Shown here: in pieces, positions 1 to 64,000 of the stretch
Layout of the letters: each line of letters begins with the position of its first letter
How positions within the stretch are numbered: the stretch's first letter is position 1
DNA from: Spirochaetales bacterium
Lineage (GTDB): Bacteria > Spirochaetota > Spirochaetia > JABEVK01
DNA: 64,000 bases
Assembly (NCBI GenBank): GCA_037142615.1
Contig: JBAXAI010000001.1
Span: forward strand, 96,001 to 160,000
Direction of reading: 5' to 3'
Notes under the pieces: model-generated
What the model was told of the DNA's origin: nothing
The model's database searches: none
The model's input: only the letters and a program-made list of their open reading frames with translations
Made by a program: the position numbers and the translations under genes

Positions 1-2
1 GA

Positions 3-1241
3 AACGACAAGGCGGCCACGGTTGCTTTGGCCGTCAAGGCGGCAACGGTGGTGCGCGACCTGGCAGCCAAAGCCCCAGAAACAAACTGGCGCTTCGAGTA
101 CTCCCCGGAAACCTTCAGCGCCACCGAGCTCGACTTTTCGCTCGAAATCTGCAACGCGGTGCTCGATGTCTGGAACCCAACGCCGCAGCACAAGGCGATT
201 CTCAACCTGCCGGCCACCGTCGAGGTCGCCACGCCCAACATCTACGCAGACCAAATCGAGTGGTTTGGCAGGAACCTGAAGCGGCGCGACAGCGTGCTCC
301 TCAGCCTGCACTGCCATAACGACCGCGGCGCGGCGGTCGCCGCCACGGAACTGGGCCTGATGGCCGGCGCCGACCGCGTCGAAGGGTGCCTGTTTGGCAA
401 TGGCGAGCGTACCGGAAATGTCGACCTCATCACGCTCGCGCTGAACCTGTACACGCAGGGAATCGACCCCGGGCTGCGCTTTGCCGACATCGACGAAATC
501 CGCCGGTTCTACGAGGAAAGCACACAAATGCCGGTGCATCCGCGGCATCCTTACGCCGGAGATCTCGTGTTCACGGCCTTTAGCGGTAGCCACCAGGACG
601 CCATCAAAAAGGGCTTCTCAGCGCAGAAGACCACGGCGTTGTGGAACGTGCCTTACCTTCCTTTGGACCCGAAGGACCTCGGCCGCAGCTACGACGCTGT
701 CATCCGCGTCAACAGCCAGAGCGGGAAGGGTGGCATCAGCTACCTGCTCGAAAAGGAATACGGGCTCGTGTTGCCCCGCCGTCTTTCGATTGAGTTCAGC
801 AAGGTAGTACAACAGCACACCGATACCACGGGCAAGGAAGTCACCGCCGCTCACCTCCACGAAATCTTCACCAAGGAATACTTCGAGGTCAGCAGTCCCT
901 ATGCGTACAAGAGCCACCACCTGAGCGACGATCCGGTGGGCAAGAACGCCGTACGGTTCACGTTGGAAGCCGATGTCGACGGGGTGTTCCATACCTTTCA
1001 CGGGGTTGGCGAAGGACCCATCGAGGCGGTGGTCAAATCGCTCCCCGACGAAGTCAAGCTGATGGACTACAGCGAGTATTCGCTCGGAGGCAAGGGAGCC
1101 GCCAGTCAGGCGGTGGCCTTTATCGAGCTCAGGATTGGCGAGAGCGGACCGGTGGTTTGGGGCGTTGGAGTGGACCGCAATACTGTGACGGCCTCGATCA
1201 GGGCACTGCTCAGCGGGGTGAACCGAGCGCGAAGCCTCTAG
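3..1241 (+). CDS. leuA: 2-isopropylmalate synthase, 5' end cut off by window edge
   Basis: Motifs [59 protein letters not shown] and a C-terminal regulatory domain; frame is open from the window start. Confidence 0.95.
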
Positions 1242-1699
1242 CTTGGGCGAGGTCGGCCGATCAGGCCGGTCAGGAAGTTCCGCAGAAGCTGGTCACCACA
1301 GACTTTGAAGTTGGTGGTGCCCGGCTTACGGAACAGGGCCGACAACTCGTTCTTTGAGACCGGCATCCCGGCCTTGGCCAAGACGGCCAGGCAGTCTTCC
1401 TCCTGCAATGAGAGCGCGATGCGGAGCTTTTTGAGCACCAAGTTGTTATTGATGCGGGTCACCGGAGCGGGCGCCGAGCCTTCGCGCAGACCACGGTACT
1501 CCAGAATCAGTCCGTCCAGAAACGCGTTGAGCGCCAGCCCCGGGCAGGCCACGAAGCCGGGGTCTTCGTCCTTGAGGAACCACGGTTCCAGCTCGGCCTG
1601 GGTAACCGTTTGTCCGCCTGCTGCCATCAGCGGAAGCACGCGGACATCGGGAATATTCAAAGCGAACCGGATACGCCTCAGGATATCGTTGTTGGTCAA
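1238..1699 (-). CDS. DUF1456 (YehS-like) protein
   Basis: C-terminal part of ORF 1238..2449: [14 protein letters not shown]...[13 protein letters not shown]...ELSALFRK...[10 protein letters not shown]; TTG start overlaps the rarD stop (TTGA). Confidence 0.85.
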
Positions 1700-2573
1700 G
1701 GTTTTACCGCCTTCCGTTTGCGCCACTCGCCGACGCTGAAAAGTACCAGAGCGCACCAGATGAGCGCGAACGCCACTGCCTTGTTGGCGTCGAAATGTTC
1801 CTGAAACACAAAGACTCCGATCACGAGGTTGAGCGTTGGGCTCACGTATTGCAGGAAGCCGATCTGGGCCAAAGTGATCTTGCGTGCCGCGCTGCCGAAC
1901 AGCCAGAGGGGAAGCACGGTGACGGGACCGGCGATGACGAGCAGCGCGATTTGCCAGGCTTCCGGCTGGGCGTTCCCCCAGAAGCCGGCCGCAGGAAGCA
2001 GGAAGATGAGCACCAGCGGTGACGAAAACAGGGTTTCCAGCTGAAGACTGACGAGGGAAGGTACGGGCGCCTGCTTCTTGAGCAGACCGTAGAAGCCGAA
2101 GCTGAAAGCCAGTCCCAGGGCGATCCACGGCACATGGCCAATGCCCCAACCCATTACCAGCACGCCGGCGGCGGCGAGGGCAAAGGCCGCCGTCTGCCAG
2201 CCCGAAAGCTTCTCGCGCAGAAAAACGATGCCCAGGACAACGCTGACAAGCGGGTTGATAAAATACCCCAAGGCCGACTCGACCAGAAAACCATGGCCGA
2301 CGGCCCAGATGTAGAGCCACCAGTTGACGCTGATCAGGGCTGCGGCTCCAACCATGGCGACCAGCTTGCGTGGACTCTTGAACACTGAAAGGGACTCTTT
2401 TTCCTGCCTGAGCGCCAGAACCAAGCCAGCCGTCAAAACCAGCGCCCACAAGATCCGGTGCGCCAGGATGACCTCAGCTGAAAAGGCCGACAGCGCCTTC
2501 CAATACAGCGGCAAGAGTCCCCACAGGACGTAGGCAAAGAACCCTTGCAGCAGACCGAGACGTTTGAGAGGCA

Positions 2574-2574
<1 letters not shown>
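1696..2574 (-). CDS. rarD: EamA-family transporter RarD
   Basis: AYVLWGLLPLYWK, ILAHRILW, NWWLYIWAV, SALGYFINPL, GFLQYVSP; about 10 hydrophobic segments. Confidence 0.92.
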
Positions 2575-3893
<1,319 letters not shown>

Positions 3894-3909
3894 CAGGGCC
3901 GAGAATCTA

Positions 3910-6624
3910 CTACTTTTCTGTCAGATTGAATACCCCGTCCCAGGTTGCAACCGGAGGCTTGGCGAGGAACTCCTGGCTCCGCTTGGAATAGAGTTTCGAA
4001 GGACCATCTTCGGGAAAACGGGTCTCGAGAGCCGTAAAGATGGCCGCCGCCGCCTTCCAGTCGCGCGCTTCGAAGGCGTCCATCCCTTTGTGGAACTGCT
4101 CGACCAATTCAAAGGTTTCCGGCGGGAGTTCGGAGCGCACGCCAAGAAGGTTCTGCAACAGCACCGGAGTGTTGATTCCGACCACGCGGACACTGTCGAG
4201 GCGCCGGAACAGGAACCTGTCGCCTGTGTCGTTGGCCGTGTACTCGGTGGTCAGGATCCACGTGCCGTACTGCTTGTTGACCCCCTCGAGCCTGGCCGAA
4301 AGGTTAACCGCGTTGCCCATGATGGTGTAGTTCATCTTGGCTGTGGTGCCCATGTTTCCCACGACCATCTGCCCGGAATTGATGCCGATCCGGGTCATCA
4401 GGGGCGTCGGCGACATTTTGGCCTCAAGGAAGTGCACATTGAGTTTCTCTTCAAGCTGACGCATCCGCAAGGCCGACAGGCAGGCGCGCGAAGCGTGGTC
4501 AGGGATGTCGAGCGGTGCCCCAAAAAAGGCGATGATGGCGTCTCCCTCGAACTTGTCGATGGTTCCCTTTTCGGCCAGCACGATATCACTCATGCCCGAA
4601 AGGTACTCGTTGAGCAGCGCGACCAACTCGCTGGCGGTGAGTTTCTCGCTGATGGTCGAAAACCCCTTGACGTCGGTAAACATGGCTGTCATCCACTTTT
4701 CCGTTCCGCCCAGCTTGAGCTTGCCGGGATCGAGAACGATCTCGTCGATGACGTCGGGTGACAGGTAGGTTGAAAAGGCACTCTTGAGGAACGCTTTTTC
4801 CTGTTCGGTCCCAAAGAACCTCACCAGCGAGTACGCGACAAACGACAGGAACATCGCCAGCAGCGGGCCCGATAGCGGGACGAAGACGCCGGTGAGCAGG
4901 AAGATCACAATGCCGACCGCGAGCAACCCGAGAACGATGCCAAAGCCCAGTAAGTTCTGCTGGAGCGGCTTCAAGTTGCGCAGTACAAAGATCAGCCCAA
5001 AAGCGAACGGCGCGACCAGAAGCAGGCTGAACCAGCCCGGCGTCTCCGAAAGGAACTGGCGCTGAAGAATCGTGTTGGCGAGCGACGAGTGCGTACCGAC
5101 GTTGACGTATTGCGCGTGGAAGGGATTGACGCCTATGTCGGAAGTTCCGGTTCCCGTGTAGCCGATGATGGCCATCTTTCCGCCCAAACGGTCGGCCAGC
5201 GCGGAAAACAAGGACTCGTAGTTGACTGTCTCGGCAGCCAGTAGTTCGAAGATCTCCTTGGACTGTGTCTTTTCCAGGGTCCAGAGGTCACGGTCTGCCC
5301 CTTTGGCCACGGATATCTGCTGGTCGGCCGTCTCCATGAGCATTGTCAACGTTGTCGGGGCAAGAAAGTCTGCCAGGTTCTGGCGCCAAGCCTTTTTCGC
5401 GTCGAGCCAGGCCTGCACGTCTTCCGCTTTGCCGGATTCCAGCGCGGCGTTCTTCAGGGGCAGTAGGGCCTCGTGGGCCACCAGCAGGTCCTGACTGACG
5501 TTGCCACTGTCGGTGGCCTTCCAGATGTCGCGCTGAGAAAGATCGAACAAACGCTGCACCACGAGATCCTCGTTCTGGTTGAGGTCGACCAACTTCGAAA
5601 AAGAAACGTGGGCAAAGGCTGCGTCGAACGTGGCGGGGCTCCAGTTGATGAGCATCATGCCGTCTTCGTCGAGGGGAATATCAACGTTCTGCACGGTCCC
5701 GTCGGGGTAATGCGCTCCCTCCAGCCTCAGGTTGTTCGGGCTCAGGATGAGCTTGGGGCGACCCAGGAGATCGATCAAGGGCGCGAAGACCAGCTGGGGA
5801 TACCAGACTCCGCCGATGTTCTCGAGCAGACGGATCCGACGGCGCTTGCCATCATTGTCGATCTGCACGTTGGTGATCCCGGCTCCCTTGGCCCGGGTTA
5901 CAAGTTCGGTCAGCGGAATCTTAACGTCGACGTACTTGGGCAGACGACCTTCCGAACCTTCAACCTGGACCGGAAAGCGCTCGCGTGCGCCTTTGAGCAG
6001 CGCGCTGTCGGCTTCGTTGGTAGGTTTTTCCAGCCGGTTGAGCGTGATGAAGGTGTTCTGCAGAAAACCCATGGCCTGACCGAGGTAAAGGTCGTTGTTG
6101 CGGGCAACCTTGGTAGCGGACTGGTAAAGGTCTTTTTCCGCGCTGTCGGCTTGCGTCAGCAACTCGTTCACGTACGGTGCAGCTTCCTTGAGCGTCATCT
6201 GCCGGTTTTGCAGGGCGGTGAACAGGTCAGCGAAGTTGCCCCCCAGCTCGCCGATCCCCCGGTGGAAGGCAACGGGCAGATCATTCTGCATGTAGTGGAG
6301 GTCGATCCCGGGCGGGGAGTGCTCGAGATACTCAATATCGAAGACAGCCGACCCGAGACCCAGTTCACGCATCGTCACCAGACCGTCAGCCATGATGTTT
6401 CTTGGCCAGGGCCACTGTCCCAACTTGGTGATCGCCGCGTCATCGACGTCCAGCAACAGGATTCGCGGCGACTCTGCCAGGGCGGGTTTGATATGCAGAT
6501 AAACATCGTAAAGATTGCTATCAATGCTCCGAACCACAGAAAATAGCCCCAGCGCGATGATCACGACACTGACAATTCCGGGAACAATCAGGGCTGGAGA
6601 AACCTTTTTTGGAGATGTTGCCAT
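3910..6624 (-). CDS. CHASE2-domain class III adenylate cyclase
   Basis: N-terminal TM; CHASE2 motifs (LDVDDAAITKLGQWPWPR, DNDGKRRR, NVGTHSSLANTIL); 3 TMs; cyclase motifs MFTDVKGFS, DKFEGDA, RIGINSG, YTIMGNAVNLSARLE; ATG 6624 has GAGGA upstream. Confidence 0.93.
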   Translation of the reverse strand: MATSPKKVSPALIVPGIVSVVIIALGLFSVVRSIDSNLYDVYLHIKPALAESPRILLLDVDDAAITKLGQWPWPRNIMADGLVTMRELGLGSAVFDIEYLEHSPPGIDLHYMQNDLPVAFHRGIGELGGNFADLFTALQNRQMTLKEAAPYVNELLTQADSAEKDLYQSATKVARNNDLYLGQAMGFLQNTFITLNRLEKPTNEADSALLKGARERFPVQVEGSEGRLPKYVDVKIPLTELVTRAKGAGITNVQIDNDGKRRRIRLLENIGGVWYPQLVFAPLIDLLGRPKLILSPNNLRLEGAHYPDGTVQNVDIPLDEDGMMLINWSPATFDAAFAHVSFSKLVDLNQNEDLVVQRLFDLSQRDIWKATDSGNVSQDLLVAHEALLPLKNAALESGKAEDVQAWLDAKKAWRQNLADFLAPTTLTMLMETADQQISVAKGADRDLWTLEKTQSKEIFELLAAETVNYESLFSALADRLGGKMAIIGYTGTGTSDIGVNPFHAQYVNVGTHSSLANTILQRQFLSETPGWFSLLLVAPFAFGLIFVLRNLKPLQQNLLGFGIVLGLLAVGIVIFLLTGVFVPLSGPLLAMFLSFVAYSLVRFFGTEQEKAFLKSAFSTYLSPDVIDEIVLDPGKLKLGGTEKWMTAMFTDVKGFSTISEKLTASELVALLNEYLSGMSDIVLAEKGTIDKFEGDAIIAFFGAPLDIPDHASRACLSALRMRQLEEKLNVHFLEAKMSPTPLMTRIGINSGQMVVGNMGTTAKMNYTIMGNAVNLSARLEGVNKQYGTWILTTEYTANDTGDRFLFRRLDSVRVVGINTPVLLQNLLGVRSELPPETFELVEQFHKGMDAFEARDWKAAAAIFTALETRFPEDGPSKLYSKRSQEFLAKPPVATWDGVFNLTEK

Positions 6625-6642
6625 GAAATCCTCACCTTCACT

Positions 6643-6670
6643 TTGAATCGTCAACAATAACGAGTATAAT
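6643..6670 (+). promoter_or_regulatory. sigma70-type promoter for the 6702-9197 operon, in a divergent intergenic region
   Basis: TTGAAT-16 nt-TATAAT; TATACT and TATTGT hexamers lie on the opposite strand facing the cyclase. Confidence 0.6.
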
Positions 6671-6701
6671 TCCAGTGCATAGGAATGACAGGAACAACTT
6701 T

Positions 6702-7160
6702 ATGAAAAGACTGTATGTGTGTGCCCTTTTGATGGCAGGGCTCGTGCCACTTTGGGCACAATCGGCGGCGGTGCTCGACGACATCGTGGCGAGTTCCGGT
6801 GTTTCGTGGGCTCAGGCCTCCTACCTCGTGCTGGTGGCTTCCGGGCAGGTTGACGAGTCAGCCACGCCGGAACAGACCTTCGAGGTTCTCAGCCAGATGG
6901 GCTGGGCCCCTTGGTTCACCCCCTCCACGGCCCCACTGACCGAGGCCGATCTCACCTGGTTGCTCGCCCGGGCCTACAAGCTCAAGGGCGGCCTGTGGTT
7001 CAGTCTGATGCCTGGACCGCGCTACGCCTTCCGTGAGTTCCAATTCCGTGGTTGGGTGGGCTCGGGCCGTGACCCAGGTGCCTTGGTCGCCGGAAACGAA
7101 GCCATCCGAGTTCTGGGCAAGGTCATCGACGCGACGGCCCCCGCAGGAGTCAAACCATGA
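6702..7160 (+). CDS. exported hypothetical protein, possibly SLH-like
   Basis: Signal peptide MKRLYVCALLMAGLVPLWA; helical motifs VSWAQASYLV, PLTEADLTWLLARA, VAGNEAIRVLGKV. Confidence 0.75.
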   Translation: MKRLYVCALLMAGLVPLWAQSAAVLDDIVASSGVSWAQASYLVLVASGQVDESATPEQTFEVLSQMGWAPWFTPSTAPLTEADLTWLLARAYKLKGGLWFSLMPGPRYAFREFQFRGWVGSGRDPGALVAGNEAIRVLGKVIDATAPAGVKP

Positions 7161-8386
7161 AAAACGCCCTATTCCTGCTCGGCCTGGGCGTACTGGCGCT
7201 TCCGCTGCAGGCCTTCGACTTCGGTGCCTCCGAGAACGAAGCCACCGTCCTCCTGGTCCCCAAGATCACGGCGCCTATCGTAACCCAAACTTCCAAGACC
7301 ACCGCCTACCTTAAGGTTCCCCTGGGGGACTTTGCCCTTCACGCCGAAGGTGTGGCCGATCTCTCTCTGACTTACCTGCCGATGACCGCAATTTCTGCTA
7401 CCAACCCGTCGTTTGCGGATCCCCGCTTTGATCTCGGTCTGGCCAAGCTTTCCGGCCTCATTCCTCTTGGTACCGACGCAAACGGAAAACCAAACGGGGT
7501 GTTGAGCATCGCCTTGGGACGTCTGGGACTCTCGGACCTCAGTGGTTGGGTTCTCGGTGGCAAAGCCGACGGCGCTACCGTGTCGTACTATTCCGGCAAG
7601 TTCCACCTCGATCTGGGCGGTTGGTACACCGGGCTTGTGCTCAAAAAGAACAGTCGCGTCGGCATAGGAGCGCTGGACTCGGCCGACTCATCAGTGAACA
7701 CCAAGCTTTTCGCGCCTTCGAGAGCAATTGGTTCGCTCAATCTGGGCCTCAATGAGGTCTTCCTTCGCCAAGACCTCCAGTGGGAAAACTTGGCGCAATA
7801 TGACCTTCGCTCGAGTGGGGCGTTGGTGCACAGCGCCTACAGCACCCTTGACGTTTCGGGTCCGTTGCTGTTCGGTTTTCGCCACGAAACCTCGGTGACC
7901 GGTGCCGTCGTCGCTACCGATTGGGTGCCCGCTTTCGGTGCCCTCGCGGCAACGCATTGGTCGGCCAACCTACCACTTGGGCGCTTGGTCCTCGATGGAG
8001 CTTGGGCCCGCGGCTTTGACGACAAGTCGGACTTTGTGGCCTTGGCCGGCAAAGGTATGGCAAGCGTGACTTCGTTGCCGTCCTACAACGGGGGCATGGC
8101 CGGTGCCGACTGGTCGTTCAGCCCGGCGCCCAAGGTGAGCACGGGCCTCAAGGCCGATGCGCTGTTCCGTGCCAATACCGCGCGTCCCTCAGGACTGGGT
8201 GGCGTACTCGCCGCTTCGACCGACAGCTGGCTGGGCGCTGAGGCGAGCACCTACGGCAGTTGGGCCGCAAGCGCTGAGTTCAATCTGGGCTGGACTTTGG
8301 GCGCCTTTGTTCCTAACCCTTCGACCGTCGCTGCCAACACGGCTGTGACGTATCTGGCCGTCCTGACGGCTACCTTGGAATTGTGA
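7157..8386 (+). CDS. putative outer-membrane beta-barrel protein
   Basis: Signal peptide; many alternating amphipathic strands rich in G/S/T/aromatics; ends in strand YLAVLTATLEL; AGGAG RBS; ATGA overlap. Confidence 0.7.
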   Translation: MKNALFLLGLGVLALPLQAFDFGASENEATVLLVPKITAPIVTQTSKTTAYLKVPLGDFALHAEGVADLSLTYLPMTAISATNPSFADPRFDLGLAKLSGLIPLGTDANGKPNGVLSIALGRLGLSDLSGWVLGGKADGATVSYYSGKFHLDLGGWYTGLVLKKNSRVGIGALDSADSSVNTKLFAPSRAIGSLNLGLNEVFLRQDLQWENLAQYDLRSSGALVHSAYSTLDVSGPLLFGFRHETSVTGAVVATDWVPAFGALAATHWSANLPLGRLVLDGAWARGFDDKSDFVALAGKGMASVTSLPSYNGGMAGADWSFSPAPKVSTGLKADALFRANTARPSGLGGVLAASTDSWLGAEASTYGSWAASAEFNLGWTLGAFVPNPSTVAANTAVTYLAVLTATLEL

Positions 8387-8393
8387 GGACAAC

Positions 8394-9197
8394 ATGAAAA
8401 CAACAATCCTGACCGCGCTTGTCTTGCTGCTTTCGTTCGGCTTGGCCGCCCAAGAGGCGGTTTTCAAGGACGTCAAGGGGAAGGTGGAATACCAACTCGC
8501 CGGTAAAGCCTGGTCTCCCGCCAAGGTGGGAGATTCGATTCCGGCTGGTACGTTGGTTTCGACCGGGTTCAAGAGTACTGCCAGCTTGTCGGTGTTGGGG
8601 TCTCTTATTTCCCTGAAGCCCTTGACCCGTTTGAGCCTCGATGAGCTGGTTAAGAGTGAGACAGGAACCAAGACCAGCCTCAAGTTGCTGTCTGGCAAGG
8701 TAAAAGCCGAAGTACGCCCCAAAACGGCGGCCAACGACCAGGAGTTTGAGGTCAAGGGGCCCAACGCCACCGCTTCGGTGCGCGGTACTGGTCTCGACAC
8801 CGACGGCGAGAGCATCCTTGTTAACCATGGCGAAGTGGAGTTCACCAACAATTTCGGCATCAATCGGTCGGTTCAGGGTGGCGAGTTCACGACCAGCGGC
8901 AGCGGTCCGTCGGTCTCACCTCCCGTATCAGTCAAACCTGCCGCCGCTCCCGCGCTCAAGGACGACGGCACGGTGGACGAGGAAAAGGTCACTGAGCAGG
9001 ATAACCAGGAAGCAGAGAACGGAACCACGGTGGATCTCGAGACGGTTTCCAATGATTTCGGCGACCAAGTGGACACCACGGATACCGGTCCCAGCTTTAC
9101 CGAGGTTCTCGACGAAGTGGTTTCCGAGGTTGTTTCGGATGTAGTCGAACAGACGAACGTTGCCGTTTCCGCCGACCTCACTGTCACCATCCAGTAG
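8394..9197 (+). CDS. exported FecR-domain protein with acidic C-terminal tail
   Basis: Signal peptide; VKGKVEY...W..AKVGD...STG...L..G.V...FEVKGPNATASVRGT...VNHGEVE pattern typical of FecR domains. Confidence 0.85.
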   Translation: MKTTILTALVLLLSFGLAAQEAVFKDVKGKVEYQLAGKAWSPAKVGDSIPAGTLVSTGFKSTASLSVLGSLISLKPLTRLSLDELVKSETGTKTSLKLLSGKVKAEVRPKTAANDQEFEVKGPNATASVRGTGLDTDGESILVNHGEVEFTNNFGINRSVQGGEFTTSGSGPSVSPPVSVKPAAAPALKDDGTVDEEKVTEQDNQEAENGTTVDLETVSNDFGDQVDTTDTGPSFTEVLDEVVSEVVSDVVEQTNVAVSADLTVTIQ

Positions 9198-9203
9198 CCC
9201 GGG

Positions 9204-10211
9204 ATGGACGTCGAAACTCTCCAGGAGTGGACCGCCCAGTTGTTGCTGGCTTCCGGGGTCGGCGAAAGTGCCGCTCGGGATGCCGCCGAGGTATTTGCCT
9301 TGGCTACCCTTCGCGGCCTGGGGCATCATGATGTGAGCTATCTGCCGCAGCGCCTCGATTGGCTGGCCACCGGGCAGGTCAAGGCCAAGCCTCACCTGTC
9401 ACGGGTGTACCAAGCTCCCGCCAGCGAGGTTTGGGACGGCGACGGCGGTCTAGGTGAGGCGCTTTGCCACCATGTCACCATCAGAGCTATGACGTTGGCT
9501 CGGACCCAGGGCGTCGGCTACGCTTCAGTGCGTCGTTCCAACCACTTTCTCGCGGCGGCACCCTACACCGAGATCGGCTCCCGCGAAGGGTTCCTGCTGG
9601 TCGTCTGGTCGAACACCGACGCGGGAATGGGGTTGCCCAATGGGCATACCCGCCAAATCGGTAACAATCCGCTGGGCTTTGGCATCGGCACCGGAATGGA
9701 TGGCCTGTCGGCCGACCTGAGTCTGGCCTATTCTTCGCTGGGGAATCTCCACGCGTTGGCTGCCACCGGCCAGAGCGTCCCTTCCCACTGGGGACGTAAC
9801 GCCGACGACCAGGTCGCTGCCACCGCGCAGGAACTTCTGGAAGGGGCAGTGGGCCCTATCGGCGGGCACAAGGGGCTTTCGCTCGCACTGCTTGGCGAGG
9901 TTCTCACAGGGGTTCTGTCCGGCGGAACAACGCTGGATGAAATTGCCACTGGGGGCGGGCTCAACACCCACAACCAGATGGCGCTTGCCTTTGATCTTGA
10001 CGCCTTTGGCGGGCGCGGGCCCGTGCTGGAACGGGTGGCCTCGCTTCGAAGCCGGGCTTCTGCCGTAGCCCACGGTGGCCGTTTGCCGGGCGAACGAAGT
10101 CACCGGGCCGCCGCGCAGGCACTGGAACATGGTCTGGTTCTGGCACCAGGGGTTGTCGCCGCGCTGACCGACTGGTCGGCCCGCCTTGGCGTGGCTATCC
10201 CCAGCCACTAA
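9204..10211 (+). CDS. Ldh_2 (malate/L-lactate dehydrogenase-like) oxidoreductase
   Basis: LRGLGHHD, DGDGGLG, VRRSNHF, IGNNPL, GGHKGLSLAL, RLPGER. Confidence 0.88.
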   Translation: MDVETLQEWTAQLLLASGVGESAARDAAEVFALATLRGLGHHDVSYLPQRLDWLATGQVKAKPHLSRVYQAPASEVWDGDGGLGEALCHHVTIRAMTLARTQGVGYASVRRSNHFLAAAPYTEIGSREGFLLVVWSNTDAGMGLPNGHTRQIGNNPLGFGIGTGMDGLSADLSLAYSSLGNLHALAATGQSVPSHWGRNADDQVAATAQELLEGAVGPIGGHKGLSLALLGEVLTGVLSGGTTLDEIATGGGLNTHNQMALAFDLDAFGGRGPVLERVASLRSRASAVAHGGRLPGERSHRAAAQALEHGLVLAPGVVAALTDWSARLGVAIPSH

Positions 10212-11206
10212 CACAGTTCAGAATAGTCCAGGCAGCTTTGGATCACAGGGTCGTCAGGGGAATCGAACATCGGGCTCACCGACTGTTGGGCATGAATGCG
10301 GCGCACCGTTTCGGCAAACAACGGCGCCGCTGACAGCGTCACAAATCGGGGGTGGCACTTCGAGTAGGGGTTCGCGACGCTGTTGGTCGTGATGATCTGC
10401 TCAATGGGGCTGGCCTCGAGTCGCGCAATCCCCTCAGGGCGGATGAGGCAATGGCTGAGCACGGCAACGATCCTCCGGGCACCCCTGTCTTTGAGGCCCC
10501 TCGCAAGGTCAGCCAGGGTTCCGCCCGAAATGGTGAAGTCATCGACGATCAGGCAATCGCGTCCGCTGACATCTCCCATGATTTCAACCACCTCGGCCTT
10601 TTCGTCGTGGTTGCGACGGACTTTCTCGCCTACCGCCAGCGGCCAACCCAGGTCGTCGGCGAACTTTCGGGTTTGCTTCAAGAAACCCAGGTCGGGGCTC
10701 ACCAGCACCGGGTCGTGAAACTGCTGGCGGCGCAGGTAGGCCGCAAAAATGGGGAGCGCATAGATGTGGTCCACCGGTTTCTTGAAGAACCCCTGAATCT
10801 GAGGGCTGTGAAGGTCGAAGCAGACAATTCGGTCGGCCCCCGCCAACTCGATGCTCTCTGCGCAAACCCGTGCGCGGATCGACACGCGGGGTTCGTCCTT
10901 TTTGTCGCCCTTGGCATAGCCGAAGTAGGGCAGGATGGCTGTGACCGAACTTGCACTTGCCCGCTTGAAGGCATCCATCCAGAATAGCAATTCGGTGAAC
11001 TCATCGTTGGGATGCAGCGCTATGGGCAGCACCAGATAAACGTTTTGAGACCTGACCGTTTCGCCCACACGAACAAACAGGTTCCCATCCGAGAACTTGC
11101 GCACGTCACTGATTCCCAGTCGGATGCCGAGGTAGCGGCACATGCCCTGGGCGAAGTCTTGTCCGGAGCTTCCGGCGAAAATCTTGATACGGTCCTCAGT
11201 TTCCAT
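10208..11206 (-). CDS. prs: ribose-phosphate pyrophosphokinase
   Basis: FSDGNL, PYFGYAKGDKK, DLHSPQIQGFF, VSPDLG, LIVDDFTISGGT; start at METEDRIKIF. Confidence 0.93.
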   Translation of the reverse strand: METEDRIKIFAGSSGQDFAQGMCRYLGIRLGISDVRKFSDGNLFVRVGETVRSQNVYLVLPIALHPNDEFTELLFWMDAFKRASASSVTAILPYFGYAKGDKKDEPRVSIRARVCAESIELAGADRIVCFDLHSPQIQGFFKKPVDHIYALPIFAAYLRRQQFHDPVLVSPDLGFLKQTRKFADDLGWPLAVGEKVRRNHDEKAEVVEIMGDVSGRDCLIVDDFTISGGTLADLARGLKDRGARRIVAVLSHCLIRPEGIARLEASPIEQIITTNSVANPYSKCHPRFVTLSAAPLFAETVRRIHAQQSVSPMFDSPDDPVIQSCLDYSELC

Positions 11207-11261
11207 GGACCGAGAATACCCGGCCTTGTGGGAATCGGGCAAGCAGTCTAGGATGGCGGCC
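11207..11261. promoter_or_regulatory. overlapping divergent promoters for prs and the hemolysin III gene, both apparently leaderless
   Basis: Minus strand TTGCCC-18-TATTCT-6-ATG(11206); plus strand TTGTGG-17-TAGGAT-7-ATG(11262). Confidence 0.55.
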
Positions 11262-11978
11262 ATGATCACCAACTTGCCCACCGAGCGCGTCAACTATTGG
11301 ACCCATTTCCTCGGCTTTTTGGCCTGGATCCCCGTCACGGTTCTGCTCCTGCTTGTCAGCGGCGGCCTTTTGCAACTTTCGCCAGCCTTCTGGCCTCTCG
11401 GTTGGAACGCTGTTCCGACGGTTCGCTGGGACCTGCTTGCCACCTCACTCATTTACGGCCTCGGCGTCATGTTCCTGTTCTTTTGCAGTTCCACTTATCA
11501 CAAGAACAAACGGGCCGAGAACGAGAAATCGTTTTGGCGCACCATGGACCACTTTGCGATTTTCGTAATGATCGCAGCCAGTTACACCCCCGTGGTTTGG
11601 ATCTGGTTTGATCCCGCCTGGAGGGTTCCCACCCTTCTGATCCAGTGGGGCGTCACATTGGCCGGGCTTCTCTTCAAGCTCTTCCTTCCCAAGGCGCCCC
11701 GTTGGATCGACCCCGTCCTGTACGTGCTCATGGGCTGGGTAGCTGTTGTGGACCTCGTTCCTCTGTATCAAAACATGCCAACCATGGTGTTTTTCGACAT
11801 GCTCTGGGGAGGGGCTTGGTACACCGTGGGGGCGGTCATTTACGCGCTCAAGAAACCGAATTTTAAGCCGGGTGTATTCGGATTCCACGAACTGTTTCAC
11901 CTCTTCATTCTTGGCGGTGCGGCGACTCACTGCTCCATGGTGCTGCGGTCTGTGATTGCAACCGCTGGGGCACTCTGA
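11262..11978 (+). CDS. hemolysin III / PAQR-family membrane protein
   Basis: ERVNYWTH, SSTYH, DHFAIFVMIAASYTP, YVLMGW, GFHELFHLF. Confidence 0.92.
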   Translation: MITNLPTERVNYWTHFLGFLAWIPVTVLLLLVSGGLLQLSPAFWPLGWNAVPTVRWDLLATSLIYGLGVMFLFFCSSTYHKNKRAENEKSFWRTMDHFAIFVMIAASYTPVVWIWFDPAWRVPTLLIQWGVTLAGLLFKLFLPKAPRWIDPVLYVLMGWVAVVDLVPLYQNMPTMVFFDMLWGGAWYTVGAVIYALKKPNFKPGVFGFHELFHLFILGGAATHCSMVLRSVIATAGAL

Positions 11979-12090
11979 ACAAACCTTTCGGTGGAACGAC
12001 CGACAAAAACGTAAGTTCTGGGCAACTTGTGAGGGAAGGTCCAGAAAATGGCCCATTTCTGCGCGTGTTTCTGCCAAGACTTCCGTTGGA

Positions 12091-12119
12091 TTGACGGTTT
12101 TTCGGTTTTCTGCTTTAAT
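12091..12119 (+). promoter_or_regulatory. sigma70-type promoter for argS
   Basis: TTGACG-17-TTTAAT preceded by TG; ATG follows 9 nt later with no SD. Confidence 0.55.
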
Positions 12120-12128
12120 TTTGCGAAC

Positions 12129-13901
12129 ATGAAACGCTGGCATGACCTTTGGAAAGACCGTTTGCACTCAGCTCTGTCCACGCTTTACAAGCAGGCGGGG
12201 CTTGAGTTTTCTCCTTCGCTGGTTCTGATGGAAGTGCCTCCCAAGCCGGAAATGGGCGATCTCGCTTTCCCGATGTTTCCCCACGCCAGGGCGCTTCGAT
12301 TGGCCCCTCCGTTGCTAGCCCGCCAAATGGCTGAGGCTTTGGGTGCCTACTCCTCCGAGGCGTCGGCGGTACCGCTCGGGCCCTACGTCAACCTGCACTT
12401 TTCGCGAGGCCCGGTTGGCAGTCGGGTGCTGTCAGACGTGGCTCGGGGCGGCGACCAGTACGGCAGATCGACCTCGCTGGCTGACCGTCGGGTCATGCTC
12501 GAATTTTCGAGCCCCAACACCAATAAACCCCTGCATATCGGGCACCTTCGCAACAACACCCTTGGCGAGGCCACCAGCCGTATCCTCCGGGCCAACGGGG
12601 CGCAGGTTCACAAGGTGTGCCTGTTGAACGACCGGGGGATCAATATTTGCCGCTCGATGCTGGCCTACACCAAGTTTTTTGCCGGCAAGACTCCGGATAC
12701 CGAAGGTGTCAAGTCCGACCGCTTTGTCGGCGACGCGTACGTGAAGTTTGGCGAGTGGGCTGCGACCGACCCGACGGCCGAAGAACAGGCGCAGGCGCTC
12801 CTGCTGAAGTGGGAAGCGGGTGACCCTTCCGTCCATGAGTTGTGGAAGACGATGAACGCCTGGGCTTTTTCCGGCGTTTCCCAAACCTACGCGAGGCAGG
12901 GCATCGGATTTGACCGCTTCTACCGCGAGTCGGAGACTTGGCAACTGGGCAAGGATGTCATCCTCCAGGGACTCAAGGCTGGGATTTTTCGATCTCGGGA
13001 CGACGGCGCCGTGGTCGTTGACCTGCCGTGGGTCGATCATTCCAAGGAAGCGGGCGGCGAAACCAATGCGGTCAAGGTGCTTCTGCGCCCCGACGGCACC
13101 TCCATCTACATGACCCAAGACCTCGGTACGGCCATCGCAAGGCACGCTGACTGGGAGTTCAACCAGTTGGTTTACGTGGTTGCCAGCGAGCAGGACTACC
13201 ACTTTCAGGTTCTGTTCCACTGTTTGTCTGTCTTGGGCTACGACTGGTCGAAGAACCTGTTTCACCTGTCGTATGGCATGGTGAAGTTGCCCGATGGCAG
13301 CCGAATCAAGAGCCGCCAAGGCACCACCGCCGATGCCGACGACATTCTCGACGATCTCGAGGCCGGTGCGCTCGAAGAGATCCGGGCCAAGGGCCGCGAG
13401 GAAGAGCTCGAAGACGCCGCCCAAGTTTCCGCTTCCATCGCCAAGGCGGCGCTCCACTACTTTCTTTTGCAAGCAACTCCAGGCAAAGACATGATCTTCG
13501 ACGCCCAGGAATCGCTAAGTTTTAACGGCAATACTGGACCCTACCTGCAGTACATGGGGGCCCGACTGTCGGCCTTGCTGGCCAAGGCCCCTACCGAGGC
13601 ACTGACCTCAATGACGGCCTGTGACCGGCTCACCACCAACGAGGAATGGGAACTGGTCAAATTGCTGGCCAACTATCCCGAACTCGTGATTCAGGCGGGC
13701 AGGGGCCTCGACCCGAGTATTCTGGCCGGTTTCGCCTACGAGCTTGCCAAAAGTTTCGCGCGCTTTTATCACGATTTGCCGGTGCTCAATGCGCCGGAAC
13801 CCGAATTGATCGCCCAGAGAGTGCAATTGTGTGCCAGCGTCCTCCAGGTGCTGAAAAACGTCTTCGAGCTTCTGAACATTCCGTTCTTGCGGAGCATGTG
13901 A
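12129..13901 (+). CDS. argS: arginine--tRNA ligase
   Basis: GDLAFP, EFSSPNTNKPLHIGHLRN, YMTQDLG, EQDYHF, GNTGPYLQY, DALR-type C-terminus. Confidence 0.96.
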   Translation: MKRWHDLWKDRLHSALSTLYKQAGLEFSPSLVLMEVPPKPEMGDLAFPMFPHARALRLAPPLLARQMAEALGAYSSEASAVPLGPYVNLHFSRGPVGSRVLSDVARGGDQYGRSTSLADRRVMLEFSSPNTNKPLHIGHLRNNTLGEATSRILRANGAQVHKVCLLNDRGINICRSMLAYTKFFAGKTPDTEGVKSDRFVGDAYVKFGEWAATDPTAEEQAQALLLKWEAGDPSVHELWKTMNAWAFSGVSQTYARQGIGFDRFYRESETWQLGKDVILQGLKAGIFRSRDDGAVVVDLPWVDHSKEAGGETNAVKVLLRPDGTSIYMTQDLGTAIARHADWEFNQLVYVVASEQDYHFQVLFHCLSVLGYDWSKNLFHLSYGMVKLPDGSRIKSRQGTTADADDILDDLEAGALEEIRAKGREEELEDAAQVSASIAKAALHYFLLQATPGKDMIFDAQESLSFNGNTGPYLQYMGARLSALLAKAPTEALTSMTACDRLTTNEEWELVKLLANYPELVIQAGRGLDPSILAGFAYELAKSFARFYHDLPVLNAPEPELIAQRVQLCASVLQVLKNVFELLNIPFLRSM

Positions 13902-13921
13902 CAGGTCATAAGGGGAACAAG

Positions 13922-16900
13922 ATGCCCATGGTGAAACGACCCGAGTCCTCCGGACTCTACGATCCTTCTTTTGAAAAAGACTCCTGTGGTGTTGGCTTTC
14001 TGGCTAACATCAAGGGCAAACGGAGCCACCAGATTCTGGTCGATGCGGCCCAGATCCTGTGTCGCATGGATCACCGGGGCGCCAGGGGTGCCGAAGTCAA
14101 CACCGGCGACGGCGCCGGCATCCTTACCGCCCTGCCTTGGGAGTTTCTTGAGAAAGTTGCCAGGCGCGATGCGGGTTTGTCGCTGGGAGCGCGCGGTACC
14201 TGGGCGGCCGGCGTGGTGTTTCTGCCGCAAGACATCTGGGAACGCGAGGCCTGCAAGGCCGAGATCGGCAGTGTGATCGCCGCCCGCGGCCAACGACTGA
14301 TCGGTTGGCGCCAAGTCAAGGTCGATAACTCGTCGCTGGGGCCCAGCGCCAGGGCTGCCGAGCCGGTTGTGGAACAGCTATTCGTCGGTAGCGCCGCTGG
14401 TCTTTCGGCGGATGCGTTCGACCGGCAGCTCTTTTTGATCCGCAAGAAGGTTACCCACGCGCTACGCAGCAAACCTGGTTTTGACAGCCAGTCATTTTTT
14501 TACGTCAGCTCGCTCTCGACACGCATCCTTGTTTACAAAGGCATGCTGACTCCTGATCAGGTATGGAGTTACTACGACGCTGACCTTTCGGATCCCGACT
14601 ACACGACGCATTTGGCCATGGTGCACAGCCGCTTCAGTACCAATACCTTCCCTTCGTGGGACCGGGCACAACCGCTGCGCTGGATGAGCCACAACGGCGA
14701 GATCAACACCGTGCGAGGCAACATCAACAAGATGTTCGCGCGCCAGCAGAGCCTTGCCAGCGACCTCTTCGGCCCCGACCTGAAAGAGGCATTCCCCATC
14801 ATCGAACCCGACCTGTCGGACTCCGGCGACTTCGACAACGTGCTGGAACTCCTCGTCCTGGGCGGCCGGAGCTTGCCGGAAGCGGTGATGATGATGATTC
14901 CCGAGGCGTGGCAAAACCACACCGGGATGGACGCCGAGAAGAAGGCCTTTTACCAATACCAGAGCGCCATCATGGAGCCTTGGGACGGCCCGGCCAGCAT
15001 CGCGTTCACCGACGGCAAGGTCATCGGCGCGGTCTTGGACCGCAATGGACTGCGGCCGAGTCGCTTCTACGTCACCAAGGACGACCTGGTGATCATGGCC
15101 AGCGAAGTCGGCGTCATCGACGTGCCCGAGGCAGATATTCGCCAGAAGGGCCGGCTGCAGCCGGGCAAGATGTTCCTCGTTGATTTCGAGCAGGGGCGCA
15201 TCATCGACGACGCCGAGCTCAAGGCCGGCATTGCCAAGGCCCGACCGTACGGCGAATGGGTCAAGAACCAAAAGGTGACACTCGCCGACCTGAAGAGCGA
15301 CCAAGCCGCCCATGGTTTTCACCCCGAATCGGTTAACCAGCGCATCAACGCCTTCGGCTACACTCACGAAACGCTCAAGGTGATCCTCAAGGCCATGGCC
15401 GAAAGTGGTCAGGAGCCTCTCGGGTCCATGGGCAACGACGCTGCCCTCGCAGTTCTGTCCGAGAAGCCCCGCATGATGTACGACTACTTCAAGCAGTTGT
15501 TCGCGCAGGTGACCAACCCGCCCATCGACTCGATCCGCGAAGAGATCGTCATGAGCCTTGAAAGCTTCATCGGCCCCGAGCACAACCTGCTGTCGGTCAC
15601 CGAAGCCCATGCTCACCGGCTGTACCTGTCCAACCCGCTGCTCACGAACGAGCAATTGGCGGCGCTGAAGAACAGCCAGGTCAAGGGGTGGAAGTCGAAA
15701 GTCGTCGACATCACTTTCGCCAAACTCGAGGGTGCGGCCGGTCTGCGAGCCGCGCTGGAACGCATCACCCTCGAGGCTCAGACCGCTCTGGAGTCCGGTT
15801 TTTCTCTGGTGATCCTCAGCGACCGTGCCATCAGCGCCGACCGGGTCCCTGTCTCGGCACTGTTGGCCACCGGGGCTGTTCACCACCACCTGACCCGCCT
15901 GGAACGCCGCAACCAGATAGGCCTGCTGATCGAATCGGGCGAACCGCGCGAGGTGCACCACTATTGCATGCTCGCCGGTTACGGCGCCGACGCCGTCAAC
16001 CCATACCTGGCGTTCGAAACCTTGGAGCGCATGCTCCTCGACGATCGCTATGACGGCAAGCACACGCTCGAGGACCTGTTGGACCACTACCTGAAGGCCG
16101 TCGCCAAGGGCATGCGGAAGGTGTTCGGCAAGATGGGCATCTCCACCCTTGAGAGTTACAAGGGCTCACAGATCTTCGAGGCTGTCGGTCTCGATAAGGA
16201 AGTGATCGACAAAGCCTTTGTCGGCACCGCCAGCCGAATCAAAGGTGCGGGCTTCGAAGCCCTCGGAAACGAGGCGCTGCAACGCCATGCCTTCGGCTAT
16301 CCTGACGGAAACCCCGACCGTTTCGACTCGCTTCCCAATCCCGGCGACTATCACTACCGCTTCGGCGGCGAAAAGCACATGTGGGACCCCGAGTCGATTG
16401 CCGACCTTCAGCGCGCGGTGTGGCAAAACGATAAGGCCGCCTATCAGCGGTTTTCGTCCCGTCAGTCCGAGCGCAACACCAATCAAGCGACGCTGCACGG
16501 ACTGTTCAAGTTCAAGGCCGGTACGGCGCCCCTTTCGCTCGACGAAGTAGAGCCGGCTTCGGCCCTGGTGAAGCGCTTCGTCACCGGCGCCATGAGCTAC
16601 GGTTCCATCAGCCGCGAGGCGCACGAGACCTTGGCCATCGCGATGAACCGACTCGGCGGCAAGTCGAACACCGGCGAGGGTGGTGAAGACGTCGAACGTT
16701 TTGCCCGCTTGCCCAACGGCGATTCCAAGCGCTCAGCCATCAAGCAGGTCGCTTCGGGCCGCTTTGGCGTGAGCATCAACTACCTCACCAACGCCGACGA
16801 AATCCAAATCAAGATGGCCCAGGGTGCCAAACCCGGTGAGGGTGGAGAGTTGCCGGGGGACAAGGTCGACAAGAACATCGCCAAGACCCGCAACTCGACG

Positions 16901-18463
16901 CCGGGGGTCGGTCTCATCTCACCGCCGCCTCACCACGACATTTACTCGATCGAAGACCTCTCGCAGCTGATTTTTGACTTGAAGAATGCCAACCCGAAGG
17001 CCAGGATCAGCGTAAAACTGGTTTCCGAGGTGGGCGTCGGCACCATCGCAGCCGGTGTCGCCAAGGGCAAGGCCGACCACATCCTCATCGCGGGGCATGA
17101 AGGCGGAACCGGCGCCTCACCACTGACGGGCATCAAGAACGCCGGTCTGCCTTGGGAACTCGGGCTTGCTGAGACCCACCAGACGCTCGTTATGAACGAC
17201 CTTCGCTCGCGGGTGACAATACAGACCGACGGTCAACTCAAGACCGGCCGGGATGTCGTGATCGCTGCGCTGCTGGGTGCCGAGGAAATGGGCTTTGCTA
17301 CCGGTCCACTCATTTCGTTGGGCTGCATCATGATGCGCAAGTGCCACAAGAACACCTGCCCTGTGGGCATCGCCACGCAGGATTCCCGCCTTCGCGAACG
17401 CTTCAAGGGCAAGCCAGAGTACGTGGAACGCTACCTGACCTTCATCGCAGAAGAGGCTCGGGGAATCATGGCTGAACTCGGAGTTCGCACCTTCAACGAC
17501 TTGGTGGGACGCGTTGACCTTCTGGAAACGGACGCGGCTGTGCTCCACTGGAAGAGCCGAAACATCGACCTGACACCGCTGCTGACCATGGCGAGCAAAC
17601 CCTACCCCGGAGCTGGCCTCTACAAGCAACAGGAACAGGACCACGGACTGGAACACGTTCTCGACAACCGGTTGATTGCGGGTGCCAAACCGGCCTTGGA
17701 GTCCCAGAAGAAAGTCGCGCTCACGCACAAGATCACCAACCTTGACCGCTCGACCGGGGTCATGCTCAGCCACACCATTTCCAAAAAGTACGGTGCGGCC
17801 GGGCTCCCTGACGGCACCGTGGACGTTGCCTTTACCGGACACGCCGGCCAGAGTTTCGGAGCGTGGCTGGCGAGGGGCGTCACATTCCGTCTCACCGGCG
17901 ACGCCAATGACTACGTTGGTAAGGGCCTCTCCGGCGGTCGCATCGTCATCGCCCCGCCAACCGACGCAGGCTACCAGCCCAGCGAGAACATCATCATCGG
18001 CAACGTGGCGTTTTACGGGGCCATCGAGGGTGAGGCTTTCATCCGAGGCGTGGCCGCCGAACGCTTCGCCGTCCGCAACTCGGGCGCCACGGTGGTTGTC
18101 GAAGGTGTCGGCGACCATGGCTGTGAGTACATGACGCGTGGCGAAGCCGTAATTCTGGGGCCAACAGGCCGCAATTTCGCTGCCGGTATGTCGGGCGGTA
18201 TCACCCATGTTTGGGATCCTCACGGGCACCTCAAGGCCAACATCAATCTCCAGATGGTCGAGCTGGAAGTTCCAGACGGAGAGGACCTCGTTCGGGTCAA
18301 GGAACTCTGCACGCTCCACCAGTCCTACACAGGGTCAGACGTGGCCCAGAAGCTGCTGTCCGACTGGCCGCTCCACAGCAAAGAGTTTGTCAAAGTGATG
18401 CCGGTGGACTACAAGAAAGTCCTGCTGGCTCAGAAAGCGGCCATGGCCGCGGAGGTGAAGTGA
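13922..18463 (+). CDS. gltB: glutamate synthase large subunit
   Basis: KDS|CGVGF, HSRFSTNTFPSW, EPWDGPA, FAQVTNPPID, GAMSYGSIS, QIKMAQGAKPGEGG, CIMMRKCHKNTCPVG, GDHGCEYMT. Confidence 0.98.
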   Translation: MPMVKRPESSGLYDPSFEKDSCGVGFLANIKGKRSHQILVDAAQILCRMDHRGARGAEVNTGDGAGILTALPWEFLEKVARRDAGLSLGARGTWAAGVVFLPQDIWEREACKAEIGSVIAARGQRLIGWRQVKVDNSSLGPSARAAEPVVEQLFVGSAAGLSADAFDRQLFLIRKKVTHALRSKPGFDSQSFFYVSSLSTRILVYKGMLTPDQVWSYYDADLSDPDYTTHLAMVHSRFSTNTFPSWDRAQPLRWMSHNGEINTVRGNINKMFARQQSLASDLFGPDLKEAFPIIEPDLSDSGDFDNVLELLVLGGRSLPEAVMMMIPEAWQNHTGMDAEKKAFYQYQSAIMEPWDGPASIAFTDGKVIGAVLDRNGLRPSRFYVTKDDLVIMASEVGVIDVPEADIRQKGRLQPGKMFLVDFEQGRIIDDAELKAGIAKARPYGEWVKNQKVTLADLKSDQAAHGFHPESVNQRINAFGYTHETLKVILKAMAESGQEPLGSMGNDAALAVLSEKPRMMYDYFKQLFAQVTNPPIDSIREEIVMSLESFIGPEHNLLSVTEAHAHRLYLSNPLLTNEQLAALKNSQVKGWKSKVVDITFAKLEGAAGLRAALERITLEAQTALESGFSLVILSDRAISADRVPVSALLATGAVHHHLTRLERRNQIGLLIESGEPREVHHYCMLAGYGADAVNPYLAFETLERMLLDDRYDGKHTLEDLLDHYLKAVAKGMRKVFGKMGISTLESYKGSQIFEAVGLDKEVIDKAFVGTASRIKGAGFEALGNEALQRHAFGYPDGNPDRFDSLPNPGDYHYRFGGEKHMWDPESIADLQRAVWQNDKAAYQRFSSRQSERNTNQATLHGLFKFKAGTAPLSLDEVEPASALVKRFVTGAMSYGSISREAHETLAIAMNRLGGKSNTGEGGEDVERFARLPNGDSKRSAIKQVASGRFGVSINYLTNADEIQIKMAQGAKPGEGGELPGDKVDKNIAKTRNSTPGVGLISPPPHHDIYSIEDLSQLIFDLKNANPKARISVKLVSEVGVGTIAAGVAKGKADHILIAGHEGGTGASPLTGIKNAGLPWELGLAETHQTLVMNDLRSRVTIQTDGQLKTGRDVVIAALLGAEEMGFATGPLISLGCIMMRKCHKNTCPVGIATQDSRLRERFKGKPEYVERYLTFIAEEARGIMAELGVRTFNDLVGRVDLLETDAAVLHWKSRNIDLTPLLTMASKPYPGAGLYKQQEQDHGLEHVLDNRLIAGAKPALESQKKVALTHKITNLDRSTGVMLSHTISKKYGAAGLPDGTVDVAFTGHAGQSFGAWLARGVTFRLTGDANDYVGKGLSGGRIVIAPPTDAGYQPSENIIIGNVAFYGAIEGEAFIRGVAAERFAVRNSGATVVVEGVGDHGCEYMTRGEAVILGPTGRNFAAGMSGGITHVWDPHGHLKANINLQMVELEVPDGEDLVRVKELCTLHQSYTGSDVAQKLLSDWPLHSKEFVKVMPVDYKKVLLAQKAAMAAEVK

Positions 18464-19920
18464 TGGGCAAGCCCACAGGATTCCTCGAGTTTGAACGCCA
18501 AAAGGTAAAGGACCGTCATCCCCGTGAGCGAATGGGCGACTTCCGCGAGTTCCTTGTTCCTCTGAAGGTCGACGAACGTCGTACCCAGGCTAGTCGGTGC
18601 ATGGACTGTGGCGTCCCGTTCTGCCAGTCCAGTTTCGGCTGTCCCGTCGACAACCTGATTCCGGAGTGGAATGATCTCGTGTACCATGGCAAGGACAAGG
18701 AGGCGTTCACCCGCCTTCGCAAGACGAACAACTTCCCCGAGTTTACGGGTCGCGTCTGTCCGGCCCCCTGCGAAACAGCTTGCGTGCTCGGCGTCACGAA
18801 CCCGGCGGTCACGATCAAGGACAACGAGGCCTGGATCATCGACAACGCCTACGAGCAAGGCTGGATGGTTCCTGTGCCTCCGCCCCACCGAACAGGCCGC
18901 CGTGTCGCGGTGATCGGTTCGGGTCCCTCGGGAATGGCTGCGGCGGACCAACTCAACCAGGCCGGTCATTTCGTCACTGTATTTGAGCGCAACGACCGTC
19001 TCGGTGGCCTGCTCATGTATGGCATCCCGAACATGAAACTCGACAAGGCCTTGGTCGAAAAGCGCTTTGCCCTCATGAAGGCCGAAGGCGTGGAGTTCCG
19101 GCCCAACACCTTCGTCGGAAGAGACGTGAAGCCCGAAGACCTGGTCAATGAGTTCGATGCAGTCCTGGTTGCCACGGGCGCCACCAAGCCCCGCGACCTA
19201 GGGGTTCCTGGGCGGCAATTCAAGGGTGTCCATTTCGCCATGGACTTCCTCACTGCCAACACACGAAGCCTGCTCAACAGCAACCTCGCCGACGGAAACT
19301 ACATTGACGCCAAGGGCAAGAAGGTCATCGTCATCGGAGGAGGCGACACCGGCAACGACTGCCTGGGCACTTCGCTGCGCCACGGTTGTACTTCGCTGGT
19401 CAACTTCGAAGTGCTTCCCCAGCCCTCCGAGGGTCGCACCGACGAGTCTCCCTGGCCGACCTATCCGCGCCTGTACAAGGCTGACTACGGCCACTCCGAG
19501 GCCGTCGAGAAGTTCGGTCAGGACCCGCGGGTCTATTCCATTTCCACCAAAGAGTTTCTCGGCAATGAAAAGGGCGAGCTCGTCGGCTTGGTCACCATCG
19601 ACGTGGCCTGGACCAAGGACGAGAAAGGCGCTTGGAAGATGGCCGAGGTAGCTGGCAGCGAGCGCAAGTGGGAAGCCGATCTGGTGTTCCTCGCCCTGGG
19701 TTTTCTCGGGCCCGAGGAAGAACTGGTCAAGCAACTCGGCGTCGAGCAGGATCCCCGGTCGAACATCAAGGCCGCCTACGGCAAGTTTCAAACGAATCAT
19801 CCCAAGGTTTTTGGTGCGGGCGACGCACGCCGCGGGCAGTCGCTGGTGGTCTGGGCTATCAATGAAGGCCGCGGAGCCGCCCGCGAGATCGACCGCTATC
19901 TCAGGGCCTTGCCACGCTGA
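18463..19920 (+). CDS. gltD: glutamate synthase small subunit
   Basis: MGKPTGF, RCMDCGVPFC, FPEFTGRVCPAPCE, GSGPSG, GGGDTGNDC, GDARRGQSLVVWAI; ATG overlaps the gltB stop. Confidence 0.97.
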   Translation: MGKPTGFLEFERQKVKDRHPRERMGDFREFLVPLKVDERRTQASRCMDCGVPFCQSSFGCPVDNLIPEWNDLVYHGKDKEAFTRLRKTNNFPEFTGRVCPAPCETACVLGVTNPAVTIKDNEAWIIDNAYEQGWMVPVPPPHRTGRRVAVIGSGPSGMAAADQLNQAGHFVTVFERNDRLGGLLMYGIPNMKLDKALVEKRFALMKAEGVEFRPNTFVGRDVKPEDLVNEFDAVLVATGATKPRDLGVPGRQFKGVHFAMDFLTANTRSLLNSNLADGNYIDAKGKKVIVIGGGDTGNDCLGTSLRHGCTSLVNFEVLPQPSEGRTDESPWPTYPRLYKADYGHSEAVEKFGQDPRVYSISTKEFLGNEKGELVGLVTIDVAWTKDEKGAWKMAEVAGSERKWEADLVFLALGFLGPEEELVKQLGVEQDPRSNIKAAYGKFQTNHPKVFGAGDARRGQSLVVWAINEGRGAAREIDRYLRALPR

Positions 19921-19969
19921 TCCGGATGTGCTATAAGCAACTCTGCTATTCTTTCCATAGAGGGATTTT

Positions 19970-20284
19970 ATGTACGCGCTGGTAGAAATCAAGGGACATC
20001 AATTCAAAGCCGAGAAGGGTGCTGTCCTGCAAATCGATCATGTAGACGCCGCCGATGGCGCCGCCTTGGAGTTTGAAACGGTCCTGCTTGTCAGCGATGA
20101 CAAGGGTGTTCAGATCGGTGCTCCTTACCTCAAGGGAGCCAAGGTCAAGGCTTCCGTCACTTCGCAGACCCGCGGGCCTAAAGTGATCTCCTATAAGTAC
20201 AAACGCCGCAAGAGTTACCACCGTACGGTGGGGATCCGGGCCATGTACACCTTGGTCAAGATCGACGACATCGTTTTGGCATGA
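19970..20284 (+). CDS. rplU: 50S ribosomal protein L21
   Basis: MYALVEIKGHQFK...KYKRRKSYHR; first gene of rplU-prp-rpmA. Confidence 0.95.
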   Translation: MYALVEIKGHQFKAEKGAVLQIDHVDAADGAALEFETVLLVSDDKGVQIGAPYLKGAKVKASVTSQTRGPKVISYKYKRRKSYHRTVGIRAMYTLVKIDDIVLA

Positions 20285-20622
20285 TCTCGGTCGCGGTTAG
20301 GTTGTCACCCGACAACCTGATCGGGGCCTTGGATTGTTCCGGACACGCCGGGTTTTCTTGGAAGGGCACAGACCTCGTCTGTGCCGCTTTCACGATCCTG
20401 CTTCGAACGTTCGTCCGAACCTGTGAACGCCTTCCGGAAGCGGGGTTTCAGGTTCGCGAGGACCGTTCGGGCAGTTTCCGGCTGCAGTTCGACAGCGTCC
20501 CATCGGACAACGTCGAGCAATTCCGAGGTTCCTGCTGGTTCTTCCTGCAGGGCGTCGACGACCTAGCCCGGGATTTTCCGGAACAGGTTAGTATTTCATA
20601 TTCCCAAGCTTCCGGGAGGTAG
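20281..20622 (+). CDS. prp: ribosomal-processing cysteine protease Prp (YsxB/DUF464)
   Basis: SGHAG...DLVCAAF catalytic His/Cys motifs; sits between rplU and rpmA. Confidence 0.88.
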
Positions 20623-20626
20623 TCAC

Positions 20627-20884
20627 ATGGCACATAAAAAAGGCGCTGGTAGTTCCAAGAACGGTCGCGATTCAAATCCTAAGATGCTGGGCGTTAAGCG
20701 CTTTGGCAGTCAGACCGTGAAGGCCGGCGAAATCCTCGTCCGCCAGCGCGGCACGAAGTTCCACCCAGGTGAGAATGTCGGCCTCGGCCGCGATCACACC
20801 CTCTTTGCCATGGTGGCCGGTGTGGTGAACTTTCTCGAACGCCGCGGCAAGAAAACTGTCGCCGTGATCCCCGCCTCGGAATAA
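20627..20884 (+). CDS. rpmA: 50S ribosomal protein L27
   Basis: [16 protein letters not shown]...[13 protein letters not shown]; GGAGGT RBS. Confidence 0.98.
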
Positions 20885-20893
20885 CTGTACTAA

Positions 20894-21892
20894 TTGGAAG
20901 GCTTCGTCGACGAAACCATCATCGAAGTCTCTTCCGGCCACGGCGGGGCGGGCTCGGTGTCGTTTCGCCGTGAAAAGTACGTTCCATTCGGCGGTCCCGA
21001 CGGAGGCGATGGTGGCAGGGGCGGTGATGTCGTCTTCCAGGTGAAACACAACCTGAAGACCCTCGCTCACCTGCGAATGCGGCGCACCTTTCATGCCCAG
21101 AACGGCCAGCCCGGAATGGGCGAGCGCCGATTTGGCAAAGACGGAGAGTCTGTTTTCGTCACGGTTCCTCCGGGAACCCTGGTGATTCACAATGAAACCG
21201 GCGCGCTGCTGCACGATTTTTCGGTAGACTCCGAACCTCAGTGGGTCTACCTGACCGGTGGACGCGGCGGGCAGGGAAACTGGCATTTCCGTACCGCACG
21301 CCACCAAGTTCCCAAGCACGCTCAGCCTGGCATGGCCGGGTTCGCAGCAACGTTGCGGGTCGAACTCAATATTATTGCGGATCTTGGGTTCGTGGGGTTT
21401 CCCAACGCTGGCAAGTCCACCTTGCTCTCGCTTCTAACCAATGCGACGCCCAAAATTGCGGCCTATCCGTTCACGACGATGATTCCCAACTTGGGCGTCA
21501 TGCGCATCTACGATCAGGATGTGATTCTTGCCGACATTCCCGGCATCATCGAGGGTGCCTCGCAGGGGCACGGCCTCGGGGTCCAGTTCCTGAAACACAT
21601 TGCCCGGACCAAGGGTTTGGTTTTCCTGATTGACTTGTCCGATGAAAACCATGCGCAGACCTTCGCGACCTTGCTGGAAGAACTCCAGGAGTTCTCTCCG
21701 GTCTTGGCAACCAAACCCCGTGTTGTCTTGGGCTCGAAGACCGACCTTGACGAAGACGGAACCCGCTTGGAGGCTCTCAAGGCCTCGCTACCCCAGGAAA
21801 CAGTGCTGGGGATTTCGAGCTTTGCACGCGACCGCCTTGACGATGTCAGGAGGGTGTTTCTCCAACTGGCCGAGAAAGAGGCAGTGCTATGA
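20894..21892 (+). CDS. obgE: GTPase Obg/CgtA
   Basis: SFRREKYVPFGGPDGGDGG, GFPNAGKST, YPFTT, DIPG; TTG start. Confidence 0.96.
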   Translation: MEGFVDETIIEVSSGHGGAGSVSFRREKYVPFGGPDGGDGGRGGDVVFQVKHNLKTLAHLRMRRTFHAQNGQPGMGERRFGKDGESVFVTVPPGTLVIHNETGALLHDFSVDSEPQWVYLTGGRGGQGNWHFRTARHQVPKHAQPGMAGFAATLRVELNIIADLGFVGFPNAGKSTLLSLLTNATPKIAAYPFTTMIPNLGVMRIYDQDVILADIPGIIEGASQGHGLGVQFLKHIARTKGLVFLIDLSDENHAQTFATLLEELQEFSPVLATKPRVVLGSKTDLDEDGTRLEALKASLPQETVLGISSFARDRLDDVRRVFLQLAEKEAVL

Positions 21893-22461
21893 CCACTTTG
21901 ATCATCGGTGGCACCTTCAACCCCTTTCACATCGGGCACCTGATGCTCGCCGAAGAAGCTGTCGCCCAAGAGCGTTTCGAGCGCGTCCTTTTTGTTCCGT
22001 CGCACAAACCGGCCCACAAGGTCATTGACGGCACCAGCGCCGATCAGCGGTTGGCTATGTTGCAGTTGGCCTTACAAACAAGTCCTTATCTCATCGAGAC
22101 CTGCGAGCTCTACCGCGAAGGCGTCAGCTATTCCATCGACACGGTGAAATGTGTGTTGGAACACCATCAGGTTACCGGGAAGCCCATGCTTTTGCTGGGT
22201 GACGACCTGTTTTCAACCTTCGACACCTGGAAAGACGCTTCCGAGTTGTGTTCGCTGGTTGACCTCTTGGTCGCGAGGCGAATGCACCAACAGCCGCTCG
22301 AGTCCGTGTGGCCTCACTTTGTGCTCACCAACAAGTTCCTGCCCGTTTCCTCTACGGAAATCCGCCAGCGGATCCGTTCCGGACAGGCGTGGAAGGCGCT
22401 TGTCCCACCCGCCGTGGCGTCCTACATTGACGACAACCGCCTGTACCGGGAGCCTGCATGA
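21889..22461 (+). CDS. nadD: nicotinate-nucleotide adenylyltransferase
   Basis: GGTFNPFHIGH, SYSIDT, VSSTEIR. Confidence 0.93.
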   Translation: MTTLIIGGTFNPFHIGHLMLAEEAVAQERFERVLFVPSHKPAHKVIDGTSADQRLAMLQLALQTSPYLIETCELYREGVSYSIDTVKCVLEHHQVTGKPMLLLGDDLFSTFDTWKDASELCSLVDLLVARRMHQQPLESVWPHFVLTNKFLPVSSTEIRQRIRSGQAWKALVPPAVASYIDDNRLYREPA

Positions 22462-23633
22462 GGTCCAAGAATCTTCTGGATCCATCGAGGGTTTTGCTGG
22501 TCATTATTGCGCTTCTGAGCCTCGGGGCGGTGGGTTTTCTGGCCTTTCAGGTCAAATCGAACCGAGTCAAGGATGCCCTTGACGCCGGACAGACACTCGT
22601 CGTGCTTGTTTTGGTAACACACGACAAAGCACCGCTGTTCAACGAGATCTTGTTGTACAATCCGGCCACTCGCAAAACAGCGCTGGTGGATATTCCTCCG
22701 CAGACCGGTCTTTTGATTCCTGAACTGGGGCGTGTGGACGCAGTTTCTGCCCTGTACCGCCCTGAGGACCTGAAGTCCTATGTGGGTAAACTTGAGGAGC
22801 TCTCGGGGTTAACCATACCTTTTCAACTGCAAATCGATTCGACCGCACTCACTAGCCAGATCGACTTGCTGTCGGGAATGGAGCTCTTTGTACCCAAAGC
22901 CGTGGAGCTGACCAAGACCGACCCCATGGTTCTTCTTCCCAGCGGTAACAATCTGTTCGACGGAGCAAAGGCCACCGACTTTCTTCTCTACTCCGATGAG
23001 GGCGAGGAGTTGTCAGACCGGATCGCGAGGTACCAGAAGTTTGTTCAGTCGCTTTTGCGGCGCTGGGGCGAAAGTGAGGATTTCCTCGTGGCCGATGACG
23101 TATTTCCGCTGTTTTTCCGAACCATGAAGTCCAACATGGAAGAGGCCAGCCTCAAGAGCCTGATTTCGCTGGCCGCCGCCGCCGACTGGGAGCAGGTCGT
23201 GCTCCAGCGAGTGCTGGGGACCCTCCGGGTTGTGGATCAGAAGCCCTTGCTGTTCCCTCACTACAACGGTGCCCTTCTCAAGGAAACTGTGCACCAGGTG
23301 CAAGAAAGTCTGGGAACGGCCAATTCCGATCAGTTGGTCAACAGCACGCTTACGGTGGAAGTCCTCAATGGCACCAAGTTGATGGGTTTGGCAACCCGCA
23401 CCGCCAACCTCCTTCGCAACCAACGTTACGAGGTCATTTCGGCAAAGAACGCCGAAAACACCAACCAAGACAAGACGACCATCATCGACCGGACCGGCAA
23501 TCCGGAGCAGGTGCAGAAACTCGCTGATCTCTTGCACTGCAAGAAGATTGTCGTCCAGAATGATGCCCCGGACGGGGCTGCCAAGATCACGATTGTGTTA
23601 GGGAAGGATTTTGATGGCCGATACGTCCAATAA
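22458..23633 (+). CDS. LCP-family protein with LytR C-terminal domain
   Basis: N-terminal TM, LVDIPPQT, FDGAKA..R, C-terminal VEVLNGT...ITIVLGKDF; conserved position before rsfS. Confidence 0.82.
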   Translation: MRSKNLLDPSRVLLVIIALLSLGAVGFLAFQVKSNRVKDALDAGQTLVVLVLVTHDKAPLFNEILLYNPATRKTALVDIPPQTGLLIPELGRVDAVSALYRPEDLKSYVGKLEELSGLTIPFQLQIDSTALTSQIDLLSGMELFVPKAVELTKTDPMVLLPSGNNLFDGAKATDFLLYSDEGEELSDRIARYQKFVQSLLRRWGESEDFLVADDVFPLFFRTMKSNMEEASLKSLISLAAAADWEQVVLQRVLGTLRVVDQKPLLFPHYNGALLKETVHQVQESLGTANSDQLVNSTLTVEVLNGTKLMGLATRTANLLRNQRYEVISAKNAENTNQDKTTIIDRTGNPEQVQKLADLLHCKKIVVQNDAPDGAAKITIVLGKDFDGRYVQ

Positions 23634-23973
23634 TACTACTCTGAGCCTGTTGGGCCAGTTTCTTCACGACAGCAAAGCACGCGACGTGCTCGTTCTCGAC
23701 GTGGCGTCGACCTGCTCCTGGGCGTCTACGTTCGTGATAGCCACGTACAACAGTCAGGGGCACCTGAAGGGTCTGGTCCAAGAACTAGACGACTGGAGTG
23801 CCGAAAATCTACCTGATGCACCCCATCGGCCCAAAAAAAATCAGGTCAACGACTGGATGCTCATCGACTGGGACGACATCGTCATTCACCTGTTTTCGGA
23901 AAGCGCCCGCTCGTACTACGAACTGGAAAAGCTTTGGTTCAACGCACCCGTGTTGTACCGGTCAACTCAGTAG
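23614..23973 (+). CDS. rsfS: ribosome silencing factor
   Basis: DSKARDVLVLDV, FVIAT, WMLIDWDDIVIHLF...RSYYELEKLW. Confidence 0.92.
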   Translation: MADTSNNTTLSLLGQFLHDSKARDVLVLDVASTCSWASTFVIATYNSQGHLKGLVQELDDWSAENLPDAPHRPKKNQVNDWMLIDWDDIVIHLFSESARSYYELEKLWFNAPVLYRSTQ

Positions 23974-24194
23974 TCGAAGCCGGTGTACTCGAGGTCATCC
24001 TCGTCGTCCAGACTGTCCTCTTCGAAGTCGTCTTCATCATCAAAGTCGTCGAAGCCGTCTTCGTCGTCCAGATCGTCATAATCGTCGTCGGTGGAGTCCT
24101 CGTCGTCGTCATCGTCGAAGTCTTCTTCGAAGTCTTCTTCAAAATCCGAGTCGTAGTCATCAAAGTCTTCGTCACTGAGTCGATAGAAAGCCAT
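23967..24194 (-). CDS. 75-aa extremely acidic small protein
   Basis: ATG 24194 preceded by AAAGGGA; 46 of 75 residues are D/E; consensus promoter upstream. Confidence 0.75.
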   Translation of the reverse strand: MAFYRLSDEDFDDYDSDFEEDFEEDFDDDDDEDSTDDDYDDLDDEDGFDDFDDEDDFEEDSLDDEDDLEYTGFDY

Positions 24195-24249
24195 GGACGT
24201 CCCTTTGTTCGGTAAGTAATCACTTGGGCCTTCGCCCTGTTCTCCACGG

Positions 24250-24278
24250 AATTTAACCGGAGCCCGGGTCCCTGTCAA
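24250..24278 (-). promoter_or_regulatory. sigma70-type promoter for the acidic small protein
   Basis: TTGACA-17-TAAATT on the minus strand. Confidence 0.7.
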
Positions 24279-24300
24279 TACGAAAAAGGAGAAATACCCT

Positions 24301-24328
24301 TTGACAAAACTGCGGGAAAAAGTAAAAT
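24301..24328 (+). promoter_or_regulatory. sigma70-type promoter for the tRNA-Gln/rplY operon
   Basis: TTGACA-16-TAAAAT. Confidence 0.75.
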
Positions 24329-24360
24329 GCTCTTCTGTTATTTTGGGTGAGATTCTACTG

Positions 24361-24433
24361 TGGGACGTCGCCAAGTTGGTAAGGCACCAGATTTTGGTTC
24401 TGGCATCCGAAGGTTCGAGTCCTTCCGTCCCAG
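24361..24433 (+). tRNA. tRNA-Gln (anticodon TTG), CCA not encoded
   Basis: Acceptor stem TGGGACG/CGTCCCA, D-arm GCCAAGTTGGTAAGGC, anticodon arm CCAGA-TTTTGGT-TCTGG, T-arm GAAGG-TTCGAGT-CCTTC. Confidence 0.96.
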
Positions 24434-24457
24434 TAACAAGTCGTCAAGGAGAGAAAT

Positions 24458-25111
24458 ATGGAACAAGTGACCCTGGCCTTTCAGGAAAGAGCCGATCTGA
24501 AGAAGTCGGCTTCTCGCCGCCTGCGCCTTGCCGGACGTATTCCCGCCGTCGTGTACGGTCAGGGAACCAAGGCCTCGATTTCGGTTGATGCCCATGAGTT
24601 CGGCATTCGCTTTGCCTCGTTCGGTGAAAACACTGTCATCAAGCTTCAGTCGGGGAAGACTAGCTACGAAGTGTTGGTCAAGGACTATCAGGACAACGTT
24701 TTGACGAACGAAGTTCAACACATCGACTTCTACCATATCAGCGCCACCAAGACCCTGCATACGAATGTGCCTGTACATGTGACGGGTTCGGCTATTGGCG
24801 TGCGCAACGGTGGTCTTTTGGAGACGGTCGTGCATGAACTGGAAGTCGAATGTCTGGCCAAGGACATTCCGCACTCCATCGTGGTGGATGTGGCAGCACT
24901 TGAAATCGGCAATTCGATCAAGGTGGGTGACATCGTTGCCCCGAGCGGCGTGAAGATCCTTTCAAGCCCCGATGCTGTTGTCGTGCATGTGATCTCGACG
25001 CACGGTCTGGCCGATGTGCCAGAAGCCGCTGAAGCCGCTCCTGCCGCTGAGGCAGTTGCCGCGGCTCCTGCCAAGGATGCCGCCGCTGCCAAGGCTCCCG
25101 CGAAGGCTTGA
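24458..25111 (+). CDS. rplY: 50S ribosomal protein L25/Ctc
   Basis: RRLRLAGRIPAVVYG, VKDYQ...HIDFY, long form with Ala-rich tail; AGGAG RBS. Confidence 0.95.
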   Translation: MEQVTLAFQERADLKKSASRRLRLAGRIPAVVYGQGTKASISVDAHEFGIRFASFGENTVIKLQSGKTSYEVLVKDYQDNVLTNEVQHIDFYHISATKTLHTNVPVHVTGSAIGVRNGGLLETVVHELEVECLAKDIPHSIVVDVAALEIGNSIKVGDIVAPSGVKILSSPDAVVVHVISTHGLADVPEAAEAAPAAEAVAAAPAKDAAAAKAPAKA

Positions 25112-25719
25112 CCCGCTATATCGTGGGGCTGGGGAATCCCGGCCCCCGTTTTTCGAACACCCGCCACAACGCCGGTTTCTGGTTTGTGGAACAGTTGGCC
25201 GAATACTTGGGGCTTTCCTTTCGAAGGCCTTGGTTTCGGCCTTTTTTATCGGCTCGACTGGGCATTGGCGGCCACGAGTTAGTTCTCGTCAAGCCACTGG
25301 TATATATGAACCGGTCTGCGAAGGCGCTGGAAGTCTTGTTTCACAAGAAGCAACTTTTGGCCGCCGATCTCTTGGTCGTCGTGGACCAGATGGACCTGCC
25401 CCCGGGGCGCGCCAAGCTGAAATTGCGAGGAAGTTCCGCTGGGCACAACGGCCTGAAGTCTCTCGATGCCCTGTTGGCCCCCCACTCGTACGCGAGGTTG
25501 GCGCTGGGAATCGGAAGGAACAGTGCTGATGTCGTTGCCCATGTGCTGGGAAAACCTTCCCCCGACGACAGAGCCAAGATTGACGCGCTGATCCGTGACC
25601 TCGTACCTCTGGTCGCAGAAGGCTGGCAGGATTGGGAGGGACTGATCTATGGAGTCAACCACACCACAGTTGCTGCGGCACCTGAAGCAGAAGTGGAAGC
25701 AGTTTCACCTCCTTCCTGA
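25108..25719 (+). CDS. pth: peptidyl-tRNA hydrolase
   Basis: IVGLGNPG, TRHNAGF, KPLVYMNRS, GHNGLKS, RLALGIGR. Confidence 0.93.
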   Translation: MTRYIVGLGNPGPRFSNTRHNAGFWFVEQLAEYLGLSFRRPWFRPFLSARLGIGGHELVLVKPLVYMNRSAKALEVLFHKKQLLAADLLVVVDQMDLPPGRAKLKLRGSSAGHNGLKSLDALLAPHSYARLALGIGRNSADVVAHVLGKPSPDDRAKIDALIRDLVPLVAEGWQDWEGLIYGVNHTTVAAAPEAEVEAVSPPS

Positions 25720-26921
25720 GCAGACACTCGCGATCGGCTTTTCCGGCGGCCGTGACTCCTCGGTGCTGCTGGCGCTGTGCGCCCAGACTCATCCCGTAGA
25801 AAAGCTGGTGGCCCTCCACGTGGATCATGCCATGCGCCCTGTGCAGGAGCGTGCCCTGGAACGTGTACTGGTCGAGCAGCAATGCGCTCGCTGGCACGTG
25901 CCTTTGCGAATCTTTGAGGCCACTTCGTCCCTTTCGACCGAAGTTTTGGCCCGACGGTTCCGGTTTCAATGCTTTGAAAGGTTTCTCATCGAAAACCCAG
26001 GTGGAACAGTCCTCTTGGCCCATCACGCTCAAGATCAGGCCGAGACGGTGCTCATGAGATTGCTCAAGGGACGCTCCTGGACGGGTCTTGCTGGAATACC
26101 CGAGAGCAGGCCGGGGTTTCTGCGTCCATTGTTGACCGTCACTCCTCAACAACTGCAACTTTGTGCCGTCGAACTGGGCCTCATTTGGTCTGAAGACTCC
26201 ACCAACCAGGAAACGAGGTATTTGCGTAACGCCTTGAGGAACGAGGTTCTCCCGTTGTTGACCACTCGTTTTCCGCGTGCCGTGGAGTCCCTGGTCCGCT
26301 TCGGCGAAGTTTGGCGAGAAATGGCGCTCCCCACCTCACCCGATCGCACGTGGAACCTGGAGCCAAGCGCGGCCCGCTTGCCACGGTCGGTCTGGGAGTC
26401 TTGGACCCCTGTGCGCAGGGAAGCTGAACTGCTGGCTGTCGCGCAACGCTGGAGGCCGGGAACTTCCGTGCCACGGAGGTCACTGGAGCAGTTGGTGAAG
26501 TCTCTCCAACAAGGTGGCGCAGGCGAGGCGGGACGCTATCAGTTGCGCTATGACAAGTCTGACCTGGTATGGGAAATGGTTGCCAAAGTCCCGGCAGTGC
26601 AGTACTTTGTTCAGGTCCCGCAAGGAATTCTGACTCCGTTTCATGGGGGTGAGGTTCGTTGGGTGGCGGAGCTCGACAGCGGGAATCCACCCGACGTTTA
26701 CGTCGCCAGTTGGGGTTCGCAGGTGGTTCGCAGGTGGTTACGGAAGAAGCCTTTGCAGGCTTATGCTCACTTGTCCTACGCCTCCTGCGTCTTTTTGTTG
26801 GTGGATGAGCATGTGCATGAGGTGTATGATACCTCGACCGGCGTTTTGATTTGGTGTGAAACTGAGCCCCACTATTTGAAGGGAACAAGAATTTTTAGTA
26901 CGTTGAAGGTACGGAGCGTAT

Positions 26922-26935
<14 letters not shown>
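25649..26935 (+). CDS. tilS: tRNA(Ile)-lysidine synthetase
   Basis: FSGGRDS PP-loop, HVDH, AHHAQDQAET, RPLL, EDSTN..YLRNALR. Confidence 0.9.
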
Positions 26936-28805
<1,870 letters not shown>

Positions 28806-28808
28806 ACC

Positions 28809-30386
28809 GTGTCTAGGGGGAGCGTGAGGGCGGTTGTCGGGCTTGCATGGGCTCTTTCGGCTTGGGGACTGAGCGCTCAGTCCGACGACACAGTCCGTCA
28901 CTACCTCGCGCAGGCAACTGCGCGGGGTTTGCCTTTGCTGGCCGCCACCGAACCGAAAGATCAAGTTCCCTTCTGGCCCGAACTGGAGCTCGAGCTGGCC
29001 GTTCGAACCTCCAACTCTCCCGGGGCTGACACGGCCTTGGTCGAGGCTTGGAGTTTGCTTCAGCAGGACCGAATCAAAGAAGCTTCGGGGGTATTGGAAG
29101 GCTTGTGGTCTTCTCCGCCGTCCGGCTCATCGACCTTGCCAATCACCCTTCGCGCCGAGGCCTGGTTTTCTACACTTCGCCTTCTGGCGCAAGACGAAAA
29201 GCTTACGGCGGCCTGGAAGGCTTGGGAACAGAAGTACCTCAGCCCTTCCGTGATCGAGACGGGTTTGGAAAGCCTCGAAAGAACCCAGCCGTCTTCGGTG
29301 GTTGGTGTACTCAAGCAGGCCATGGAACTGTATCCCCAGGACCGACGCTGGCTGGTTTGGCTCCTGAGGCACCCGAAGGAGTTATCACAAACTTTGGCTT
29401 TGGTGCAACGTGACCGCGTGCTCGGCGGTGGGTTTTCCCCAACGGAACTCAGGGCCATCCTGCGGCGCAACCCGGCCAGTCGCGAGCTTTTGCTAAAAGC
29501 AGGGTACGCTGCAACCTCGCTCGACGCCTCGCTGACCTGGGACTACGCGACGTTGGCCTCCAAGCCGGTAGAAGCCGCGACTGGCACGTACTTCTGGGAC
29601 ATCAATATCGACGGGCTTACCGACAGCCGAGTGGTGATGTCGGGTGGGCATCTTCAGGTCTGGAGTCAAGGGCTCGGCGACCCGGAAGGTCAGTCTTGGT
29701 CCATTTCGTTTGCGAAGGGCAAACCGGTGCAGTGGCAAGAGGGGGTTCGTTCGGCGCGGTGGACCTTGGACTACGAGGACTACCCGTACGCCCGTACACT
29801 CACCTATACCTACGCGACCCACGAGATTCAGTACCAGTTTCCGCCATTCTCAGTGGCTGTACGTCTGGCGCCCGACGAACGTTTTCAGGGTCCCGAGGTC
29901 CTTTGGCCGTGGGAACTCGACAAGAGCCGCCAGCCACTTTCGCTGCCTTCCTTGGTTCTTCAGGCCTCTTCCATCCTCAACCGGGAAGCTGGTTTGGTCC
30001 GGTCGACGGTTTCGCTGGCTTCGGGGGCCGTTTGGCTCACAGTAGACGACGCCGATAGCGATGGCCGCGCAGACACTTGGAGTTTCTTCCGTCAGGGAAA
30101 GCTCGACCGGGTGTACCGCAATCCTTCGGGCGAGGGTGCTGCGGCCACCCTTCAGGAACTCTATTCCAAGGGTGACTTTCAGGCTTTCTTGGCCGATCCG
30201 GCCCGGTCAGGGCGAACGATGTTCGCTCTTTTTCCTGAACAGCAGGTGCAACTTTGGGACCCTGAGGGTACGGGAACACCTTGGCTTCAACTGGCTAACT
30301 GGGGATCCGAGCGAGTCGAAGCGGCGGCCTTCTCCGGTGAGACGATTCCGTGGGCCACGATGCCGGTATGGGAATCTCGACCTTGA
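28809..30386 (+). CDS. exported hypothetical protein with DxDxDG-type loops
   Basis: Signal peptide; helical N-terminal half; DINIDGLTD and DADSDGRAD motifs in a beta-rich C-terminal half. Confidence 0.7.
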   Translation: MSRGSVRAVVGLAWALSAWGLSAQSDDTVRHYLAQATARGLPLLAATEPKDQVPFWPELELELAVRTSNSPGADTALVEAWSLLQQDRIKEASGVLEGLWSSPPSGSSTLPITLRAEAWFSTLRLLAQDEKLTAAWKAWEQKYLSPSVIETGLESLERTQPSSVVGVLKQAMELYPQDRRWLVWLLRHPKELSQTLALVQRDRVLGGGFSPTELRAILRRNPASRELLLKAGYAATSLDASLTWDYATLASKPVEAATGTYFWDINIDGLTDSRVVMSGGHLQVWSQGLGDPEGQSWSISFAKGKPVQWQEGVRSARWTLDYEDYPYARTLTYTYATHEIQYQFPPFSVAVRLAPDERFQGPEVLWPWELDKSRQPLSLPSLVLQASSILNREAGLVRSTVSLASGAVWLTVDDADSDGRADTWSFFRQGKLDRVYRNPSGEGAAATLQELYSKGDFQAFLADPARSGRTMFALFPEQQVQLWDPEGTGTPWLQLANWGSERVEAAAFSGETIPWATMPVWESRP

Positions 30387-31945
30387 AGCTCGGTTGGGGA
30401 CTGGCGGCCTTTGTCCTAGCCCTCATTTCCTGTCAAACTTCGCACAAGATCGCGCCCTGGGAGCCTCCAACGACTACGGAAGCGACCCTGTCGCGGGCTC
30501 AGGTAGAACTCGACCACGAGCGGCTATGGAAGGCCTGGGTGCTCCTGATGAACTTTGGCAGGGGTTCTGATCTCGAGCTTTCACTTCTGAAAGCCACCGA
30601 GCAGAGACTGCTCGAGCGATTTGCGTCCTGGAGAGCCCAGCCGGGTAGTCATCCCGTTGCTCAGTGGTCTGCGAACCTGGTTGTGGCCGGTCTTTCCTCC
30701 GCGACTTCCGCTGACCTGAGCAGTCCTGCGGTACTTGTGGCGAGACCGCAAGGACCTGCGGGGACCCCTTCCGACTGGCTCAAGGGAACCGTTACGGTGA
30801 TTGTCAACAAGGGACTCAAACTCGACCACGGTTCTGCTTCGCCCGATGTCGTGATTGGCAGCGGGTTCTTCATCGACGAGTCGGGTTTGCTTATCACAAA
30901 TGAGCACGTGATCGCTTCTGCCATCGAGCCCGGCACCGTTTCTTCCCGAATCAGCCTCAGGCTTCCCGGTTCCAAGGGCGAAAGAGTTCCCGCCAAGGTG
31001 ATTGGCTGGGACAAGAATCACGATGTGGCCCTCCTCAAAGCTGAGGTCAAGCCCGACTACGTGTTCGCCTTCAGCCCCATCGAAACCGTGACTCCGGGGC
31101 AGCGGTTGCAGGCTCTGGGGTCGCCCGGCGGTCTGGAGGCAACCGTCACCGAAGGAATCGTCTCGGCTACCGGGCGGACTTTTCTCCCGATGGGCGAGGT
31201 GTTTCAAATCGACGTGGCCGTCAATCCGGGCAACAGCGGAGGTCCGCTTGTGGACTCGTCGGGTCAGGTCGTCGGGGTAGTCTTCGCCGGCGTCTCGGAG
31301 TTCCAGGGGGTCAATTTTGCTATTCCGGCTCCACTTGTCCAGCGGCTTTTGCCACAACTCAAGGCGGGTGGTAAGGCGTTTGTTCCCTGGATGGGCCTGG
31401 GACTGCAGGAAGACATGACTGGTCTGGAAGTCGTGTACGTGCTCCCTCAAAGTCCCGCCGACTTTGCAGGCTTCCTTCCCGGGGATAGGCTCGTTTCCTT
31501 TGACAAGGTTCCCGTGAAGGAGATCGCGCACACCCAAGCTCTTGTTCTCAACGAAGGAGCCGACCGGGTGGCTCCGATGGGAATCATCAGGGCTGGTCAG
31601 TCCCGAACCCTCTGGACGACTTTCGAAGCCCGACCGGACTTTCCCCTTCAGGTCGCCACCGAGAGCGATCTGGTGGGAAAGCTTCTTCCTTTGGTGGCCG
31701 GCATCGAAGCCGATGATGTCGGGACTCCGGTAGACCGAAGTTTCCGTGTCAAACGGGTCTGGGCTGGCACCGACGGAGAGGCCCTCCAATTGACCGAAAA
31801 CGACCCGGTGACCGTCCTCGAGTGGCAGGCGGATACCAAGCGTAACGTGCTGACCGCCCGTTTGGCTATTAAGCGAAGGGTCGGCGGCTACTTCGAGGCG
31901 CAGGTTCAACTCGAAGCTCCCCTGGCTTTCCGCCAGTTCCTCTAG
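30368..31945 (+). CDS. trypsin-like (S1C/HtrA-type) serine protease with PDZ domain, probable lipoprotein
   Basis: LALISC lipobox-like; GSGFFI, TNEHV, DVALLK, NPGNSGGP triad motifs; SPADFAGFLPGD PDZ. Confidence 0.9.
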   Translation: MGISTLKLGWGLAAFVLALISCQTSHKIAPWEPPTTTEATLSRAQVELDHERLWKAWVLLMNFGRGSDLELSLLKATEQRLLERFASWRAQPGSHPVAQWSANLVVAGLSSATSADLSSPAVLVARPQGPAGTPSDWLKGTVTVIVNKGLKLDHGSASPDVVIGSGFFIDESGLLITNEHVIASAIEPGTVSSRISLRLPGSKGERVPAKVIGWDKNHDVALLKAEVKPDYVFAFSPIETVTPGQRLQALGSPGGLEATVTEGIVSATGRTFLPMGEVFQIDVAVNPGNSGGPLVDSSGQVVGVVFAGVSEFQGVNFAIPAPLVQRLLPQLKAGGKAFVPWMGLGLQEDMTGLEVVYVLPQSPADFAGFLPGDRLVSFDKVPVKEIAHTQALVLNEGADRVAPMGIIRAGQSRTLWTTFEARPDFPLQVATESDLVGKLLPLVAGIEADDVGTPVDRSFRVKRVWAGTDGEALQLTENDPVTVLEWQADTKRNVLTARLAIKRRVGGYFEAQVQLEAPLAFRQFL

Positions 31946-31965
31946 AGGTGTGTTGGCCGGATTTC

Positions 31966-31994
31966 TTGAAACTTCTGGGCCCTTCTGCTACATT
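31966..31994 (+). promoter_or_regulatory. promoter for lepA, apparently leaderless
   Basis: TTGAAA-17-TACATT with extended TG; ATG follows 5 nt later. Confidence 0.6.
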
Positions 31995-31999
31995 GCGGC

Positions 32000-33788
<1,789 letters not shown>

Positions 33789-33811
<23 letters not shown>

Positions 33812-35348
33812 GGCGGCCATGCAGCCAACGGGCCGACAACAAGGCGCGGGAAAGGAAGCTGCTTTCGAGCCTGACCTCAGGGTCAGGAAAGTGAAAGTAG
33901 AGGTAATCCAGTTCCGCCAGTTGTCGCAGAAGCTCGTCACCAGGAGCACCGCGGTTGACGGCCTCGAAAGATCCTAGTAGGAGTTCAAGCCTGGTAAGTT
34001 CTTGTTTGACAAGGCTTTGCGCCAAGACCGGACCCTGCGTTGGTTTTTCGTTCGTCCCGCTGACCCTGGGGGTGAACCCCGACTTTGGCGAAGTGTGCGC
34101 CGGAAGTTGATCCAACCGGCTCAGTCCCAACTCTAGGCCCTGCGCTCCCAGGACGGAGGTTCGGTGCGTTTGCGGGCGCGCGATTTGGGCTAGCGAGGCC
34201 GCGTAGCCTTTGAGGACACTCGTGGTGCGGAAGCCTCCGGGAGCTGTCGAATTGGTCGTGGCGGACCAAGTCCCCGGCTGTTCTGTGCCTCTGAGTCGGG
34301 TGGTTTGCTGCAAAAGCGCGGTGAGGGCAGGGGCGCCCTTGGCGTGAGTCTTGCCTTCCGGCCAGCTGAAATCCAAACCTGCAAGTGTGACACTCCCACT
34401 GGTGAGCCGATGGGCGAGTGCGACAGCGGTTACACCCACCGAGCCCAGCGGGTCAAGGCAGGGAACCACCGATTCGAGTGGCCAGCGGCTCCAGAGGGCC
34501 AAGGGCGCAAACCGCGAATTAAACCACCAAACCGGTCCCCCGAGCGCTCGTCGGCTGGTAGGATGCGAAGTGACGTCGGCGAACAGAGCGATACCGCTAC
34601 CGGCACCCGGCAGAAAATCGCGGAGATTCGCCTGCTGCGCTTCGACGCACACCACACCGTCCGGACGAACTCCAGCGGCCAAGAGCGTCGGCAGGGCCGT
34701 GTCGGCAGCAAGGACCCGAACATTGGGTTTCTGCTTCAGGGCAGGGAGCCACGCCTCGAGACTGGTGCCGGCGCCGCAAACGACCACGGGGTCCTCTCCC
34801 CAGTGCGGCCATGGCAAGGACGCGAAAGCCGGCGAGGCAAGATTGTCAAAAAGGTTCCGGATCCACAGGGGACCCAGGTGAAGGGAGGTCATCCTGTTGG
34901 CCCAATGCATGGCCAAACCGGCTTCAAGACGGCCAAGTACCTCGCGGTAGCGAGCTGCGTGTAACAGCCAGCCTCCTGTAATGGGAAACCAAACGCAACG
35001 TCGGAGCCTGTCTAGGTTGAGGCGGCTCAGCAAGTCCTGAACAGCGGCCTCTGTGTCGTCTTCGAGCCAAAAGTATTGCCGTGAGGGTAACAGGGTCCTG
35101 ACAGCCAACTCGCGGAGCGAGGGGTCCTTTTCTGCGAGAACAACCACCGAGCCCGAGGTGAGCCAAGGTTCCAAGACCGACATTCCCCAAGCCTCCAAAG
35201 GCGAGGGGATGAAAATCAATGCCTGTTCCAGTCGGGAGCCCAGCGAATCGGCAAGGGACTTCAGACGCTGGAACTCCGAGGCCGGTGTCGCCTCGAGCAT
35301 CCTCAAAGTCCGCCCCTTCCAGCTTCGGAGGGGCGACTCCGGAATCAC
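33789..35348 (-). CDS. DUF115 (MAF/MptE-like) domain protein
   Basis: WIRNLFDN, VVVCGAGTSL, AADTAL...PDGVVCVE, GSVG...LAGLDFS...THAKG. Confidence 0.78.
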
Positions 35349-36850
35349 TGGGTATAGAGCCGGTTGTATTCCGTCTGGAACTCGTCCTTGAACTTGGGAG
35401 ACGTAAGGATGAGCTGCTGGAGAGCTGACTGGCGATCGGAAACTGCCTTGGACCGAACGGAGGCTTCGGTAACGGCCGTGTCGCCGGTGGCAGCTTCCGT
35501 CTTGACCTCATCTACGCGCATTACGAGCACGACGGTTCCCGTCAGGATAGGGGCGGTAACACCCTTGTCGGCGGTTCGGAAGGCCTTCTTGAAGAAGTCC
35601 TCGTTCGCGCTCTGGCCTTGGATCACGGAGTCCTTCGTGGCGCTCGAAAGGGAGTTGAACAAATCGTCATTCCCAAAGTTGAGCGAAACCCACTCCGTTT
35701 TCTGAACGCTCTTGCCCAGGGCCTTGGCTGCCGCGTCGAAGTTCGAAGTCGCAGCTACCTGAAACTCCTTGGCTTTGCTCTCAAGGTAGTCTTCCACCAG
35801 TCCACGGTCGTTCTTTTCGAGGTACGATCGAGCCAAGTCCAAAGTCGCGGTGGCGGTCAGGTCGGCGTCGCGAGAGGCTTCGACAACCTTGTAGAAGGTC
35901 CAGTTGCTTCCATTGGAGAAGACATCGGAAACGCCGCCCTTTGCCAACCCGTAGACTTTGTCCAGGTTTTCAATTTTCGTAATTTCGCTCTTCAGCTCGT
36001 AATAGGCCCGCGAGTTCAAGGCTCCACCGGTCTCAGCGAGGGGGTCCTTCGAGTAGGTCTTGGCCAGCTCTTCGAAGGTCTTGACGCCCTTGACAGCCTC
36101 GTCGTGCACTTTCTTTGCCTCGGCCTCGCTGGCGGTCACCGTGATCCGGCTGAGGTTGATCGTGCGGAAGAGGGCCTTGTTTTTCTGGGCGTAGTCCTTG
36201 ACCTGATCGAGCGGAAAGTCGGCATCGACAAAGCTGATGTACGAGAACTTGCGTTGAGGAAACGCGAGCGAGGTCACGAACTTAGAAGTCGAACCGGAAA
36301 GCAAGGTACCCGAGGTGTAGTCCCCTGCGAACTGCTGGGTCAGCAACTCGGCCTGAGTTTCCTGACGGTAGCGGAAGCGATCGGCGGCCGAGGTGTTACG
36401 CCAGAGCTCTTCGCTGAAGGCTCCATCCTGCTGGTAAGCCGAATGCTTGACCAGCTGGGAGTCGAGAAACTTGTCGGTGACGACGATGCCTGCCCGCTCG
36501 GCTTCTTTCTTCAGGCCGACCTGCAGTGCGGTCTGCTGGAAAGCCTGCCTCCACACCAGTTGCCGGGTCTGGTTCACGTCAGAACCGAAGTTGAACTGCT
36601 CGTAAAGGCGGCTGAGGTACTCGACCTGCTGGGCGTAGTAGTTGCCCTGCACGTACTCGATGGGAACCCCGTCGTAGCTGCCGAACACGAACGCGTCAGA
36701 TGTGCCAGCCTTGGAAACTATCGGAGCACCGATAAAAGTCACGATAATGACCACCAGAATGCCGCCGGAGAAGAGCGTGATGCCCAGTCCATGCTGGCGC
36801 TTGTCTTTAGGGGACTTTTCTGGATTGAGTTTCACGGTATTCGAAGGCAT
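35345..36850 (-). CDS. membrane-anchored SurA/PpiD-like peptidyl-prolyl isomerase chaperone
   Basis: N-terminal TM, DGAFSEE, parvulin motif FEELAKTYSKD..GGAL; AAGGA RBS; TTGACA-17-TATTTT upstream. Confidence 0.85.
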   Translation of the reverse strand: MPSNTVKLNPEKSPKDKRQHGLGITLFSGGILVVIIVTFIGAPIVSKAGTSDAFVFGSYDGVPIEYVQGNYYAQQVEYLSRLYEQFNFGSDVNQTRQLVWRQAFQQTALQVGLKKEAERAGIVVTDKFLDSQLVKHSAYQQDGAFSEELWRNTSAADRFRYRQETQAELLTQQFAGDYTSGTLLSGSTSKFVTSLAFPQRKFSYISFVDADFPLDQVKDYAQKNKALFRTINLSRITVTASEAEAKKVHDEAVKGVKTFEELAKTYSKDPLAETGGALNSRAYYELKSEITKIENLDKVYGLAKGGVSDVFSNGSNWTFYKVVEASRDADLTATATLDLARSYLEKNDRGLVEDYLESKAKEFQVAATSNFDAAAKALGKSVQKTEWVSLNFGNDDLFNSLSSATKDSVIQGQSANEDFFKKAFRTADKGVTAPILTGTVVLVMRVDEVKTEAATGDTAVTEASVRSKAVSDRQSALQQLILTSPKFKDEFQTEYNRLYTQ

Positions 36851-36906
36851 GTCGGTTCCTTGAGGCGAGATTTGAGCCAACAAAATAGCACGGACGACCC
36901 CGACTG

Positions 36907-37425
36907 TCAACGAAGGGGAAGGGGCTCCAGGGGAAAGACTGCCGTGATCACCAGGAGTTCTCCTCCTTCAAGGTCGGCGTGTATGAGAGCCCCGGTCTCC
37001 AACCGAATCTTGGCGTAGCCGAGCATCGACTTGCCACTTTGATCGGAAAGGGACGCCAGGACTTTGCGCTTGAAGGCTTCGCGCGGGTCGGCTTCCCGGT
37101 AGACGAGTTGGATCTCTTCCTGGATCAGTTTCAAGACCTCTGGACCGGAAGACTCGACGTAGTTGCGGACTTGGAGGGTGATGGCGTCTTCCGAGCGGAG
37201 GAGCATCACATGGAAATCGGTGTCTGCCGGGGAGTATTTGTACGCGTTTTCGATCAGTTCTGAGGACGCAGTCGCGAGCTTCTCGGCGTACAGATGATCG
37301 TCCTTTCTCTCTTTGAAGATACCGAGGATCAGGTCAGCCAAGTACTTGCGGGTTGCGCTGACGAACTCCCATTGCTTGTAAATGTAGGCGTTGAGAAGAC
37401 AGTCCGGTTCTTGAAGTCGTGGCAC
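36907..37425 (-). CDS. stand-alone HATPase_c-like protein (anti-sigma kinase / SiaB / Slr1658-like)
   Basis: N-box-like SELIENAYKYS; G-box-like GKSMLGYAKIR; GTG start with AGGGGG RBS. Confidence 0.65.
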   Translation of the reverse strand: MPRLQEPDCLLNAYIYKQWEFVSATRKYLADLILGIFKERKDDHLYAEKLATASSELIENAYKYSPADTDFHVMLLRSEDAITLQVRNYVESSGPEVLKLIQEEIQLVYREADPREAFKRKVLASLSDQSGKSMLGYAKIRLETGALIHADLEGGELLVITAVFPLEPLPLR

Positions 37426-37469
37426 AAAAGGCCCCCTGCCAGCAGTCTAGGCCAAGGCTTGCTTCGCGT

Positions 37470-39194
37470 CTATTGCGGAGCGTCCATGAGATCCTGAAAG
37501 AAAGTCTGCGCTTTCTGGCGGATATTCCGGGGGAGGTCGGCCTGGTAGAGCGCTGTGAGCAAGATCACCATCGACGGATCCGCCGAATTGCCCCCTGCCA
37601 CCCAGAGTTGCCGCGCAGAGTCGAGCAGCGCGTCGGCGAGAACCGCTTCGCCGGGTTTGCGCTGTTGCAGCGCGGTCAGCATTTTCATGAGCCGGCCGTC
37701 GCCATCCCAGCCCGTAGCGGCCATTGCCCTGGCTCCCTGCGCCAGATTGACCGGATCAAACTCGCGGTCGAGCAGCGAAAGCAACTCCTCCCGGTCTTCG
37801 GCACCGGCCGTGAGGGCCAAGAGTCGGTAGGCCCTGAGACGGTTGCCGGGCCAGTTGTTCGTCACATAGTTGTTGTGCAATTCCAGATCGGTGATTCCAG
37901 ACCGCACGATCTTGAGCAAAATGAGGTTGGCAAATGGCCAAGTGGTAAGGAGGGTCGCTGTGGCCTCCTTTGCTTCGAACAGCCTGAGGACAGTCTGCTG
38001 CTTTTCGTCCTCTCCTGACGAGGCAAGCTGCAGGAAGTAGCCGAAATCTGGCTGGTCTTCCCAGTTCGAGGCCCTCGCAACCAGAGTCGCAGGCCGCGTG
38101 GTGGACGAAGCGCGTGCAGGGCCCCCGCCGGCTTGTGACCAGGAAAAAGGCGCAAAGCGGCCTCCCTTCCAGACTTGCACCCGCCAGTCTTCGGTCCCCC
38201 AGGCCAAAAGTCCCGCCTCGGTCAACACCGGTGCCGTCGTGGGAATCCCCGACCCGAGGGTGCCCAGGAAGTGCCCGTCGTAGGACCATTGTTCAAGCCC
38301 GGAGGACGTTGGCACGTGTACACGGCCCCTATCGTCGACAACCGCCTCGGCGAGCGCGGGGTGGGGGAGCGAAAACTGAACAACGACAGATCCGCCGGGA
38401 CCCAGACGACGTACGCGGGCCGGTTCTGTGACCACCAGTCGGTTTTGGCGGTCAGAAGTGACGCCAAGGATACCCGGCGCAGAGTAAATTCGTCGCAAGG
38501 CCGCCATTTCGGGGTCCAGAAGCCACAGGCCCGTTTCGGACCAAAGGTAGAGATTGCCGGCCAGAGTCTGGATCAAGCCCCTGGGAGCAGCGTCAAGAGG
38601 CCACTGTCTCAGCGTGTTCCCTTGGCGGTCCAGCAGGAGCAAAGATCCCGAGGCTGCAACAAAGAGGCCCTGGCTGTCATCGTTGAGCAGGCCCCGGAAA
38701 GGGGCAAGGTCGCGGCTCCACAGAAGCTGACCGTGGGCATTCCAAGACTCCAGGTGCCCGTCCATCCAGCCTTGGTAGAGGCGCCCGGAAGCGTCCCAGA
38801 CCGTTGGGCCGGAAGGGACCTCGGCACGCTGCAGCGAGAATTGCACCGCCAGGTGCACTGTGAGAGCGTCCCAGGCCAGGATGTCGACGCGTCCGGTAAT
38901 CTGAGGCACAGAAAGCAGTTGAAGTGGTCCCCTCGGGGCAATTGTCACCGTCGCCGCGATGCGAGCTCTTGCCTGCCAGGCCGTCAGCACACGAGCCTGC
39001 GCATCGAGAACCGAAACGCTCTGGTCTTCGCAGGGAGCCACCAGCTCACCACCGGGAAGACCGGAAAGCCCAAAAACCATGCGCCCCGGGAACAGAAGTT
39101 CCCCGGAACTCGAGGGCTCTGGGACCGGGGCTGCGGTCAGTGCCACGGCGGTCGCGAGCGCCAGAAACGCGGTGGCGCTGTACTTAGCGGACAA
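37470..39194 (-). CDS. exported beta-propeller (PQQ-like repeat) protein with helical C-terminal domain
   Basis: Signal-like ATAFLALATAVALTA; repeats such as DASGRLY, GQLLWS, DRQG..W, DDRGRV; HEAT-like C-terminus; start estimated at a TTG overlapping the upstream gene. Confidence 0.65.
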   Translation of the reverse strand: MSAKYSATAFLALATAVALTAAPVPEPSSSGELLFPGRMVFGLSGLPGGELVAPCEDQSVSVLDAQARVLTAWQARARIAATVTIAPRGPLQLLSVPQITGRVDILAWDALTVHLAVQFSLQRAEVPSGPTVWDASGRLYQGWMDGHLESWNAHGQLLWSRDLAPFRGLLNDDSQGLFVAASGSLLLLDRQGNTLRQWPLDAAPRGLIQTLAGNLYLWSETGLWLLDPEMAALRRIYSAPGILGVTSDRQNRLVVTEPARVRRLGPGGSVVVQFSLPHPALAEAVVDDRGRVHVPTSSGLEQWSYDGHFLGTLGSGIPTTAPVLTEAGLLAWGTEDWRVQVWKGGRFAPFSWSQAGGGPARASSTTRPATLVARASNWEDQPDFGYFLQLASSGEDEKQQTVLRLFEAKEATATLLTTWPFANLILLKIVRSGITDLELHNNYVTNNWPGNRLRAYRLLALTAGAEDREELLSLLDREFDPVNLAQGARAMAATGWDGDGRLMKMLTALQQRKPGEAVLADALLDSARQLWVAGGNSADPSMVILLTALYQADLPRNIRQKAQTFFQDLMDAPQ

Positions 39195-40332
39195 ACCGGG
39201 CCACCGCTTCGATATGGCTGGTCTGCGGGTAGAAGTCGAACAGCGTGAGCGAGTCAAGGCGATAACCTTTGGTTTCGAGGTCGGCCGTGTCGCGGGCCAA
39301 GGTATCGGGGTTGCAGCTCACATAAATAAGATGCGATGTCGGGAAGTCTGCCAGAAAGCGCCTCACCTCGCCCGAAAGTCCGGTTCGAGGGGGGTCCACG
39401 ACGATGACGTCCCACCGAGGTTTGGGGGTGACCCTCTTGAGGCGGGCCACCCAGGCTTCGAGCGACGAAGCAATGAACTCATGCAGTGGGCCGACGACAT
39501 TCTTGCGGGCCAGGTCGAGCGCCGATGCGTTTTCTTCGACGGCGGTGACCCTGGGGTAGTGGTCGGCCAGGAAAGCCGCGAACAGGCCGACACCGCAGTA
39601 GAGGTCAAGGGCGCGGCCGTGGGCGGTCTCCGGGAGCCCTCCAACCACTTGCTCGACAAAGGCCGGCAGCAAGGCGCTGTTGGACTGAAAAAAGCCGTCG
39701 GTGGCCACCAAGAAGGGTTTGCCAGCCACCTCGACGCGCACCACCGGGTCTCGGCCCTCCTCCCACGGGGTGTCCCCAGGCGCGAACACGAGAGTTCGGC
39801 CGACCCTGAGGTCTGGAGCGCCGCCTTCCAAAAGCTCGCGGAAACCGTCGGTGGCTATGGGACAGCGGGTAACCGGTACCACCTCGTTCGAACCGCGCGC
39901 CATGAAGCCCGCCCGGGACTGCGCCGTGCTCTTGTGCAGTTGGAGGCGGGTCCGATAAGCCCAAGCCGGCCCGGCAACGAGCGCGGGCAGGGGAATCTCC
40001 TTCTTGGCGATACGTCGGAAACTTTCAGCGACCAGCAACTGTTTTTGGCGCCGCTGAGCGTCCTCGGTCAGGTGCATGAAGTCGCAACCACCGCAAAGGC
40101 CGTAGAGTTCACAGGGGGGTGTTCGCCGGTCTGCGGAAGGCGAGACCACACTTTCCAGCCGCCCCCTCAAGAACCCCTTTTCCTGTCGGCTCACGGAATA
40201 CCGGATGACCTCGCCCGGCAGTGCACCGGGAACAAAGACCAGCGGTCCCTCGCCGCGAACCAGACCATCACCGCCAGAAACAAGCTTCTCGACGACCCCT
40301 GTCAGCCAAACGGATTCAGGACTTGGGGGCAA
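39184..40332 (-). CDS. TrmA/RlmD-family RNA (uracil-5)-methyltransferase
   Basis: [56 protein letters not shown]. Confidence 0.92.
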
Positions 40333-42340
40333 AGTGGCTGAACTCCATGCTGAAAGTGCCCCGGCCCTGGGTCATGCTGCGAAGTCCGGTCGTGAAGCCA
40401 AACATCTTCACCATGGGAACCTCGCTGTGCACGATTTCGCGCGTGGGCTGGCTGTCCATAGAGTGCACAATGCCACCTTTCTGGCTCAGGTAGCCTACCA
40501 CTTCGCCAACGAACTCGCGGGGGCTGAGGATGGTGACTTTCATGATGGGTTCCAGCTGGACGGGACTGCTCTTGCGGGCGGCGTTGTCGAAGCCCAGCGA
40601 GCCGGCTGCCTCGAAAGCAAACTCGGTGGCTGTCAGCTCGTCAAACTTGGCAGACCTCAGCGTCACCTCGACGTCGATGAGCGGGTAGCCCAAGAGGACC
40701 CCGCCCGTGAACGCACCTCGAACGCCCCTTTCGACGGCGTCCTGAAGCACTTCGGGGAGGGCCGACTTCGTCACGGCGGTTTGGAATACGTTTCCACTGC
40801 CACGGGCGCCGGGTTTGACCTCGAGCGTGATTTCAGCGTGGTTGGGTTTGCTGGCCAGCACGCGGTCGAAAACCTCGGTATGCACCACCGGCTCGGTGAC
40901 GGTTTCGCGGTAACTGACCTGAGGATTGCCCACGCGCGCCTTGACTTTGAACTCTTTGGTGATTCTGGTCACCAACACGTCGAGATGCAGCTCTCCCATG
41001 CCCGAGATCAGAGTCTGGCCCGTCTCTTTGTCTTCTTTGACGAGGAAGGTCGGGTCTTCGAGCATGAGCGTGGTGAGCACCGTCGCGAGCTTGCCGGCTT
41101 CCTCGGTGCTTTGCGGTTCGATAGCAATGCTGATCACTGGCTGCGGAAACTGCATTTTTTCGAGGAGCACCGGATAGTTGTCGAGGCCCAGAGTATCGCC
41201 AGTTTGGCTTTCTTTGAGGCCCACGATGACGCCAATGTCACCGGCCACCAACTGGTCCACCGCTTCGGCCCGGTTGGCGTGCATGCGGAGAAGGCGGTTG
41301 ACCCGCTCACGCTTCTTTTTGCCGATATTCAGCAACTGGCTCCCGCTCTTGAGCGTGCCGGAGTACACCCGCACGTAGCTCAGAAGGCCAGACTGAACGT
41401 CGTTTTGAATCTTGAACACCAGCGCGAGTAGATTGCCGCCCGCATCGGGCGTGATTTCGACGTCTTCCTCTTTCTTCAGGTGGTGCCCGCGGAAAGGCGG
41501 AACGTCGTCAGGTGCCGGAAGGTAGTCGATCACCCCGTCGAGCAACGGCTGAACACCGATGTTGCGCAGCGAGGCCCCCGCAAAAACGGCCACGGCCTTG
41601 AGGTCGAGCACGGCTTTTCTCAACGTCCTTTTGATCAGAGCCAGGGGGATCTCGGCGCCGTCGAGATAGAGTTCGGTCATCTCGTCGCTGAACGCGGTCA
41701 ACGCGTCAAGCAGCGCGTCCCTGGCCTTCGCGGCGGCGGCGGATCGCTCGGCGGCGACGGGGCTTCGCACCATTTCGGTGCCGTCCTGGCCTGCCCACCT
41801 CAGTTCTTCCAGGGTCAGCAAATCAATGACGCCTTCGAAACTATCTTCCGATCCGATAGGCATTTGGACGGCGAGGGGGTTTGCCCCCAACTTTTCCCGG
41901 ATCTCAGCGAGCACCATAGTGAAGTCTGCTCCGATGCGGTCCATCTTGTTCACGTAAGCGATGCGGGGAACCTTATAACGGTCCGCTTGGTGCCACACTG
42001 TCTCGGACTGCGGTTCTACCCCGTCGACGGCCGAAAACACGCCGATGGCGCCGTCGAGCACCCGAAGAGAACGTTCCACCTCGGCCGTAAAGTCGACATG
42101 GCCGGGGGTATCGATCAGGTTGATTTGCCAATCGTGCCACAGGCAGGTTGTCGCCGCCGAGGTGATGGTGATGCCGCGGTCCTGCTCTTGCTCCATCCAG
42201 TCCATGGTTGCATTGCCCGAGTCCACTTCACCAAGCTTGTGGGTCTTGCCCGTGTAGAAAAGGATGCGTTCCGAAGTGGTCGTCTTGCCCGCATCGATGT
42301 GGGCCATGATGCCGATGTTGCGTAAACCCTTGATGGCCAT
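40316..42340 (-). CDS. fusA: elongation factor G paralogue (EF-G2-like)
   Basis: [36 protein letters not shown]; domain IV divergent; not in an str operon. Confidence 0.92.
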
Positions 42341-42352
42341 GGAGAAAACTTC

Positions 42353-42697
42353 CTAGAAGGTGCTGCGGCAGGAGGTGAGGGCCGTCAACAGGCTGCGTTC
42401 CTGGTCGTCATCGACAAAGTCGAGCTTCATGCCGACCTGATAGAAGACTCCACCCGGTTCGCGGAAGCGGTGCATGACCTTCGCTTCGACTTCGAGCGTG
42501 GTGGTCGGATGGTCCTTCTTGAGAAAGTCGAGGACCAGTTTGACTTTGGTGCCGGGATTGAGCGGCTCATCGACCCGCAGTCGCAAACCGGCTTCCGAAA
42601 TATCCATGGTCTGAGCGCCGAGAGTCATTTCGCCGTCGCGCAGAATGCGAACTTCGTCGTCCATCGCGCATCGAGTTGCCTGTCGTTTTTCGTCCAT
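42353..42697 (-). CDS. stand-alone PilZ-domain protein
   Basis: RQATR (RxxxR) and DISEAG (D/NxSxxG) motifs; AGGAAGGGA RBS. Confidence 0.88.
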   Translation of the reverse strand: MDEKRQATRCAMDDEVRILRDGEMTLGAQTMDISEAGLRLRVDEPLNPGTKVKLVLDFLKKDHPTTTLEVEAKVMHRFREPGGVFYQVGMKLDFVDDDQERSLLTALTSCRSTF

Positions 42698-42712
42698 GTG
42701 TCCCTTCCTTTC

Positions 42713-45445
<2,733 letters not shown>

Positions 45446-45522
45446 GGCAACACTGTAAAGAAACGTTCCACAGCGGTCAAGGTTCATTGACCGTCAGGGT
45501 GTCGCTTGGTATCCTCAGGCCC
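45446..45522. promoter_or_regulatory. back-to-back promoters for secA and the lipoprotein operon, both apparently leaderless
   Basis: Minus strand TTGACC-17-TACAGT-6-ATG(45445); plus strand TTGACC-17-TATCCT-7-ATG(45523). Confidence 0.7.
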
Positions 45523-46755
45523 ATGAAGGCCTTTGCCCCCGCGTTCCTGCTGGCTTTGCTGGTTTCGTGCGCCCCTGCGGTACCCCCGTTGATGCCCAAG
45601 CAGTCCTTGTTCAAGCTCGAGTTGGGCACTCTCGACGATCAGATTGACCTTTTTGCGCGCGCCGGGCTCCCCTCTCCCTTGCGGAACAACTTTTCGTTCT
45701 ATGATGGCTTGGTGCTGGTGGCCAACGGCAATTCCCGCAAGGTCATGGAGTTCTCTTCCTATGGAGACCTCCTGACGCTGTACTACAACCCCGAAACCAA
45801 CCCAGTTCCTTCCCTGCTGGGGACCTCGGACCAAAGCGGAAACCTGGCCTTGAATCCGGTCAAGAACCGACGGGCTTTTCCGTATTCCTTCAATGAGATC
45901 GGTACGATCGGATTGAGCTCGACCAACCAGCTCTACGTCGAAGACAAGGTACCGGTGGAGCGTCGCGTGTACGATCCGGGACAAAGCGTCGTGTGGGAAA
46001 GCCGAATCCTCCGGTTCAGCAAGGACGGTCAATTTCTCGATTTTCTGGGGCAGGAAGGCATCGGGGGCACACCTTTTCCGGCCGTTGAACGCCTGACCAT
46101 CACGTTGAACGGCGATATCGTCGTGCTCAGCCGCACCGGCAAGGGCTGGAGTCTGTGGTGGTTCAACAACCTCGGTGCGCCAACCGGTCACCTTGAGGTC
46201 GATCGCACCCACCTGCCCGTTCCTGATTCCCCCGGGGTCACCCTGTTGCCTCAATTGGAGACGCTCTACGCGGACTGGAAACGCCAGGAGGTCCAGCTGA
46301 AGATTGACTATTTTCAGGAGACTTTGGACTCAACCACCAAGACTCCCTCCGGAATCCAGGTGCTCCATTCGCTGGTCTGGATTTATGACCTGGCAAAACA
46401 GTCCTACATCGGCCAATACGAGATACCCCAACTCAAGCGCGAGCGGGCCAAAGGTGCCGCCGAGGACCCCTTGGGCGACCGTCCCTACCAGTTCCTGGGC
46501 CTGAATGACGCCGGCTCGGCGTTCTTCCTGTCGAGTCCAGAAAGCCAGAGTCAACGGTTTCTCGTTCTTAGCCGTACCGGCGATGTTCAGCTCGAACGGA
46601 ACATCCAGTTGGCTGGTTCCGACATCTTGTTTGCCCAGTACGCCGTATCCCCCCAAGGAATTCTGACGGGTTTTCTCAGTGACGGGACGAGCGCCGAGAT
46701 CGCTTGGTGGCGAAGTGACAAATTGCTGGGGAGCTATGTACAGACTGGTTTCTGA
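45523..46755 (+). CDS. spirochaete-type lipoprotein (LIC_12708-like)
   Basis: LLVSC lipobox; KVMEFSSYGDLL, LGQEGIGGTPFP, IAWWRSD. Confidence 0.75.
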   Translation: MKAFAPAFLLALLVSCAPAVPPLMPKQSLFKLELGTLDDQIDLFARAGLPSPLRNNFSFYDGLVLVANGNSRKVMEFSSYGDLLTLYYNPETNPVPSLLGTSDQSGNLALNPVKNRRAFPYSFNEIGTIGLSSTNQLYVEDKVPVERRVYDPGQSVVWESRILRFSKDGQFLDFLGQEGIGGTPFPAVERLTITLNGDIVVLSRTGKGWSLWWFNNLGAPTGHLEVDRTHLPVPDSPGVTLLPQLETLYADWKRQEVQLKIDYFQETLDSTTKTPSGIQVLHSLVWIYDLAKQSYIGQYEIPQLKRERAKGAAEDPLGDRPYQFLGLNDAGSAFFLSSPESQSQRFLVLSRTGDVQLERNIQLAGSDILFAQYAVSPQGILTGFLSDGTSAEIAWWRSDKLLGSYVQTGF

Positions 46756-48217
46756 GGCCCAGCAACTGGCTGCCGACCGCGAAGCGGAAGTCCGCTTTGG
46801 CTTTCCATCGCTGTTGCTGATGGAGCAGGCAGCGGCGGCCCTGTTTGCCGAGTTGGCGGGCTGGACCAAGCGGCGGGGCATCACGGGCCCCTGGGTTATT
46901 CTGGCTGGAAAGGGCAATAACGGCGGCGATGGCTGGGCACTGGCTCGGTACGCGTTTCTTGCCGGCCAAGCCGTACAGGTCGTCCAATGGGAACCGCCGA
47001 CCGCGACCAATGCGGTGAGCATGGCCGACATTGCTGGTCGTCTGGGAATCCCCGTGTGCTCCTGGGGCACCCCGGAAGCGTTGGCCCTTGTCACGCATGC
47101 TGGGGTTCGCATTGATGCTTTGTGGGGTGCTGGGTTCCGGGGACCCTGGCGTCAGGAGGATCGCTCCCGGATGGCTGAACTGCTGAGCCTTTGTAACCTT
47201 TACCCCGCGCCCGCTGTGGCCGTCGATCTCCCCAGCGGCCTCTGGTCTGGTCACCGACAGGACGACCCGGTGCTTCCTGCCGAGCTCACCTTGGCACTCG
47301 GGTGGCCCAAGCTGACCTGCTTTCTGCCGGGACTGCGATCGTGGTGCGGTACCATAAAGTCGCTGGCGCTGGGCTATCCGGCCGACGCCAAAGCGGTCGC
47401 CCAGGGGCTGGAGGTTGGCGACTTTACCACGTTGGTGCCCCGAATGCCGTCCGGTTCTCACAAGGGCACCCGTGGCGCTGTGGCCTTGGCAGGCGGCGCG
47501 CCCGGCATGAGTGGAGCTCTGCTCCTCGCCGCACGGAGCGCTGCAGCAGGCGGGGCCGGCGTCGTGAGCCTGTACACCGACGACGAACTGGTTCCCACTT
47601 TGGCCCTGGCGGAGGCTTCGTTTCAGGTCAGGCCGACTTCGAGAGTTACGTTGGCGAAAGCTAAGGCCTGGGTGGCAGGTCCGGGCTGGGGCAGGGCCCC
47701 TGAGCGCGCCAAGCAGCTCGAAACGATCCTGGGCTTGTCCTGTCCGACCGTGATCGATGCCGATGGACTGGTCGCCTGGAAAGTTCTCGTGGAGCAGGGC
47801 TTTCGTCACGGGGGGCAGCCGCTGGTGCTGACTCCGCACCCCGGCGAGTGGGCCCGCCTGGTAGGGAGTGACGAGCGCAGCCTCGAGCTGGCACAAAGGC
47901 TGGCCGGCGACTGGAACTGTATCCTTGTGCTCAAGGATTCGGCCACTTGGCTCGTAAGTGCCGATCAACTTGCGGTGTGGGACGGTCAGGAACCCGGACT
48001 CGGAACCGGCGGAAGCGGGGATTGCCTGGCCGGCCTGATCGGTGCCTACCTGGCCCGCGGACTTCCGGCTTGGCAAGCGGCTGCGGCGGGGGTAATTGCT
48101 CACGGATGTGTTGGCAGCCGACTCGCTCGCAGTTCGGGTTGGTTCACAGCAAGCGACCTTCCCGGGGCCCTGGCCCGCTTCGAAAACGAACAACGTCAAA
48201 ACGGAAACAAGGGGTAA
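46736..48217 (+). CDS. nnr: bifunctional NAD(P)H-hydrate epimerase/dehydratase
   Basis: LLMEQAA, GKGNNGGDG, AVDLPSG, HKGTRG, IDADGL, LTPHPGE, GTGGSGDCLAG. Confidence 0.92.
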   Translation: MYRLVSEAQQLAADREAEVRFGFPSLLLMEQAAAALFAELAGWTKRRGITGPWVILAGKGNNGGDGWALARYAFLAGQAVQVVQWEPPTATNAVSMADIAGRLGIPVCSWGTPEALALVTHAGVRIDALWGAGFRGPWRQEDRSRMAELLSLCNLYPAPAVAVDLPSGLWSGHRQDDPVLPAELTLALGWPKLTCFLPGLRSWCGTIKSLALGYPADAKAVAQGLEVGDFTTLVPRMPSGSHKGTRGAVALAGGAPGMSGALLLAARSAAAGGAGVVSLYTDDELVPTLALAEASFQVRPTSRVTLAKAKAWVAGPGWGRAPERAKQLETILGLSCPTVIDADGLVAWKVLVEQGFRHGGQPLVLTPHPGEWARLVGSDERSLELAQRLAGDWNCILVLKDSATWLVSADQLAVWDGQEPGLGTGGSGDCLAGLIGAYLARGLPAWQAAAAGVIAHGCVGSRLARSSGWFTASDLPGALARFENEQRQNGNKG

Positions 48218-48220
48218 CGC

Positions 48221-48667
48221 ATGGTTCAAGTCTATTTGCTGCTCGTGGTTCTCAACGCGGTTTCGGGACTGGTTCTCGCTCGAGCCGGGCTCAAAGTGGC
48301 GCTTCCCGTCTGGGACGGTGTCTTCGCCGCCTTCGAGTCCAAGGTTGTCCGGGGAATCCTCGGCGCAGGGACTTTCCTCACGGGGTTCGTTGGTCTGATC
48401 TTTGTCCTTCCGGGTGATCAGCTTTTCGTCGGGGATTTATTTCCGTCGGTGAGCGCCCTGCTCGCGGGAACCACGCTCATGCTTGACTTCTATGCCCCTT
48501 CCGAACGCTCCGCAATAGAACCGAATCCTGACGAATCGGGCAACGCCGAACCGACACGACCAAGGCCAATAGACGATCTGCTGGTCAAAAACCGCGTACT
48601 GGTCGGGTTCGTGGCCCTCACGTTCGCTCTCGTGCATTTCTTGGTTCCCGGGATCATCCTTCTGTGA
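48221..48667 (+). CDS. hypothetical membrane protein (about 4 TM)
   Basis: Four hydrophobic segments; tight operon spacing. Confidence 0.75.
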   Translation: MVQVYLLLVVLNAVSGLVLARAGLKVALPVWDGVFAAFESKVVRGILGAGTFLTGFVGLIFVLPGDQLFVGDLFPSVSALLAGTTLMLDFYAPSERSAIEPNPDESGNAEPTRPRPIDDLLVKNRVLVGFVALTFALVHFLVPGIILL

Positions 48668-49053
48668 GTTCACGGGTTTCGGTGTGCGGCTTGGCCCAGA
48701 AAAATGGAGCTTTCCTCATCGTTCAACGCCAGGCGGGAGGAAGTCAGGGCCTCAAGTGGGAGTTTCCCGGGGGCAAGGTCGAACCCGGCGAGTCCCCTCA
48801 AGAGGCTTTGGCCCGCGAATGGAACGAAGAATTGGGGCTGACCGTCACTGTCGGTGCATTGCACCACAAAACCACCTTCTCCAACGGCCCCAAGGACTAC
48901 GAATTGCAGGCGTGGGAGGTTGAACTCGGGCCCGGGTCGCTGGAACTCCGCGACCATCTTCAAGCCACCTGGGTTCCTGTGTCGGAATTGCTGTCCTACG
49001 ATCTTTCGGACTCCGACCGCAAGATCGCGCAATTTCTTGTCGCATCGGATTGA
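48664..49053 (+). CDS. MutT-like NUDIX hydrolase
   Basis: [27 protein letters not shown] Nudix box. Confidence 0.92.
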
Positions 49054-49078
49054 ACCAATACATTGAGGCGGGTAAACT
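49050..49078 (+). promoter_or_regulatory. promoter for gpmA
   Basis: TTGAAC-17-TAAACT, followed by AAGGAG RBS. Confidence 0.55.
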
Positions 49079-49103
49079 GAGCCCGAAACAAAAGGAGATT
49101 TCC

Positions 49104-49850
49104 ATGTATAAACTTGTGCTGATCCGTCATGGCGAAAGCGAATGGAACGTCAAGAACCTGTTTACCGGTTGGGTCGACGTCGATCTGGCCGCGAGTGGCA
49201 TGCAGGAAGCCCTTGAGGCTGGCGAGGTGCTCAAGAGCGAAGGCTTCACCTTCGACCTCGGCTACAGTTCGATGCTGCGCAGGGCCAACAAGACCCTCAA
49301 CACGGTGCTCGACAAGCTGGATCTGCTCTGGATTCCGGTGAAGAAGACCTGGCGCCTGAACGAGCGCCACTACGGTGCGCTTCAGGGCCTGGACAAAGCC
49401 GAAACTCTCGAAAAGTACGGCGATGAGAAGTTCAAGCAGTGGCGCCGAAGCTATGATGTCCCGCCGCCGCCACTCCCTGCCGGCAGCAAGATGGCTCCCG
49501 CCCTGGATCCCCGCTATGGCAATGTCGCGCCCGAGGAACTTCCCGCCACCGAGTGCCTCAAGGACTGCGTCGCACGGGTGCTGCCGTATTGGTTCGTTGA
49601 AATCGTTCCCCAGCTTCTGGAAGGCCGGAAAATCATCATCGGCGCCCACGGCAACTCGTTGCGCGCCTTGCTCAAACATCTCAAGGGCATCAGCGAGAAA
49701 GACATCGCCGAACTCAACATTCCCACGGCGATCCCGCTGGTCATCGAGCTCGATAAAGACCTGAAGTACATTCGAGACTACTACGTTGGTGACCAGGCCA
49801 AGATTCAGGCCAAGATTGCTGGAGTTGCCGCCCAGGGCCAAAAGAAGTAG
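49104..49850 (+). CDS. gpmA: 2,3-bisphosphoglycerate-dependent phosphoglycerate mutase
   Basis: [38 protein letters not shown]. Confidence 0.97.
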
Positions 49851-49868
49851 ACCACGGCACGGTTTGGG

Positions 49869-50450
49869 ATTACCACCCGGTTCGGGTGTACCCTTTGCGG
49901 CGACTGCTGCACTGGCGACCAGACCGTGTTCCTCGGGCCTGACGATTGGGCCCTCCTCGCGAAGTTCCAGCAATTTGAGGGTCTGACGGCCCTCAAGGAC
50001 GAAGGGCTTGTGCGGCTCGCGAGTTTTTTCGTGGGCGCCACCGAGAGCGTCTTGAGGCCCGCGATTGCCTTCCGAACCTGGTACTGGAAGGGCCCTCATC
50101 ACCAGTGTCCGTTCTTGGTGAACGATTTGACCCAGGGGTCGCTTCGTGGTCTGTGCTCCCTGCATCCCCAGTTCAAGCCTTTGGTTTGCCGCCTTTCCCC
50201 GTTAAGCCGAACAGTCGAAGGACCGCCGGGTACGGCCCTGGAAACGTGGTCCCTCGTTGCTCCCGTGGAAGGGTGTCCCGGCATGGGTCGCGGCGAGGTT
50301 CTCGAGCCAGTCAGGCCACCCGCGTTTTCCGTCGCGCTTGACCGCGAGGCGAAATGGGTGCTTCAATTAGTCGGCGACAGAGAGCAGTTGCAATCGGAAG
50401 ATTCGGCTTGGAATTACTACTTGCACTCTGCGCCAGCTTTCGATCGCTGA
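49869..50450 (+). CDS. YkgJ-family cysteine-cluster protein (start uncertain)
   Basis: FGCTLCGDCC upstream of the GTG at 49926, then CPFL, CSLHPQFKPLVCRLSP, CPGMG. Confidence 0.75.
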   Translation: MTTRFGCTLCGDCCTGDQTVFLGPDDWALLAKFQQFEGLTALKDEGLVRLASFFVGATESVLRPAIAFRTWYWKGPHHQCPFLVNDLTQGSLRGLCSLHPQFKPLVCRLSPLSRTVEGPPGTALETWSLVAPVEGCPGMGRGEVLEPVRPPAFSVALDREAKWVLQLVGDREQLQSEDSAWNYYLHSAPAFDR

Positions 50451-50457
50451 GGTTATT

Positions 50458-51804
50458 ATGAAAAGTTTCCCTGCCACCGCCACAGCGTGGCTTCTCGCTT
50501 TGCTGGTTCTGGTGTCCTGCCAAACGACGCCACAATCGACTGCAGGTCCGACTGGTCCTTCCAATTTTGAGAAAGGGAGCGGCGTGTTCGGTGGCAAGCG
50601 TATTTCAGCCTATTACAGCAGTTCCAACGTCTACAAGAAAGACTATCAGGTGGCCGACATTCCGGCCGCCAACCTGACCCACATTTTCTACGCGTTCATG
50701 AAGATTGACCCAGCGACCAAGACCATCGCCTTGTACGACGAGAATGCCGACATCGTGAAGAAGACCGGAAACGAGCCTGCCGGCCTGGGCTACCGGGGGA
50801 GTTTTGCCCAACTGTACCTGCTCAAACAGAAGAACCCCCAATTGCACCTCATTGCTTCGGTCGGCGGTGGCACACAGTCCGACCAGTTTTCGGACATGGC
50901 GGCCTCGGCAAAGACGCGAAAGGCATTCGCCGACTCCGTTGTCGTATTTCTCAAGAAGTACAGCTTCGACGGTGTGGATCTGGACTGGGAGTTTCCGGTA
51001 GAGGGCGGGGGCGCTAACGTCGTCCATAGCCCCAAGGACAAGGCCAACCTCACGCTGCTGCTTTCGGCATTGCGCACCGCTCTTGATGCCTCTTCGAAGG
51101 CCGACTCCCGCACTCCCTACGAGCTTGGTTTGACCGTTTCGCCCAACCCGGCCTACGGCAAGAACCTCGAAATAGGCGCTATCGCCAAGTTGGTAGATTT
51201 CCTGAACTTGATGACGTACGACTACCACGGAGCTTGGGACGACACAACCAACCACTTGGCTCCGCTCTACGCCGACCCCGAGTCTCCCGAATATCGCTGG
51301 CCCTCTGGACGCAAACTCAACGTCGACGGAGCCGTCCAGTACTATCTTGAGAACGGAGTTCCGGCGGCAAAGCTCAACGTCGGCATCCCGATGTACGGTG
51401 TAGCTTGGCAGGTGCCTGCGGCTTCGCCCAAAGGCCTTTTTGTCAAGGAAGCCGCCGGCGCCCAAATCGACAAGTCGGTGAAGACCGGAATTGTTGACTA
51501 CGCCTCGGTTCAACAACTCGTCGCCAAGGGTTTGCATCCGTTTTGGGACGAAGCCTCACACGCTTCCTACCTATGGGACAAGGACTCCGGCCTGTTCGTC
51601 AGCTATGACGACAACCGGTCTACGCTCGACAAGCTGGACTACGTGATCGAACGAAAACTGGGCGGGGTGATGTTCTGGGAACTTTCCCAAGACCGTGGCG
51701 GTGACTTGCTGAACCTGACGGCCTGGTCGCTGAAGCGCCAGGTGCTCAAGGCGTTGGGGCCGGACGTGAACCCGGCCCCCACCGTCACGACCCCAAAACC
51801 CTAA
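50458..51804 (+). CDS. GH18 chitinase-like lipoprotein
   Basis: LVLVSC lipobox; THIFYAF, SVGG, FDGVDLDWEFP (DxxDxDxE), MTYDYHG, GGVMFWELSQD. Confidence 0.92.
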   Translation: MKSFPATATAWLLALLVLVSCQTTPQSTAGPTGPSNFEKGSGVFGGKRISAYYSSSNVYKKDYQVADIPAANLTHIFYAFMKIDPATKTIALYDENADIVKKTGNEPAGLGYRGSFAQLYLLKQKNPQLHLIASVGGGTQSDQFSDMAASAKTRKAFADSVVVFLKKYSFDGVDLDWEFPVEGGGANVVHSPKDKANLTLLLSALRTALDASSKADSRTPYELGLTVSPNPAYGKNLEIGAIAKLVDFLNLMTYDYHGAWDDTTNHLAPLYADPESPEYRWPSGRKLNVDGAVQYYLENGVPAAKLNVGIPMYGVAWQVPAASPKGLFVKEAAGAQIDKSVKTGIVDYASVQQLVAKGLHPFWDEASHASYLWDKDSGLFVSYDDNRSTLDKLDYVIERKLGGVMFWELSQDRGGDLLNLTAWSLKRQVLKALGPDVNPAPTVTTPKP

Positions 51805-51816
51805 TCTTGCAGGCTC

Positions 51817-53400
51817 CTAGACCCCGAGTAGCTGGGCAAACGCCTTCAGCGCGGGGTCCATGTTGCCCTTCGACAGCACGGCCTTCGTCAGCACCTTGCC
51901 CAACTGCACGCCTTCCTGATCAAACGAGTTGATGTTCCACAAAAGGCCCTGGAACATGACCTTATTCTCAAAGTGGGCCAAGAGCGCCCCGAGAGTCTCC
52001 GGGGTCAGTCGGTCGGCCAAGAGCAGGCTCGAAGGTCGGTTTCCGGCGAAGTTTTTGTTGGGTTCGGCGGCGTTCGGCGAGCCCTTGGCAAAGGCCACAA
52101 TCTGAGCGGCAAGGTTGGCTTTGAGCTTAACCTGGCTCGTCGAACCTTCGCTGACAACATCGCTTGCGGCCTGCGAATCCCGGAAGGCAATGAACTGGAG
52201 CGGCACGCGGTCCGTGCCTTGGTGGAGTTCTTGGTAAAAGCTGTGCTGTCCGTTGGTTCCCGGTTCGCCGAACAGTACGGGCCCCGTGGCGTACTTGACG
52301 GGCAGATTGGCCCTGTTGACACTCTTGCCGTTGGATTCCATGTCAAGCTGTTGCAGGTGGGCTGGAAAACGGCTCAGGGCCTGCGAGTAGGGCAGAACCG
52401 CAGTGTAGGGCATCTTGAGTGCGTTGCGTTCCCAAACACCGATCAGTGCGTCGAGCAAGGCCGCGTTCTTGCGGAAATCGGGTTCCAGCGCAGCCTTGTC
52501 GGCTTCATGGGCGCCGGCCAGAAACCTGGCAAACACGTCAGCCCCCAAAGCCAGCGTCAGGATGGCCCCGCCTACCGCCGAGGTAGAAGAATACCTGCCG
52601 CCGATGAAGTCATCGATGTAGAAGCTGGCAAGGTATTTCGGGTTCCTTGCCAAGGGACTGGTTTCACTGGTCACGGCAATCATATGCTTGTCGCCGTCGA
52701 GGCCGGCCTTCTTGAGCGTTTCGCGAACGAAGTTCTCATTGGCCAGAGTCTCCTGCGTGGTACCCGACTTGGAGACCAGAATGAAGAGAGTACTCTCGAG
52801 CCTTACCGAGGCCAGCACGGCCGCCGCATCATCAGGATCGACGTTGGAGATGAAGTGGGCTTTCATGGCGAGGGACTTCTTTTCTTGGAGCACCCACTGT
52901 TCCAGGGCGAGCACCATGGCCCTGGGGCCAAGGTCCGAGCCCCCAATGCCTACCTGCACGACCGTGTCGAAACGTTTGCCGGTGCTGCCCTTGAGGCTTC
53001 CTGCATGAACACGGGCCGCAAAGGCAGCGATCTTTCTGGTCTGTTCGGCGTAGAACTTACCGATGTCCTTGCGGTTCAGCCGGACTGTCTTCCCCAAAAC
53101 TCCCCGCGTCAAATGGTGAAGCACCATTCTGTTTTCGCCCGGATTCATCCAGGCGCCATCGAAGAGGGCTTGATACTTTCCCAGTACCTGCTGTTCTTCG
53201 GCGAGTTGCCCCAAGAGTGCCAAAGCGGAATCGTCCACGGCCTTGGCGGCATAGTTGTACACCCAACCAGCCGCACCGGCGACTTGGTAGCGCTTGACCC
53301 GCTCGGCGGTCAGCAAAGATTCCAGCGAAGGAACCTGGGAACCTTTGAGCAGAACTTTGCCTGCCTTCGTTTTGTCTAGATTCCGATAACTCAGTCTCAT
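51817..53400 (-). CDS. pgi: glucose-6-phosphate isomerase
   Basis: GIGGSDLGP, SKSGTTQET, IGGRYS, QQLDMESNGK, GTNGQH, NSFDQEGVQLGK. Confidence 0.97.
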   Translation of the reverse strand: MRLSYRNLDKTKAGKVLLKGSQVPSLESLLTAERVKRYQVAGAAGWVYNYAAKAVDDSALALLGQLAEEQQVLGKYQALFDGAWMNPGENRMVLHHLTRGVLGKTVRLNRKDIGKFYAEQTRKIAAFAARVHAGSLKGSTGKRFDTVVQVGIGGSDLGPRAMVLALEQWVLQEKKSLAMKAHFISNVDPDDAAAVLASVRLESTLFILVSKSGTTQETLANENFVRETLKKAGLDGDKHMIAVTSETSPLARNPKYLASFYIDDFIGGRYSSTSAVGGAILTLALGADVFARFLAGAHEADKAALEPDFRKNAALLDALIGVWERNALKMPYTAVLPYSQALSRFPAHLQQLDMESNGKSVNRANLPVKYATGPVLFGEPGTNGQHSFYQELHQGTDRVPLQFIAFRDSQAASDVVSEGSTSQVKLKANLAAQIVAFAKGSPNAAEPNKNFAGNRPSSLLLADRLTPETLGALLAHFENKVMFQGLLWNINSFDQEGVQLGKVLTKAVLSKGNMDPALKAFAQLLGV

Positions 53401-53412
53401 GGGACACTCCTT

Positions 53413-53754
53413 TCAATGGATCAGTGACAATCCCTTCTCCAGGAATTGCCGGACTTCTTCTTTTGTCTTGCGACGCTCGTTCACCAGACGGTAAACCTCG
53501 CGGCCAGCGTGGAACAGGATGAAGCTGGGGATACCCGTCACTTCCTGTTCCTGGGCGACCGCTGGCAGTTCATCGATGTCCACCTGGAGGAAAGTGACCT
53601 TTCCTGAAAACTGGGTCTCCAACTCGGGTAGACTCGGCTTCAGATAGTGGCAATCCCCGCACCAAGAGGCCGTAAAACTCACCAACAGCGGCGTGTCGGA
53701 GGCCATGGCGCGCGACAGATCCTGGGCGGAGGCAACGCTATTCATGTGTTCCAT
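53413..53754 (-). CDS. thioredoxin-family protein
   Basis: FTASWCGDC, GIPSF; start could be the ATG at 53745. Confidence 0.9.
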   Translation of the reverse strand: MEHMNSVASAQDLSRAMASDTPLLVSFTASWCGDCHYLKPSLPELETQFSGKVTFLQVDIDELPAVAQEQEVTGIPSFILFHAGREVYRLVNERRKTKEEVRQFLEKGLSLIH

Positions 53755-53845
53755 TGTCTGACATTTTGCCTGTTTGGCAAGGGCGGAGGCCGGGTATTTT
53801 GATTTTTGGACGCGATTGGGTTACTGTGGAGGCTGGGGTGATACC

Positions 53846-55543
53846 ATGGCACGAGCGGCGAAACAGACCTTCCCTTCCTCCGAGAAACGGCATGTCATCC
53901 TCCGCACCGGCGAGATCCTCGGTTTGGTTGTATCCCACGGGTTCGGCTACCTCTTGGCAAAGCCCGAACGTCGACGCGGTGAAGCGAAACTGCGCGGCAA
54001 GAAAGGTACTTCCGGGGTCCTGGCCCTCCCTCCCAGTCGCTGGGTGCGTATCCGTCTGCTACTGGAAGCTCTTGGTCCGACCTTTATCAAGATGGGCCAG
54101 ATGTTCTCCAACCGCCCCGATCTGCTCCCCGAGGAGCTTCTGATCGAACTGAGGAAACTCCAGGACGGGGTTCCAGGTTTTGCCTTTGCGCAGGTGAAGC
54201 AAATGCTCGAGTCCGACTACGGTCAGGCCCTCGATGCGATGTTCCTCCGGTTTGAAGAGGTCCCCCTGGCCAGTGCCAGCATCGCCCAGGTGCATACCGC
54301 AGTCCTCAGCTCGGGGCAGCGTGTGGCCGTCAAGGTTCTCCGGCCAGGCATCGAGAGCCAGGTCGCCACAGACCTCGAGATTCTGTCGCGGATCGGCCTT
54401 TGGTTCGAAAAGATCATCCTGCGCTCCGACGTCATCGATACTCAGGGCATCCTTCGCGAGTTTACCCGGACGATGGAACGCGAAATGGACTTCCAGAACG
54501 AAGCGCTCTACCTCGAGAAGTTTGCCGCGAACTTTCGCGGGGACCCGGATGTGCTGGTTCCCAAGGTCTACCGGTCCCACAGCGCCAAACGCGTGCTCGT
54601 CATGGACTTCATCGACGGCTTGCACCCCCTCGACTGGGATGGCTACCGCCAGCACGGACTTGACCGCAGGAACATCGCCCGCAAAGGAGCCCAAGCGCTC
54701 CTCAAGCAGGTGTTCGTGCACGGGTTCTTCCACGCCGACCCTCATACCGGCAATCTGCTGATTCTGCCCGATGGCCGCATCTGTTTCCTGGACTTCGGCA
54801 TGATGGGCATCATTTTCGAGCGTTACCGAATCGCGCTGGCCCACATGCTGCTGGCTGTCGCACAAACGGATGCCCCCGCGCTGACGGCGGCGCTTCTGAG
54901 CTTGTCGACCAACCCGGATCCTGGCGACAGTACCGCCCTTGAAGAAGATGTCTTCGTTCTTCTGGAAACGTTTTCGCACGTGCCGCTGGCCAAACTCGAT
55001 CTGACCGCCTTTCTCGAAAAGACTGTCACCATCATCCTCCAGCACCGGCTTTCCATGCCCCCTTCGTTGTACCTTCTGCTCAAGGCCCTGCTCACCATCG
55101 AGGGTTTTGGACGGCAGCTCGATCCGGATTTCGACCTGGTTTCAGAAGTGGAACCCTTTGTCAGGGAAGTATTTGCCAAGAAGCTCGACCTGGGCAAGGC
55201 AGGCGGTAGGAGCGCGGAGTCGGCCCTTGACTACCTGTCGCTGGCGGCCGACCTCCCGGGCGAGTTGCGTCAGGCGTTGACTCAACTCAAGCGGGGTAGA
55301 CTCAAACTCGAGATCGACAAGGAAACGCTGGACCCTATTCTCCACAAGGCCGACAAGATTTCCAACAGACTCGCCTTTGCGCTCATTGTGACCGGGGGTG
55401 TCATGGCGTCGGCGACAGCGTTGCAGTCGAAGATTCCGCCGTTGTGGAACGACATCCCCATCATTGCCATCATCGGATTCACCGGAAGCTTCGTGCTGGG
55501 CTTTGCCCTGGCGATTTCCATCTGGCGCTCAGGGAGGTTCTAG
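53846..55543 (+). CDS. ABC1/UbiB-family atypical kinase
   Basis: LGPTFIKMGQ..S.RPD, PLASASIAQVH, VAVKV, FFHADPHTGN, LDFGMMG; two C-terminal TMs. Confidence 0.93.
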   Translation: MARAAKQTFPSSEKRHVILRTGEILGLVVSHGFGYLLAKPERRRGEAKLRGKKGTSGVLALPPSRWVRIRLLLEALGPTFIKMGQMFSNRPDLLPEELLIELRKLQDGVPGFAFAQVKQMLESDYGQALDAMFLRFEEVPLASASIAQVHTAVLSSGQRVAVKVLRPGIESQVATDLEILSRIGLWFEKIILRSDVIDTQGILREFTRTMEREMDFQNEALYLEKFAANFRGDPDVLVPKVYRSHSAKRVLVMDFIDGLHPLDWDGYRQHGLDRRNIARKGAQALLKQVFVHGFFHADPHTGNLLILPDGRICFLDFGMMGIIFERYRIALAHMLLAVAQTDAPALTAALLSLSTNPDPGDSTALEEDVFVLLETFSHVPLAKLDLTAFLEKTVTIILQHRLSMPPSLYLLLKALLTIEGFGRQLDPDFDLVSEVEPFVREVFAKKLDLGKAGGRSAESALDYLSLAADLPGELRQALTQLKRGRLKLEIDKETLDPILHKADKISNRLAFALIVTGGVMASATALQSKIPPLWNDIPIIAIIGFTGSFVLGFALAISIWRSGRF

Positions 55544-55545
55544 CT

Positions 55546-56079
55546 TTGGCAGAACTCGAAGCATTGAAGACCAAAACAACGGAATTGCTCACCGAAGGCT
55601 GGCGAAGCGGCCTGCTTACCGAAGAGGAGTACACGTGGCGCTCCGGACATGTGACGGGCGCCCGTGACGTCGGCGAGCTCGAAGCGCTGGTCTCGGACCT
55701 GCTGGAAGACAGGCCCGTTGCCTCTTCCAAAGCCCTTGCCTCACGGGCGGCTCCCCATTTGTCGGTGCTCGGGAGCCGGCGCGTGGCCGCGAGTCAGCTT
55801 GCCCTTGCCGATACGGCGTTGTCAGTCCTAGGGAACTTGGAACTCGACTACCGAGGCTTTCCCTTCGCGAGCCGTCAGTCGCTCCAACTTGTTTCCGTAC
55901 TGGGCGAAGCCCTTGTGATCATCCCTCCGGGTATCAGGGTGAAATCGAATCTTCTCCCCGTGCTGGGAGAAGTCAGTCTGGCTCCGTCGCCAAAGGTTCT
56001 CGGTCCCGAAGCCCCGGTCCTGGAAATCATGGCCGTTGCTGTTCTCGGATCGCTGCGCGTCGTCTACAGAGAGTCCTGA
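55546..56079 (+). CDS. DUF1707/LiaF-like protein
   Basis: G.LT.EEY..R...ELEALVSDL N-terminal motif plus repeated SVLG beta motifs; TTG start with GGAGG RBS. Confidence 0.7.
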   Translation: MAELEALKTKTTELLTEGWRSGLLTEEEYTWRSGHVTGARDVGELEALVSDLLEDRPVASSKALASRAAPHLSVLGSRRVAASQLALADTALSVLGNLELDYRGFPFASRQSLQLVSVLGEALVIIPPGIRVKSNLLPVLGEVSLAPSPKVLGPEAPVLEIMAVAVLGSLRVVYRES

Positions 56080-56145
56080 AAGGGATTGAAGACCTTCGGG
56101 AATCTTGCTAGTATTTTGACGTCAAGCAAAATAAAGGAGAACTCT

Positions 56146-56313
56146 ATGGCCCACAAAATCAGTGATGCCTGCGTCGCCTGCGGCGCTTGCCTCGATTCCT
56201 GCCCCGTCGATGCGATTTCGGAAGGCGATATTTACCTGATCAACGCCGACACCTGCACGGATTGCGGTGCGTGTGCGAGCGAATGTCCCACGGAAGCCAT
56301 CTCTCCGGCCTGA
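56146..56313 (+). CDS. 2[4Fe-4S] ferredoxin
   Basis: CVACGACLDSCP and CTDCGACASECP; AAGGAG RBS; TTGAAG-17-TAGTAT upstream. Confidence 0.95.
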   Translation: MAHKISDACVACGACLDSCPVDAISEGDIYLINADTCTDCGACASECPTEAISPA

Positions 56314-56348
56314 TTTGTGCCGATACTTAGGCCAGGAGTACTGTTCCC

Positions 56349-57752
56349 ATGGCAGAAGAGGGTTCTGAGGTCTTCCTGACGATCGGTGGTGACGAAGGCG
56401 GCGCGCGAGTGGACGTCTTCGTCGCACCCGATGGCATGAAGTGCTGGGGTGTTTTTTCTCCCCCCACCGAAGCGGAAGGCAAATTGTTGGTGTTTTCGGA
56501 CATTGTGGACGCCTTGCAGAACGGTGGTATCACGCACGGACTTCAGGACCGCGCCGTCCAGGAAGCGATTTTCCATTGCAACATGGAAAAAATGCGACTC
56601 CCCGAGGTTCCTTTGGCGATCGGCACCACGATGCTCAAGGAGCGCCCCGCCTTCCTTAAGTTGGAAACCCACATCTATTCCCACCACTTTGACAAAGAAA
56701 AGGCCGTTCAGGTCGATTTCAAGGAATACACTCCCTTTGTCATCGTCAAGAAAGGCGAACTTCTGGCACGGGCTGTACTTCCCCAGGGCGGGCGACAGGG
56801 AACGACGGTTTTTGGTGTCGAGATTCCCGCAGGAAAGAAAGAAATAAAAATGCTCAAGCCGGGTCCGAACACCTTTTTCGCCCACGGCAAGGTGTTTGCA
56901 CGGTTGGCTGGCCGGTTTGTTCTCGAGAACGAAAACTTCGACGTCTCCGATTTGCTCGAGATTGCGGGTGGTGTCGACTACTCGACGGGGAACCTCGTCT
57001 TCCCGGGTTCCATTATCGTGAAAGGCGTCGTTCAGGATGGCTTCAAAATCGTGGCCGGCGGCAGCATCACCGTGCACGAAACCTTGGACGCTTCGGAAGT
57101 CATGTGCCGCACCGACCTGAGCTGCAACGGCGGCATCATCGGAAAGAAACCGGGTCTGGTCCGTGTCGGGGGTAACGTCAAGGCGCTCTTTGTGGAAAAC
57201 TGCCAGATGGATGTGCTGGGCAATGCCCATTTCTCGAAGTCTCTGCTGCACACCCGACTTTCGGTCAACGGGAATCTCACGTTCGACGACGGCGGAAGGA
57301 TTGTATCGAGCTCGATTACGGTCAAGGGAAACCTCTTCTGTACCCAGTTGGGCAACGAAAATGGACCGTGTCATGTGATCGCCGGAACCGATTTTGTGGT
57401 CTTGCGAAAGATGGAAGGGATTCGGGCCAAGTACAAAGATGTGGAAGAAGAACTCTTCAAGCTCAAGGCCCGATTGGCAGAGTTGGGAAAAGAGAAGTTC
57501 GCCGACGCTGAAAAAGACCTCAAAAAGGCGATGGAAACGCTGGTCTCCGAGATGAATCAGCTCACGCCCCAGTTGTTCAATCCCCAAGAAACGAGTGTCA
57601 GGGTCAGCGGCCTCGTCCACGAAGGCACGGTGATCGAGATGGGCTACGCGCGCCTCCAGATCGATGACAAAATCAAGGGGAAGACCTTCCGGCTTTCCCC
57701 TGATCAAAAATCGATCCTGGTTGAGAAGTTCGAGAAGGTCGAAAAGGCCTGA
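56349..57752 (+). CDS. FapA (DUF342) family protein
   Basis: IVKKGELLA...G.TVFG, VDYSTGNLVFPGSIIVKG, beta-helix region and coiled coil. Confidence 0.88.
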   Translation: MAEEGSEVFLTIGGDEGGARVDVFVAPDGMKCWGVFSPPTEAEGKLLVFSDIVDALQNGGITHGLQDRAVQEAIFHCNMEKMRLPEVPLAIGTTMLKERPAFLKLETHIYSHHFDKEKAVQVDFKEYTPFVIVKKGELLARAVLPQGGRQGTTVFGVEIPAGKKEIKMLKPGPNTFFAHGKVFARLAGRFVLENENFDVSDLLEIAGGVDYSTGNLVFPGSIIVKGVVQDGFKIVAGGSITVHETLDASEVMCRTDLSCNGGIIGKKPGLVRVGGNVKALFVENCQMDVLGNAHFSKSLLHTRLSVNGNLTFDDGGRIVSSSITVKGNLFCTQLGNENGPCHVIAGTDFVVLRKMEGIRAKYKDVEEELFKLKARLAELGKEKFADAEKDLKKAMETLVSEMNQLTPQLFNPQETSVRVSGLVHEGTVIEMGYARLQIDDKIKGKTFRLSPDQKSILVEKFEKVEKA

Positions 57753-57767
57753 CGGCTTAACTCAGCT

Positions 57768-58754
57768 TCAGGTCCAAGCCTTCATCACTTCCAGATACAA
57801 ACGGTCGCTAGCATTCTTGTCGACCTCGCTCACCAGAGCCTTGCCTGTGTCCAGATACCGGAACACGGCCGTGTACTTGGAGGTGCCAACTCCTTCGGCG
57901 ACGGCAAAACCTTGCTTTGAGTCCTTCAGTACGCAGGTTTCACCCTTGGAAGTCACAAAGGTCAGTTCAAACCCGTGTTCCAGAGTGCCCGGATCGCTGT
58001 GCTTGAGAAACACCTTTCGCTGGCCTGAGGTCAGTTCCCACGTTTGTCCGGTACTGCCCGACTTGCCCTGCCATTCCAGCTTCACTTTAAGCCACTGAAA
58101 GAACAATTCCACTTCGCTCCGGTGGCCACCTTTGAACTCAACGGACACCAGATCGTGGAGTTTCTCGCGCATTTCTGCGGGGTTGAAGAAGTTGGCCGTC
58201 AGCTTGAGCAGAGGGCCGATCCGCACCCAGGAAAAGTCGCTCACCGCGGTGTTCAGCGAGGGAAACTTGCGCGAAAAGTCAGCGTAAAACAGATGAGCGT
58301 CGGGAACACCACGGGTATCGACAAAGCATCGGTCTGCGATCCCGTCGAAAAGTTCCGGAACCGGGGCGTCCTTGAGCGGCGATAGCCACCAGACGAAGAC
58401 GGGAATGTCGCGGATCAACAACGGAGTCCAGAACTCGGGACTCGCGCCAGCCCTGTCGTCACCCGAGTAGATGACGATTTCCTGGATGCACATCACCTTG
58501 TCGTTGGCATCGGCCATGCAGCGGGCCGAGACGTCGGTTCGGGTCTCGCCACCCGCATGGCGCCGAACGACCACCACGCGTGACGGGCGCTTGCCGTGTA
58601 GGTAGTTCAACGCTTCGATTAGGCGCACATCGTCGAAGTTCTCGGTGTATACCACCAGGTTGAAGAGGTTGGTCCGCGCCTCGTTGGGCGAAAACTCCTG
58701 CTGATTCTTGCGCAGTTCGGCCTCGACGGCCACTGGGTCGGCGTAGCGGTTCAT
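57768..58754 (-). CDS. opcA: glucose-6-phosphate dehydrogenase assembly protein OpcA
   Basis: LFNLVVY, RPSRVV, PLLIRDIPVFVWW, FVDT, DFSWVR; translationally coupled to zwf. Confidence 0.85.
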   Translation of the reverse strand: MNRYADPVAVEAELRKNQQEFSPNEARTNLFNLVVYTENFDDVRLIEALNYLHGKRPSRVVVVRRHAGGETRTDVSARCMADANDKVMCIQEIVIYSGDDRAGASPEFWTPLLIRDIPVFVWWLSPLKDAPVPELFDGIADRCFVDTRGVPDAHLFYADFSRKFPSLNTAVSDFSWVRIGPLLKLTANFFNPAEMREKLHDLVSVEFKGGHRSEVELFFQWLKVKLEWQGKSGSTGQTWELTSGQRKVFLKHSDPGTLEHGFELTFVTSKGETCVLKDSKQGFAVAEGVGTSKYTAVFRYLDTGKALVSEVDKNASDRLYLEVMKAWT

Positions 58755-60244
58755 AGTTTTCTCCACTTGACGCCGGAAGACGCGGCGAGTTCTTTGGCCT
58801 CTTCCGGACCGGCGCTACCGGCCTTGTACTGGGGCAGGGGTGACGGGTCATCGGCCCAGCCCTGAAGGATTCGGGTGATGAAAGTCCAGCTGGCCTCAAT
58901 TTCATCACGTCGGGTATAGAGCGTGGAGTCACCGACCAGACAGTCGAGGATAAGTCGCTCGTACGCCTCGGGAGTGGATTCGCCAAAGGTATTGCCGTAA
59001 GCGAAGTCCATGTTCACTGGGCGAACTTGCGTCAGGTAGCCGGGAATCTTTGCGTTGATGCTGAAGGTCACTCCTTCGTCGGGCTGGATGTGGATGACCA
59101 ACTGATTGCTTCCACCGTCGGTGGCCTGATTCTTGAAGATCTGCAACGGGGGTTGCTTGAACGTGACCGCGACTTCGCTCATTCGGCGGGTCATGCTCTT
59201 GCCCACGCGGATAAACACCGGGACACCTTCCCAGCGCCAGGTATCCAGGAACAACTTGAGCGCGACGAACGTCTCGGTCTGCGATTTTGGAGAAACCCCG
59301 TCTTCCTGGAGGTAACCCTTGACCGCCTTTCCTTGGGTTATGCCTGGGGCGTACTGGCCTCGTACGGTGAAGTCCCGAACATTTTTGTGGGTAATGGGCC
59401 GCAGGCTCTTGAGCACCTTGACCTTCTCGGTCCGAATGGTGTCGGGGCTCAGGTCATTGGGCGGCTCCATGAGCAGCAGGGTCATGATTTGAAAGATGTG
59501 GTTCTGCACCATGTCTCGCAACGTACCGGATTTTTCGTAGTAGTTGCCACGCGTGCCCACACCAATAGATTCGGAAACCGTGATCTGGATGTTCTCAATG
59601 TAGCGGTTGTTCCAAAGCGGCTCGAAAATGCCGTTGGCGAAGCGCAACACGAGAATGTTTTGCACCGTTTCCTTTCCGATGTAGTGGTCGATTCGGTAAA
59701 TCTGGTTTTCTTCCAACTGACTCGAAAGGATATCGTTGAGCTCGCGCGCCGTGGCCAGATCGCGACCAAACGGTTTTTCGACAATGACTCGGCTATAGCC
59801 GCCGGGTGACTTGTTGAGACCGGCGGCCCCTAGGTTGCGTACGATGTTCTCGTAGTCATCCGGAGGGGTCGACAGGTAGTAGACCTTGTTGTCCCAAACG
59901 TTGACAACCTTGGCCAGACGCGAATAGCCGTCGGCATCGTCGAAGTTCGAACTCACAAAGTCGAGCTTGTCGAGAAAAGCGCGCTTCTGGGCCTCGGGGA
60001 CATGGGCATAGTGGCCGATGGCCAGCATGCTCGCGGCTTCGGTCTGGAAGGTTTCTTTGGTCCACGGTCGCCGTGCAAAGCCTACCACCTGAAACTGGGA
60101 AATATTGCCCTTAAGGAACAACGAAAACAGCGCGGGGATGAGCTTTTTGCGGGTCAAATCACCGGTCGCACCGAAAATCGTGATAACGAAGGGAGAGGGT
60201 TCTTTGGCGAACTGCAGGCCGTCCAGCAATGGGTTGGAAAACAT
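58751..60244 (-). CDS. zwf: glucose-6-phosphate 1-dehydrogenase
   Basis: IFGATGDL, EKPFGRD, RIDHYIGKE, RDMVQNH, EAYERL. Confidence 0.97.
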   Translation of the reverse strand: MFSNPLLDGLQFAKEPSPFVITIFGATGDLTRKKLIPALFSLFLKGNISQFQVVGFARRPWTKETFQTEAASMLAIGHYAHVPEAQKRAFLDKLDFVSSNFDDADGYSRLAKVVNVWDNKVYYLSTPPDDYENIVRNLGAAGLNKSPGGYSRVIVEKPFGRDLATARELNDILSSQLEENQIYRIDHYIGKETVQNILVLRFANGIFEPLWNNRYIENIQITVSESIGVGTRGNYYEKSGTLRDMVQNHIFQIMTLLLMEPPNDLSPDTIRTEKVKVLKSLRPITHKNVRDFTVRGQYAPGITQGKAVKGYLQEDGVSPKSQTETFVALKLFLDTWRWEGVPVFIRVGKSMTRRMSEVAVTFKQPPLQIFKNQATDGGSNQLVIHIQPDEGVTFSINAKIPGYLTQVRPVNMDFAYGNTFGESTPEAYERLILDCLVGDSTLYTRRDEIEASWTFITRILQGWADDPSPLPQYKAGSAGPEEAKELAASSGVKWRKL

Positions 60245-60306
60245 ACCTCCAATTTAAGGGCAAGGCCGGGCTTTTACAAGCAAAAAAAAAACCGTAGAAT
60301 GGGCCC
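60245..60306. promoter_or_regulatory. divergent zwf/murI promoters with overlapping -35 boxes and an A10 tract
   Basis: Minus strand TTGTAA-17-TAAATT-6-ATG(60244); plus strand TTTACA-16-TAGAAT-6-ATG(60307). Confidence 0.6.
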
Positions 60307-61134
60307 ATGGATCGTCGTCCCGTAGCGGTTATTGACTCTGGAATCGGTGGCCTGCCGTATCTTGACTGGTTGCAGGAACACCTTCCCCTGGAGCGCTTTG
60401 TTTATGTCGCTGACCGACGCAATTTCCCCTACGGAGAGAAAACGCCCCAAAGGGTCCGTGAGGCCGTCGCTCAGCTTTCGCGCGACCTGTTGGAACATTA
60501 CCAGCCCAAGCTCATGGTGGTGGCCTGCAACACCGCCTCGGTTCTGGCACTCGATCATCTTCGCTCTGTGTTTCCCGGCCCAGTGGTAGGGGTGGTGCCG
60601 GCCGTGAAGACCGCGGCAGGGCGAACTCGCAACGGGCGTATCGGCGTGCTGGCTACCCAGCGGACCATCGAAGGCGGCTATCTGGAACGGTTGGTCGCGG
60701 AGTTCTGCCCAGGTCGCCAGGTTTCCTGCTGGGCCGCCGGTGACATCGTGACGCTGGTCGAAGATGACCCGCTCAAGCCCGATCCCGAGGCGCGCGAGCG
60801 CATTCTGAGTCATTGGGCCTCGGTGGTGCGTGAGTTCGGTGCCGACACGTTGGTCCTCGGCTGCACCCACTTTTTGCATGTGACCCGGGAACTCCAAGTC
60901 CACTTGGGTCCCGAGGTGGTTCTGCTCGACAGCCGTGAAGGCGTGGGCCGCCGCGTAGAAACTCTGCTCGATCAAGGTGGCTTGCAGAGCGTGGCCCGAA
61001 GTGCCCGATCGGTGTTGCACTTTACCGCAGACCCGGCGTGGCCTGAGGCTGAACTTGCCGCGCACGAGGGCAAGTACCGGCACTTCGCGGCCCAATTCGG
61101 TCTGGAATACGGCGGACCCTGGAGTCGCGCTTGA
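60307..61134 (+). CDS. murI: glutamate racemase
   Basis: DSGIGG, PYGEK, VACNTAS, VLGCTHF. Confidence 0.95.
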   Translation: MDRRPVAVIDSGIGGLPYLDWLQEHLPLERFVYVADRRNFPYGEKTPQRVREAVAQLSRDLLEHYQPKLMVVACNTASVLALDHLRSVFPGPVVGVVPAVKTAAGRTRNGRIGVLATQRTIEGGYLERLVAEFCPGRQVSCWAAGDIVTLVEDDPLKPDPEARERILSHWASVVREFGADTLVLGCTHFLHVTRELQVHLGPEVVLLDSREGVGRRVETLLDQGGLQSVARSARSVLHFTADPAWPEAELAAHEGKYRHFAAQFGLEYGGPWSRA

Positions 61135-62078
61135 CCGGCACGATCCATTGGGGCATCAACAACATCTTCGCGGTCCGGGGCAATGACGACGGGGTGGGTC
61201 AGGACCTTTGGGAGTGCCGGTTGAAGGGTAAAGTCCTCAAGGACGCCGAAGACGAGTACAACCCCCTTTCTCCGGGTGACCGTGTGGACTTTGAACCCGA
61301 CCCCGACCACGCCGGCAAGGGCATGATCAGCGCCCGCCAGCCTCGCACCAACGCCTATTCGCGATGGAACAAAAAACGCAACTGCCCCCAAACGCTGGCC
61401 GCCAACCTCGACCTGCTGGTGCTGGTCACCTCGCCGGTGTCTCCCCCGTTTCGTCCGCGGTTTCTCGACCGTGCTCTCCTGATGGCCGGGCGCGAGGACC
61501 TCGAGGTTCTCATCGTGGTGAATAAATGCGACCAGGGAGTCCCGGACGACGTGGAAGACCGCCTGGCCGAGTACCAGGACCTCGGCTTTGACGTACATTT
61601 GTGTTCGTCCCAGACCGGGGAAGGCATCACGGAACTCCAGGAACATCTGAAGGGGCTCACCAGCGCGCTCGTCGGCCAGTCCGGGGTAGGTAAGTCGAGC
61701 CTTCTCAATGTTCTCCATGTGGGTTCCCGGCAAAAAGTCGGTGAACTTTCGGCCAAGCACAACCGGGGCAATCACACGACCAACTTCAGTCTCTACTACC
61801 CGTGGGATGTGGGCAGCCCGGCAGCCGGGGGACTCATCGACACTCCGGGCGTGAGAGAACTCGAAGTCTTCGGCATCGAAGCGGCGCAGTTGGCGTTTGC
61901 CTGGCCTGAGTTTGCGCCGTTCTTGGGCCAATGTGGCTTCAATCTGTGTTCGCACACCAAAGAACCCGGCTGCGCGGTGCTCAAGGCCCTCGAAAGTGGC
62001 GATATTCATCCCGACCGTTGGGACAACTACCAGAAACTGTACTTAGAGTTGCAGGAAGCCGAGCGCCGATGGACCTGA
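61131..62078 (+). CDS. rsgA: ribosome small subunit-dependent GTPase A
   Basis: NKCD, GQSGVGKSSL, GNHTT, DTPG, CGFNLCSHTKEPGC. Confidence 0.95.
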   Translation: MTGTIHWGINNIFAVRGNDDGVGQDLWECRLKGKVLKDAEDEYNPLSPGDRVDFEPDPDHAGKGMISARQPRTNAYSRWNKKRNCPQTLAANLDLLVLVTSPVSPPFRPRFLDRALLMAGREDLEVLIVVNKCDQGVPDDVEDRLAEYQDLGFDVHLCSSQTGEGITELQEHLKGLTSALVGQSGVGKSSLLNVLHVGSRQKVGELSAKHNRGNHTTNFSLYYPWDVGSPAAGGLIDTPGVRELEVFGIEAAQLAFAWPEFAPFLGQCGFNLCSHTKEPGCAVLKALESGDIHPDRWDNYQKLYLELQEAERRWT

Positions 62079-64000
62079 CCACTTTCGAGACCCTCGAGTT
62101 TCCACGGATCCTTGCCCAGGTGGCCGACTGCTGCATGACCGCCGAAGCCGCCCGCGAGCTGCCGCTGCAGCCTGTGCTGACAAACCGACAGGAGCTTCAG
62201 TCGCTTCAGGCCGAGGTGAAGCCGCTGCTGACCCTTTTGATCCGGGTCGCCGAACTCCCGGCGGCCGATTTTCCCGAAGTGGAAGGAGCCCTCGAGCGTT
62301 GCGGGCCGGAGGGAAGCGTGCTCGACGGTCAACAGCTGAAAGCAATCGCCCGCTACCTCAGCTCTGCCTCGGTGTGGAAACGTTTTTTGGCGGCCCGGGA
62401 AGAAGAATCACTCAAGGTCTGGGCGCTGCGTTTGGGCGACCATAGCGCCGTGGCCCAAGCTGTCCACCAGGTTCTCGATGCTACCGGTCAAGTGATGGAG
62501 GAGGCCGTGCCGGCTCTGATGCACCTCCGGGGTGAAATCCAGCGTACACGAATGGACATCGACACCACCGCGCGGGGTTTCTTGAAAGACGTCGGCACCC
62601 ACGACCTGTGGCAGGATTCTCCCCCAATTCAGCGGGATGGCCGGACAGTTCTTTCACTCAAGAGCAACTTCAAGGGGCGGATCGCCGCCGTCGTTCACGA
62701 GGCCTCGGCTTCGGGGGCGACGCTGTTTGTGGAGCCCTATGAGCTGGTCGAAAAGAACAACCGTCTGGCCGAAAACCATTCCGCTTGGAAGGCCGAGCTC
62801 GCACGGCTGTTTCGTGAACTGACGGCCCAGATTCGAGAGCACCGCGAGGCAATCCTCACCACCGTGGCTAACTTGACCTGGCTCGACAGCCGCTTGGCCC
62901 GTGCCCGTTGGGGGCTGCGTTTCCGTTGTGAGTTTCCTTCGCTGGCCGTGGCCGGGGAAGGTTGGCAACTCCTCCAGGCCCGGCACCCTTTACTGGGAAA
63001 CTCGGCTGTGCCTGTCGATCTGGTGATGCCACCCCATACCTCGATCCTCTTGCTTTCGGGGCCCAATACTGGCGGCAAGACGGTCAGCCTCAAGACGGTG
63101 GGCCTGCTGAGCCTTCTCCATCAGTTCGGACTTCCGGTTCCCGCTGCGGCCGAAAGCCGGTTGCCACTTTGGGACGCGGTGTTCACCGACGTGGGTGACC
63201 ATCAGTCGCTCGACCAAGCTCTTTCGACGTTCTCGAGCCACATGGACCGCATGGCTCAGGTATTTCGCGGTACTTCGGCCCAATCGCTTGTCCTGCTCGA
63301 CGAGATGGCCAGCGGCACCGATCCCCAGGAAGGTGGGGCCCTTGGGATGAGCTTCCTGGAGCACTTTCTGGGAACCGGAGCAACAGTGCTCGGGACTACC
63401 CACCACGGTGCGCTCAAGAACTTTGCCTTCACTCGCGCTGGGGTCAAGAATGCTTCGGTCGAGTTTGACGCCGCCTCGGGCAAGCCCACCTACCGGATCG
63501 TTCCCGATGTGCCGGGCACTTCGTACGCGCTCGAGACGGCTCAGCGGGTGGGGATTCCTCAGGCTCTGGTTGACCGGGCCCGGCAGATCCTCGAAGGCGG
63601 TGAAACCGACGTGGCGAAGGTGATCACCACGCTCCGCGACAAGCAGCGGGAACTGGCGGAAAGGGAAAAAGAGCTGGCCCTGCGCGAAGCGGGGTTTCAA
63701 GACACCCGACGCAAAACCGACCTGCTGGCGCTGCGCCTCAAACAACGGGAGAACGAGCTCAAGGAGTCTGGCCTCGGTGAGGTGAACCGCTTCCTTTCCG
63801 ACAGTCGAAAGGCCTTCGAGAAGTTCGTCAAGGACATTCGCGAGGGCGAAAGCTTGACGACCGAGAAGATCAAGCAGGTGCGGGGCTTTTTGGCCGAAAC
63901 CGCCGAAACGCTGGCCGCGCAAAAGCAGCAGCTCGAGCAGGAGCGAGTCGACTCTCCTGCCGAAAGACCAGATCCTACTACAATCGATCCCACGCCCGCT
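62069..64000 (+). CDS. mutS2: endonuclease MutS2, 3' end cut off by window edge (missing from the ORF track because no stop is reached)
   Basis: Manual translation from ATG 62069: MDLTTFETLEF..., HEASASGATLFVEP, SGPNTGGKT, QSLDQALSTFSSH, LLDEMASGTDP, TTH. Confidence 0.93.
   Translation, partial: MDLTTFETLEFPRILAQVADCCMTAEAARELPLQPVLTNRQELQSLQAEVKPLLTLLIRVAELPAADFPEVEGALERCGPEGSVLDGQQLKAIARYLSSASVWKRFLAAREEESLKVWALRLGDHSAVAQAVHQVLDATGQVMEEAVPALMHLRGEIQRTRMDIDTTARGFLKDVGTHDLWQDSPPIQRDGRTVLSLKSNFKGRIAAVVHEASASGATLFVEPYELVEKNNRLAENHSAWKAELARLFRELTAQIREHREAILTTVANLTWLDSRLARARWGLRFRCEFPSLAVAGEGWQLLQARHPLLGNSAVPVDLVMPPHTSILLLSGPNTGGKTVSLKTVGLLSLLHQFGLPVPAAAESRLPLWDAVFTDVGDHQSLDQALSTFSSHMDRMAQVFRGTSAQSLVLLDEMASGTDPQEGGALGMSFLEHFLGTGATVLGTTHHGALKNFAFTRAGVKNASVEFDAASGKPTYRIVPDVPGTSYALETAQRVGIPQALVDRARQILEGGETDVAKVITTLRDKQRELAEREKELALREAGFQDTRRKTDLLALRLKQRENELKESGLGEVNRFLSDSRKAFEKFVKDIREGESLTTEKIKQVRGFLAETAETLAAQKQQLEQERVDSPAERPDPTTIDPTPA

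Follow-up and report, generated by a model that had tools for sequence, protein, structure and literature searches.

A conserved polyacidic microprotein gene convergent with rsfS in one class of Spirochaetota

Prothymosin alpha and other eukaryotic poly-D/E chaperones are free-standing, disordered proteins of about 100 residues, roughly half of them Asp or Glu and few of them aromatic, that bind very basic nucleic-acid-binding proteins. DNA mimics of the Ocr and ArdA type are folded and hold their charges in a fixed geometry. Ocr, the ArdA-like proteins and Gp44 place an acidic surface in DNA-binding sites. The acidic C-terminal region (CTR) of the RNA polymerase delta subunit has 83 residues and a net charge of -47, is disordered and is reported to compete with nucleic acids in the main channel of RNA polymerase; peptides of the CTR alone are active when in excess (PMC7749165).

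Chains of this kind have also been considered from the side of the ribosome. In E. coli, a ribosome at work on an acidic stretch is destabilised by its own nascent chain, with the strongest effect near the N-terminus (10.1101/2021.02.02.429294), and the aborted peptidyl-tRNA is removed by Pth (10.1101/2021.02.02.429294; PMC11162784). Bulky residues placed right before an acidic run counteract the destabilisation, which has been called the "size principle" (10.1101/2021.02.02.429294). The E. coli proteome is said to be free of runs such as 20 consecutive Asp (10.1101/2021.02.02.429294; PMC11162784).

The locus analysed here, in a 64,000-nt stretch of spirochaete DNA (the window), carries a reading frame for a free-standing chain that resembles the delta CTR in length and charge, at 75 residues and -45 against 83 residues and -47, and that is likewise D/E-rich and predicted to be disordered (pLDDT 60). 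We conclude that the polyacidic microprotein gene is almost certainly real.

The acidic reading frame and its conservation

The gene lies on the reverse strand (Table 1), and its translation, MAFYRLSDEDFDDYDSDFEEDFEEDFDDDDDEDSTDDDYDDLDDEDGFDDFDDEDDFEEDSLDDEDDLEYTGFDY, contains 46 Asp or Glu among 75 residues, one basic residue (an Arg, 1/75 K/R) and 14 Phe, Tyr or Trp, for a net charge of -45; it ends in ...LEYTGFDY. Translation and counting confirm the composition that an initial annotation, made from the letters alone, had given for it (46 of 75 Asp/Glu, a single basic residue). Across the whole 4.27-Mb genome, with its 33,827 ORFs of at least 40 residues, the most acidic 40-residue window belongs to this protein (30/40 D/E), followed by ORFs with 27, 24, 20 and 20 D/E, and the genome holds no paralogue of it. 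The gene stands, as the initial annotation said, between two translation operons: obg, a nadD-like gene, an LCP/LytR gene and, last, rsfS on the upstream side, and L25, pth, tilS and ftsH on the downstream side, with pth 0.9 kb from the acidic gene. The tRNA-Gln(ttg) is the sole tRNA that ARAGORN finds in the window.

Table 1. Positions of the microprotein gene, its signals and its neighbours in the window
Feature	Position	Strand	Basis and remarks
Polyacidic microprotein CDS	23967..24194	-	Translation and composition; ATG 24194-24192, stop TGA 23969-23967
Sigma-70-type promoter, TTGACA (24278-24273), 17-nt spacer, TAAATT (24255-24250)	24250..24278	-	Scan, 10/12 matches
Shine-Dalgarno-like AAAGGGA	24200..24206	-	5 nt before ATG at 24194
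Candidate intrinsic terminator of the acidic gene	23833..23892	-	Hairpin 23892-23843, U8 23840-23833; antisense within rsfS CDS
rsfS (ribosomal silencing factor)	23611..23973	+	PF02410, E 5.4e-24; convergent, last 7 nt common to acidic gene
Promoter-like TTGACA-16-TAAAAT for tRNA-Gln, probably also L25-pth	24301..24328	+	Divergent; 11/12 matches
tRNA-Gln (anticodon TTG)	24361..24433	+	ARAGORN; Rfam RF00005, 62.7 bits
Ribosomal protein L25/Ctc	24458-25111	+	Pfam; context only
Peptidyl-tRNA hydrolase (pth)	25108-25719	+	Pfam; context only

The acidic tract is open in every frame on both strands because of its GAN-repeat composition, so openness alone is no proof of coding and the frame was settled by comparison; the codon usage of the microprotein was uninformative, since it draws on too few codon types. 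We detected rsfS in all 31 genomes searched (the genome itself, four congeneric ones, seven from the same family and 19 outside that family but within the class) and scored as acidic any ORF convergent with rsfS that reached at least 45% D/E over 40 residues. Such an ORF adjoins rsfS at 26 of the 30 loci L001-L030, the window's own included, at two of five further loci and at both of two more, which makes 30 of 37 same-class genomes. At rsfS in 38 genomes of other Spirochaetota classes, one from each of 38 families, there was none. The exceptions within the class are six genomes without the gene beside rsfS and a seventh in which the ORF is weakly acidic; five of these seven genomes measure 1.1-1.8 Mb, and in the genomes concerned the gene must be dispensable. 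At L024 a diverged, less acidic ORF (31% D/E) occupies the same place.

Every copy in the family begins with ATG, most have an SD-like purine run upstream, and lengths range from 71 to 108 residues with all length differences in frame. Between the window and L002 there are 33.5 synonymous differences over 31.3 sites, which is saturated, and 14.5 nonsynonymous differences over 184.7 sites (pN about 0.08); between L006 and L007, dN/dS is 0.05. By these sequence comparisons, purifying selection acts strongly on the acidic frame. That the open frame is a mere by-product of a GAN-rich low-complexity tract, with no gene behind it, would agree with the six open frames, but it is hardly credible against conservation that keeps the frame over more than 20 families while synonymous sites saturate, and against the conserved promoter, SD and ATG and the RNA-library contigs described below. 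The initial annotation had proposed a real small protein gene with a promoter of its own and had advised looking for its transcription and for a syntenic acidic ORF in relatives. The promoter and SD are indeed conserved, contigs from RNA libraries lie on the ORF, and the search for synteny beside rsfS came out strongly positive (30/37 same-class genomes).

The conserved gene partner is rsfS. The back-to-back arrangement with tRNA-Gln, which the initial annotation had named, is present in the window, but as a general linkage it is limited to the window's family and a few others. A second neighbour recurs in part of the class: a CheX-family gene (PF13690) occurs at 8 of the 30 positive loci, from eight families, 29-223 nt upstream of the acidic gene and in the same orientation, and might make the microprotein an accessory of a CheX-type chemotaxis phosphatase. 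We think this very unlikely, because the other 22 positive loci have no such gene there, because the window's genome has no close paralogue copy of it (28-34% identity at best, compared with 46-49% between families), and because none of the four CheX matches in that genome has an acidic ORF nearby.

Transcription signals and the overlap with rsfS

The promoter-17-spacer arrangement and the AAAGGGA ribosome-binding site named in the initial annotation were both located, and both are conserved in the window's family. A scan of the 1.5-kb region returned two promoter-like sites, against 0.7 +/- 0.9 in shuffled sequence, and the divergent site for tRNA-Gln lies 23 bases beyond that of the acidic gene. 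In the window's family, all 10 loci share TATTGACAG and TTA.ATT without change and at the same spacing, so that the -35 hexamer, five of the six -10 positions, the spacing and the ATG are the same in all 10; an AAAGG..ACGTYC-ATG element is kept in nine of the 10 (alignment A3). From this promoter the microprotein transcript would start near 24243. We found no consensus 5' UTR hairpin in the 10 sequences (the single-sequence fold has z = -0.8), and Rfam matched the tRNA alone over 23400-24900.

The candidate terminator (fold z = -2.4) has counterparts in 6 of 10 window-family loci, where a hairpin and U tract lie 111-127 nt past the stop, within rsfS; by the rule used, a terminator of that kind is absent from 18 of the 28 loci scanned. 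About 130 nt of rsfS lie opposite the predicted 3' UTR of the acidic gene, which is antisense to them. With these signals the gene is apparently monocistronic and strongly promoted.

DNA of the locus is present in freshwater and lake metagenomes, and metatranscriptome contigs from three runs cover the ORF with no mismatches, at 23889-24226 and 23880-24227 in one study and at 24017-24167 in another; these are assembled contigs, which do not give the strand, ends or level of an RNA and may include DNA carry-over. The ends at 24226/24227 and 23889/23880 fall just inside the predicted start near 24243 and the terminator hairpin at 23892. The contigs support an RNA over the ORF, without proof of its boundaries. 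In the same RNA runs no contig covers 23400-23880, the body of rsfS, or 24267-24419, an absence that is uninformative, and contig depth is 5.3-5.6 on the ORF and 3.5-4.4 on L25, figures that cannot rank the genes.

The two convergent genes do more than face each other. Of 28 loci, 20 have coding regions that overlap 3'-to-3', over 4-40 nt; the overlap measures exactly 22 nt in eight of them, from eight families. RsfS ends in SSKSS at 11 loci, which is the antisense reading of the DDFDD of the acidic protein. The C-terminal motif of the microprotein is also present at L006, L007, L009, L028 and L038, where the genes do not overlap; since it is kept there, selection acts on it at the protein level, and it is the RsfS tail that is overprinted. 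Coding overlap, together with a terminator inside rsfS, makes the pair hard to separate and is enough to explain the synteny. Physical overlap of the genes and their terminators is therefore the best explanation of the rsfS linkage, ahead of a functional link.

Such a functional link can nonetheless be framed: the microprotein could serve RsfS, or uL14, the 50S target of RsfS, as a dedicated partner, tuning ribosome silencing and for that reason never leaving rsfS. The adjacency in 30 of 37 same-class genomes would fit, and so would the mitochondrial RsfS homologue MALSU1, which works with an acidic acyl carrier protein. A weak hint of fusion comes from L075, a locus of another class, whose RsfS has a 50-residue acidic tail with 20 D/E, but this is the only such tail among 38 other-class genomes. 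Against it, genes that converge do not share a transcript, RsfS is an acidic protein too (pI 4.8, net charge -7), and the overlap in 20 of 28 loci with the embedded terminator accounts for the linkage with no functional tie. We regard the partnership as unlikely.

The antisense arrangement also invites a regulatory reading, in which translation of the ORF would report on ribosome stability or Mg2+, the transcript would act in antisense on the 3' end of rsfS, and the unit would toggle between growth and hibernation. No context carries a higher risk of destabilisation than an acidic run that sets in at residue 8, and Pth clears the aborted product (10.1101/2021.02.02.429294; PMC11162784); pth lies close by, and the predicted 3' UTR runs antisense to rsfS over the stretch given above. 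We give this rather little credence: the whole protein is under strong purifying selection, including its C motif where there is no overlap, no gene follows downstream in cis, the 18 of 28 scanned loci have no such terminator by the rule used, and the sensors described so far, mgtL among them, are short leaders (PMC11162784). Should the antisense coupling prove genuine, ribosome hibernation would gain a new point of control.

Motifs, predicted disorder and visibility of the protein family

In the window's family the protein starts M-x-F-Y-R-F-S, and across the wider family the N-terminus is short and bulky or hydrophobic. Two motifs, defined only after inspection of the alignment, frame the rest: an N-proximal F-D-D-Y-[DE]-x-[DE] in 22 of 26 members and a C-terminal L-[DE]-Y-x-x-F type in 19 of 26. 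In most other families the C motif reads Y-D-D-G-L-D-Y-D-D-F-D; the form YDDGLDYDDF occurs in eight of the 26 members and a Y-to-F variant in two more, ten families in all. Between the motifs lies a variable acidic linker whose D/E runs are interrupted about every fourth residue by F, Y or L. The recurrence of these residues, which the initial annotation had seen in the window protein, is a property of the 26 members at large, in which hydrophobic residues are most commonly spaced by 4 (119 of 454 gaps) and then by 3 (75 of 454). In the same 26 members the longest unbroken D/E run is 4-12 residues, usually 4-8, and proline is nearly absent.

The net charge of the 26 members runs from -36 to -63, enough to ask whether the protein simply buffers or soaks up Mg2+, Ca2+ or polyamines in bulk, or shields charge in a general way under stress, and has no specific protein partner. 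Predicted disorder, the apparently strong promoter and the loss of the gene in small genomes would all be compatible with that, but ion binding has no need of fixed G, L and Y motifs (YDDGLDYDDF in 8/26), and no EF-hand-like register is seen by eye; we take buffering as the sole role to be improbable. The motifs were also inspected by eye as EF-hand or DxDxDG loops, a reading rejected since the glycine is out of register.

AlphaFold2, run on a 26-row alignment, gives a pLDDT of 60.1, a pTM of 0.11 and no secondary structure. The microprotein is predicted to be intrinsically disordered, a pLDDT near 60 being weak evidence for this.

The window protein shows every feature by which we delimited the family: 60-110 residues, at least 45% D/E over 40 residues, a gene convergent with rsfS at no more than 140 nt or overlapping it, and motifs of the FDDY and L[DE]YxxF types. 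These criteria were derived from the same data to which they were applied. Judged by position, composition and short common motifs, the proteins of the window's family and of the other families appear to form one protein family, which HMMER cannot link (the non-family profile scores 13 bits on the window protein after bias correction).

HMMER-based searches miss the family because composition correction blinds them to it. Pfam-A, NCBIfam and PHROGs gave no family match for the microprotein, the correction lowering sensitivity, and the PDB gave no sequence at E values up to 10. Exact look-up of 10 family members in a collection of 15 billion proteins found none. Queried with the protein, 5.8 billion clusters gave 440 candidates in a phmmer-type search, none at E <= 0.01, and the same search with alignment A1 produced 8000, none at E <= 1. 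A profile search of 1.84 billion representatives returned only two matches at E <= 0.001, both ending YDDGLDYDDFD[DE]. Within the phylum, a profile search of 301 genomes gave no matches and also missed the protein's own copy, which makes it uninformative; the long C motif as a DNA pattern occurred in none of the 301, a draw that held no motif-bearing genome; and a contig scan with sub-alignment A2 yielded 88 stretches fitting the peptide pattern, of which the query's own locus alone passed tblastn. The ESM Atlas contains the microprotein letter for letter; its best feature match (0.88, below the 0.9 lead level) is an unnamed cluster commonest in Spirochaetota, Gemmatimonadota clusters follow at 0.87, and no named cluster appears. 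The warning in the initial annotation that such a protein is easily missed is borne out by the empty Pfam, NCBIfam and PHROGs results and the fruitless look-up of the 10 members. Among open PMC full texts and bioRxiv we found no paper on such a spirochaete protein. The microprotein founds an undescribed family, confined in the genomes sampled to one class of Spirochaetota.

Proposed function and comparison with known systems

The initial annotation had offered three possible functions, a mimic of RNA or ssDNA, a chaperone for basic ribosomal proteins and a disordered cation binder, and had linked the aromatic residues to nucleic-acid mimicry. The punctuation is there, but it may serve translation instead: the M-x-F-Y-R-F-S start and the F/Y/L interruptions fit the size principle (10.1101/2021.02.02.429294), and their purpose may be to make synthesis of the protein possible in the first place. 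Since large side chains are reported to offset the destabilisation, base-stacking mimicry is not the only possible meaning of the aromatic residues, and if translation alone explains the pattern, nothing specific favours such mimicry.

Our tentative reading, plausible but short of probable and built on analogy, is that the microprotein, as an untethered polyanion, competes for or chaperones basic nucleic-acid-binding proteins, acting like the delta tail and with its motifs docking. As an abundant polyanion it would vie electrostatically with RNA or DNA for basic protein surfaces; RNA polymerase, ribosomal proteins or nucleoid proteins could be its targets or chaperoned clients. The two conserved acidic-aromatic motifs would be docking sites for a partner, and the aromatic punctuation and bulky N-terminus probably also help the ribosome to complete a risky poly-acidic chain. 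The acidity of RsfS, the sole conserved neighbour, makes it an unlikely electrostatic client.

This proposal can be pushed further, into a combination that we consider a long shot. The microprotein would be a polyanionic recycling factor, an anchorless delta tail that frees RNA polymerase of nucleic acids or, in growing cells, keeps free basic ribosomal proteins soluble; its strong transcription, reading antisense into rsfS, would hold ribosome silencing down, and completion of the chain would require ribosome stability and Mg2+. If true, a single 400-nt unit would couple growth state, ribosome integrity and hibernation.

Whatever its role, a class-wide and apparently well-expressed family is added to the spirochaete core, one that was hidden from curated libraries and bias-corrected searches, and its recovery illustrates that synteny and composition can retrieve real genes from apparent low-complexity noise. 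It challenges the E. coli-based view (PMC11162784) that long poly-acidic stretches are excluded from bacterial proteomes as ribosome-destabilising. Here is a conserved bacterial protein with 61% D/E, acidic from residue 8 on, in which the regular placing of bulky residues resembles a solution found by nature. Tests of the size principle, and of the parts played by bL31, ABC-F factors and Pth, have a ready substrate in it. The dual coding of SSKSS and DDFDD is a clean case of two genes locked together by overprinting.

Among known systems, the mgtL leader shares an N-proximal acidic nascent chain, and Pth and ribosome-stability genes lie near the microprotein, which is, however, far longer than mgtL, conserved throughout and without a regulated gene downstream. 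A leader peptide of the mgtL type was rejected, given an ORF of 75 residues with no co-directional gene downstream, where the next feature is the antisense rsfS. The C-terminal tip of SSB is, like the microprotein, acidic and ends in aromatic or hydrophobic residues, and in one genus the microprotein ends ...LEYDDF. The SSBs of the window's genome end in EDDIPF or EDNIPF. An SSB-tip mimic was also rejected: the microprotein has no I-P-F, its own end is the ...LEYTGFDY given above, and most members extend past the F.

Unlike the folded DNA mimics of the Ocr/ArdA type, the microprotein is predicted to be unfolded (AlphaFold2 pTM 0.11), although folding on binding is possible, and its gene is a conserved, class-wide chromosomal one. 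With prothymosin alpha it has in common that it is free-standing, D/E-rich and, by prediction, disordered; it differs in being bacterial and aromatic-rich, with no sequence relation. The delta subunit, for its part, comes from a different phylum, the Firmicutes (RpoE), and its CTR is tethered by a folded N-terminal HARE-HTH domain, which the microprotein does not have. PF05066 (HARE-HTH) matched neither the microprotein nor anything in the 96.7%-complete genome, with B. subtilis and L. lactis positive as controls, and identity as an RNA polymerase delta subunit is ruled out. The delta-tail analogy of the initial annotation survives for size and charge and fails as an identification: with a delta-like size and charge but no HARE-HTH anchor, the microprotein would work like the delta tail and is not one. 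What is new is a free-standing bacterial poly-D/E microprotein; the kind to which it belongs, the polyanionic disordered competitor, is known.

Coding overlap at the rsfS 3' end

The 3' end of rsfS, the ribosomal silencing factor gene, and the acidic gene are an instance of dual coding: the acidic protein's DDFDD, read antisense, gives SSKSS, the C-terminal tail in which RsfS ends at the rsfS loci L011-L014, L016-L019, L021, L023 and L026 of the window genome's class, two of which extend the tail to SSKSSKSSPSS. Eight families keep an identical 22-nt overlap phase between the two genes. The candidate terminator of the acidic gene draws its U8 tract from the Lys-Lys codons of rsfS (AAAAAAAA), and the RsfS consensus of 26 genomes includes a KK pair.

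Coordinates of features at the acidic gene, in the downstream operon and elsewhere (window positions unless stated; ORFs of the overlaps marked a as listed, start codons provisional)
Feature	Position	Strand	Length
rsfS Lys-Lys codons	23832-23846	+	
rsfS 3' end/acidic gene overlap	23967-23973		7 nt
Match to run X1 contig	24096-24129		
Ribosomal protein L25/Ctc	24458-25111		
L25/pth overlap (a)	25108-25111		4 nt
pth/tilS overlap (a)	25649-25719		71 nt
tilS/ftsH overlap (a)	26922-26935		14 nt
Acidic-ended ORF, G000 C1, beyond window	25725-26096	+	123 aa
rsfS ORF of L075 (G124), locus positions	1345-1833	-	

Neighbours and other acidic sequences

At L011, L013, L014, L017, L018, L019, L021 and L028, loci representing eight families, the acidic gene has a CheX-family paralogue (PF13690) immediately upstream on its own strand. 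Divergent genes come after this paralogue; they are labelled nadC-like or ispE-like by eye from their translations. A close copy of the paralogue is missing from the window's genome.

In L075, a locus from another class of the phylum, RsfS itself carries an acidic C-terminal extension of 50 residues, 20 of them Asp or Glu, and a separate acidic gene is absent from this locus. A second genome of the same family has a similarly long open frame. The acidic-tailed RsfS may be a fusion-type hint linking RsfS to acidic tails.

Elsewhere in the window's genome, about 12 consecutive Glu/Asp (HEDPEEEEEEEEEED) close a 123-aa ORF, which, with 20 acidic residues in its best 40, ties with another ORF for acidity ranks 4-5. 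A low-depth DNA contig (run X1, record 2, 279 nt) matches the acidic repeat in just two short pieces and diverges from the window over its remainder; it probably derives from a related acidic gene of a different organism in the same sample. The next-nearest entries by features in the ESM Atlas are unnamed 69-71-aa clusters, most commonly from Gemmatimonadota, with a score of 0.87, below lead level, and polyacidic microproteins of similar size may exist in other phyla.

The downstream operon

Beyond the acidic gene, L25/Ctc, pth, tilS and ftsH form an operon whose ORFs, as listed, overlap. L25/Ctc ends in a C-terminal low-complexity tail rich in Ala, Pro and Lys (AAEAAPAAEAVAAAPAKDAAAAKAPAKA), which resembles histone-H1-like tails.
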